Shown here: positions 1 through 64,000 of the stretch, piece by piece
How the letters are laid out: each line of letters begins with the position of its first letter
Position numbering within the stretch: the first letter of the stretch is position 1
Assembly (NCBI GenBank): GCA_964016885.1
Contig: OZ024758.1
Span: forward strand, 29,946,001 to 30,010,000
Length of the DNA: 64,000 bases
From: Eledone cirrhosa
Lineage: Eukaryota
Direction: 5' to 3'
Made by a program: the position numbers and the translations under genes
The notes under the pieces: generated by a model
Database searches by the model: none
Told to the model about the DNA's origin: nothing
What the model saw: the letters and a program-made list of their open reading frames with translations, nothing else

Positions 1-152
1 AAGAGGAAGACCAACGTTAACGTATGTTGATGCCCTAAGGACAGACACTGGTCTGTTGGAGACGCAGGACATGGCAGCGATAATGAGGGACAGACTGCTG
101 GAGAGAACTCGTCCATGGATCTCGGGAATTTTACCCGCCTTAGAATAGAATA
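1..152 (+). mobile_element. 3' end of the same LINE family as 30490-30885
   Basis: Near-identical to 30765-30885, with a (tagaa)n tail. Confidence 0.8.
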
Positions 153-683
153 GAATTATATATAAATATAGTAAAATCAAAAATATATTTATTTATACAG
201 AGTATATATTATTTATTATATATAAATTAACGATTTTATTTATTATATATTATTTACAACTTGTGTGTAGAAAGATCTCTCTGGAAATAGGGTTGGGGTG
301 AGGGCTGGGGGTATTACTTGGCCGTGAGGGGGGGGGCAAACTTTTGAGAACCTCTGATCTAGATTGTATTTCCATGGAAAATAATTTGTTTCTTTGGAAA
401 ATGTTAGTTTTAACATCTATACCCATACACAAAACTGCACTCGTGTCTGTGTGTGTGTGTGTGTGCACGTACGTGTTTGTATGTGTGTGTGCACATACGC
501 GTTAGTATGTGTGTGTGCACATACGCGTTAGTATGTGTGTGTGTGCACGTGTGTGGTTGATTTGTTGTCCATAAAACAGAACAAGAGATGGCCACCTCTA
601 TGTAGGAAAGGTCACAACAGGATTGCAGTGTTTTTCACACTGAAGAGAAATGTAGCAACATCAGCTGTTAAAAGTACTGTTAT

Positions 684-717
<34 letters not shown>

Positions 718-1271
718 ACTTTAAAACTGTTAATGTTGATATGTTGGTATTTGGGGTACTTATGCAATATTTATCACTTATAGCAAAAATATAATAAGGA
801 TTTCTTATATTGGCACAATATCAAATGCTTTGGTGAATGTTTGCAATGGATTATGAACGAGGCTTTGCTATTTATCACCCTGATGATGACGACGACGACG
901 TTTTCTTTATTAACCACGAAAATAATAATTGTTTCTACTTTTGGCACAAGGCTAGCAATTACCCAGTACATTACTGGTACTTTATTTTATCGACCCCGTA
1001 AGGATGAAAGGCAAAGTTGACCTCGGCGGGATTGAGGATGAGGGGATGAGTAAGTATATTACAGAATTGGCAAACAGCAGGCCTTAGATTGCATATTTAA
1101 ATATTGGCTTAGAAAACTACTAAAAATAGCATACAATATAATAGTTTCTACTTTTGGCACAAGACCAGCAATTATCACAGTATATTACTGGTACTTTATT
1201 TTATCGATCCCCGTAAGGATGAAAGGCCAAGTTAACCAATATAATGGACCAAATAGTAGTCTCCTTTAGTG

Positions 1272-1608
1272 CAGAGGTTCTCAAACTTTTTGGTCCCCCT
1301 CCCCCTCGCGGCCATGTAATAACCCCACCCCACCCCACCCCCTATTTCTAGAGAGACCTGTCTACATGCAAATTGTAAATAATATATAATAAAATCGTTA
1401 ATTTATATATAATAAATAATATAATATATACTATGTATAAATAAATATATATTTTTTATTTTACTATATTTATATATATGTGTATCATTTGATATTTAAT
1501 ATACTATTATATCATCTCTACCTCCCCCTTAAGCCCCAGCATCCCCTGGGCCTTCTCACACCCCCCTCCCTCTCCAAAGGGTAGTAGTGCCCACTTTGAG
1601 AACCTCTG
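1272..1608. mobile_element. hAT-like MITE
   Basis: TIR cagaggttctcaaa and 8-bp TSD ctttagtg/cttcagtg. Related copies at ~155-356 and 20047-21625. Confidence 0.8.
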
Positions 1609-2068
1609 CTTCAGTGCTAAGTATATTTGAGGGTTCTTAACAAATCCCAGTTTGTTTCAGTTACCTTACGCAACATTTTAGTCCATGATATGCAGTTGCA
1701 TATGAGAATATTCTTTTTAATCTTGTCTAGCAAGCCTCTGCATGGCTGCTTTGACCTGCTAGAAATAGCCAATTTCTCTTCAAATGACACCCTACAGCAA
1801 AGTCCCCTTTCGGTCACGAATGACCAAGGGATTTGCATGAAGAAAGTTCCCCTCCGAAGCACAAGTCCGGGCAAGGTTGTTTGTGGAAGACTAGCATTCG
1901 GCCATTGCATACCAGTCTCCCTTCTCCGTGACAGCAATGTTGTCTAAGGGAAAGGTGCAAAAGTCGATGCAGCTTGGCACCAGTGACATCACAACTCATT
2001 TCTACATGGAGCAACGTGAAATGAAGCGTCACCCGGTCCGGGAATCGAACCCACAACCTCATAATTAC

Positions 2069-2204
2069 AAGGTGCATTAGATAATTTATTACAAAAAAGG
2101 GTGCATTAGATAATTTATTACAAAAAAGGGTGCATTAGATAATTTATTACAAAAAAGGGTGCATTAGATAATTTATTACAAAAAAGGGTGCATTAGATAA
2201 TTTA
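2069..2204. repeat. 29-bp tandem repeat
   Basis: Unit ggtgcattagataatttattacaaaaaag, about 4.5 copies. Confidence 0.9.
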
Positions 2205-3200
2205 TCTTAGGATACATTATCATTGTCTCTAAAGGAAAAGACGGGATTGCCGCTGCTGGAATGGAACATGAGTCTGTTTCATGAGGGCTGGCCCAGGGCT
2301 CTAAACGTCAGATTGGCAATTATAAGGCTTACAGATCAAACTTATCACTTGAAATGGTGAATTGCTTTGTCTTGAGACATGTAACACTGTAGCGTAGTGC
2401 ATGTAGCTGGATATGAACTTACAACTCTAGCAGTTGAAAGTCGAATGCATTTTAATATTCAGCTAATTTTGGTGAATGTCCTTCCGTTTTCCACAAGTGA
2501 AACAGTTCTACAACAGCTGTCACTATTTCAGCTACTCCAGTTTCTGCAATAATGATGGGAATAATGGATAACAGCAACAGACTGCAGCTATTCATAGATG
2601 TTTGTATTATATGCATGATAGTCGTGGAGGCTGGATGGATAAAAAGGATCATAAGTGTGGTAGGGTGGGTAATAACAGTGATAAAGAGGGGGAAGACGGT
2701 GGCTGCAGTAATAGCTGTAGTGACAGCGGCGGTGGTGGTGGTCTTAATGGTTGCATGATGAGCATATTAATGGTAATGCTAGTGAGGTGGAGGAAAACAT
2801 GACAATGGTAACAGAGGGTGTGGTGATGGTGTTGGTGGTTCATGTCAAATGGTGGTGTTAGTGTTGGGGATGCTAATGTAGTGTCAGATTATTTAACCGA
2901 AAAATAATCTCGTCCAGGTTTTGAAATTTCATGGGAACTGAAAACTGTTGTGATATTTTCTTTGAAAGTTTCGAGGAATCTACTTCCCGCCATTATAGAG
3001 GCATTATTGGGACATCCTGTGCTTGATTTTTTGTTCTTTTCCTATTTGTATTGTTTTTGTTTTTGTTTTTTTTCTTTTTGCTGCTCAGAAACCACTTGAA
3101 ATTTGACTGCAATTGACAGTAAACACCCTTTCGTGCTGATTCGCTTGGACAAACCTGTTGACAAAAGTTTTAAGAAAGAAAGCACACTATTTTCATAGAG

Positions 3201-3384
3201 GGCGGTGAATTGGCAGTATCGGTAGAGGGTCGGACGCCATGCTTTCCAGCATAGTTACGTCTCTTTATGGTCCGAGTTCAAATCCCACCGAGGTTGACTT
3301 TGCCTTTCATCCTTACGGGGCCGATAAAATAAAGTACCAGTAATGTACTGTGTAATTGCTGGCCTTGTGCCAAAAGTAGAAACA
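3201..3384 (+). mobile_element. tRNA-derived SINE family A (full-length representative)
   Basis: A-box tggcagtatcgg, B-box gagttcaaatcc, core gcctttcatccttacggggtcgataaaataaagtacc, 16-bp TSD actattttcatagagg. More than 25 full or partial copies, e.g. 5591-5776(-), 8735-8918, 21347-21520, 47845-48025, 61381-61557. Confidence 0.92.
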
Positions 3385-6300
3385 ACTATTTTCATAGAGG
3401 AGAAAAGATATTTATTGCCATGAATAGGCCTTATGTGATCAGAAATAATCGATCAGTGGATGATCAATCGACCTTATTGATTTGTTTCTATAAAGTGTAG
3501 TACATATTCCTAACATAAAAATGTTAGGAATATGTACTACACTTTATAGGGTGAACTGAATACGAGGGTCGACTGAAAAGTTCATAGGCTGCCCAAGATA
3601 GTTTCATAGAAAGACCAAATGAGGTTTATTCTAACATAGATCACTCTTGATCCTTGTAGAGATTCAGAAAATGATTAGAATTGTCGGGTCCTAGATAGAA
3701 AACCAGTCTTTGGGATGCTGTTTTGCCTGGATTATATTTGTGAGGTCATCATGAGGGAGATTATTAGAAACTGAAAATTTGTGATAAACAAAAGGTTGTA
3801 GAAGAAATTAAAAAATAAACTTGGTACATGTGTGTAGCTCGGAGATGAGAGAGTCACTCCAGGTAGAGCTGCTACTTCTCCGAATCGAGAGATCACAGCT
3901 CTGATACTATGAGCATGTGGTTAGAATGTCTCAGGAAATAATCGCAGGATAGATATTATGGGCAAAACCAACCGGTAGGAGACTCAGGGGTAGACGTTAA
4001 GCAAGATGGTTGGATAACATCCATGAGCTTGGCTGGTCACGCTTCGGGATCTAGCCGGATCAGTTGGAGACAGTTGCTTCTGACAGGACCCACTGGAAGG
4101 AGTGTTTAAAGACTCTGGCTCCACAACCCTCTCAGGAATAAGTGGGTGAAGAAAAGAAGACATGTGAATTGAAAATGTAAACATAAGTCAGAGAAAAACA
4201 TTATTTTTCTTTTTAGTTGTCTCCAATGCTTCAATATTGACAAGTTCCTTCTAGTATGTGGGTTTGTTTCAGCTGTCATAGCACTGTCTTTCAAGTTAAA
4301 TGTTTTGTCTTTTGGTATGTGTGTGTGTGTGTTTGTGTCTTCAAACTTAGCTGTTCAGCAGAAATGTCATAGACAGAATAAGTATAATTATTGCAGAGAG
4401 TTACGGCCCTTGCCATTCTGAGTTCGAATCCCGCCGAGGTTAACTTTACTTTTCATCCTTACGGGGTCGATAAAATAAAGTACCAGTAATGCACCGGGGT
4501 AGATTTAATTGACTTTCTCCACCCTTAAAATTGTTGGCCTTTTGCCTAAATCAGAAACTATCTATATATAAATTTGTGCGACTTCCGTCTGTCACACAAT
4601 GTGTGTGTGAGTGTGTGTCTGTGTTTGCGCATTTATATTTATATACTCATACTTATAAATGTATGCGCATACACACACGCACATCCGCATACACGTCAGC
4701 GTGTTGAAAAAAATCCTAGTTATTAAAAAAGTAAGTACTGAGGTCAACATGATTGATTAAATCAAGACAAATACCCCAGCATGGCCGCTGTCAATTGACT
4801 GAAAGCAGTGAAAGAGTAAATGAGTAAATTTAAAGAGGGGCTAAAAAAATGCACAGTAAAACGAATAGGGCCGACAATCCCAGGTTAGAATGTATTTCTG
4901 GAGAGAAAGAAGAAGAATTGGGGAAGTATTTGCTATGGGTTCTGGTAGGGGTGGTTAATATACTGAGAGGGGGTGAATAGACTTTTAAGTAGGTGAAATC
5001 TAGAAATTCAGAGAAACATGAGCCGTTGGAAGACAATATTCAATGACTTGTGCTGATAATGTTTGTAAATGGAGTATTGCCAATGAAATATCTATAGACT
5101 TTATTTGGGATACGGTAGGAAATGTGTGTGTACGTAATGGCTGTACTTTTACAAATGTATGAACATATGAACATTCATAACAGAAAGACAAAGTGGTTAA
5201 AACATTTTTTCTTTGATAATGTACTGTTAGATTATATCAGAAAATTGCTGTAGAAATGTATTTTGTAAGATGTAAACAATTCTACTTGTTTCTTCAAGAG
5301 CCTGAAATAACTTTCTGTGAAACTTATTCAACAGGAACACATTTTTGTTCATTATTCCGAAGTCAATGTTGTGTTACATACTTCCGGGTCGATAAAATAA
5401 AGTACCAGTCAAGTACTGCGGATCGAATTATTAGACTGTCCCCTTTCCCTTCAATATTTCTGACCTTATGCCTATGTTAAAAATGATTATTATCTATACT
5501 ATAATGAAGTAAGGAGCTCGGGACTGCGTACGGTTTATAATTTTTTTTATCCCATTAGTAAAATAAGTTGGATTACTTTGAATAAATAATTGTTTCTACT
5601 TTAGGCACAAGGCCAGCAATTACCCAGTACATTACTGGTACTTTATTTTATCGACCCTGTAAGGATGAAAGGCAAAGTTAACCTAGGCGGGATTTGAACG
5701 CAGACTGTAAAGGGACGTAACTATGCTAGAAAGCATGGCGTCCAACCCTCTACTGATACTGCCAATTCACCGCCCTTTACTTTGAATAAATAATGAATGA
5801 ATATTACATAATTTATCTACTAAATTTCGTGGCTGTTGATTAAATATATTTTATTTTTTATTTAAAGATTCACTTCTTTAAAATTTTCAAATGTCAACAC
5901 TTCCGGTTAGCGATCGCCTAAATAAACATTCATATATTTCCGATACTAATTTTCCCCTAATGCAGTTTATATATAATATCGTCTTTTTTTAATGTATCAT
6001 GGATTACGTTACTGATTACATAAGACAGTGTAACATAGACTTCGTTCAATTTCTGTGTATATTGTCAATTACGATTTTATTTGATGTATCATATCTACAT
6101 GTATATATACTTGTGTATAATATCAATATACACACTACACAGGCGAGCAGAAAACCATCCGAATCATGTAGAGCGTCGGACAACATGGTTTATGGCACTG
6201 AGGTACGGCCCTTTATGTTCTGAGTTCAAATCCTGCCAAGGTTAACTTTGCCTTTCATCCTTACGGAGTCAATGAAATTATCAGTAATACACTGGTGTCA

Positions 6301-7795
6301 ATTTAACCGACTTTCCCTTTCCCTTAAAAATGCTGGCCTTGTGCCAAACAGTTGAAACAATTATTTACAGTATTTAGTTACGAGTCCTTCTGCTACTTGT
6401 AAAGGCGATGAGATATATCGTGTATAAACTCACGTACACGTGAGATGCCGTGCGTATTCCATCAAACGATACTATACCTGTTAAATATATATATGTTATA
6501 CCCCCCCCCCTATTTGAAGTAGCATTGTTTGTGTATTTTGGTTGCCTTTTCTTTCTTTTCGCTCATAATATGAAAAATCGGCGGCACAACAACAGTTTCG
6601 TTTCTCAACCTCTGACTTTTTTTCCCTCACGTTTTTAGTAATGCATACTTTATAATAAAATTTTGCAGTTGCGTTTTCAAAGGTGTAGTCTACGATTAGA
6701 GTACATATTTTTCTTTGAAATATGTCTTGTATATATACAATATATTGTGTATTATAGGCAAAGTTAACCTCGGCAGGATTTGAACTCAGAATGGCAAGTT
6801 ATATATATACACAATATATTGTGTATTATATATATATAATACACAATATATTGTGTATTATATATATAACTTGCCATTCTGAGTTCAAATCCCGCCGAGG
6901 TTAACTTTGCCTTTCATCCTTACGGGGTCGATAAAATAAAGTACCAGTAATACACTGAATAATTGCTGGCCTTGTGCCAAAAGTAGAAACAATTATATAT
7001 ATATAATAAAGATGACTATATTCTACCATTGTATTGAGTACTTTTTTTAAATGTGGTTACCCCGACACAATTCGGGAATATTTTAGCTAAATACAGGGAC
7101 AGTAAATTCATTCACATACTTTTAAACATTTTTATTTATATGTTACAGTAGTGAACACATAATCCAAAAATTACCTGTCATATGACGTAATTTGGGGTGG
7201 AGTATGTGTTTACTACTGTAGCATTATATAAAGAAAAATGTCTAAAAGTATATGAATGAATTTACTGTCCTTGAATTTTACTAAAACAATTCATTATATT
7301 ACTCCCGATGAAAGCAGGATTTGAGAAAAAGGTAAAAAAAAAATAGATATTGAGGAAGGGAATATATATTTTCATATATGTATATTCGATTCATGAAAAA
7401 TAATGCAGAAAGAATGAAAAAAGAACTTAAACTTCGTACAAACACTATAAACATTTGCTATTGTCTCAACTGACGATAATTACTTGTTTGTGTGCATTAC
7501 GCGTTCTTTAACTATATCACTCTCATTCACACCGCTCAGTATGTATACTCCTTCTTCAACCCCTATGTAAATTACTCCCCCTCTGTCTCTATGTGTTAAT
7601 GAATGATAATTAAAAAAAGAAAATATTTAAGAATGAGCGGGAAACACCAACGCTATCTGTTCTAGCGTGTAAATTCTTTTCTGGATATTTTGTTTTTATT
7701 GGTTTGTTTCTCTCGTAAATCATATATATTATATAAATTGTAACAGAATATTGCGACATGAAAAACTGTTGGAAGTAGTCTTATAGTAATGAAAG

Positions 7796-8002
7796 TACAG
7801 TAGTCCCCCGGTATTCACGGAGGTTACGTCCCTAGAGCACCAGCGAATAGTGAGAAACCGCGAATATTGGACGTGGTAAAAAAAAAAAATGCATATAGAC
7901 GTCAAAATATATCGTGAAATATAACAAAAGGGCGTCAAATACGATATATTAGTTAGGTTCTAAGAAAAAATACGCGAATACCCAGAACCGCGAATATCGG
8001 GA
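7796..8002. mobile_element. Tigger/pogo-like MITE
   Basis: Starts ta-cagtagtcccccggtattcacgg, has repeated accgcgaata motifs, and the right end is partial. Confidence 0.55.
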
Positions 8003-8987
8003 CAAGGAATGCTGTTGAGCGAACATTCGCTGCCATAAAAGGCCTCACACGTGGCTCAAGCAGAACATGAAAACAAAACGTTAAAAACACTCCAAGCTTG
8101 GGCTAAGAGATTTTATTTTTATCATTATTATTTTCTGAGCTATTTTTACTTTCGTTTCGTATATATTCTTGGTGCTTGTCTTGTTCTACACCATTCTGTC
8201 TGTTTTCTTATTTAAGGTACTTATATTACTACCAAGTGAAGGCCCCATAAATATATCTCTGTTTACATGCCTTTAACGTGGAAGTAAATAAATGTAGAAA
8301 GGGTTTTTCATATTTCTCTTTTACTCTCTCTTCTATTTCCTTTTCTTTCTTAGTCTTTCGTTCTATATTTTATTCTTTATTAACGTAAGTGTATTAATAG
8401 AATTTAAGCAATATTTATGTCAGTATTATATAATATAACGTTATAATCTCTATATAAATTTGAACGACTTCCGTCCGTCACGCAATGTGTGTGTGTAGTG
8501 TTCCGTTTTGTTTGCTGTTCAAGAGATATGACTTTGTGTGTGAGTGTGTGTGTGAGTGTTTGTGTATGTATATGTGTGTGTGTGTGTGTGTGTTTGAGAG
8601 AGCATGCACGTGTGTGTGTGAGCATGCACATATGTGTGTGTGTGTTTGTATGTGCATGTGTGTATGAGCTTGCACATGTATGTGTGTGGGCTACAGCTAT
8701 TTTTAAGATTCCTATACACGTCACATTATCATTATGGATTGGCAGTATCGGTAGAAGGTCGGACCCCATGCTTTGCAGCATAGAGTTACGGCCCTTTATG
8801 GTCTGAGTTCAAATCCCGCCAAGATTAACTTTGCTTTCAATCCTTATGGGGTCGATAAAATAAAGTACCAGTAATACACTGGGATAATTGCTGGCCTTGT
8901 GCTAAAAGTAGAAACAATTATCACTGTATTCCATTGAAAATCCCACATGAGTTTAATGCACATCAAAATAAATGTAGTGTGCAGCAG

Positions 8988-9469
8988 CTAGCTGTAATAT
9001 GACCCAATCAATTCATATAGTGGGCAGGTAGCTGTAATATGACCCAATCAATTCATATAGTGGGCAGGTAGCTGTAAGATGACCCAATCAATTCATATAG
9101 TGGGCAGGTAGCTGTAAGATGACCCAATCAATTCATATAGTGGGCAGGTAGCTGTAATATGACCCAATCAATTCATATAGTGGACAGGTAGCTGTAAGAT
9201 GACCCAATCAATTCATATAGTGGGCAGGTAGCTGTAAGGTGACCCAATCAATTCATATAGTGGGCAGGTAGCTGTAATATGACCCAATCAATTCATATAG
9301 TGGACAGGTAGCTGTAAGATGACCCAATCAATTCATATAGTGGGCAGGTAGCTGTAAGATGACCCAATCAATTCATATAGTGGGCAGGTAGCTGTAAGAT
9401 GACCCAATCAATTCATATAGTGGGCAGGTAGCTGTAAGATGACCCAATCAATTCATATAGTGGGCAGGT
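8988..9469. repeat. 40-bp minisatellite, 12 copies
   Basis: Unit gctgtaa(g/t)atgacccaatcaattcatatagtgggcaggta. Confidence 0.95.
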
Positions 9470-10262
9470 CATTATTAAAATATTGCTGAAAATCGTTTCA
9501 GGCATGTATTTAAAAAAAGTGTAAAACTGTTCTTAATGTAAATGTTATGAAGATGGCTGACTTTGTGGTATGCTGTTCACAATTGTAAGATCATGAGTTC
9601 AATTCCCAGCAGAGAGGTTGTAGGTTGTATCCTTGAGTAAGACACTTTATTTCACGTTGCTCCAGTCCACTCAGCTGGCAAAAGTAAAATGGGTTGTAGC
9701 TGTAATTTGAAGGGGTCAGTTTTATCACATTTTATTCAGTATGTGTCATGCTGAATCTCCCTGAGAATTACATTAAGGTTACACGTGTCTGTGGAATGCT
9801 CAGCCACTTGCACGTTAATTTCACGAGCAGGCTGTTCTGTTGATCGTACCAACTGGAAGACTCATCGTCATAACTGACGGAGTGTCAGTTTTGATAATTG
9901 AACTGTTGGCTGTTGAAGAGGAAAGGTTAAAAGGAAATATAATACAAATAGAAAGCAGGAACAAATACTTTTAACATTTTTAAATTGTTTATTCCTGTCA
10001 TTTATTCTGAAGACTTTTGATTGATTGTCCCCTTAGTTTAAAACATCATGTCACATGCTTATTAGATTTTATTAACCCTTTCGTTATCATATCTGTGATT
10101 TTTTTTTTCAAAATAATTATGAAAAAAATGAAGCGTTTGAAGAAATTTAGAAATGTAACTAACTTTTAAATTATTTATTTATCTAGGGTTTGTAACATAC
10201 CGTATATACTCAATTATACACAGAGGAATACGTGACCAAAAAAAAATTGAATATCCCTTCTG

Positions 10263-10292
<30 letters not shown>

Positions 10293-10295
<3 letters not shown>

Positions 10296-10592
10296 TCATC
10301 ATCATCATCACCGTTTTACGTCCGTTCTTCCACGCTAGCATGGGTTAGACGGGTTGTCCTGTTGTGGGCAGTGTCTGGTCGGCTGACCATGCCTTGCTCA
10401 TACAGGAACTGATCTGGCTTGATTTCTACAGCTGGATGCCCTTCCTAACACCAACCTCATTTACAGTGAGTGCTGGGTGCTTTTTCGTGGCGCCTACACG
10501 TCCACTTTACAGTGTGGGCTGGGTGCTTTTTTGCCGTGGCACCTCCACGACCACCTTGCGGTGGGGGGGGGGGGGCATATTGTTTATATGCT
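10293..10592 (-). mobile_element. 3' UTR and (GAT)n tail of the RTE LINE
   Basis: Directly follows the ORF stop. Ends in ggacgtaaaacggtgatgatgat and shares its tail with SINE family B. Confidence 0.75.
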
Positions 10593-13255
10593 TCAGCATG
10601 TACCCATGGGAGGTCGGGTACCCTGTATTACTGCGTGACGCCAGAAGTCACGGTCGTGTGTCATTGACTTTGAGAGGTGTAGTTGGGTAAGGTCGGCTTT
10701 TATCACCTCATCCCAAGTCATCTTGGGTCTCCCCACTCCGCGGTTTCCATCAACTTCTAGTGCTCTGCACCTTTTTATGCAGCTGTCATCCTTCATACGC
10801 ATCACATGTCCATACCAGCGTAACCGCCTCTCCTGCACGCAGCATTTGATTCCTCTTATGCTCAGTCTCTCTCTCAATTCATTTATGCTTTGTCGTTCAC
10901 GTATATTACTGTTACACATCCATCGGAGCATGCAGGCTTCGTTTCTCTCTAATCTACGTAAGTCTTCCACCTTCAGCGCCCAGGTCTCACTACCATGCAA
11001 CATCGCTGTTCGGATACACGCATCATACAGTCTGCCTTTCATTCTGAGGGAGAAGCCTTTTGCAGCTAGCAGTGGTAGTAGTTCCCTAAACTTCTTCCAT
11101 CCCGTTCTTACCCTAGTTATTGTACTTTCTGAGCACCCACCTCCGTTGCTAATTCGGTCACCTAGGTAGCAGAAGCTGTCTACTGTTTCTACAGGGCCCT
11201 CCCAGAGATTGGTGGTACTTGTTTCCTGTGGCTGTTTGCTTGCTGTTTCAGCACAGCTGCTGCATGTGAATCCTACATTCTTAATTAAGCTTCCTGAGAT
11301 CCCGCTACATCTCTTGTGTACCCATTGTTTGCATTTGGGGCAAAGAATGGAGTTCCTACCTACACCTTTCCTACATACTGAGCAAGGCCATTTCCCTGAG
11401 GGGATCTGGGTTCTGTTTTCTCGTCTACTTATAAGGACCTTAGTCTTTGTCATGTTGACTTTGAGGCCCTTTCTCTCTAGTCCCTGCTTCCAGGTTTGGA
11501 ATTTATTCTCTAGTTCTACCATAGATTCAGCTATGAGTGCGAGGTCATCAGCATACAGGAGTTCCCATGGGCATCCGGTCTTAAACTCCTCCGTTATTGC
11601 CTGCAGGACTATGATGAACAGGAGAGGGCTAAGAACAGAGCCCTGGTGGACCCCAACCTGTACGCTAAATTCCTCGCTATACTCATTGCCAATCCTAACT
11701 TTGCTGACTGCTCCCCTATACATGGCTTGTACCGCTTTCACAAGCCATTCATCTACTCCTAGTTTTCTAAGAGCCCACCAGATTACTGCACGTGGAACTC
11801 TGTCAAAGGCTTTCTCAAGGTCGACAAATGCCAGGTAGAGTGGCTTACTTTTAGCTAGGTACTTTTCCTGTAATTGCCTCACAAGGAAGAGCGCATCAGT
11901 GGTGCCTTTCCCTGGAACAAACCCAAATTGCATCTCGTCTATATTCACCCGGTCCCTAATCAGCTGTGCTATAACTCTTTCTGTTACTTTCATGACCTGG
12001 TCCATCAACTTTATACCTCTATAGTTTCCTCTATCTAGTGCATCGCCTTTACCTTTGTAGCAGTTGACAATGATGCTACTGCACCAATCTTTTGGTATGG
12101 CCCCCTCTAGAATTACCTGGTTAACGATACGTGTGGTTATAGTGTGACCTACAGACCCAGATGCCTTCAGCATCTCGGCAGCTATACCCGATGGACCGGT
12201 TGCCTTCCCTATCTTCATATCTCTGATTGCCTTACTTACTACGCTGCCGCTGACTTGTACTGCTGGTCCCTCTATAGGGTCTACGTGGGGTAGGGTCTCT
12301 TCTTCCCATGCATTCTCCTCATTTAGTAATCTATCATAATGACTCTTCCATGCATCTTTCTTCTCAGCACTTGTGAGGGCAAGCTCACCTTTATCATTCC
12401 GGATACACTTCTCTCCAATGACATCACAACTATCTCTGACACACTGCCTCGCAATCTTGAATACCTCCTGTTTCTGGTCCTCACGTTGTAAAACATGCTT
12501 GAATTTTCTATCCTCTGCTTCCCTCCTAGCTAAGTATACTTGTCGCCTAGCTTCCCTCTTGGTCTCTATGTAATGTACCCTGCTCCCCCCGTTCTTCCAT
12601 TCTTTCCATGCCTGTCTCTTGGCCTTGACTGCTTCATCTACCTTATTGTTCCACCACCAAGTCACTCTCCTCCTGCTTGAGGTCTTACTCCAGCCACAAA
12701 CCTCATCCGTCGCCTCTAGTAAGTTATTTTTTAGGAACTCCCAGTTCTCTTCTACGTTAAATGTCTCTATCTGTTCTTCTTTACTGTCGTAGGCGTTGAG
12801 TAAAATATCTTTAAATCTGTTACTGGTTGAGGGGACTTTCAGCTTCCAGATCTTTCTTCTCCAGGTTGGCCTCTGTTTCAGGGCTCGTCTAGTTCTGACC
12901 GTGAGGTCGCTGACAACTAAGCTATGTTGGGATGTACATTCCTCACTAGGGAAGGCTTTTGTGTTTACGACCGTCCATCTGTCACGTCCTCTGATGAGAA
13001 TAAAATCTAACTGACTAGAGTGCTCCCCTGATCTATAGGTGATCAGGTGGTTGTCGGGTTTTTTAAAGTTTGTGTTACATATCGACATGTCATTGGCGTC
13101 GCAGAATTCTAGAAGTCTGAATCCTTCCTCATTCCTTGTGCCAACTCCATGGCCTCCATGTACTCTATTGAAGCCGTCGCAGTGTTTACCTACGTGTCCG
13201 TTAAAATCTCCTGCAATGATTAGGAAGTCCTTGTCGTCTGTTAGAGCAGTAGTGT
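10593..13255 (-). mobile_element. RTE-clade LINE, 5'-truncated ORF: partial APE endonuclease, reverse transcriptase and PHD-like finger
   Basis: The 831-aa ORF continues upstream with GDFNGHVG and NEEG..LLEFC. Motifs: QLDFIL, SQHSLV, QFGF, FVDLEKAFD, GVHQGSVLSP, LYADD, YLG. No internal stops. Confidence 0.97.
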
Positions 13256-13259
13256 GTAT

Positions 13260-13288
13260 TATATTATATTATATTATATATATATATG

Positions 13289-13367
<79 letters not shown>

Positions 13368-13370
13368 ATG

Positions 13371-13425
<55 letters not shown>

Positions 13426-13426
13426 G

Positions 13427-13473
<47 letters not shown>

Positions 13474-13484
13474 GTATATATATG

Positions 13485-13518
<34 letters not shown>

Positions 13519-13927
13519 TATATGTATGTATATATATATATACATACATATATATATATATATACATACATATATATATATATACATACATATATATATA
13601 TACATACATATATATATATATATACATACATATATATATATACATACGTATATATATATATACATACGTATATATATATATACATACATATATATATATA
13701 TACATATATATACATATATATATATATACATACATATATATATATATACATATATATACATATATATATATATACATATATATACATATATATACATATA
13801 TATACATATATATACATATATATATATATACACATATATATACATATATATATATACACATATATATACACACATATATACATATATATATACACATATA
13901 TATATACACATATATATATATATATAT

Positions 13928-13990
<63 letters not shown>

Positions 13991-14005
13991 CATATATATA
14001 TATAT
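13260..14005. repeat. (TA)n/(TACA) microsatellite
   Basis: Direct inspection. It truncates the RTE 5' end. Confidence 0.97.
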
Positions 14006-14339
14006 TTTTTTTCAACACACCTACAGCCCTACACTTATTAAAGGGGGAGAAAAAAAACCCCACCACACCACAAACATGTTAAATCCCTATATATAGAACA
14101 ACACACCACATACACATCAGTTTGACAAGCGCACCTCAGCATGAAAGGTCTTTCTAAAAACGAAACAATACCTCCTACGTTAACCAAGAACTCCTAAGAC
14201 CTAACCAACAACTTAATTTATAAAAAAAAATTTTTTTAAGAAAATTTTTTCTAATCCGGAAAAAAATTCTTTTTGGATTTTGTGAAGAAAATAAATTTGT
14301 TGAAAGCACAAGTGAAGCCATTTTTTTCTTCCCCCCTAT

Positions 14340-14383
<44 letters not shown>

Positions 14384-14901
14384 AAGTATGTTTTGAAACA
14401 GTGAGCGAGTTTGAAATTAGAAAATATATAGCTTTCACCGTATTTTTAACTAAGGGATTTTTAGCTTGATAACGGGGTTTAGAACCCTCAGATAAATGGA
14501 AAAAGATGAGTATTGACGTACATGTACGTCAATACTCATCTTTTTCCATTTATCTGAGGGTTCTAAACCCCGTTATCAAGCTAAAATTTCTTTGGCAACA
14601 TGACCCTCCCAAAGTATAACAATATATATATCATCATCATCATCATCATTTTACGTCCACTTTTCCCTGCTTGCAAGGGTGGGACGGGAACTGATTCTGG
14701 CTTGATTTCTACAGCTGGATGCCCTTCCTAACACCAACCTCATTTACAGTGAGTGCTGAGTGGTGGGTGCTTTTTTGCCGTGGCACCTCCACGGCCACTT
14801 TGCATTGAAATGATAGGGACTCCAGTCCCTATCATCTCATTTCTACAGCTGAGTAAACTGGAGCAATGTGAAATAAAGTGTCTTGCTCAAGGAAACAACA
14901 C

Positions 14902-14952
<51 letters not shown>

Positions 14953-15174
14953 CATACATATATATATATATATATAAAAAAAATATTAAAAAAATAATGA
15001 ATAAAACAATGAAACAGTTCCTTATATTAAACAAAAAAAGTTCATTATTTAACGATCATTTCTGGGATATATATGTGTTAGAATTGGCATGTATATTTAA
15101 CAGATCTATGTACAAAATTATACAAACTATCAAAATTAAATATACATACCAACTCATATATATGCCGTCTTCTG

Positions 15175-15322
15175 ATTATTTCTGAAGACGGCATATATAT
15201 GAGTTGGTATGTATATTTAATTTTGATAGTTTGTATAATTTTGTATAATTTTATACATAGATCTGTTAAATATACATGCCAATTCTAACACATATATATC
15301 CCAGAAACGATCGTTAAATAAT
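15175..15322 (+). ncRNA. Type I hammerhead motif with a ~115-nt stem II
   Basis: attattt CTGAAGA cggcatatatatgagttggtatgtatatttaa...ttaaatatacatgccaattc...catatatatccca GAAAC gatc GTT aaataat. 7-bp stem I, palindromic stem III, GUU triplet. Confidence 0.7.
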
Positions 15323-15568
15323 GAACTTTTTTTGTTTAATATAAGGAACTGTTTCATTGTTTTATTCATTATTTTTTTAATATTTTATCTTGACTCTGTA
15401 TTCCGTTTATCTTTCACCGAAAGTGATTTTTCATTGCATCTCTTCTTTCCATGATATCCGGATTACATTGAGTTCTTCATACGGATTGGACACTACCGTA
15501 AACTCTTGGTAGATTTATCTACATATATATATATATATATACATATATATATGTATATATATATACAC

Positions 15569-15654
<86 letters not shown>

Positions 15655-18176
15655 TGGCAGTGTGAGGCCAGATGTTGGGCTGTTTCAGATATTTCTGACG
15701 TAAGTGGTTGTGGGTTTCATCTGAGAAACTAGCAAGTATGTTGTTTTTCATTAGATAAGAATCTTCTTACAACTCTTTTTAATGTTTAAGTCTGAACTTG
15801 GTGACATAGTTGTGTATCAATGACCATGTCACTTTCTGTGGGTGTCTGCTAAGGTTGATGGTAAACACACCCATAGTGACGTAATGCCTAGACTTTTGCT
15901 TGTTGTTATGAGGTTGTCACTTTAACTGTCTTGGTTGGGTTTTCTGAGCTTTACTCATGTAAAGCAATCAAATTTGCTCCTGCTTGGTTCATTATTAACA
16001 TCAAGTGTATCATCATCCAGGTAGAGCCCCTACTTAGAGAAGTAACGGCTCTACCTGGATAATGATACATCGAAAGATCACAGCTCCAGTACTATGGACA
16101 TGTGGTTAGAATATCTAAGGAAAGGATTCTGGGCAGATTTTATGAGCAAAGCCAACTGGCCTAAAGTATAAATCTAAGTTTAAAGTCTGTCTTAAGCTAG
16201 ATAGCTCGTTAGGCCAGTGCTTATCTCGGTTTAATGGCGTGAAGCGACTGAGGGTACAAGACTTCCCTCTGGACAAGACACAGGGTTAAACCCCCAGCTA
16301 TTGCTGGTACTCATTTTCGGCTGAGTATACTGGAGCAACGTGATATGAACATGCAACCCAGCCCAGGAATCAAACCCACAACATTATCATCATAAGTTCA
16401 ACACCCTTACCAGTAGGCCACACACCTCCACAAAAGCCAACTGGCAGAAGACCCAAAGGTAGACCATGAGCAAGATGGTTGGAATACTTCCATAAGCTCA
16501 GTTGGTTTTGTTTGGAATATCTCTGGATCATTTGGAGATAATTGCTTCTGATAAGACCCTCTGGAACATGTGTCTGCAAACTCTACCCCCACAACACAAA
16601 GGTGTAGGGCACTGGATTGGCAGTCATTAAAGGGTCAGACAAATTGTTAACAGTATTTGTTCACACTCTTTAAATTGGGAGTTTAAATCCTGTTGAAGTC
16701 AACTTTGCCTTTCATCCTTCATGGGTCGATGGTTGCTGGCGTTGTGCCTAAATTTGAAACTATTGTTACTATCAGGTATGTTTTTATACAATGGTAGACA
16801 TATTTTACCGATTCTGCCAATCAGGTAAAATAATGGTTTCTTATTTAGACACAGGGCTAGCAATTTTGGGGGAGGAGAATGTCGATTAAATCGACCCCAG
16901 TGCATTACTGGTGCTTTATTTTACCGGCCTCATAAGGATGAAAGGCAAAGCTAACCCCGATAGGATTTGAACTCAGAACGTAAAGGGCCATAACTGACGC
17001 TCTACCGATTCTGCCAATCCAGTAAAATAATAATAAATAATTCATATTACAGTTACATACACACCACACTACATACTTATTAATTAACAAGATGGAATGT
17101 AAATGATATAACATTCTGCTGTTGTAATTAAGCTAGAGATTAATTTTCTAAATTCAGTTTTCCACTAATTGTAAAGTATTAACAATTTCTTTTTAATTAC
17201 TTTCTTTCCTATTGATTATCCTATTATGTCTACATAAGACCCAGGCATGGTTTTCGCTTCAGTATATTTTATATCCATTTAGTTAATTTAGCTGGCAATC
17301 AATGTTTATCATTGATTGACCAATAATGAAGGCACATGGCTTAGTGGTTAGAGCATTGGCCTTGCAATCGAAAGGTTGTGAGTTCAATTCTCAGACTGGG
17401 TAATGTGTTGTTTCCTTGAGCAAGACACTTTATTTCACATTGCTCCAGTTTACTCAGCTGTAGAAATGAGATGATAGGGACTGGGGTCCCTATCATTTCA
17501 CTGCAAAGTGGTCGTGTAGGTTGGTGTTAGGAAGGGCATCCAGCTGTAGAAATCAAGCCAGAATCAGTTCCTGTATGAGCAAGACAAAGTCAGCCGACCG
17601 GATACTGCCCACAACAGGACAACCCGTCTAACCCATGCTAGCATGGAAGAACGGACGTAAAACGGTGATGAGGATGATGATGATATATATATATATAGTC
17701 TCAGAGTTCTTTCATCACACACCTATGACATAAGTTATTATGTTTCCTTCCGTTATCTTGCTGTAATGTTTACTTCTATTTTATTTATATATTCTTGTTT
17801 CTGTTTGTGCATGTGTCTGTGTGTGTGTTTTCTGTTTCGTGTCTGAGTCTGTGTGTTTGTATTCTATCTTTGGTCACTAGTGTGTGTTTATATGTGGTTG
17901 TTGTTATTGTATCTGTGTATTTATCTTAGGTCACTATTGTGTGTTTTCACATTTTCTGTTCAGCTTCAGTTTTCTTAGTTCTATTTCAGTTGCTTCTCTA
18001 ATTTAACTAGTTTATTTATGAGAAATTTGTAATAAATTGAGTTGTATGTTGTATGACCAGTTTAATACAGTTAAATAGAGAAACAAAATGGATAGTCTAT
18101 TAATCAACATCTGACAAAAATGAAGTAAATCTGACCATAAACTGTTGCTATTCAATTATTTGTAATCTGTTTAGCC

Positions 18177-18441
18177 CACTGATTCCCAACTTTTTTTGCT
18201 CCATGCCCCACCTCAACATCTAAAATATGTTTATGTCCCTATTTGATATAAAGACAAACTGAGTTTGTTCAAAATCAACTTCAAGTGTAAACAAACTGCT
18301 TGTAGGTGCTGCCAGATACACGATAACATGTGTAGACCAAGTGTAACTGGAAGTTTGGTCATATTATATCACTTTCGAATTGCCCCACTTTATATTCAAA
18401 TTGCCCCCCTATGGGGCTTGCTCCCACATTGGGAATCACTG
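18177..18441. mobile_element. hAT-like MITE
   Basis: TIR cactgattcccaa / ttgggaatcactg and 8-bp TSD gtttagcc. Confidence 0.8.
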
Positions 18442-20046
18442 GTTTAGCCCTTTAGCTTCTAAATTACTCTATATATACTATTGTATTTTTGTGGCAAAGG
18501 CTTTATCTTACTCAGTTATTTCACATAATATCAAATTTACTAGATTTTGATATTTATTTTGCGAACAATATCTTAACATCTGTATGAGCAGCCAGTTATG
18601 TCCAGTTTGAACAGAAAGAGGTGAGAGAATTCTTGCCGGATACAGCCAGTATTTAAATCGGTATTTAGCATTTAAATCGGCCATATCTGGCCAACATTCT
18701 CTCCCCTCTTTCTGTTCAAACTGGCTGTAACTGGTCGCTCCTACTGATGTTAAGGTATTGTTCTCAAAATAGATAATATCAAAATCTCGTAGATTCGATA
18801 TTATGTGAGGTAAAGCCTTTACCACAAAAATAAAAGAGTAAATATAGAGTAATGTAAATGCTAAAGGGTTAATTTAAAATGTATTGGATTGCAGAAGTAT
18901 TCTGATTATTAGTTCTGAACCTGGGGTAAAATTGTTCATTCTGGATTTGAACTTTTTTTTTTCAATATCTCGTGACTAACTCAATTGTTCAATCAATCAT
19001 GTTGAAACAGTATATACGTGCAGCCAAGGTCATAACCAACACAGCTATATACACATCTATATACACACCTATAGACAGATGTGTTACCATGTCGTACATA
19101 AAATCAGTACCCTTATTTTGGGGACAAACCTCGTTAGTTAAAAACAATTTGAAATTAAGAAAAAATCTGAAGTAAGCTAGTTGTGTTTACTAAAATACTA
19201 ATTTGTTTTCTTTCAATCGTTTCGGACTTAACGATCTGTATTTTATACTTCTTAATTACTATTGCCAATGTAATAGTCCAATTCAGATGTGAATAACTCT
19301 TTTAAGAAATGAAAGACAAAGTAGAAAAAAAAATACCAAGATGGCCGAATGATTGTCAGACATTTTCTTTATTCCTCTCTCTTTTGTTGGATTATATATT
19401 ATAGCAAATGGTGGCGAATTGGCAGAGTCGTTAGAATGCTTCATGGTATTCGTTCTGGCTCTCAGCTCTCTGAGTGCAAATTCTGCTGAAGTCAACTTTG
19501 CTTTTCATCCTTTCGTAAAAAAAATACCAGTCAAGTACTGGGGTTGATTCTTCCTCTATATCTCTTTCTCATTTCCCCTCTCTCACTTTCTATCTTTCTC
19601 TGGAAGAAATCTGGTCTACTCAGGCCTGGAGAAGGAAGGGCTCTACCAGGCTTAATATGCCCATGAAACATTGCATGCAAACGTTGATAGCAAACATTTA
19701 AAAAACTGGACCAAACAAGGTGGGGGGGGGGGGGGTATATTTACTTTAGAAACATTTCTACAGAGATTATCATCATCATCATCACCATTTAATGTCCATT
19801 TTTCCACACTAGCATGGGTTAGATGAGTTGTCCCTTTGGGACAAACCAGATCAAATGATTCTGTCTTGGGCACTTTTTTCATAACATGAACATGATCACA
19901 TTACAGTCACCAACACAACCACTGGGGGCAAGGGCTGGTGATATAAGGGCGGGGATGAAGGGTGGGGTGTTAGAACGAGGTGTATGGAAGAACCCTACAG
20001 TATTTGGTTTGCCTTACATATTCAGTTGTTGTGATATAGTCTTTAG

Positions 20047-21625
20047 CAGAGGTTCTCAGAGGGCACTACTGCCCCTGGGGGGGGGGGCATTGAGAAGGTC
20101 CAGTGGGCGCTGGGGCCTAAAGGGACAGTGGGTGGCAGTAGACATGATATAATAGTATATTAAATATCAAATGATGCATATTATATATAGAGTAAAATAT
20201 AAAATTATATTATTTATTTATACATAGTATATATTATATTATTTATTTATACATAGTATATATTATATATTTATTTATACATAGTATATATTATATTATT
20301 TATTTATACATAGTATATATTATATTATTTATTTATACATAGTATATATTATATATTTATTTATACATAGTATATATTATATTATTTATTTATACATAGT
20401 ATATATTATATTATTTATTTATACATAGTATATATTATATATTTATTTATACATAGTATATATTATATTATTTATTTATACATAGTATATATTATATATT
20501 TATTTATACATAGTATATATTATATTATTTATTTATACATAGTATATATTATATTATTTATTTATACATAGTATATATTATATATTTATTTATACATAGT
20601 ATATATTATATTATTTATTTATACATAGTATATATTATATATTTATTTATACATAGTATATATTATATATTTATTTATACATAGTATATATTATATTATT
20701 TATTTATACATAGTATATATTATATTATTTATTTATACATAGTATATATTATATATTTATTTATACATAGTATATATTATATTATTTATTTATACATAGT
20801 ATATATTATATATTTATTTATACATAGTATATATTATATTATTTATTTATACATAGTATATATTATATATTTATTTATACATAGTATATATTATATTATT
20901 TATTTATACATAGTATATATTATATTATTTATTTATACATAGTATATATTATATATTTATTTATACATAGTATATATTATATTATTTATTTATACATAGT
21001 ATATATTATATATTTATTTATACATAGTATATATTATATTATTTATTTATACATAGTATATATTATATTATTTATTTATACATAGTATATATTATATATT
21101 TATTTATACATAGTATATATTATATTATTTATTTATACATAGTATATATTATATATTTATTTATACATAGTATATATTATATATTTATTTATACATAGTA
21201 TATATTATATATTTATTTATACATAGTATATATTATATTATTTATTTATACATAGTATATATTATATATTTATTTATACATAGTATATATTATATTATTT
21301 ATTATATATAAATTAATGAATTTATTTATTATATATTATTTACATTGGCAGTATCGGTAGAGGGTCGGACGCCATGCTTTCCAGCAGAGTTACGTCCCTT
21401 TACGATCTGAGTTCAAATCCCGCCGAGGTTGACCTTGTCTTTCATCCTTACGGAGTCGATAAAATAAAGTACCAGTAATGTACTGGGTGATTGCTGGCCT
21501 TGTGCCTAAAGTAGAAACAATTATTTACAATTTGCATGTAGGCAGGTCTCTCTGGAAATAGGGTAGGGTGGGGGGTGCTGGGGGTATTACATGGCCGTGA
21601 GGGTGGGAAGGGACAAAAACCTCTG
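20047..21625. mobile_element. Same MITE family, expanded by an internal ~26-28-bp AT-rich minisatellite (20200-21305) and a SINE insertion (21347-21520)
   Basis: Ends cagaggttctc / aacctctg, and the internal sequence matches 1272-1608 in reverse. Confidence 0.8.
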
Positions 21626-22161
21626 GCATAAAGCATTTAGTACAGGGCCCCTAAAAATACAGGGCCCTAGTTATTACCTAGTTATGGCATAATTATTACA
21701 CCGGTGCATGGAATAATATGATTTCTACTTTAGGCACAAGTTCAGCAATTTTGGGAAAGAGGAAAGTTGATGAAATCGACCTCAGTGCATGACTGGTACT
21801 TTTTTTATTGACCCTATAAGGATGAAAGGCAAAGCTAACCTTAGCGGGATTTGAACTCAGAATGTAAAGGGCCGTAATTCTATGTTGCAAATCATGTTGT
21901 CTGACACTCAACCGATACTGCCAATCCATTACATGGAATAATATAATAGGTGTAAAGCACTGTATCATCACATCACTGCTGCTACTTTTGGGTAACCAAA
22001 CATATGCTTCATAGCTTTATATAACAGGAGCACTCATTCTCTAGATTTATCTTTAGTATAGTTATAGTTTATTATTAGCATTCACTTATTAGTTCCTACT
22101 TAGCCTACATTTAACTGAAGCCACCCACATGAGGTAAAAACAGTGTTTTAATTATTTATTA

Positions 22162-22779
22162 CTAGCAGTGGTACCCGGCATTGCACGGGATAAGGTATTT
22201 TGGAAGGCGGGCCGCCAACAGACCTAATCGTGGAAAACTGCATGCCTGGACAATATGTAAAGAAAATAAACCGAATACTCTGATGACTGGATAATCTTTA
22301 AGATTTTCCTCGATGAAGCAGGAAAAATGCAGGTTTTCACCTAATGTGGGCCCTAGGGGATCAAGAAAATGAATTTTTTTCATGTGCATAATATGCCTTG
22401 AAATTTCGGGAAGACGTAACGCCTCAAAATATCCCTAAAAGCTGAAAAAATGAAGTTTTCACCTAATGCGGATCCTAGGCCATAAAAAAAGTTGGATTTT
22501 CTTTGCTTACGGTATGAAGAAGAGACTGACTAATACATAGTTACAATTTCAAGGAAATCGGTCTGACGTAATGCATAAAAAAAAACCCTAAAAAGCTGAA
22601 GAAAAAAACGCAGTTTTTCACCTAATGCGGGCCCTAGGGGATCAAAATGTTGCATAACACTCCCTGAAACATAAGTAATACACATGTAAAGTTTGAAAAA
22701 AATCGGTTGGGTACTTCTTGAGTTTTAGGGATTCAAACTCTCACACAGACAGACAACCTGAGTTTTATATAAATACAGA
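22162..22779 (-). mobile_element. Non-autonomous Helitron
   Basis: On the - strand it starts TC and ends with the hairpin cccgtgcaatgccggg followed by CTAG. Inserted between A and T with no TSD. Confidence 0.8.
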
Positions 22780-23054
22780 TTACTGGGATATGAAGGGCTG
22801 TGGATTGGCAGTATCAGGAGTGCATCAGACAACATGCTTTGTGCCATAGAGTTATGCCCTTTATGTTCTGAATTCAAATCCCGCCGAGGCCAATTTTGCT
22901 TTTCATCCTTACGGGGTCGATAAAATAAAGTACCAGTAATGCACTGGGGTTGATTTAATCAAATTTTTCCTCCCTCCAAATTATTGGCCTTGTGCCTAAA
23001 TCATAAACCACTAATACTGGGATATGAAGGAAAACATTGTACAATAGAGGTGGC

Positions 23055-25150
23055 ATTGGTACATGACTGTAAGAAACTAGTAAGCCAAGCAATCACATTG
23101 GTATATGACTATAAGAAACTAGTAAGCCAAGCAATCACATTGGTACATGACTATAAGAAACTACTAAGCCAAGCAATCACATTGGTACATGACTGTAAGA
23201 AACTAGTAAGCCAAGCAATCACATTGGTACATGACTATAAGAAACTAGTAAGCCAAGTAATCACATTGGTACATGACTATAAGAAACTAGTAAGCCAAGC
23301 AATCACATTGGTACATGACTATAAGAAACTAGTAAGCCAAGTAATCACATTGGTACATGACTATAAGAAACTAGTGAGCCAAGTAATCACATTGGTACAT
23401 GACTGTAAGAAACTAGTAAGCCAAGCAATCATATTTGTACATGACTGTAAGAAACTAGTAAGCCAAGCAATCACATTGGTACATGATTATAAGAAACTAG
23501 TAAGCCAAGCAATCACATTGGTACATGACTGTAAGAAACTAGTAAGCCAAGCAATCACATTGGTACATGACTATAAGAAACTAGTAAGCCAAGCAATCAC
23601 ATTGGTACATGACTGTAAGAAACTAGTAAGCCAAGCAATCACATTGGTACATGACTGTAAGAAACTAGTAAGCCAAGCAATCACATTGGTACATGACTAT
23701 AAGAAACTAGTAAGCCAAGCAATCACATTGGTACATGACTGTAAGAAACTAGTAAGCCAAGCAATTACATTGGTACATGACTGTAAGAAACTAGTAAGCC
23801 AAGCAATCACATTGGTACATGACTATAAGAAACTAGTAAGCCAAGCAATCACATTGGTACATGACTATAAGAAACTAGTAAGCCAAGTAATCACATTGGT
23901 ACATGACTATAAGAAACTAGTAAGCCAAGCAATCACATTGGTACATGATTATAAGAAACTAGTAAGCCAAGCAATCACATTGGTACATGACTATAAGAAA
24001 CTAGTAAGCCAAGCAATCACATTGGTACATGACTATAAGAAACTAGTAAGCCAAGCAATCACATTGGTACATGACTATAAGAAACTAGTAAGCCAAGTAA
24101 TCACATTGGTACATGACTATAAGAAACTAGTAAGCCAAGTAATCACATTGGTACATGACTGTAAGAAACTAGTAAGCCAATCAATCATATTGGTACATGA
24201 CTATAAGAAACTAGTAAGCCAAGCAATCATATTTGTACATGACTGTAAGAAACTAGTAAGCCAAGCAATCACATTGGTACATGATTATAAGAAACTAGTA
24301 AGCCAAGCAATCACATTGGTACATGACTAAGAAACTAGTAAGCCAATCAATCACATTGGTACATGACTATAAGAAACTAGTAAGCCAAGCAATCACATTG
24401 GTACATGACTGTAAGAAACTAGTAAGCCAAGCAATCACATTGGTACATGACTGTAAGAAACTAGTAAGCCAAGCAATCACATTGGTACATGACTATAAGA
24501 AACTAGTAAGCCAAGCAATCACATTGGTACATGACTGTAAGAAACTAGTAAGCCAAGCAATCACATTGGTACATGACTGTAAGAAACTAGTAAGCCAAGC
24601 AATCACATTGGTACATGACTATAAGAAACTAGTAAGCCAAGCAATCACATTGGTACATGACTAAGAAACTAGTAAGCCAAGCAATCACATTGGTACATGA
24701 CTGTAAGAAACTAGTAAGCCAAGCAATCACATTGGTACATGACTGTAAGAAACTAGTAAGCCAAGCAATCACATTGGTACATGACTATAAGAAACTAGTA
24801 AGCCAAGCAATCACATTGGTACATGACTGTAAGAAACTAGTAAGCCAAGCAATCACATTGGTGCATGACTAAGAAACTAGTAAGCCAAGCAATCACATTG
24901 GTACATGACTATAAGAAACTAGTAAGCCAAGCAATCACATTGGTACATGACTGTAAGAAACTAGTAAGCCAAGCAATCACATTGGTACATGACTATAAGA
25001 AACTAGTAAGCCAAGCAATCACATTGGTACATGATTATAAGAAACTAGTAAGCCAAGCAATCACATTGGTACATGACTATAAGAAACTAGTAAGCCAAGC
25101 AATTACATTGGTACATGACTATAAGAAACTAGTAAGCCAAGCAATCACAT
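23055..25150. repeat. 42-bp minisatellite, ~50 copies
   Basis: Unit gcaatcacattggtacatgact(a/g)taagaaactagtaagccaa, with occasional 40-bp variants. Confidence 0.97.
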
Positions 25151-26161
25151 TTTCCCTGTACAACCTTTTAGTTTTTTGTACATTAAACAATCTTATATAG
25201 AATGATTATAAGAAACTAAACAGTTATACTACTACAAACTGTAGTAGTTCTAACTTTTCACAGTAAACCCCTAAAAATAGTTATCTTATCACTGCTGATT
25301 GTTCCCTAATTTCTCAGATATTCCAACAAGGTAAAATATTATAGAGGGTCGGCCAGTGAAAGGCTGAGGTAACGGCACTTCCTATTCTTGTCTAGCCAGA
25401 CCATCCTATATTTTCTTTCTTTTGTTCAACACGCTGACATATATGTCTGTGTGTGTGTGTATGTGTATATGCATACATTTATATGTATGCATATATAAAT
25501 ATAAACACGCAAACACAGACCAACTTACAATAATACTCACTCAGACATACATTCATACAAATACACACATACATTCACACGCACACACATACATACACAC
25601 TTACACTGCATAACAAATAGAACAAATAGTAGTATGAGGTAGTCAAACTACCCCTCTCTCTTTATGTGTTGTGACAGAATCGCAGAAATTTATCTATAGA
25701 TTCTTGTTATTTCATATAGTGTATGTGTCTAGGACATTATCTAAGGTGTCATACCTTTCTTTTAAGATAATAGGGTCTGTTTAGAGGAAGATTTAACTGT
25801 TATTTCTAGTAAGCCAAGCAATCGCCTATTGTTAGCAGTACCACATGAATACATTTTTGCTTGTGACAAGGTCTGTTTCATTTCAGTTGTATTCCAGTGT
25901 TGTGGCAGTAGTGTGCTGAGTGTAAATAGATTTAAAAAGGTCAAAGTCAGTGTTGCAGCATATGTACAAACTTTATTGTCATATTACAATTGTTTCAATA
26001 CTGATCAGCTCAGGGTACAATGAAGGTCATGTAGCCCAAATCTTTTCGACATCTCATCAGATATGCGAATTTATATGTAAAGACACAATTTGTCGAAACA
26101 ATTGTAATATGCAAATTAAGTTTGTGCATCTCTTGTAACACTGACTTTAACTCTTTTAAAT

Positions 26162-26207
<46 letters not shown>

Positions 26208-26357
26208 AAAATTTCGCTCTGTTCACATGCCAACACAAGGGTAAGAATGAAGTGTTCATTCTGCTGACATGGCTATAAATATAAAATTGAGGCTTGTTTG
26301 CATAATTGCAAATGAATTGAATGTTATTATTAATATTCGAAAAACTCAGATTACATT

Positions 26358-26405
<48 letters not shown>

Positions 26406-26556
26406 TAAAATAACAGATTGAAGTTTAAGCAAAGAATCGCTGCTTTCACCCTTAACAGGATCTTCTGAAATATTTGCTCTACGGTTCTTATATATTTGAT
26501 ATATATTTATCCTTATCGAGCCCTCTTTGGATTTTAGTCTTCAAATTTATTATTAT

Positions 26557-26591
<35 letters not shown>

Positions 26592-27149
26592 CATCATCAT
26601 CATCATCACCGTTTTACGTCCGTTCTTCTACGCTAGCATGGGTTAGACGGGTTGTCCTGTTGTGGGCAGTGTCCAGTCGGCTGACCTTGTCTTGCTCATG
26701 CAGGAACTGATTCTGGCTTGATTTCTACAGCTGGATGCCCTTCCTAACACCAACCTCATTTACAGTGAGTGCTGGGTGCTTTTTTTCCATGGCCCCTACA
26801 CGTCTACTTTACAGTGTGGCTTGGGTGCTTTTGCAATGGAATGATAGGGACCCCACTCCCTATCATCTCATTTCTACAGCTGAGTAAACTGGAGCAACGT
26901 GAAATAAAGTGTCTTGCTCAAGGAAACAACACATCACCCGGTCTGAGAATTGAACTCACAACCTTTCGATTGCAAGGCCAATGCTCTAACCACTAAGCCA
27001 TGTGCCTGTATATATATATATATTTATATGTATACAGGATATTTGTAGATAAAAGGTCAAGGGAAACAATGATCAATCTACTGCAAGTGAGCTTATCTTG
27101 TATATTTAATATTTCATACACTTAACATGTGCAACACAATATTGTCCTA

Positions 27150-27234
27150 GCGCCCGATAAAGGGTCAGCATTGAAACAGTTCTTCCACTATATAGTGGTG
27201 GCCATAACTGGACCCCTGAAACCTAAGGTTGCGC
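27150..27234 (+). ncRNA. Degenerate hammerhead motif
   Basis: gcgc CCGATAA agggtcag...ctggacccct GAAAC ctaag GTT gcgc. The core has two substitutions relative to CUGAUGA, so it is probably inactive. Confidence 0.5.
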
Positions 27235-28419
27235 ATACATGTTAAGTGTATGAAAATTTAATTATACTGTATATAGGTAAGTTTGTTTTGAAACAGTGAG
27301 TGGAGTTTGAAATTTAGTAGTAATAGAAGCGCTGTATTTTTGACTAAAGAAATTTTAACCTGACAGTGAGGTTTAAAACCCTCTAAAAATGGAAAAGGAT
27401 GGGTATTGACGTACAATGCAATGAAATACCAATGACCGTTGGCAAATCACTGATGAGGGACTCATTTTATAACATGTTATCCATGTGCAACCATACAGTA
27501 TTCTTCTCCCCATATTTTTCACATATATATATATATATATATATATAAGTAAAATTCAAAACATATTTCTGTTGGTAATCTATATTATTCTGCATGTTGT
27601 GATATATATTTGCATGTTAAGCTTTTAACAACCTTAACTATGGAGGGAAATTGAAAACTTAATTAAACAATTTTATGAAAATGTATAAACATATGCCTAA
27701 ATGTAGAAATAAGAACATTCTTGTAAGTTATCTATAAATGTGACTGTGTGTGCACATACATATTCAACGCACATTTCTGTAGTGGGTGCAACCTATGATG
27801 ACAATAAGAAAGGAAGTCTTAAAAATAGTATTGAATGTTTACGATAAACTACAAATATTTTTGAATTTCAACATGTCTCAAATTTTCTTCCTTCACCAAT
27901 TCCAACCATGACAGCAAATTAGCAGTCATTTTTGCTAACATCCAGACCAGTGTTTCTCAAAGTAGGGTGTAGCCATATTTTGTTGGAGCATATATATATA
28001 TATATGTGTATGTATGCATATGTCTGTTTGTATGTACCTATGTACCTGCAACTCTTGACATAGTTGTAGAGGTGCTGTATTAACATATGACATTTCTTAG
28101 GGCATTTTAAATCTAGCAGAGCCCAACCCTCTCTAGGTCTGAATACAGCTGATTTCTTCCCGAGAAAGATAGAGGGAGAACGGTAGAGAGGAAATGAGAA
28201 AAGTACTATTTTTTTATCAACCTCGAAAGGATGAAAGGCAAAGTTGACCTCGGCAGGATTTGAACTCGGAGAGCTGAATAAATACCACAAAACATTCTAA
28301 TGACTCTACTAATTCACCACCTCAGTCCAGAATATATCTGGACCTTTAGCCCAAAATATATGTATAAGCAAATATAAAGCAATGATTTACATGTGTATAT
28401 GCATACAGTGTGACTTCTT

Positions 28420-28720
28420 CTTTTCGTATCTTCGAAGCATGTGGTTATATGACAGTTTCCCATTTCTTTACACAGTCCTTTGCATTATTATTCAATTCTG
28501 CGAGATCTTTTAAGCTGCACTGGTTGGGTAGTAGAGGGCAAACAAGGCATTGTATGGTCCTCCTCTCCGCATTCGCAGATGGTTGGGCTGGTCTTGTAGC
28601 CCCATCTGGCCATAGCAGCTTTTGTTCGCCCTATTCCTGTTCTCATGCGGTTGAGTGTCTTCCACTGGACCCATGGTGCTTCTGAGCCAGGAGGGAGGGC
28701 TTCAGAAGGGGGGATTCCTT
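28420..28720 (-). mobile_element. Non-LTR retrotransposon C-terminal fragment
   Basis: WKTLNRMRTGIGRTKAAMARWGY...CECGEEDHTM zinc-knuckle-like end. Confidence 0.7.
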
Positions 28721-28989
28721 GACTAAAATATATAGATATATTCTGTAGTACAGAATAATATCCCATTTTTATATGTATCAAGGTCTAGTACTTTATCAGG
28801 TGTATTGTTTCTTTTTCTATTTCAAGATGGTAGCGTGGGATTTTCCCTGTACAACCTTTTAGTTTTTTGTACATTAAACAATCTTATATAGAATCTAGCA
28901 ACATAAATTAACTTCCTAACAACTGTTATAAATGTCAGAAATTAGTTTTGTTGGCCATAATTTAACATATTTTTTTAATTTATTTTCAG

Positions 28990-29115
28990 CATTCATAGTC
29001 TTCATCAACTGTGCCAATGTAAGGTGGGCAGCCAGGGTTCAGGGGATTTTTACGGCAACCAAAATATTTGCTCTACTCATTATTGTTGTGGTTGGGTTTT
29101 ACAAATTGATGTCAG
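28990..29115 (+). CDS. Internal exon (126 nt) of an SLC7 L-type amino acid transporter light chain
   Basis: Acceptor ttttcag, donor gtaagt, phase 1/1. Encodes FIVFINCANVRWAARVQGIFTATKIFALLIIVVVGFYKLMSG, matching the INCxxVxWxxxVQxIFTxxKxxAL segment of SLC7A5-11 proteins. Confidence 0.93.
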
Positions 29116-30322
29116 GTAAGTGTTCTATATTTTCCTCATATAGTTTTAATGTAAACCTCACTGACACCTTCTGGTCTCATCTTATCATTTCACATTAAAC
29201 TATGCTTGGTAACTAACACATCCAAACCTAGTCCTTGTCTTGAGATACCAACCCACCCAAAACCTCCCTGGTTCCATATTATCAACCACCCATGGCTACT
29301 TCTTATCCCACGTTACCAACCCACCAAACATTACACTTCGGGTCACATTTTAAACACCCACCCACCCACCCATGCAAGATAACACTCCATGCTCTATGCT
29401 ACCAATCTACCTAAGACCAACCCATTTAGCTAGACAAGAAGACAATCACTATCAATATTAAAAATAAATATCTCTCAAAATATCATCATCATCATCGTCC
29501 ACTTTTCCATTCTAGAAATGGTGAGATGAGTTATCACAGACTATATCAATACTCAATAAGAGCCACTGTCTTTATGGACAGGTCAAAAGCCACATCTCAC
29601 ATACGTTCCTACACTTTACAGAGTGTGCTGGGTGCATTTTATGATGGCACCAGCACTAGAGAGGTTGCTGTGACCTGCCTGAAGAGTCCTTTCAACCCGT
29701 TTAGCATCGTTTCTATGATATGATACCCTTCCTAACACAAACCATTTTAGTGAGTGAACTGGACACATTTTATATGACACTATCACTAGGGAAGCTCCCA
29801 GCCATTGACTCAATGAAAAGAGCCCTTCATGCCCTATGGGGGGAGAATACCTTTTCCCAAGGCTGCTCTGTATTGGGATAGAGATTGCAGGTGAATGGCA
29901 GTATGAAGACATGTAGGGGGAGGGTAAAGAAGGATGGCAAATATGATGTCATTTGTGTATAACAAGTGTGATGGGATTTAGCAGGATTGGGGTGGATGAA
30001 GTGATGAAAATATATACAAAGTAGCTATGACAAGAGTGGTGGGATTTAATAGGTTGAGAGGTGGTGGGAGGGATCTTGGACAGTGTGTATAATGAGGGAT
30101 GACAGATTGAGTGGGGTGGGGATACAGTGAAGAGAATAGTTACTAAAGAGCTAATACTAGTATGCTGGGATTTAACAGATTAAGAGGGTGTGGTGGGGTA
30201 GTGATGATGGGAATAATTACTGTGTGATGATGTGATGATAGAGTCAGGCCATGTCACATCTTCACAGAAGGGGCTGGAGTAGCAGATTCATTGGCAAAAA
30301 TTATGGGATATTTTATATATAA

Positions 30323-31365
30323 CTAGCAGAATGGCCCGGCGTTGCTCGGGATTTGCTCAAGGGTTCTTATGTATTTGATATATATTTATCCTTATCGAGC
30401 CTCGGGAAATAAATCCGTTTGTTTATATTTCGTTATTGTGTATGCAAAAGTATCTGTACACGAATATATAATTATGTGGTGGAGTCTGTGCTGCTGTGTG
30501 GTCTGGGACTTGGATACTGACCGAGTGGCTCACTCGGATGGTGGATAGGTGGTGCGCGGGGGTGCTGGGGATGGCTCTGAGCATTCATCGGTATACACTG
30601 AGGATGAAAAACTCAGAGCTGTATGGGAGCCTCCCAAAAGTCAGCTCAAAAGTGACACAGAGGAGACTGAGGTTAGCTGGACATGCTCACCGACATCCAG
30701 AGTTGACATTGCACTCAGTGCTCCTGTGGGAGCCCCTACATGGACACACTGGAAGAGGAAGAGCTAGGTTAACGTATGTTGATGCCCTAAGGACAGACAC
30801 TGGTCTGTTGGAGACAGATAATGAGGGACAGAGACCGCTTGAGAGAACTCGTCCATGGATCTCGGGAATTTTACCCGCCCTAGAATATATATATATATTA
30901 AAATAACAGATTAAAGTTTAACCAAAGAATTGCTGCTTTCACCCTTAACGGGATCTTCTGAAACTAAAAAAATCAATCTGTGAACGCAGAAGTAAATATT
31001 TCGAAAAATGTTACACACTATATATATATATACACACACTATATATACATCTATACATACACACCCACACACATACAGCGTAATAATGTCGTAATACAGA
31101 CAGCCAGACATACAGACAGATATTATAAGGGCGCAACGTTATATCTATGTATCTATCTAAAAAGAAAGACTAAGAATTATAGAGAGAGATCGCTCAATCG
31201 TCTAATGCAGTCTAGGGCATTGAAAATTTGAAATATTTTTTGCTCAAAACACTCACAGGACCATAAGTATTACATGTGTAAAGTTTGAAAACAATCAGTT
31301 GGGTGGTTCTCGAGTTTTAAGGAGTCAAACAGATAGACAGACATTCTCTGATTTAGATATATAGA
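30323..31365 (-). mobile_element. Non-autonomous Helitron carrying a LINE fragment
   Basis: TC start, cccgagcaacgccggg hairpin and CTAG end, AT target. The 5' region resembles 22690-22779. Confidence 0.75.
30490..30885 (+). mobile_element. LINE (RTE/RTE-X-like) 3' fragment; second copy at 1-150
   Basis: NSELYGSLPKVS...RRLRLAGHAHRHPE...LLWEP.HG..GRGR..LTYVD. Confidence 0.8.
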
Positions 31366-31621
31366 TACACAAATAGGTTATTGATATAAAGCTTGCCATG
31401 AGAAAAGCTCCCAGTTCATGCTATAATGTGGTTGGTGTTAGGAAGGGCATTCAACCATAGAAAACCAGGCTGAAAACAGATCTGTATGAGCAAGATGTGG
31501 TCACCTGACCTGGCTAGCCTCATAAGATGACAACTTGTCTAATCCATGCCAGAGATGTTAAAAAGTGATGATGAGGATAATGATAAACAAAAAGTGTGTA
31601 TGTATTCATGTTAAAAATTGT

Positions 31622-32544
31622 TTAACCCTTTAGTATTTACATTACTCTATATATACTATTGTATTTTCATGGTAAAGGCTTTACCTCACATAACATTTAC
31701 ATTACTCTATATATACTATTGTATTTTCATGGTAAAGGCTTTACCTCACATAATATCTCACATAACATTTACATTACTCTATATATACTATTATATTTTC
31801 ACAGTAAAGGCTTTACCTTACATAATATCTCACATAACATTTACATTACTCTATATATACTATTATATTTTCACAGTAAAGGCTTTACCTTACATAATAT
31901 CTCACATAACATTTACATTACTCTATATATACTATTATATTTTCACAGTAAAGGCTTTACCTCACATAGTATCTCACATAACATTTACATTACTCTATAT
32001 ATACTATTGTATTTTCATGGTAAAGGCTCTACCTCACATAATATCTCACATAACATTTACATTACTCTATATATACTATTGTATTTTCATGGTAAAGGCT
32101 TTACCTCACATAATATCTCACATAACATTTACATTACTCTATATATACTATTGTATTTTCACAGTAAAGGCTTTACCTCACATAATATCTCACATAACAT
32201 TTACATTACTCTATATATACTATTGTATTTTCATGGTAAAGGCTTTACCTCACATAATATCTCACATAACATTTACATTACTCTATATATACTATTGTAT
32301 TTTCACAGTAAAGGCTTTACCTCACATAATATCTCACATAACATTTACATTACTCTATATATACTATTGTATTTTCATGGTAAAGGCTTTACCTTACATA
32401 ATTATCTCCCATAATATCGAATCTATGATATTTTGAGAGAACAATACCTTAACATCAGTTTGAGTGACCAGTTGCAGCCAGTTTCAACAGAAAGAGGTAG
32501 AGAATTCTGGCCGGTTTTGGCCGGTTTGAACATTAAAGGGTTAA
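31622..32544. mobile_element. TTAA MITE with an internal 63-bp tandem expansion (~12 units)
   Basis: ttaaccctttag...aaagggttaa termini. The repeat unit derives from the MITE body. Confidence 0.85.
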
Positions 32545-33392
32545 CTGAAGATTTTGTATGTCTCGAAAAAAGTTGCTAATACCGACCCTCACTAGTTCTA
32601 TTTGATTTTTACATTGTAAGTGGGTGGGTTAAGGTTTAATAACTATTTTTAACTGAGGCCCAAGGCCACAAGTTTTGGTAGGAGGGAACAGTTATATTGA
32701 TCTCCCCCCACACACAGTAAATAATAGATATTTATTTTATTAACCCCAGAAAGATAAAAAGTGAAGTTGACTGCCACAGGATTTCAACTCAGAATCTAAT
32801 CATTAATCCATTCATTTGTTTTTCCCCGTAAGTCCCAGGGGTATTGTAAGGGTACCGTACTGGCATACAATGGTCCCAGGGCATTGTAAAAATCCAACAG
32901 AGCTCATCTCCTCTCCAGGTCTGAACACAGTCGATTTCTTGCAGAGAAGAATAGAGAAAGTGGGAAAGATATATAGAGGAAGAATCAACCCTAGTTGTAC
33001 ATATTTTATCAACATTGAAAGGATGGAAGGCAAAGTTTACGTTGGCAGGATTTGAACTCAGAGAGTAAAGAGGGGTGAAACAAATAGCGCAAAGCATTCT
33101 ATCCGACATTCTGACAACTCTGCCAATTTTTTGCCTATAATTCTTTCATTACTGTACTCCTAAAAGTACATTGCCTATAATTCTTTCATTACTGTACTCC
33201 TAAAAGTACACTGCCTATGAGTTTAGTTATTTTGAACTTAACCAAAAAATTTGGAGGAATAAAATTATGATGGAAAGCTTAGATATAAGGCTAAACATTT
33301 TAAATAAGCACTTTTGTACCATAAATCCAAGGCTGTTTCAGGCCTTTTGCTATCAAAAAGGTTGATTAGTAAACACTGCAAGGCATAAAGCA

Positions 33393-33950
33393 TTACCACC
33401 ACTATCACCACCACTACCATCACCACCACTACCACCACTATCACCACCACTACCATCACCACCACTACCACCACTATCACCACCACTACTATCACCACCA
33501 CCACTACCATCACCACCACTACCACCACTATCACCACCACTACCATCACCACCACTACCACCACTATCACCACCACTACCATCACCACCACTACCACCAC
33601 TATCACCACCACTACCATCACCACCACTACCACCACTATCACCACCACTACTATCACCACCATCACTACCATCACCACCACTACCACCACTATCACCACC
33701 ACTACCATCACCACCACCACCACCACTACCACCGCCACCACCACCACTATCATCACCACCACTACCACCACTATCACCACCACTACCATCACCACCACTA
33801 CCACCACTATCACCACCACCACCACCAATATCACCACCACCACTACCACCGCCACCACCACCACCACCACCACCACCACTATCATCACCACCACTACCAC
33901 CGCCACCACCACCACCACCACTATCACCACCATCACTATCACCACTACTA
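33393..33950. repeat. (ACC/ACT/ATC)n trinucleotide microsatellite
   Basis: Direct inspection. Confidence 0.95.
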
Positions 33951-34685
33951 TACAGACATGTATATTGAACATTCCAAGATAAACTATTCCTATATGGGGA
34001 CTAAAACGTAATGACTCTACTTTGCTATTTTTCAAAATACCACAATTATCTTAATTGGTGCGGCAGAAATGGGATTCCTCCGAAGAGTCTTTGGAGTAAC
34101 ATTACTTGATAAAGTGCGTAAGTCGGAGATGAGAGAGTCACTCCAGGTAGAGCTGCTACTTCTCCGAATTGAGAGATCACAGCTCTGATACTATGGACAT
34201 GTGGCTAGAATGTCTCAGGAAAGAATCACTGGACAGATTTTTAGGCAAAACCAACTGGCAGGAGACCCAGGGGTAGACCCCGAGCAAGATGGTTGGATAA
34301 CATCCATGAACTTGGCTGGTCATGCTTGGAGATCCAACCGGATCAGTTGGAGACAGTTGCTTCTGACAGGATCCTCTGGAGGGAGTGTTTGAGGACTGCC
34401 CCCCACGACCCTCCCAAGAATAAGTGGGAATAATAAGAAGGTTATGAACATATTTCTACATACTTTATGTCTATGTTTACCTTTCATCTTTACCTCGGCG
34501 GGATTTGAACTCAGATCGTCCCTTTTACGATCCCACCGAGGTTGACTTTGCCTTTCATCCTTACGGGGTTGATAAAATAAAGTACCAGTAATGTACTGGG
34601 TAATTGCTGGCCTTGTGCCTAAAGTAGAAACAATTATTGCCATCTTTACCATTATTTATTCTTACTCCTCTCACCATTATTTCAG

Positions 34686-34785
34686 GGAAAAGTGAAACAT
34701 GGAAACATCCATTTGAAAATACAAACAGTGATATTGGACACATAGCACTTTCATTTTATGCTGGCTTGTATTCCTACTCAGGCTG
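34686..34785 (+). CDS. Internal exon (100 nt) of the same SLC7 transporter
   Basis: Acceptor atttcag, donor gtaagt, phase 1/2. Encodes (G)KSETWKHPFENTNSDIGHIALSFYAGLYSYSG(W), the TM6 motif IALxFYxGLxSYxGW. In frame with the previous exon. Confidence 0.93.
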
Positions 34786-34997
34786 GTAAGTAGCAACACA
34801 GTATTTCTTCTTTCTTCTTCTTCTTTGCTCTTGCTTGATGGAACTGGGGTCATCCTTGGACAGCGATCCCAGACACGACATCCTGGGTAGAGCTGAAACA
34901 CAGTTTTTAGACATTTGAAATTACAAATATATATGGAAGAATATGAATATAGAACTTGCTGAGCTTATTACTCTGTAAGTATATGTGTAAGTGTGTG

Positions 34998-35935
34998 AGC
35001 CCACTCTGTAAAGTGGTCTTGTAGGTGCCACGACAACCAGCACCCAGCCCACTCTGTAAAGTGGTCTTGTAGGTGCCACGACAACCAGCACCCAGCCCAC
35101 TCTGTAAAGTGGTCTTGTAGGTGCCACGACAACCAGCACCAGCCCACACTGTAAAGTGGTCTTGTAGGTGCCACGACAACCATCACCCAGCCCACACTGT
35201 AAAGTGGTTGTGTGGGGGTCACGACAATAAGCACCCAGTCCACTCTGTAAAGTGGTTGTGTTGGTGTTACGACAATAAGCACCCAGCCCACACTGTAAAG
35301 TGGTCTTGTAGGTGCCACGACAACCATCACCCAGCCCACACTGTAAAGTGGTTGTGTGGGGGTCACGACAATAAGCACCCAGCCCACTCTGTAAAGTGGT
35401 CTTGTAGGTGCCACGACAACCAGCACCAGCCCACACTGTAAAGTGGTCTTGTAGGTGCCACGACAACCATCTCCCAGTCCACACTGTAAAGTGGTTGTGT
35501 GGGGGTCACAACAATAAGCACCCAGTCCACACTGTAAAGTGGTCATGTAGGTGTCACGACAATAAGCACCCAGCCCACACTGTAAAGTGGTCGTGTAGGT
35601 GTCACGACAATAAGCACCCAGTCCACTCTGTAAAGTGGTCATGTAGGTGTCACAACAAAAAACACCCAGTCCACTCTGTAAAGTGGTCGTGTAGGTGTCA
35701 CGACAATAAGCACCCAGCACACACTGTAAATGTGGTTGTGTGGGTGTCACGACAAAAAGCACCCAGCACACACTGTAATGTGGTTGACGTTAGGAAGGGC
35801 ATCCAGCTGTAGATAACAAGCCAAAATCAGTTCCGTGTATACGAACCAAGGTCCTCTGACCTGATCTCTCACAAAGGACTACTCGTCCTACTCATGCTAG
35901 CATAGAAGATGGAGGTTAAACAACGATGATGATGT
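34998..35935 (+). repeat. ~41-bp minisatellite expanded inside an RTE/SINE-B 3' tail
   Basis: Unit cacccagcccacactgtaaagtggtcttgtaggtgccacgacaa, running into gttaggaagggcatccagc...(gat)n. Confidence 0.85.
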
Positions 35936-36167
35936 TAGAGTATATGTGTGTGTGTGTCTGTGTGTGTGTGTGCTCGCAACAGGAGCTGTGACTAGTAGAT
36001 AGTATCAGCAATTGGAAAAACCAATGGAAACATTGTTTCCATGGTCCGATCTAATGAGTTTCACCCCACTCGGTAAGAGACTGAAGTCTGGGATCTTGTT
36101 TAGATTTGGATCATTAATTAATTAATGTATCTAATTTATATGAGGGAGTTTCTGTAAGAGTGGGTAT

Positions 36168-36810
36168 GTATGTACTAAAATTCTCAGGTGTGTACTGAAA
36201 TTCTCAGGTATGTACTAAAATTCTCAGGTGTGTACTGAGATTCTCAGGTATGTACTAAAATTCTCAGGTGTGTACTGAAATTCTCAGGTATGTACTAAAA
36301 TTCTCAGGTGTGTACTGAGATTCTCAGGTGTGTATGTACTAAATTCTCAGGGGTGTATGTACTGAAATTCTCAGGTGTGTACTGAAATTCTCAGGTGTGC
36401 ATGTACTAAATTCTCAGGTGTGTACTGAGATTCTCAGGTGTGTACTAAAATTCTCAGGTGTGTACTGAGATTCTCAGGTGTGAACTAAAATTCTCAGGTG
36501 TGTGTGTACTGAAATTCTCAGGTGTGTACTGAAATTCTCAGGGGTGTGTGTGTACTGAGATTCTCAGGGGTGTGTGTGTACTGAAATTATCAGGGGTGTG
36601 TCTACTGAAATTATCAGGGATGTGTGTACTGAGATTCTCAAGTGTGTACTGAAATTCTCAGGCGTGTACTGAAATTCTCAGGTGTGTACTGAAATTCTCA
36701 GGTGTGTGTGTACTGAAATTCTCAGGTGTGTACTGAAATTCTCAGGGGTGTGTGTACTGAAATTCTCAGGGGTGTACTGAAATTCTCAGGTGTGCACTGA
36801 AATTCTCAAG
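36168..36810. repeat. ~20-bp minisatellite
   Basis: Unit gtactgaaattctcaggtgt. Confidence 0.93.
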
Positions 36811-37730
36811 TTGTTAACCTTTAGGACGCTAGTAATTTTTATGAATTGTTTCCCTTGACACTGCATTATGTATTAACCCTTTAGTGTTCAAACCGGCCAA
36901 AACTGGCCAGAATTCTCTACCTTTTTTCTGTTGAAGCTGGCTGTAACTGGTCACTCAAACTGATGTTAAGGTATTGTTTTCAAAATCTCATAGATTCAAT
37001 ATTATGTGAGGTAAAACCTTTACCATGAAAATATAATAGTATATATATAGTAATGTGAATGCTAAAGGGTTAAGGGGAAATTATTCATACGGTGCATTTT
37101 GTCGCCCACAGCATGCTGAAGGTTAAGCAAGACACTATATTTCATGCGACCAGTAGATAGTATCAACAATTGGAAAGACCAATGGAAACATTGTTTCCTT
37201 GGTCTGATCTGACATGTTTCACCCCAGTCTGTAAGTGAATGAGGTATGGGATCTTGTCAATTCGGACTATGATCAAATTTATTCCATTCATTACCATAGG
37301 ATTACATTATCTGATGTGACCTTCCCTTTTTTAAAGAAAGTTAACCCTTTAGCATTTACATTACTCTATATTTACTATTATATTTTCAAGATAAAGGCTT
37401 TACCTCACATAATTATCTCACATAATACCGAATCTATGAAATTTTGATATTATTTATTTCAAGAACAATACCTTAACATCAGTATGAGTGGCCAGTTTGA
37501 ACAGAAAGTGGTGAGAGAATTCCGGCCAAATATGGCCAGTTTAAATGCTAGAGGGTTAAGGAGAAACAAAGATTTGACTGATGTTTCTAGCAAACAAAGC
37601 GACTATGTACATGCTTCATTCACTGCAGCATTTTTCTTTTATTTAATGTAAAATCTCTTGAAAGGAATTTTCTGGAAACTTATTGCTCTATAAATGTGAA
37701 TGAAGATTACAATTACAGTATTTTAGTGTA

Positions 37731-39297
37731 AACCCCTATACTTAGCTTTTGTTGACTTGGAGAAAGCCTTTGACAGAGTCCCCCGCTCCATTATCTGGTG
37801 GGCTCTTAGAAAACTAGGTCTTGATGAATGGCTTATGAGAGCTATACAGTAAGGTTAGAATTAACAATGAATATAGTGAAGAATTTAGCGTAAAAGTTGG
37901 TGTTCATCAAGGCTCTGTCCTTAGCCCCTCCTATTTATTATTGCCCTTCGGGCTATAACAGAGGAGTTCAAGACCGACTGCCCATGGGAACTTCTATACG
38001 CAGATGATCTAACTCTCATAGCTGAATCGATGGCTGAACTAGAGAAGAAATTCCAAACATGGAAGCATGGCCTAGAATCAAAAGGCCTTAAAGTTAACTT
38101 GTCTAAGACTAAAGTTCTAGTATGTAGAAAGGAAAATAGGGTACACATACCCTCTGGCAAATGGCCATGCTCAGTGTGTAGGAAAGGAGTAGGTAGAAAC
38201 TCCATTTTATGTCCCAAATGCAAAGTATGGGTGCATAAAAGATGTAGTGGGATCACAGGTAAGCTAACTAAGAACATAGATTTTATATGTGGCCGGTGCT
38301 CTGGTGCAATAAGTAGCAGCAAGTTGCCACAGAATACTAGCTCATTCCATTGCACAGATGGTTCTATAGAAATAGTAGACACCTTCCGTTACTTGGGCGA
38401 CAAAATCAGCAGTGGTGGAGGGTGCTCTGAAAGTACAGTAGCTAGAGTCAGAACTGGATGGAAAAAGTTCAGAGAGCTTATACCACTATTAGCTGCTAAA
38501 GGGTTCTCTCTAAAAATGAAAGGCAGGCTGTATGATGCCTGCATACGAACAGCAATGTTACATGGCAGTGAGACTTGGGCATTGTGTGCAGAGGATATAC
38601 ACAGACTGGAGAGGAACGAAGCTTGCATGCTCCGCTGGATGTGTAATAGTAATATACGTGAACGGCAAAGCATAAATGAACTAAGTGTGAAATTAGAAAT
38701 AAGAGGAATCAGATGCTGTTTACTCGAAAGAAGACTACGTATGTATGGTAACATGATGCGCATGAAAGACGACAGTTGTATAAAAAAAAATGCAGGACGA
38801 TCAAAATTGATGGAAGTTACGAAGTAGGCAGACCCAGAAAAACCTGGGACGATTTGATAAATTCCAACCTTACACACTTACACCTCTCTAAGACAATGTC
38901 ACTGGACTGAGAGCTTTGGCGCTACGCAGTAACACAGAAGACCCGCCTTGCCTATGTACAAAGCGAAACCTAAAGTCAGTAGGCACCTTTTCTCTGTAAA
39001 GTTATGTTGGTACTACAACACCCAGTCCAAAATAAATGAGGTCGTGTAGGTGTCACGACAAAAAAACACACAGTCCACGCTGTAATGTGGCCGTGTAGGT
39101 AACACGGTCAAAACCTCCCAGTCCATACTGTTAATGTGGTTGGTATTAGGAAGGGCATCCAGCCATAGAAAACCTGCCAGACAGTCCTATACGAGCGAGA
39201 CACGGTCACCCGACCAATCTTGCCTCAAGTGGGACAATTCCCGTCTAAACCCAAGCTAGCGTGGAAGATAGACGTTAAACGATGATGATGATGATGA
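37731..39297 (+). mobile_element. Degenerate related RTE LINE (RT to 3' tail)
   Basis: KPLYLAFVDLEKAFDRVP, LYADD and the same Cys/His finger. Has an internal deletion and a frameshift, and ends in (gat)n. Confidence 0.93.
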
Positions 39298-40009
39298 TTT
39301 TTATCAATCTAATGATAGTTTGACAACTAAAAGCATACCTTTATAATGTAAACACTTCTTTTTTCAATATAAAAGTTTGTTTACACCAATTCTCCCAGAC
39401 TGTATCTTCAGTAAAAATGGCTCCTTAGCTTTTTTCTCTTCACTCCTCACCATATTTACACAATAGGCTGCCTGATTGCCTTCCTCTCTTTATGTCTACG
39501 TGGGGGGGGGGGGGGGGGCGCATAGCTTTACTCCAGTGTATTTCTGTATGTGTCTGCATGGCACACCGCCTCCCTCTCTTTACTCAGGTGTGTCTGTGTG
39601 TGTATGTATGTGTGTGTGTGTGTGTGTGTGCGGGAGGGATGCCTCATTGCTTGACTCTAGTGTATTTCTGTGTCTGTGAAGGTATGTCTTTGTGTACCTG
39701 TGTGTGTGTAGCTGTATGTGTGTGTGTGTAGCTGTGTATGTGTATGTATAGCTGTGTGTGTGTGTATGTGTGTAGCTGTGTGTGTATATAGCTGTGTGTG
39801 TGTGTGTGTAGCTGTATAGCTGAGTATGTGTGTGTATGTGTGCATAGCTGTGTGTGTATAGCCGAGTATGTGTGCATAGCTGTGTGTGTGTGTATAGCTG
39901 TGTATGTGTGTATAGTTGTGTATGTGTGTATAGTTGTGTATGTGTATAGCTGTGTATGTGTATAGCTGTGTGTGTGCATAGCTGTATGTATGTGTGTGAA
40001 CACGTGTGT

Positions 40010-40870
40010 GTTGGCAGTCCACTGTCTTCGGCCTCCACCCTGCCACCACAGTGCCGGCCGCCTTCGGCACCATGCTGCCCTCAACGAGGTCATAAAGCAT
40101 GGCTTGGATGCTGCAGGCTTCCCTTCTCAGCTCGAGCCGGTGGGGCTGGACCGAGGCACAGCAAAAGGCCAGATGGCATGACCATCTTCCCGTTCCGCGG
40201 TGGCAAACCCCTTGTCTGGGATGCCACTTGCACCGACACTTTCTGCAGCTACAACCTGGTGTAGTCTGTGACTAACCCAGGTTCTGCTGCACGTCGGGCT
40301 GAGGGGTCCAAAATCCTCAAATACTGGTCGCTCTCCGACAGGTTTGTGGTTGTACCCTTGGCAGTGGAGACTTCTGGTGTCCTTGGCCCCAGGGCTAGCC
40401 CCTTACTCACCACCATAGGCACTGAGCTGACTACTCCTGGCAGTGGAGACTTCTGGTGTCCTTGGCCCCAGGGCTAGCCCCTTACTCACCACCATAGGCA
40501 CTGAGCTGACTACTCCTGGCAGTGGAGACTTCTGGTCTCCTCGGCCCTAGGGCTACCTCCCTACTTACCACCATAGGCACTGAGCTAGCTACTCCTGGCA
40601 GTGGAGACTTCTGGTGTCCTTGGCCCCAAGGCTAGCCACTTACTCACCACCATAGGCACTGAGCTGACTACTCCTGGCAGTGGAGACTTCTGGTCTCCTC
40701 GGCCCTAGGGCTACCTCCCTACTCACCACCATAGGTGCTGAGCTGGCCAGCCGCAGGTGTGAGCCCCGTGAGTTGGAGTGGCTCTTCCATCTTCCAGCGC
40801 GTCTCCCTTGCCGTCCTCTGGAGAAACGCCTTCTCCATCCTGACCGCCGGGGCTGTGGGTGGGCCCCATC
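40010..40870 (+). mobile_element. CRE/RLE-type non-LTR retrotransposon 3' fragment with an internal 79-bp tandem expansion
   Basis: GR..HHAALNEVI...LEPVGL...KRPDGMTIFPFRGGKPLVWDATCTDT...AARRAE..K..KY...VPLAVETSGVLG, a PD-(D/E)xK restriction-like endonuclease region. GC-rich. Confidence 0.85.
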
Positions 40871-41169
40871 GCGTATCATTCCATATTTAATTATGGTCGG
40901 TGTGTGTATGTTTATGTTTTGGATGTTGCCGAAGACAGAATGTGAATTGTTGCTGTTGTTACTACAGAACACTGATACTGCAGATGTGGAGACGGGTGTG
41001 TCTACCACTAACATTCTATTTAGGAAACTGTATGATTGTATTATATATATGTGTGTGTGTGTATATATGTATGTGTGTGTGTGTGTATATATGTATGTGT
41101 GTGTGTATATATGTATGCATGTGTGTGTATATATATGTATGTGTGTGTGTGTGTGTGGCGGTACTCAGT

Positions 41170-41596
41170 AACAGAGAAGACCCGCCTTACCTAAATATAT
41201 AGTAAAACCTACTCCAGCCAGTAGGCATCTCTAACAAAATACACCCCGTCCCACCACCACCACCCCCACCCGATCCACACCACCCCGTTCTATGTAAAGT
41301 TATGTTGGTGCCGCGCCATCCAGGCCGAAACAAATGAGATCGTGTAGGTGTCACGACAAAAAAACACACAGTCCACGCTGTAATGTGGCCGTGTAGGCAA
41401 CACGGTAAAAACCTCCCAGACCCACACTGTAAATGTGGTTGGTGTTAGGAAGGGCATCCAACTGTAGAAAACCTGCCAGACAGTCCTATGCGAGCAAGAC
41501 AATCACTCTTGCCTCAAGTGGGACTACCCCCGTCCAAACCCATGCAAGCGTGGAACACGGACGTTAAACGTTGATGATGATGATGATGATGATGAT
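41170..41596 (+). mobile_element. RTE 3' UTR fragment
   Basis: Aligns to 38930-39297 (agaagacccgcctt...ctgccagacagtcctat...gacgttaaacg(gat)n). Confidence 0.75.
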
Positions 41597-43250
41597 GTGT
41601 GTGTATATATATGTGTGTGTGTATATATATATGTATGTGTGTGTGTGTGTATATATGTATGTGTCTGTATATATGTGTGTGTGTGTGTATATATATGTAT
41701 GTTTGTGTATGTATATGTATGTGTGTATATATGTATATGTGTGTGTGTATATATATGTATGTGTCTGTGTATATGTATGTGTGTGTGTGTATATATATGT
41801 GTATGTGTATATATATATATGTGTGTGTGTGTGTATATATGTATGTGTGTGTGTGTGTGTCTGGGAGAACACATCACTGTCTTTATTCAAGGTTGTGTGT
41901 ATGAATATATGTATGTCTGTGTATATGTATATATATGTGTGTATGTATATATATGTGTGTGTGTATGTGTGTGTAAACAACTAACTGCTCTTACTTTGAT
42001 GTTTGGGTGTGTGTGTAAGTACTTCACACTCATTAGTCTGGTGTATGTGTTAGAGCACAATGTCTTTATTCAAGGTCATGTGTATGTCTGTATATGTGTG
42101 TGAACACTTCTCTGTCTTTCTTTGATGTGTGTATGCATATGTGTTTGATTAATTTTCTTTGTTGTTGTTGTATGTGTTTGTATAGCGCTCTTTTTTGTTT
42201 TCTGCGTGTCATTGTCTTTTCTATGTATTTCTTTTTTTTTTTTTTTTTTAACGTCCGCTTTTCCCTGCTTGCAAGGGTGGGACGGGAACTGATTCTGGCT
42301 TGATTTCTACAGCTGGATGCCCTTCCTAACACCAACCTCATTTACAGTGAGTGCTGGGTGCTTTTTTGCCGTGGCACCTCCACGACCACTTTGCAGTGGA
42401 ATGATAGGGACCCCAGTCCCTATCATCTCATTTCTACAGCTGAGTAAACTGGAGCAATGTGAAATAAAGTGTCTTGCTCAAGGAAACAACACATCACCCG
42501 GGCTGGGAATTGAACTTACAATCTTTCGATTGCAAGGCCAATCAATGCTCTAACCACTAAGCCATATGCCTCCACATATATATATATATATTCCGATTTC
42601 TCGAATTAGTACCATTGAACCACAAATATTATAAACAACTTGCATATTTCTACAAGTACATAGTACTCATCCACTTTTATATATATGTGTGTGTGTGTAT
42701 CTGGCTGTGTGTCTTTTTTGTGTGTATATATATATATATGTATCTGACTCTGTGTATATATATATGTGTGTATCTAGTTGTTAGGCGGTGAATTGGCAGA
42801 GTCGTTAGAACATCAGATAGAATGTTTTATGTGATTTGTTCTGACTTTCTGTTCTCCGAGGTCAACTTTGCTTTTCATCCTTTTGAGGTTGATAAAAAAA
42901 GTACCAGTGCAGTACTGGGGTCGATTCTTCCTCTATATCTCTTTCTCCTCTCCTTTCTCACTCTATCTTTCTCTGGAAGAAATCTGCTGTACTCGGGCCT
43001 GGCAAAGGAACGGCTCTGCCAGGCTTAAAATGTCCAAGAAACGTTGCATGTCAATACAGCACCCCTACGACTATATCAGGAGTTACAGGACCATATATAC
43101 ATACATCTGGTTGTTATTTATCTCCATATGATCCCTGATCAAGCAGACCTGCAATACCACCTTATAGAGTGGGCTGGGTGCCCTAGCACAAGCTATATGG
43201 TCTATATAATTGATAGGATATTGATATGATCTGTTAACTTTTCAGTTAAT

Positions 43251-43498
43251 CAGGGTGAGTCATAAATAACCGGGCAGTTCAACATTTATATTCCAAAGGA
43301 TAATATTTACTAAAATTCTGGTCATACAGTATGAAATTATAAATGCATCAAAGAAAAGTAGTTAAAATATATAATTAAAGTAAGTGTTTGAAAAGCTGAC
43401 CCCATTCCTAACACACAAATAAGCAGATGTTCAAAAAGTTATTTGTGAACCTTGCAATAAAAAGGCATTGACTGTCCGGTTACTTATGACTCACCTGG
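43251..43498. mobile_element. Tc1/mariner-like MITE
   Basis: ~28-bp imperfect TIR cagggtgagtcataaataaccgggcagt / actgtccggttacttatgactcacctgg. Confidence 0.65.
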
Positions 43499-43920
43499 TA
43501 GTTCGAAAAAAAGAAGAAAAAAAGTGAAATTTTCAGCTCACAGCTTTGCTGGATTAGCTGGCCTCCTATGAAATTTCTTCCCACATGCAGTTTCTTTGGT
43601 GTCTTAAAGACAGGAGACTCAATCCTATCATGAAAAACAACATGAAAGAAGGATCTGGCTCAAGAACACAATGTACGACCTGGTCCAGGAATCGAGTCCA
43701 CAACCTTTTGATTGTGAGTCTAACACTGCCCACCTGGCCACTGACCCAGACTGCTGTGACAATACTTCAAAGATAGTGATAATCCATCAGAGATTGTTCA
43801 AATGTATAGCAAAGTAAATGAAGTTAAAAAAATAAATTTTTAATTTAAAATAATGTTAAAAATCTGGAGTGGTGGGGGGAGAAGGTAAATATAACATTTG
43901 TTTTCATTTCTTTATTCCAG

Positions 43921-43965
43921 GAACTTCCTTAATTTTGTTACAGAAGAACTGAAAAATCCTTATAA
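43921..43965 (+). CDS. Internal exon (45 nt) of the same SLC7 transporter
   Basis: Acceptor ttattccag, donor gtaagt, phase 2/2. Encodes (W)NFLNFVTEELKNPY(K), the LNxVTEExxNP signature of SLC7 LATs. Confidence 0.93.
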
Positions 43966-46539
43966 GTAAGTCTAATCTCTTTTGGAATTTTCTTTTTTTT
44001 TTTTTGCTTTTCATTATTTATATATTTCTGTATTTATTTTGCTTTTAGTCAGCAGTTCAATATGTGATAACATATTTAAACCCTTTAGCATTTAAACTGG
44101 CCATGTCTTTCACTTCTTTCTGTTCAAACTAGCCATAACTGGCTGCTCATACTGATGTTAAGGTATTGTTCTCAAAATAAATAATATCAAAATCTCATAG
44201 ATTTAATATTATGTGAGATAATTATGTAAGATAAAGCCTTTACCACAAAATACAATAGTATATATAAAGTAATGTAAATGCTAAAGGGTTAATGTTCATA
44301 ACATTCCTATGAAGATGGTAAATTGGTAGAGTCACTAGGGTGTCTGATTATAAATGCCTTGATATTTGTTCTTGTTCACTGCATTCTGGGTTCAAATCTC
44401 GGCAAAGTCAACTTTGCCTTTCATCCTTTCATGGTCGATAAATAAAGTACCAGTCTAGTACTAGAGTTTATATTTCCTCTCTCTCTGGAAGAAATTGGCT
44501 ATGTTACAACCTGGAGAAGGACGGGGTTCACCAAGTTTAAAATTTCGAAGATATGCCATCAGGAGTTAAGGGACCTTTACCCCTTAAAAAAACATTTAGC
44601 ATTTTAAAAATATATTAATATGCTTGAAACATATTTAGTCTTGCAATTTAATAATAGGGGTTATAACCTCAAGTATTTCCAGTTATAGTGGATCAGTAAT
44701 AAGGCTGCTAGTTTCAGAACTTATTGGTCTCTCTTTAAGCTAACATGTAGCGTTTTATGAGACATAAAAAATAGCAGACTATATTTGTCTTTAGATCTGT
44801 CAGATCTGACAAAATGACATTTAAAATGACATTTCAGCACGATTAACATACAGTTGAGTATGTGAAGGCATTTATATGTTTAAAACATATATTTATATAT
44901 ATCAGGTTTACATCTACAATGTTGCAGTTTACTAGCAGCTTTGTGTTGCATTCATGCAAATCATTTGACACCCTATTTTGTAGCCTGACAAGGTAACAAA
45001 TTCTTGAAACTAGTAACTCCTTTGCCAATAATGTAACCTGCCAAAAATATTTAAGGAAATTCCATATTATTGTGATGCAAGATAACATAATATCTTTCAA
45101 GTATATATATATATACATACATATGTGTGTTATAAATGTTAAATATGTTTTCACATACTGAACTATTAGATAACCATGTTGTATGGCATTTGAAATAATT
45201 CTCTCTTTATAAGGTGAAGTCACAAAATAGTAACTGTGTCTTCATCTAATGAGACTATTTTTCTTAACATTTAATATTGGGTGCAGGCATGACAGTGTAG
45301 TTAAGAAGTTTGCTTTGCAGTCATTTGATTCTAGCTTCAATTCTATTGTACAACACCTTGAGCAAATATCTTCTACCCTAGTTTCATGTCAACTGAAGAC
45401 TTGTGAGTGAACTATGGTAGATAGAAACTGTGAGGTTATTCATCAATATATATACTACCAAAAATAAATTAAAGATGCCATGTCTGAGAATACCAGAAGC
45501 ATACGCCATATCACCTGTAGAATTAGCTCAAAGATTACAAGCAATAAATCCGAGCATTTATTAACATAAAATTAAAAGTCGATTGACATATATATATATA
45601 AAATAAACACATCAAACAATTACAGGGGATAATTTGTAAAGAGTGTAAACACATAGTTACAAAGGTAACATATTAAAAATTATGATTCACCAATTAATGG
45701 TGAAATATATTTCTTCAATGGAATTTATACAAAGGAGATTAATCATTATTGCAACGTGTTTTTAATATGTTACCTCTGAAACTATGTGTTTACACTCTTT
45801 ACAAATTATCCCCTGTAATTGTTTGATGTGTTTCATTTCATTTCATTTTACGTCCACTTTTCCCTGCTTGCAAGGGTGGGATGGAAACTGATTCTGGCTT
45901 GATTTCTACAGCTGGATGCCCTTCCTAACACCAACGTCATTTACAGTGAGTGCTGGGTGCTTTTTTGCCGTGGCACCTCCACGACCACTTTGCAGTGGAA
46001 TGATAGGGACCCCAGTCCCTATCATCTCATTACTACAGCTGAGTAAACTGGAGCAATGTGAAATAAAGTGCCTTGCTCAAGGAAACAACACATCACCCGG
46101 TCTGAGAATTGATCTCACAACCTTTCGATTGCAAGGCCAATGCTCTAACCACTAAGCCATGTGCCTCCATGATTATTTGATATATATATGTCAAACCCAT
46201 ACAAGCGTGGAAGATGGACGTTAAACGATGATGATGATGATGTCAATCGACTTTTAATTTAATGTTATATATATATAAATATAAAGTTAGTTCCACAACA
46301 TAGCAAACTATATTCGAGGATACATGTTTTACCTAACGGATTTTCAACTCCAGTGAGGTAGAACTGAAAAATGGAAGTTTATGAGTTGGCCAATAATGCA
46401 CAAGGTCATCGACAAGGGGGACAAATCAAGTTAGACTGATGAACTGGAGACGATTGAGTTCATTCTGGATAAAATTAGCCTGGGTCCTTGTAGTTATGTA
46501 ATAAGTACTTGGAGGTGTGTGGGCATCAATTATAAAAAT

Positions 46540-46735
46540 CGGATCTTGTATTTAGATAAGTACTATTACGTAATCTCTACAATATACCTATTTGTTCATT
46601 GATGCACAGGCCACAAGACAAATTCCTGTTCTGTATGGCCTAGATTTGGCCATAACTTTCCCTTGAATGGAGTAATCCACATCTGCATTTTTGAGAGACC
46701 AGATGTGGCTTGTGAGCTTGTGTTTGGATAAATGG
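46540..46735 (-). mobile_element. Second Penelope-like GIY-YIG C-terminal fragment
   Basis: Translation KLTSHIWSLKNADVDYSIQGKVMAKSRPYRTG, homologous to the 51790-52270 remnant. Confidence 0.7.
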
Positions 46736-46749
46736 TGCTATATCAAAAC

Positions 46750-47655
46750 CATTCATTGTGGGAGTTGGTATCTGCCAAGGGTGCGTACTATCACCTTTCC
46801 TGTTCATTATTTACATGAACAGGATTCACATGCGCACCCAAGCTGGAAGTGGTATCATGACTGTTAGCTGGAATTTTTAGATGACATGGTGTTACTTAAC
46901 TCGACAGAAAGCGATCTCTGACTTGCACTCGATAAGTTTGATGCTGAGTGCTGCATGGCTGGAATGAAAGCCAGTGCTGTGAAAACTGAGACACTTGTCC
47001 TCTCAAGGAAGCTTGCGCAGTGCACTCTACATGTAAATGGAGTTCTACTGAAGCAGATAGAGAAGTTTAAGTATCTTGGGGCCATGTTCACGAGTGATGG
47101 AAGGCAGGAGGCTGAATTAAGTACAAGAATTGCAGGAGCTGGTGCAGTAATGTGCCAACTTCAGCATTTAGTAACCAGAAGAAGTGAGGTGGATGTAAAA
47201 GCCAACCTCGCTATCTTCAATTTGGTATTTGGTCATGAATCTTAGGTAATGACTGAAAGAATACGATCGCGAATACAAGCAGCTGAAACGAGGTTCCTCC
47301 GAAGAGTCGTAACGTTACTCGATAGAGTGCATAGCTCGGAGATCAGAGAGTCACTCCAGGTAGACCCACTACTTCTCTGAATTGAGATATCACAGCTCCA
47401 ATACTATGGGGCATGTGGTTAGAATGTCTCAGGAAAGAATCCCTGGACAGATTTTACGGGCAAAACCAAAAGGCAAGAGACCCAGGGGTAGACCCCGAGC
47501 AAGATGGTTGGATAACATCCATGAGCTTAGCTGGTCTCACTTGGGGATCCAGCTAGATTGGTTGGAGACTGTTGCTTCTGACAGGACCTTCTGGAAGGAC
47601 TGTTTCAGGACTCTACTCCCATGACCTTCTCAGATGAAGGAGGAGGACAAGGAGG
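46750..47655 (+). mobile_element. Second RTE-like LINE family, 3' part (degenerate)
   Basis: QGCVLSP, FxDD, FKYLG, GHVVRM and GKRPRGRPRARWLD motifs. Other fragments at ~3830-4160, 16015-16160, 16440-16595, 34050-34435 and 57705-58040. Confidence 0.85.
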
Positions 47656-48307
47656 AGGTTATAATTCTAAATTCCTCCAAGTTTTTGATTATTTTGAAAA
47701 TATTTTGCCAATGATAGGCAGTGTATTTCATTAGAAATACAGTAACAAAGGGGTTCATCTTTCAACAGAGACCACAGTTAGTCACTTCTAAATTCAATTA
47801 CTTTGTTTTCTTTCTCCATCTGTATTGTATATTTATTTCATTATGGATTGGCAGTATCGGTAGAGGGTCGGACGCCATGCCTTGAAGCATACAGTTACCT
47901 CCCTTTATGATCTGAGTTCAAATCCCGCCGAGGTCGACTTTGCCTTTCATCCTTACGGGGTCAATAAAATAAAGTACCAGTAATGCACTGGAGTAATTGC
48001 TGGCCTTGTGCCAAAAGTAGAAACACATATTACTAATCATTCCCCTCTCCCTCTAAGTAGGGCTAGATTTGAAACATATGGAGACGTCATTCACTATGTG
48101 TATATATGTATATATATATATAGGATGTTTGAAATATTTGCTTCTAGTACAAGTCTAATATCATTAGATTTTTGCTAAGTGGATGTATTTTACCATACTG
48201 TTAATAAAAGAAAAGAAAAAAACCCATCAAATAATAATAGAAATATAGAATAATATAAACGAGATTGTAGAACTGTTGTGAACATTTTGGCTCCTCAAGA
48301 AACACAG

Positions 48308-48344
<37 letters not shown>

Positions 48345-48791
48345 ACAAAGGAATTGTGGTAAGGAACCAAATGGACCATAACGCACCAGAGTACTCAATA
48401 CTTAGGGTAGTAGAGTGGGAAATAGGAAAAAGTATGACCCCAACGGCAGAGCTCAAGCCGTTTCGACGGCTATTTCAGTCCAGAAATAGCCGTCGAAACG
48501 GCTTGAGCTCTGCCATCGGGGTCATACTTTTTCCTATATATATATATATGTGTGTCCAGTTCGTTTGTCTACCAGCATATCAGGAAAAAATTATACATTT
48601 TCTATATATTTTGTCTGAGAACATGTTTTGCTTTATGTTATACATTAAACTTTACATCTTCGAAATATATATAATGAAATAAATGATTAGAAATAAATAG
48701 AGATGATATAAAGTGTATATCTTTTGTTTATTACTAATATTATATATATATGGAGGCACATGGCTTAGTGGTTAGAGCATTGGCCTTGCAA

Positions 48792-49505
48792 TGGTAAAAT
48801 AACATACCAGTTAAGTACTGGGGTTAAATCATGACTGGCAGGTGTAAAATCAGTCAGCTGGGATTTGCAGACGACATGGTGTTATTTAACATGCCAAGGA
48901 TGGTGGATTGGCAGTATCGGTTGAGTGTCAGACACCATGCTTTGCAGTATAGAGTTATGGCCCTTTACATTCTGAGTTCAAATCCCACCGAGGCTGGCTG
49001 TGTCTTTCACCCTTATAGGGTCGATAAAATAAAGCACCAGTAATGCACTGGGGTAATTGTTCGCCTTGTGCCAAGCATAGAAATACTTATTTAACTTGAC
49101 AGAAGGTGATCTCTGACTTGCACTCGTTAAGTTTGATGCAGTGCTGCATCACTGGCACGAAACTCAGTGCTGCGAAAACTGAGACACTTGTCCTCTCAAA
49201 GAAGCTTGCGCAGTGCACTCTTCATGTAAATGGAGTTCTACTGAAGCAGATAGAGAAGTTTAAGTATCTTGGGGCCATGTTCACGAGTGATGGAAGGCAG
49301 GAGGCTGAATTAAGTACAAGAATTGCAGGAGCTGGTGCAGTAATGTGCCAACTTCAGCATTTAGTAACCAGAAGAAGTGAGGTGGATGTAAAAGCCAAAC
49401 TCACTATCTTCAATTTGTTATTCGTGCCAACCCTTACCATGGTCATCTTGGGTAATGACTGAAAGAATACGATCGTGAATACAAGCAGCTGAAATGGAGT
49501 TCCTT
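48792..49505 (+). repeat. Copy 1 of a ~710-bp local duplication (SINE end plus LINE fragment with inserted SINE)
   Basis: Near-identical to 50242-50957. Confidence 0.9.
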
Positions 49506-49852
49506 TGTTTTATTTATTTTTTTATTTTTTTATTGATTAATTAATATTTTGCTTACAACATATTGTTCTGTTAAGAGCAGTGTAAAAACTGAAACCTGTC
49601 ATTATAGAACAATAAGATAGCATCGTGGTGATTAATGCATTATGCCTGATACTTAGAAAATCAGAAACTAATAATAGACACAACTAACACCATTAGCATA
49701 CAAGTGTTAAAGTAATTTGACGTAACATGCAATGACTGTAACATAGCTTTTTCCTGAGATATCACTTTTCCTACTATACGTATCAGAAATGGTTTCTTTT
49801 CAATAAACACGGCATATCTACTATTTACCTGCAGTGTTTGACATATGAGATT

Positions 49853-50044
49853 TGGCTGGAAAGTTCATAGGCTGACCAAGATACTCTCATGGAATGACCA
49901 AATGAGGTTTATTTGTCAACATATTCCCTAGAAAGAAACATTGCAGTTATTAATAAGAAAAGTTGAAATAATGCATGCAAGATTTCACAGCACTAGCATC
50001 ATTCCTTCATGATTAACCTTTGAAGTTTTCAGTTGATCCTTGTA
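49853..50044. mobile_element. Mariner-like MITE; partial copy at 3561-3640
   Basis: ctg(g)aaagttcataggctg...tttgaagttttcagttgatccttgta. The 3561 copy begins tacgagggtcgactgaaaagttc. Confidence 0.55.
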
Positions 50045-50241
50045 AACAGAGACTGAATTTAATATACATTATCTGGAGTAGAGTATTGAATTAACTGAAT
50101 TGCTTGAGAAGGTCCAGGGCCCCAAAAGAGAACCTCTGTGCTAGAGCATTGAATGAAATACCATTGTGGTATTGTTCTGGCTTTGTAGATTCTGAATTCA
50201 AATTTTACCGAGTTCAACTTTGCCTTTCATCCTTCTGGAGT

Positions 50242-51107
50242 TGGTAAAATAACATACCAGTTAAGTACTGGGGTTAAATCATGACTGGCAGGCGTAAAAT
50301 CAGTCAGCTGGGATTTGCAGACGACATGGTGTTATTTAACATGCCAAGGATGGTGGATTGGCAGTATCGGTTGAGTGTCAGACACCATGCTTTGCAGTAT
50401 AGAGTTATGGCCCTTTACATTCTGAGTTCAAATTTCACCGAGGCTGGCTTTGTCTTTCATCCTTATAGGGTCGATAAAATAAAGTACCAGTAATGCACTG
50501 GGGTAATTGTTCGCCTTGTGCCAAGCATAGAAATACTTATTTAACTTGACAGAAGGTGATCTCTGACTTGCACTCGTTAAGTTTGATGCAGTGCTGCATC
50601 ACTGGCACGAAACTCAGTGCTGCGAAAACTGAGACACTTGTCCTCTCAAGGAAGCCTACGCAGTGCACTCTTCATGTAAATGGAGTTCTACTGAAGCAGA
50701 TAGAGAAGTTTAAGTATCTTGGGGCCATGTTCACGAGTGATGGAAAGCAGGAAGCTGAATTAAGTACAAGAATTGCAGGAGCTGGTGCAGTAATGTGCCA
50801 ACTTCAGCATTTAGTAACCAAAAGAAGTGAGGTGGATGTAAAAGCCAAACTCGCTATCTTCAATTTGTTATTCGTGCCAACCCTTACCATGGTCATGAAT
50901 CTTGGGTAATGACTGAAAGAATACGATCGTGAATACAAGCAGCTGAAATGGAGTTCCTCTAAAGGGTCATTGGTGTAACGTTACTCGTTAGAGTGCATAC
51001 TCCAGGTAGAGCTGCTACTTCTGCAAATTGAGAGATTACAGCTTCGGTACTAAGGGCATGTAGTTAGAATGTCTCAAGAAAAATCACTGGACAGATTTTA
51101 TGAGCAA
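50242..51107 (+). mobile_element. RTE-like LINE fragment with nested SINE; contains copy 2 of the duplication
   Basis: LGFADDMVL and FKYLG motifs. The SINE interrupts the RT and is flanked by ttatttaac on both sides. Confidence 0.85.
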
Positions 51108-51266
51108 AATATTATAATGAAATAGTATGGTAGAATATTTAATGTTAAATGTTAATTGAACAAGTACTTTCATGCTTTCACAATCTTCAGGTTCATATTC
51201 AGTGGTGACAGTCAAGTTTGCAATTTTCAAATATATATGTATTCATTTTCTACTAACATTGTAAGG

Positions 51267-51351
51267 GGTCTGATGAGCCGCAGATTACAAAGTCGGGTAA
51301 GATCGATACAGATCAAACCTTGAGCTGATCAGTGGCGAAACGCGCGTCACC
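51267..51351 (+). ncRNA. Type I hammerhead motif with long stem II in a Penelope-like pLTR
   Basis: ggt CTGATGA gccgc...gtggc GAAAC gcgc GTC acc. Palindromic stem III, GUC triplet, 3-bp stem I, AATAAA at 51356-51361. Confidence 0.8.
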
Positions 51352-51506
51352 AACCAATAAATGTAATGAAGGAGTAACCAATCGTCCTTGTTATCTTTTC
51401 ACTATAATACACTCACTCTAGCTCTACACCTCGACACAGAAGTGAACCTAAACATCGAGTGTTCACCCGGGTGAACCTACAGTAACTCCAAGTTACACTC
51501 CCTAGA
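51350..51506 (+). repeat. pLTR-like terminal sequence downstream of the hammerhead; copies at 52648-52785 (-) and 55437-55622 (inverted plus direct)
   Basis: Shared sequence ...aatgaaggagtaaccaatcgtccttgttatcttttcactataatacac...gttacactccct, followed by (TA)n. Confidence 0.8.
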
Positions 51507-51789
51507 TATATATATATATATAAATGAAAGGTATAGAAATTGTTTTAGCGAAAAGCTAACAGTATTCCATAACATATATGCGACTATGTCGTCAAGATGG
51601 GAAAAGTAGTTAACGTAAGATGTAGGAAAAATAATTCAAACTCATCTCAAAAGAGAATCAGGATATATCAATATAAGGGGGATAACTGTGGATGTCCAGA
51701 ATAAATTATTCAAGTTATTCAGAATATTATAGATTGCTGATGTTAGTCAATCTGGAGCTTTGTTATTATGTAATAGGTGTTTCCAGATG

Positions 51790-52270
51790 TGTGGACAACA
51801 TGTAAAAAGTTAATTCCTTGAATTTAGGCAATCATTATGTATTCTTCTCAGGATATTGATCCTTTCTTCAATGCACAGTCCACAAGACGGATTTCCCCTT
51901 GCGTATGGCTTGGACTTAGTAATAGTTTTTCATTGGATGGAATAATCTGAGCCTGAGTCCTTAAGGGACCATTCGTGGCTCGCGAGTTTCATGGATGATC
52001 ATTTGTCAGGGTATCTAAAGGTCAACTGAGGGTTCAGGAAGCGTTTCTTAAACCAGACCTCTGCCATGCCTACATAGGATTTAACCTCTTGTTGTTGATT
52101 TGGTTGGTTAGAAATGACCACAGCTTTGTAAATTACAGCGAGTGTGTTGTATTGTAGTTGAAGGAGACAAGCTTCAGGCTTTCAGCAAGAGCATCTTGGT
52201 GTGGTGCTGTTCTTTGGGTTGTTGGTGTTGTGGGCCTTCATATTCTTAGCACAGGAGTATCCTAGTTTCA
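51790..52270 (-). mobile_element. Penelope-like element remnant, GIY-YIG endonuclease C-terminus (pseudogenised)
   Basis: Translation AVIYKAVV...KSYVGMAEVWFKKRF...LASHEWSLKDSGSDYSIQ*KTITKSKPYARGNPSCGLCIEERINI...CCPH, with in-frame stops. Confidence 0.85.
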
Positions 52271-52282
52271 CCCATATATATA

Positions 52283-52632
52283 TGGAGGCACATGGCTTAG
52301 TGGTTAGAGCATTGGCCTTGCAATCGAAAGGTTGTGAGTTCAATTCTCAGACCGGGTGATGTGTTGTTTCCTTGAGCAAGACACTTTATTTCACATTGCT
52401 CCACTTTACTCAGCTGTAGAAATGAGATGATAGGGACTGAGGTCCTTATCATTCCACTGTAAAGTGGTCATGCAGGTGCCGCAGCAAAAAAGCACCCAGC
52501 ACTCACTGTAAATGAGGTTGGTGTTAGGAAGGGCATCCAGCTGTAGAAATCAAGCAGCATCAGTTCCCGTCCTACCCTTGCAAGCAGGGAAAAAGCGGAC
52601 GTAAAATGAAATGATGATGAATGATGATGATA
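52283..52632 (+). mobile_element. tRNA-derived SINE family B (representative) with RTE-like 3' tail
   Basis: A-box tggcttagtgg, B-box gagttcaattc, central ccttgagcaagacactt and (gat)n tail. Copies at 14630-14900(-), 17330-17685, 26590-27006(-), 42250-42575(-), 45845-46170(-) and 60218-60603. Confidence 0.92.
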
Positions 52633-52783
52633 TATATATATATAAAACTAGGGAGTGTAACTTGGGGTTACTGTAGGTTCATCCGGGTGAGCACTCGATG
52701 TTTAGGTTCACTTCTGACAGAGTGTATTATAGTGAAAAGATAACAAGGTCGATTGGTTACTCCTTCATTACATTTATTGGTAG

Positions 52784-52821
<38 letters not shown>

Positions 52822-53120
52822 TGAAACAAAATGAAAACGAAATTTCATTTCTCACTCTTAGTATGGCACTTACTTAAATGTAAGTATGCATGTATACGTA
52901 CATACATATATGTATACAGACGTACAGTAGCATGCACATATATATATATATATATACATATATACATACATATGCATACAGGTACACATACATATATGCA
53001 CGTATCAGTTTAGCGGCGCTAACGTCGCTTTGTTCGTTTGTAAACAAACTGAACAGCCTGAATTTATGCCATACGGTGTTAAGGCAACCACGTCACCTTT
53101 TTGTTCAACACTGACACAGG

Positions 53121-53165
53121 AACGATGTACTAGTTTCAAGCTTCTTAGCTATCATCAGCACCGTT
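53121..53165 (-). ncRNA. Minimal type I hammerhead ribozyme motif, tandem copy 1
   Basis: Minus strand reads AACGGUG-CUGAUGA-UAGC uaagaa GCUU-GAAAC UA GUA^CAUCGUU: 7-bp stem I, intact core, palindromic ACUAGU stem III, GUA cleavage triplet. Confidence 0.85.
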
Positions 53166-53586
53166 TACCCATCTGCCAGATAGTTGAACGTTCGAAAGTA
53201 TATACTTTCCTTATGAAAATTAACGGCTGAGCAGCCTAATTTGCATATTGAGTGAGTTAAATCGGTCAGGCATACCGAAAACGATAAATTGAAACAAAAT
53301 GAAAACGAAATTTCATTTCTCACTCTTAGTATGGCACTTACTAAAATGTAAGTATGCATGTATACGTACATACATATATGTATACAGACGTACAGTAGCA
53401 TGCACATATATATATATATATACATATATACATACATATGCATACAGGTACACATACATATATGCACGTATCAGTTTAGCGGCGCTAACGTCGCTTTGTT
53501 CGTTTGTAAACAAACTGAACAGCCTGAATTTATGCCATACGGTGTTAAGGCAACCACGTCACCTTTTTGTTCAACACTGACACAGG

Positions 53587-53631
53587 AACGATGTACTAGT
53601 TTCAAGCTTGTTAGCTATCATCAGCACCGTT
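53587..53631 (-). ncRNA. Minimal type I hammerhead ribozyme motif, tandem copy 2
   Basis: Same motif (loop II uaacaa), 466 bp from copy 1. Confidence 0.85.
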
Positions 53632-54052
53632 TACCCATCTGCCAGATAGTTGAACGTTCGAAAGTATATACTTTCCTTATGAAAATTAACGGCTGAGCAG
53701 CCTAATTTGCATATTGAGTGAGTTAAATCGGTCAGGCATACCGAAAACGATAAATTGAAACAAAATGAAAACGAAATTTCATTTCTCACTCTTAGTATGG
53801 CACTTACTTAAATGTAAGTATGCATGTATACGTACATACATATATGTATACAGACGTACAGTAGCATGCACATGTATATATATATATACATATATATATA
53901 CATATGCATACAGGTACACATACATATATGCACGTATCAGTTTAGCGGCGCTAACGTCGCTTTGTTCGTTTGTAAACAAACTGAACAGCTTGAATTTATG
54001 CCATACGGTGTTAAGGCAACCACGTCACCTTTTTGTTCAACACTGACACAGG

Positions 54053-54097
54053 AACGATGTACTAGTTTCAAGCTTGTTAGCTATCATCAGCACCGTT
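54053..54097 (-). ncRNA. Minimal type I hammerhead ribozyme motif, tandem copy 3
   Basis: Same motif, 466 bp from copy 2. Confidence 0.85.
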
Positions 54098-54376
54098 TAC
54101 CCATCTGCCAGATAGTTGAACGTTATATATATATATGTGCATGCTACTGTACGTCTGTATACATATATGTATGTACGTATACATGCATACTTACATTTAA
54201 GTAAGTGCCATACTAAGAGTGAGAAATGAAATTTCGTTTTCATTTTGTTTCAATTTATCGTTTTCGGTATGCCTGACCGATTTAACTCACTCAATATGCA
54301 AATTAGGCTGCTCAGCCGTTAATTTTCATAAGGAAAGTATATACTTTCGAACGTTCAACTATCTGGCAGATGGGTA

Positions 54377-54421
54377 AACGGTGCTGATGATAGCTAACAA
54401 GCTTGAAACTAGTACATCGTT
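54377..54421 (+). ncRNA. Minimal type I hammerhead ribozyme motif, inverted copy
   Basis: aacggtg CTGATGA tagctaacaagctt GAAAC ta GTA catcgtt. Predicted cleavage after 54414. Confidence 0.85.
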
Positions 54422-54646
54422 CCTGTGTCAGTGTTGAACAAAAAGGTGACGTGGTTGCCTTAACACCGTATGGCATAAATTCAGGCTGTTCGCTTTGTTT
54501 ACAAACGAACAAAGCGACGTTAGCGCCGCTAAACTGATACGTGCATATATGTATGTGTACCTGTATGCATATGTATATATATATATATGTGCATGCTACT
54601 GTACGTCTGTATACATATATGTATGTACGTATACATGCATACTTAC

Positions 54647-54693
<47 letters not shown>

Positions 54694-54809
54694 TCCTTGA
54701 TACTGTAAAATGATAGGGATAACTTTTCTAGTGGCTGCTATTCTGTAATGATAAAGTATTTTACAACTCGTAGTAGTAAAACATTGTATGAATATATATA
54801 TATACACAC

Positions 54810-54851
<42 letters not shown>

Positions 54852-57302
54852 CACACATGAACACACATATATATAGGCGATACCTTTGCACCAAGGTGGA
54901 TGAAATGTTATATAAGACTACAACTTTTCATGGAGAAGGTCATAGCCAAGCTTCTTATTCTTGTACTATTTGTACTCTTTTAAAGTCCATGAATATTGTA
55001 TAACCTCCTGCACTGCAGTAGATATTTTTAAATGTTACTGATTAAAACAAATAATTCATTTACTGCAATATTAATTATTATATAAAGATTCATACCACTA
55101 TGAATTGATAGTATCTGTGTTGAGTGCTAACTGTGGCTTACACTCAGATTAATTATTTCAATAGTAAAAATAACTCCCACATGAATTAACTAACTTTTTG
55201 AACAAATATATATATAGGCGTGTGGCTGAGTGGTTAGAGAATTGGATTCGCAATCGTAAGGTTGTGAGTTCGATTCCTGGACCAGGCGATACGTTATGTC
55301 CTTGAGCAAGACACTTTATTTCACGTTGCTCCTTCTACCTGGAGTTGCGACCGATAGATAGTATTAGCAATTGGAAAGACCAACGGAAACATTGTTCCCT
55401 CGGTCCGATTTGACGAAAGTCGATCGTTCCTTTATATATAGTGAAAAGATAACAAGGACGATTGGTTACTCCTTCATTACATAATGAAGGATAACCAATC
55501 ATCCTTGTTATCTTTTCACTATAATACACTCTGTCTAGCTCTACACCTCGACACTGAAGTGAACCTAAACATCGAGTGTTCACTCGGGTGAACCTACAGT
55601 AACTCCAAGTTACACTCCCTGGATATATATATATATATTGGAAAATGTGTGAAGTCCTTGGTACAGTTAGGTATATTTGAAAAAAGGAAAATAATGACTT
55701 CACTTGTAGTTGGTATTCTAAATAATTTAATTTTTATATTTTACAATTTTATAATTTTATAATTTTGTTATGTAGCAAAATTATAAAATTATAAAATGGT
55801 CACAGCTGAGTTTGGTGGGTTGACAATTCATTTTATCCATTATTTAACCTACTGAGCAACAAACACCATGGTTTGCAGCATAGAGTTATGGCCCTTAACG
55901 TCCTGAGTTCAAATCCTAGCGAGGTTAGCTTTGCCTTAGGAGGTCAATTTAATTGACTTTGTCCTCGCCAAAATTGCTGGCCTTGTGCCTATAGTAAAAA
56001 TCATTATTTAACCTCCTGTCTTACCTTTAACCCTTTAGCATTTAAACCAGCCATATCTGGCCAGAATTTTCTCACCTCTTTCTGTTTAAACTGGCTGTAA
56101 CCTGCTGCTCATACTGATGTTAAGGAATCATTCTCAAAATAAATAATATATACTATTGTAGTTTCATGGTAAAGCCTTTATCTCACATAATATCGAATCC
56201 ATGAGATTTTGATATTATTTATTTTAAGAACCACACCTTAACATGAATGTGAGCAGTTGGTTACAGCTGCTTTGAACAGAAAGAGGTGAGAGAATTCTGG
56301 CCAGATATGATAGGTTTAAATGCAGGTTAAAAGGTTCCTTCTAACATAATTTGATGTAAGAACCTTTTGTTAAGTCATTTTACCAATATCATCTTAACTC
56401 TTTAGCATTTAAACCGGCCATATCCGGCCAGAATTCTCTCACAAACCAGCTGTAACCGGCCTCTCATACTGATGTTAAGGTATTGTTCTCAAAATAAATA
56501 ATATATAAATCTCATAAATTCGATATTATGTGAGATAATTATGAGGTAAAGCCTTTACCCCGAAAATACAATAGTAAATATAGAATAATGTAAATGTTAA
56601 AGGGTTAATAATGAAATTCTTTATAATCTTACTAAATCCCTCCAAATTCTTTGTTAATTAATTCAACACAGTTTGAATTTCATTAGGAATACGGTAACGA
56701 ACGGTTTAATACCTATAAGGTATAACTACAGATAACCCTTCCACCAACCACCAATTTGTTTCCTCATAATTTTCTTGATAATACATATTTTTGTGAAAAA
56801 TAGCTGGTAAATAGAGCTTACACCGTATTTTGACTAAGAGATTAGTATATTAGTTGGGATTTGTAAAAGCCCACAGAATGGAAAAGGGGATGAGCATTGA
56901 TGTACATGGACATGAACCCACTTTAATACGGTGTAAGCACTATTTACTAGCTATTTTTCAAAATCTCTGCTGTTTATAAACAAAGCCAAGCTTTGTATCT
57001 TCTATATATACATACTCTTTTTTTTTGTGAGATTCTGCAGATATTCATTTTCCATGTTGAAAAAAAAATTTTTAATTAATTTTTTTTAATACATTCATTA
57101 TTTTATATAGTTCTGTTCATTAATGTTTTCACTTATTTATTGAATACTTTTGTGTTTGTTGTAAACTACACTTTCAAAAAGAAAAGTGTAGTTTACAATT
57201 ATGTTGATGAAATTGAAAAAAAAACAAATAATAATAATTTTATTTTTTAGTCCTTTCATTATTGCATACATCGGTTTGTAAATGTTGTCATTACTGTGTA
57301 TC

Positions 57303-57518
57303 TTAACCCTTTAGCATTTAAGTCGGCTGTATCTGACCTGAATTCTCTCACCTCTTTCTGTTGAAACCGGCTGTAACTGGCTGCTCATACCGACATTGTG
57401 GTATTGTTCTCAAAATAAATAATAACAAAATCTCATACATTCGATATTATGTAAGATAAAGCCTTTACCATGAAAATACAATAGTAAATATTGAGTAATG
57501 TAAATGCTAAAGGGTTAA
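57303..57518. mobile_element. piggyBac-like TTAA MITE (representative copy)
   Basis: ttaa-ccctttagcattta...taaatgctaaaggg-ttaa. Other copies at ~18447-18872, 31622-32544, 36873-37073, 37341-37559, 44078-44292, 56027-56330, 56394-56608 and 62965-63165. Confidence 0.85.
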
Positions 57519-58086
57519 ATCTATATTTATAATTAGACTAAGCATAAACTGGGAAATAATTTTCATCATGCTTTCAAATTTCATGCTGATAATGAATAAC
57601 ATTAATCAGGATAATGACATAGATTTTCTACAAGAATGTAATGACATTTCAGCAAGAATTGCATACAAAAAAAATGTACAAAAAAAAAAAAAATGATTTT
57701 CATTTGATAGAGTGCATAGCTCGGATATCAGAGAGGCACACCAGGTAGAGTTGCTACTTCTCTAAATCGAGAGATCACAGCTCTGATACTATGAACATGT
57801 GGTTAGAATATCTTAGGAAAGAATCACTGGACAGATTTTATGGGTGAAACCAACCGGTAGGAGACTCAGGGGTAGACTCTGAGTAAGATGGTTGGGTAAC
57901 ATCCATGAGCTTGGTTGATCACGCTTGGGAATCTGGCCAGATCAGTTGGAGACGGTTGCTTCTGACAGGGCCCACTGGAAGGAGTGTTTGAGGACTCTGC
58001 CCCCACGACCCTCTCAGGAATATGTGGACAAAGAAGAGAAGATTAAGAGAATCTAATACAATCTATTAGAGTAAATAATTCCCCTA

Positions 58087-58195
<109 letters not shown>

Positions 58196-60795
58196 TCTTC
58201 AGCTCTTTACACACTCTCTAATTCTATCTCTGGCTATTATGCTTTCAGAACACCCACTCTAAATAGTGATTAGGCCACATAGATATAAGAAGATATCAAC
58301 TACTTCTCGGGACCATACCAGGCATTTGAAGGAATTCATTTCATGGTTGCTCTTGAGCGAGAGAGAAAGAGAGAGGGGATGAACAAGAGAGAGAGGGTTG
58401 AGAGAGAAAGAAAGAAAGGGGTGAGAGAGAAAGAAAGAAAGAGATGAGTGAGAGAGAGTAACAGAAAGAGATTGAAGGGGGTGGGGTGTGATAGCAGCCT
58501 TGGATAACTTTAACTTTTATTTATTTATTCGTTACACACTGTTTAACTCTCCCCCTTCCTCAGTGTTACATCTCTTTATTTATTTATTTCACACAAGTCG
58601 TACTGGGACTGTATGTGGATGTGTGCGCTTGTGTGTGTGTCAGCGTTCTTAAATTAGAGACGGGTGTGTGTGTACTTAAGTTAGAGACATATATGTTTGA
58701 TTGTCAAATATATATGGTTACAACATACACACACACTGGGTGAACGAGCTTTAATTGATTTTCGGATCTAATTGGACCCTCATATTTATATATATAGTTG
58801 TCTTTATTTTAGTGCTTATTGTTGATTGCAAGTGTTGTGTTTGCACCATATCTGTCCATAAAGTGCAGTGTAAGCAGGGCTAAGCACTCCATGTTGGCAG
58901 TATGTATCCATCAGTGATATGGGATCATGTAATCATGTAAAATACAACAAAGTATTGTTTTATGAATGAACATTAAGACAGTGTTGTGTTATTACATTAT
59001 TAAATTCAGTTCTGTTATGTGCATTTCCACAATGCCAGTGAATATTGAGTCACAGTAACTTCACATACGGGCATCTAACTGTCAAAATGTGGCAAAAATA
59101 GTGGAGACATGTGAATAAAATGTAAAACATGAATAGGACATGGACTTTGCCAGCTGTATTGCAGGCTACTTCTCTAATACAGAAATAACTCAGAACAAGA
59201 ATTGATGCTGTGTAGAGGGGAATCTTTAGTGCTTCATTCATCAGACGAACTCTCTAGTGCTGTTGCCGGCACAAAACATCCAGTCTATATTGTAAGAAAT
59301 ACACATCACCAAAGCTGATCAGTTTTCTATGTAGAGAGAACCTTCAGTTGTTGAGGATAAAAGGTTGACTTTAGTATCTGAGCACAAGGCTGTCCTAATG
59401 GCATATATAGGGGAGGTTAGTTGTAAGGAAATGTTATGTCCTTAACTAATGACATGCTTGCCATATTTAGCATACTTGCCTGGTGTATTGACTAATAGGC
59501 TCAGTATGCTAGGATATTGCTTTGTTCTTGCATAAAGATTGACTAAGAGAGGACAGTTATGGAAACTATCAACAGTAGTAGCTGCTCAAAATATTAAATA
59601 TAGCTAAACATATATAGAGGAGCTAGCTGTGATAGTTTACTACTGACTTCATTGTGGAAGGAAGGGAGTGTTATTGTGATAGGGCCATGGCTGTTAACAC
59701 ATGGTGGGGATGCATACCACCATATTGAAGGTGAGTGACATATGGAAATATTCTCATAAGCTGGGGTGTTTGGGAGGAAGGGGGAGCCCTAGGCTGTGAA
59801 ATATGGTGGAGCAGGTGGAAAAGCCATTGATTGTCAAATGTGGGAGAGTGGGGGAAAGCAGCTGTACCAACCTCAGCTTTGGTTTGCAGTTCATCCTGCT
59901 GATTACATGGTCAGAATAATATACATACATTATAGACTATATTAATGTTATTAGTAGCAATATATAGCTCATTATTTGTAGTAAAAATACATGCACACAT
60001 ACATTCACATATACTTTTATATAAGTTGCACTTTTTTTTTTCAACATAAAACCCAGCATGCATTCCCATCTACTGAAGCTACAATACTTCAAAATATATA
60101 GTACATTGCAAATGTATGTAAAATATAGGTGTGACTTATACGCAAGTATCTGAAGTAAATAGAAAGAGTAATTGAGAGTGATTTGGAAAGCGATTAGGAA
60201 TAAATTACCATATATATGGAGCCACATGGCTTAGTGGTTAAAGCATTGGCCTTGCAATCGAAAGGTTGTGAGTTCAATTTTCAGACCGGGTGATGTGTTG
60301 TTTCCTTGAGCAAGACACTTTATTTCACATTGCTCCAGTTTACTCAGCTGTAGAAATGAGATGATAGGGACTAGGGTCCCTATCATTCTACTGTAAAGTG
60401 GTTGTGGAAGTGTCACGGAAAAAAAGCACCCAGCCCACACAGTAAAGTGGACGTGTAGGCGCCATGGAAAAAAAAAGCACCCAGCACTCACTGTAAATGA
60501 GGTTGGTGTTAGGAAGGGCATCCAGCTGTAGAAATCAAGCCAGAATCAGTTCCCGTCCCACCCTTGCAAGCAGGGAAAAGCGGACGTAAAATGATGATGA
60601 TGATATACTCGAATATATGTTGACTTATATTTTATGTCTGAGAAATAGACAAAATCCAAACCTTGTGTATAAGCTGAGGTAGGTAATCCACACATTATGT
60701 TTAGATGTCACAGTTTTGAAATTCTCATTAGTGGAGAATATATTTATAAAGTTGTAATATTTTGATATTTAAAATGTTTTCAGTGTCGTTTAGAG

Positions 60796-61954
60796 CAGTG
60801 GCGCCAACATGGGTTCCGCGGAACCTTGGGGTTCCATAAAACAAACTCCGGGTTCCTTAAAAAAATAAATATTTACATTACCATTAATATTTTGGGTTTT
60901 CTGAAAAAGGTGCAAAGAAAATACCGAAGGTGCAATGTATAAATGAACGAGTACTATTGTAGTGTACACAGGTTCTCCACTCCAATTCGTGGAAAACAAT
61001 ACTTTCAGTTTCTCACTTGAATTGGCAGAAAAACACTGTTCTGGGATTCGTGCAAATTGAATACTTTCAATTTCACATCAATTCACATCAATTTTTTGAT
61101 TTCCATGTGTCTAACACACGTGGACATGCCCACAAAGTCAGAAAACAGCACAGTTCTCATGACTTTCGGAAACATTTTTTCACGCTCAGAGTTGCTGAAG
61201 CATGGAACAAACTGCCCTCATCAGTTGTTAGCTGTCGAGACACTGCATCCTTTAAGGCCTCCATGCTTCCCGAGATCCGCCAACACTATACCTAATGTCT
61301 CCCCTCCATAAACATACATACATGTATACCATGACTCATACACTATTCACTTCCCTGACATTTGTGTATTATTCTATGTAGGCAGTATCGGTAGAGGGTT
61401 GGACGCCATGCTTTGACGCATAGAGTTACGGCCCTTGCCATTCTGAGTTCAAATCCCGCCGAGGTTAACTTTGCCTTTCATCCTTATGGGGTCGATAAAA
61501 TAAAGTACCAGTAATGTACTGGATAATTGCTGGCCTTGTGCCAAAAGTAGAAACAATTATTCTATGTACTATACATGCACCTTTGACGAGTTGTAGTGCA
61601 CCTGAGCACTTTACACAATAATTTCATTATTATTATTGTTCTTGGAAAGACATAGTTTTCTGAATTCCGAGAATCTGACTACTACTGATAATACACTAAT
61701 TGAACTTAGAAATTGACCAATCACGAACAAGTAAATGTTGGTCGGTGACAGCATAACTTTAAACTGAAAACTTCAGTTCAGCGAGGTCTCTCAACAGAGA
61801 GACTGGGTTAGTTCGCTGTTCTCACAACGTAAGTTCACTAAAATAAATAAATACTTTATTTTTTTTTTTTGAAAAGTTTTGTATTGTATAGGTTCCGTGA
61901 AGAATTCAAAATATTTAGAGGGTTCCTCGGTTTTAGAAAGGTTGGCGACCACTG
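60796..61954. mobile_element. hAT-type non-autonomous DNA transposon with nested CR1 fragment and SINE
   Basis: TIRs cagtggcgccaac / gttggcgaccactg and a perfect 8-bp TSD gtttagag. Confidence 0.9.
61060..61637 (+). mobile_element. CR1-type LINE 3' end
   Basis: NTRGHAHKV...RKHFFTLRVAEAWNKLPSSVV...SFK motif and an (att)n tail. Confidence 0.85.
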
Positions 61955-63514
61955 GTTTAGAGTATAGGTTTTGTTTCATAACTCCATTATGTTATGTAAT
62001 GATTCTTTTTACCAATTTCTGGCCATTTTGAAGACCATATTTATTCTAAACATATAAAAAAATATCACAAGAAATTTAATTTCCAAAGTGAAACTGGTGT
62101 AATATTTACTTCCAAAGCGAAACTGTTGTAATATTCACGTCAAAAGTGAAATAGTAATATTTTAGCATCTCATATACATAGAATTTGAAATCAGCAAAAT
62201 ATTAGCCTTGAATATTTTACTGTTGAATTTTTTGTCATGTATTTCTTGGCTTATATACAAGTATATACGATATATATTAATAAGAAGAAAGATTAGACTT
62301 TCACATTAAGCTTTCACATTACGATATTTCTTATAAAAGACACTGCCTGTGGTTTTGTTATTATTAAGCTGGTATTTGGAACATTTAACAAAGTGTCTTA
62401 CAAATTATGATGAAAGGTTTTTAGGTAAATGTAAACACTTTACCCTTTAGTTACCAACCCAGCCAAAATCCAACCAACTCTGGTTCTATGCAATAAAATC
62501 ACCCCTTTTAAAGTAAAATCTTCCAACCTTACATTAAGTTACTATCTTACTAATAAAATAATTAATAATTTTAGAAAATCCCTCGAAATCCTTCATTAAT
62601 TAAAGGGTGAGAAAAATAAAATGTTTTGTATCATAGAACCAGGGGCAGTTCCAGATAGTTTGGTATCAAAAGGGCTAAACGGGATATAATCTTGATATTT
62701 CATTTAAAAAGGCTCTAGTCATAAAGAGAGGGAGAAAGAGATACCTTAGTTTCTTAGGGTTCTATATCTGTATGTTGATCTAGAGACCATATATGGTTGT
62801 CAGATATATATGAAGATAGTGGCAGTTGTGTTTTGGGTTACAAACATGTAGATAGCAATGGCAAGATTAGCCAAATCATGTAATGACTGAATATGTATCA
62901 CAGCACTTTGACAAGGTGGGGTGCTGGAAAGGGAGTGGGCATTCCCCTCCTCCACGGACTAACATTAATTCTTTAGCATTTAAACCAGCCAGAATTCTCT
63001 CATCTCTTTCTGTTCAAACTGGCTGTTACCAGTCACTCATACTGATGTTAAGGTATTGTTCTCAAAATAAATAATATCAAAATCTCAAGGATTCAATAAT
63101 ATATGAGATAATTATGTGAGGTAAAGCCTTTACCGTGAAAATACAATAGTATATATAGAGTAATGTCTGTCTGTCCATCCCTCCCTCTGCCTGCCTGTTT
63201 GTCTGTCCATCCGTCTGTCACACTCACTTAAATTTTAATTCTTACATAAAATTATGTCGGAAAATTTTAGTTCAAATAGAAACCCTTTAAAATGTGTTGT
63301 TTAAGGGCCAAAACACTTGCTTGAGGAGGGGGGGGAGAGGTCTTCTCTGAAGAATTTCTGCTGTCCAGATGTGCTGAGAGTCTTTTAATACTGGGTTATG
63401 TTTCATAGAACCAGAGCCAGTTTTAACCAGGTTGGAAACAAAAGGGTTAATGTTTCACATTCACCAAATGATACTTTCTTCATTTCTCTTCAGGCTCTGG
63501 TGGATTTACTAAAA

Positions 63515-63945
63515 CAGGGGTTGGCAACCTTTTGGGGTGTGCGGGCCACATTGCTATGTAGTCTCTCATTGGTGGGCCACATTGCTATGCAGTATCTCAT
63601 TGGGAGGCCACATTTCTATGTAGTCTCTCATTGGTAGGCCACATTGCTATGTAGTCTCTCATTGGTGGGCCACATTGCTATGTAGTCTCTCATTGGTGGG
63701 CCACATTGCTATGTAGTCTCTCATTGGTGGGCCACATTGCTATGTAGTCTCTCATTGGTGGGTCACATTGCTATGTAGTCTCTCATTGGTGGGCCACATT
63801 GCTATGTAGTCTCTCATTGGTGGGCCACATTGCTATGTAGTCTCTCATTGGTGGGTCACATTGCTATGTAGTCTCTCATTGGGAGGTCACATTGCTATGT
63901 AGTCTCTCATTGGTGGGCCACATTGCTATGCAGTGTCTCGTTGGT
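63515..63945. repeat. 30-bp minisatellite inside a probable hAT-like element end
   Basis: Begins caggggttggcaacc. Unit gggccacattgctatgtagtctctcattggt. Confidence 0.8.
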
Positions 63946-64000
63946 ATGCCATCATATCAAAATATAATAACTTTCCTCGACCTCAGACTGTTCTGTCCAG

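What the first reader, a model, noticed from the sequence alone, without database searches (positions are those of the whole stretch)
52815..54650. Tandem 466-bp hammerhead-ribozyme cassette: candidate retrozyme / circular RNA generator
Seen: near-identical non-coding units, each with one intact minimal type I hammerhead (7-bp stem I, CUGAUGA, short stem II, GAAAC, palindromic ACUAGU stem III, GUA triplet), spaced exactly 466 nt apart on the - strand, flanked by (TA)n and about 0.5 kb from a Penelope remnant. Known: minimal type I hammerheads with palindromic stem III occur in Penelope pLTRs and metazoan non-LTR retrozymes, are thought to cleave as dimers, and tandem copies release unit-length RNAs that can circularise. 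Inference: this is a young non-autonomous retroelement whose - strand transcript would yield 466-nt monomers or circles, possibly mobilised by Penelope-like RT. Caveat: stem II closes with a U-U pair next to the core, which may reduce activity.
Basis: partly seen in the sequence, partly recalled or inferred. Interest (0 to 1): 0.9.

Follow-up and report, generated by a model that had tools for sequence, protein, structure and literature searches.

The report
Hammerhead retrozyme with Penelope-type insertion footprint
This is one copy of a very abundant non-coding 466-base repeat carrying a motif predicted to be a self-cutting ribozyme; its ends match the marks left by Penelope-like jumping genes, so it is likely a known kind of parasite (a retrozyme) that is probably copied from a circular RNA by a borrowed enzyme.

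Summary
Observation largely confirmed. The locus is 2.8 tandem 466-bp units on the - strand (three hammerheads) plus an inverted, 5'-truncated arm on the + strand (a fourth), between (TA)n tracts. The hammerhead is a canonical metazoan type I, not a minimal one. It is not single-locus: 11,197 exact core matches genome-wide, with sister families whose stems covary. No sampled arm is part of an ORF-bearing element, and the nearby Penelope remnant is unrelated. So it is a non-LTR retrozyme family. What is new: arms end at two fixed internal sites 62 nt apart followed by (TA)n (64 of 79 arms), and two-armed insertions use one site per arm (26 of 27 classifiable loci, families A+B). That is the Penelope-like 'tail + inverted arm' footprint, direct genomic evidence for the mobilising enzyme class. 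Copies almost never start at the ribozyme cut (at most 187 of 15,100 lack the cut-site A), so the template runs across the cut: a ligated circle (likely) or an uncut multimer. Cleavage, circles and expression are untested; the partner element was not identified. The scan has noted similar footprints on other genomes' ribozyme-free repeats.

The parts
52787..52815 (.). (TA)n target tract, left
52816..54124 (-). Left arm: 2.8 tandem units; 3' end at the 'long' fixed site (unit position 310 counted from the cut), 5' break near unit position 402
52816..52876 (-). About 62-nt 'tail' between the two fixed end sites, present on this arm only; contains a hairpin also kept in sister family B
53121..53165 (-). 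Type I hammerhead 1 (loop II variant); predicted cut 53128/53127
   Evidence: activity not tested
53128..53593 (-). Cut-to-cut monomer 1 (466 nt, 36% GC, no credible ORF); predicted circle
53239..53246 (-). Octamer motif ATGCAAAT 88 nt upstream of the core, with a TATA-like stretch about 40 nt further on; candidate internal promoter (inferred). Also at 53705-53712 (-) and 54296-54303 (+)
   Evidence: exact in 57 of 63 family A, 17 of 19 family B, 5 of 9 family C arms, 0 of 5 family D
53587..53631 (-). Type I hammerhead 2; predicted cut 53594/53593
53594..54059 (-). Cut-to-cut monomer 2 (466 nt)
54053..54097 (-). Type I hammerhead 3; predicted cut 54060/54059
54125..54650 (+). Inverted 5'-truncated arm, head-to-head with the left arm; starts near unit position 177, ends at the 'short' fixed site (unit position 248-250)
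54377..54421 (+). Type I hammerhead 4; predicted cut 54414/54415
54650..54688 (.). (TA)n target tract, right

Best explanation
This is one insertion of an abundant non-coding tandem element (a non-LTR retrozyme) whose RNA is predicted to self-cleave and likely closes into a 466-nt circle that a borrowed Penelope-like RT/endonuclease likely copies round into (TA)n sites. Steps: (1) shown: dispersed high-copy family, hammerhead kept with compensatory changes, no ORF; (2) inferred: transcription, perhaps from an internal octamer+TATA promoter; (3) predicted: cleavage works best as a double hammerhead (palindromic stem III), giving unit-length RNA that a host ligase closes; (4) shown as footprint, inferred as mechanism: a PLE protein nicks (TA)n and starts reverse transcription at two fixed internal sites 62 nt apart, one per DNA end, the two cDNAs meet head-to-head, giving a long arm and an inverted arm with the 'tail' on one side; (5) inferred: RT passes through the ligated cut site repeatedly, giving 1 to several units per arm; (6) shown for a few loci: some arrays later grow by DNA-level amplification. 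The best partner candidates are the young (TA)n-targeting Neptune-like PLEs of the same genome (not identified). Odds: PLE-mobilised retrozyme 0.9; circle as template about 0.6.
For: Copy number 11,197 exact cores, control 0; 54 clusters in the first 66 Mb of contig 1. Ends: 64 of 79 arms in 55 loci stop at the short (29) or long (35) site, 62 of those 64 followed by (TA)n; of 22 two-armed loci 16 were classifiable: 15 long+short, 1 short+short, 0 long+long (p about 2e-4). Family B (about 60% identical, same period): 11 of 11 classifiable two-armed loci mixed; family D (310 bp): 2 of 2. This matches the PLE 'tail on one end, inverted 5'-truncated copy' (Craig et al.) and the two internal RT start sites shown in vitro (PMC11167929). 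Both arms come from one template: rare variants shared across arms in 9 of 23 loci vs 0 of 504 cross-locus pairs; 13 of 13 full units identical over both arms at L142. Ribozyme under selection: 10 of 14 pairs show two-sided changes over 10 hand-picked natural sequences of four families, 96% of cells paired, slid controls 30-47%; stem III palindrome is kept through base changes. Template spans the cut: only 187 of 15,100 copies of the first 25 nt lack the cut-site A, 28 of the first 30 of those still have the hammerhead upstream; 1 of 80 arms began at the cut. Monomer motif prefers an inactive fold (active fold probability 0.004), circle folds stably (z -8.3, 40 shuffles).
Against: No RNA evidence was obtained. 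An uncut multimeric transcript explains read-through of the cut equally well, and the one PLE studied in vitro used uncleaved RNA and did not need its hammerhead (PMC11167929). 8 of 9 Xenopus retrozyme dimers did not cleave in vitro (bioRxiv 2026.07.22.740005). Nearest-neighbour test was mixed (same locus 38, tie 29, other locus 32 of 99) and the window's two monomers differ at 5 sites. Long arrays carry higher-order repeats and one array carries many cleavage-dead triplets, so unit number is not a pure record of rolling-circle copying. No autonomous partner was matched: best similarity to a Neptune-like end p=0.012 among 18 comparisons, and AT-rich chance hits scored as well. The circle's z-score is inflated by the self-complementary TA-rich tract. 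Covariation rows are related and were chosen by me.
Confidence: 0.68

Rival explanations
1. Same element and same PLE enzyme, but the template is a linear, largely uncut multi-unit transcript from existing arrays; the hammerhead only trims ends or acts late, and no circle is needed.
For: Uncleaved RNA was the dominant substrate for a PLE in vitro; giant arrays (at least 31-32 units) could supply long templates; monomer active fold is disfavoured.
Against: Leaves unexplained why all three stems covary across families while copies almost never begin at the cut; large arrays are heterogeneous whereas L142 has 13 identical units over both arms; circles are shown for coral, mussel and axolotl retrozymes.
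Confidence: 0.22
2. Ordinary pseudo-LTR remnants of an autonomous Penelope-like element.
For: End structure is the PLE one; minimal PLE stubs with hammerheads are common.
Against: The unit closes on itself with no ORF; in 55 loci no recurring direct junction to an ORF: Neptune-like pieces next to arms are separated by (TA)n (L073, L044, L229) and two direct junctions to PLE coding sequence lie at different points (L045, L048); 23 loci of the neighbouring Penelope family and the 30+ GIY-YIG loci showed no pLTR-like match other than nested copies. Sample is 55 of several thousand loci.
Confidence: 0.05
3. A satellite DNA spreading only by unequal crossing-over or replication slippage, with a vestigial hammerhead.
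For: 9-mer higher-order repeat in a family B array; recurring variants in a 31-unit array; cleavage-dead variant spread in an array of about 50 kb.
Against: Most loci are dispersed 1-3 unit insertions with fixed ends, inverted arms and (TA)n targets, which recombination does not make; covariation shows selection on the RNA fold.
Confidence: 0.05

Closest known systems
Metazoan non-LTR retrozymes (Cervera & de la Pena 2020, PMC7229834; Li, Clavereau & Pollet 2026, bioRxiv 10.64898/2026.07.22.740005)
   Same: Tandem non-coding low-GC units with one canonical type I hammerhead each, thousands of copies, no LTR/PBS/PPT or ORF, predicted self-paired circle, co-occurring PLEs; U-U at the base of helix II as in axolotl HHR_Amex2.
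   Different: Unit (466 nt) is at the upper end of the 150-450 bp range; circRNA not shown here. The insertion footprint (two fixed RT start sites, one per arm; inverted arm; (TA)n) and a conserved octamer+TATA candidate promoter were not found described for retrozymes in the papers read; a 2020 review says they lack motifs pointing to the mobiliser and seem to lack promoters (PMC7761336).
Endonuclease-bearing Penelope-like elements (Neptune/Naiad/Poseidon insertion architecture; Craig et al. 2021; Frangieh et al. 2024 PMC11167929; PMC3846280)
   Same: Partial tandems, adjacent inverted 5'-truncated copy, 'tail' on one end, AT-rich/(TA)n targets, internal RT initiation at two sites, hammerhead near the end.
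   Different: No ORF; tail is 62 nt (69 in family B) against the usual 30-40 nt, though a Neptune-like family here has 62-64 nt; hammerhead canonical rather than minimal; multiple whole units per arm.
Newt satellite 2 / schistosome SM-alpha hammerhead repeats (partly recalled)
   Same: Tandem hammerhead repeats that cleave as dimers; satellite 2 is recalled to use an octamer-containing snRNA-type promoter (recall only; one search found no paper).
   Different: No sequence comparison made; here most loci are short dispersed insertions.

Membership tests
Metazoan non-LTR retrozyme | [quoted passage not shown] | tested here: met
   466 bp, three consecutive intact motifs
Metazoan non-LTR retrozyme | Canonical type I hammerhead (conserved core, helix I about 6 bp, helix II 4 bp, short palindromic helix III) | tested here: met
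   Motif and covariation; Rfam below threshold
Metazoan non-LTR retrozyme | No ORF, no LTR/PBS/PPT, GC below 50% | tested here: met
   Only low-complexity frames; GC 36%; PBS/PPT not searched specifically
Metazoan non-LTR retrozyme | Multi-copy, dispersed, co-existing with PLEs | tested here: met
Metazoan non-LTR retrozyme | Self-cleavage of the RNA | not testable with these tools
   Bench test needed
Metazoan non-LTR retrozyme | Expressed as circular RNA | not testable with these tools
   No RNA run listed; contigs cannot show circles
   Helix I 6-7 bp, helix II 4 bp plus mismatch, helix III 2 bp with palindromic loop
Autonomous PLE pseudo-LTR | Repeat flanks an RT + GIY-YIG ORF | tested here: not met
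   No recurring direct ORF junction in 55 loci; sample, not whole genome
PLE-type insertion (works like) | Inverted 5'-truncated copy at the 5' end | tested here: met
   22 two-armed pairs in 55 loci; window itself
PLE-type insertion (works like) | Two RT start sites / tail on one end only | tested here: met
   15 of 16 (A), 11 of 11 (B), 2 of 2 (D) classifiable loci
PLE-type insertion (works like) | AT-rich / (TA)n target; TSD often not discernible | tested here: met
   62 of 64 fixed ends followed by (TA)n; TSD unreadable in TA tracts
PLE-type insertion (works like) | Shared terminal sequence with a specific autonomous partner | tested here: inconclusive
   nothing survives correction; ends of one Neptune-like family were not located and Naiad was not searched for

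The most novel reading that the evidence does not exclude
A family of ribozyme-made RNA circles with its own octamer/TATA promoter is copied by rolling-circle target-primed reverse transcription by a dimeric Neptune-like RT, each half of the dimer starting at its own fixed site on the same circle; the tens of thousands of genomic copies then give the first direct footprint tying animal retrozymes to PLE enzymes and a ready in vitro system for both the retrozyme cycle and the origin of PLE tails and inverted repeats.
Probability: 0.4. Interest if true: 0.75.

Novelty: new member of a known kind. Interest (0 to 1): 0.5.

Why it matters
Which enzyme moves animal retrozymes, and whether the circle is the template, are stated as open in the papers read; the existing support is co-occurrence and sequence similarity to pLTRs. 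Here the insertions themselves carry the PLE enzyme's signature in three families, and the strict one-site-per-arm rule (26 of 27) also bears on how PLE tails and inverted repeats form. Young, near-intact Neptune-like ORFs in the same genome make a reconstitution test straightforward. The element class itself is known, so this is a mechanistic data point rather than a new kind of system.

Tried and rejected
DNA search of the own genome returned nothing because common words are skipped; replaced by pattern searches. Rfam hammerhead models do not reach threshold; the many miRNA/snoRNA hits are (TA)n artefacts. No RNA holder listed; laying four runs (kinds not on record, one a guessed RNA run with nothing laid) says nothing about expression. 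The neighbouring Penelope remnant as partner: rejected, different hammerhead and no similarity in 23 loci; Pfam gave no significant hit for its ORF, homologues carry PF26215. A 4,226-bp spacing that looked like an autonomous element was a 9-unit higher-order repeat. Family C hoped to be an ORF-bearing ancestor is also non-coding (output partly cut). Partner by tail alignment: inconclusive. Flank all-versus-all showed common SINE-like and TA-targeting neighbours, no shared coding flank in what was visible. Polymorphism in core versus outside (0 of 11 vs 37 of 255 columns) was set aside as biased, since loci were chosen by an exact core match. Lunse et al. 2017 was not held. Literature searches for a prior description found none for this family or for this footprint in retrozymes; Repbase/Dfam, subscription journals and paper supplements were not seen and may hold it.

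Full report
Observation. The window holds a 466-bp tandem repeat of 2.8 copies at 52816-54124 followed directly by an inverted copy at 54125-54650, the whole lying between (TA)n tracts. Four hammerhead motifs are present: three on the - strand at 466-nt spacing and one on the + strand. I number the unit from the first base after the predicted cut. The motif has a 7-bp stem I, a U-U mismatch plus 4-bp stem II with a 4-nt loop, and a 2-bp stem III inside a 6-nt palindrome ending in GUA. By the definitions in PMC4209133 (part 1 of 4 read) this is the canonical metazoan type I form, not the minimal form. Rfam gives only sub-threshold Hammerhead_HH9 matches.

Family. An exact 31-nt core pattern matches 11,197 times in the 3.0-Gb own genome, control 0. 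The first 100 matches form 54 clusters, all fetched. A pattern excluding this family gave 11,106 further matches, control 6; 95 of the first 100 are a sister family B, about 60% identical along the whole unit with the same 466-469 period. An older relative C and a 310-bp family D also appeared. Over ten hand-picked natural sequences from these four families, 96% of cells pair and 10 of 14 pairs show two-sided changes; slid controls give 30-47%. The rows are related, so this is not a probability, but all three stems change in concert, the core is fixed except position 7, and the stem III palindrome persists through base changes, as a double-hammerhead model predicts. The base of stem II is a mismatch in A, C and D and a pair in B, so U-U is tolerated, as in axolotl HHR_Amex2 (PMC7229834, parts 2-4 of 6 read).

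Insertion footprint. In 55 family A loci (54 plus the window), 64 of 79 arms end at one of two fixed sites, unit position about 248 (29 arms) or about 305-310 (35 arms); 13 end elsewhere and 2 were misread by the script because older units continue; 62 of the 64 are followed by (TA)n. Of 22 head-to-head arm pairs, 16 could be classified: 15 long+short, 1 short+short (probably two insertions), none long+long (p about 2e-4). In family B, of 19 loci examined (chosen for multiple matches), 13 were two-armed and all 11 with both ends readable had one end at 228-234 and one at 302-303. Family D: 2 of 2. The window locus follows the rule: long end left, short end right. Inversion points are scattered, with short overlaps or a few inserted bases. 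This is the PLE architecture: inverted 5'-truncated copy and a tail on one end (Craig et al., passages; PMC3846280, passages), the tail being the stretch between two internal RT start sites (PMC11167929, parts 1-2 of 4). Both arms derive from one template: rare variants are shared across arms in 9 of 23 loci and in 0 of 504 cross-locus pairs.

Is the cut an end? If cleaved linear monomers were the template, copies would start at position 1. Because my first sample required an intact core, I tested this without that bias: the first 25 nt of the unit match 15,100 times, only 187 of these lack the cut-site A, and 28 of the first 30 of those still have the hammerhead upstream. Copies that start at the cut after a chance A are invisible to this test, but cannot raise the share above a few percent. 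So the ribozyme is conserved yet reverse transcription runs through its site. Cleavage followed by ligation to a circle reconciles the two most simply; an uncut multimer is the live rival. Folding is compatible: the lone motif prefers an inactive fold (active probability 0.004) and the circular unit folds stably (z -8.3 against 40 shuffles, inflated by its TA-rich tract). At L142 all 13 full units on both arms are identical. Against over-reading: nearest-neighbour results were mixed, the window's monomers differ at 5 sites, long arrays show higher-order repeats, and a roughly 50-kb array on contig 3 carries many GUG variants expected not to cleave, so DNA-level amplification also acts.

Partner. 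The PLE endonuclease remnant 545 bp away (72% to a longer ORF) belongs to an abundant family with no similarity to the unit. A GIY-YIG search led to at least four young families with RT, a CxxxxCxxC linker and C-terminal endonuclease, Neptune-like by the motif description (no tree built). They end in (TA)n at two sites; one has a 62-64 nt tail and a hammerhead of the same stem III geometry, and family A arms sit in its TA tails at three loci. Tail alignments gave nothing that survives 18 comparisons. The partner is therefore unidentified. No recurring direct junction of the unit to an ORF was seen, which argues against a plain pseudo-LTR.

Candidate promoter. An exact octamer lies 88 nt (A), 100 nt (B) and 85-89 nt (C) upstream of the core in 57 of 63, 17 of 19 and 5 of 9 arms, absent in D (0 of 5), with a TATA-like stretch about 40 nt downstream. 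In A and B it is also one arm of a hairpin, so an RNA role is not excluded. This is a lead only.

Comparison and verdict. All testable retrozyme features are met; cleavage and circular RNA could not be tested, and no RNA run was listed. The 2026 preprint (parts 1-3 of 5 and a term look-up; supplements not seen) argues PLE origin from co-occurrence and pLTR similarity in vertebrates, favours local amplification for the tandems, and does not mention tails or inverted arms; the 2020 review (passages) says no motif points to the mobiliser. My searches found no description of this family. Earlier scan notes report the same footprint on other non-coding repeats in other genomes (unchecked). Verdict: a real, young member of a known class, with unusually clear mechanistic evidence; interest 0.5.

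Noticed in passing
own genome, e.g. L138-L151, C1:5.738-5.752 Mb: Sister family B, about 11,000 cores, 466-469 bp, G-C closed stem II, GUU/GUC triplet; arrays of 31 or more units still bounded by the two fixed ends and an inverted arm.
   Followed up: yes
L035:6309-8400, L049, L212: Family D: 310-bp hammerhead tandem with the same two-end, inverted-arm architecture but no octamer.
   Followed up: partly
L188-L213, L231: Family C: old, mostly single-copy relative of family A with a different stem III palindrome and A-A at the base of stem II.
   Followed up: partly
L217, L218, L222, L224, L225, L229: Young Neptune-like family (about 97% amino-acid identity, open frame up to 938 aa) whose hammerhead has a U3-A8 core in nearly all copies seen, a variant described before for Cercyon PLEs; two ends 62-64 nt apart.
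   Followed up: partly
L219:1775-5062: Neptune-like element with a 1,096-codon open frame; its hammerhead was not located.
   Followed up: no
L215-L216 (C1:95.645-95.660 Mb): Family B array of at least 32 units with a 9-unit higher-order repeat.
   Followed up: partly
G000 C3:12.27-12.32 Mb: About 50-kb family A array in which a GUG triplet variant, expected not to cleave, recurs in over 50 units.
   Followed up: no
window 51110-51250 (-): End fragment of a second Neptune-like family, with a small hammerhead that also has U-U at the base of stem II.
   Followed up: partly
window 51255-51521 (+), 52632-52785 (-), 55437-55638: Pieces of a Penelope-type terminal repeat; the first has a hammerhead with a long stem II insert, the second begins close to that hammerhead's cut site and abuts the left TA tract of the finding.
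   Followed up: partly
L232:6058-7707: Another hammerhead-like tandem with about 559-bp spacing and an inverted arm.
   Followed up: no
family A single arms: Many single-armed copies have their 5' end inside the unit's own TA-rich tract (positions about 112-190), suggesting joining by microhomology to the (TA)n target.
   Followed up: partly
window 48800-49500 and 50250-50950; 17335-17398: A duplicated LINE RT fragment block, and a tRNA-derived SINE head (Rfam tRNA hit) with many copies in the window.
   Followed up: no
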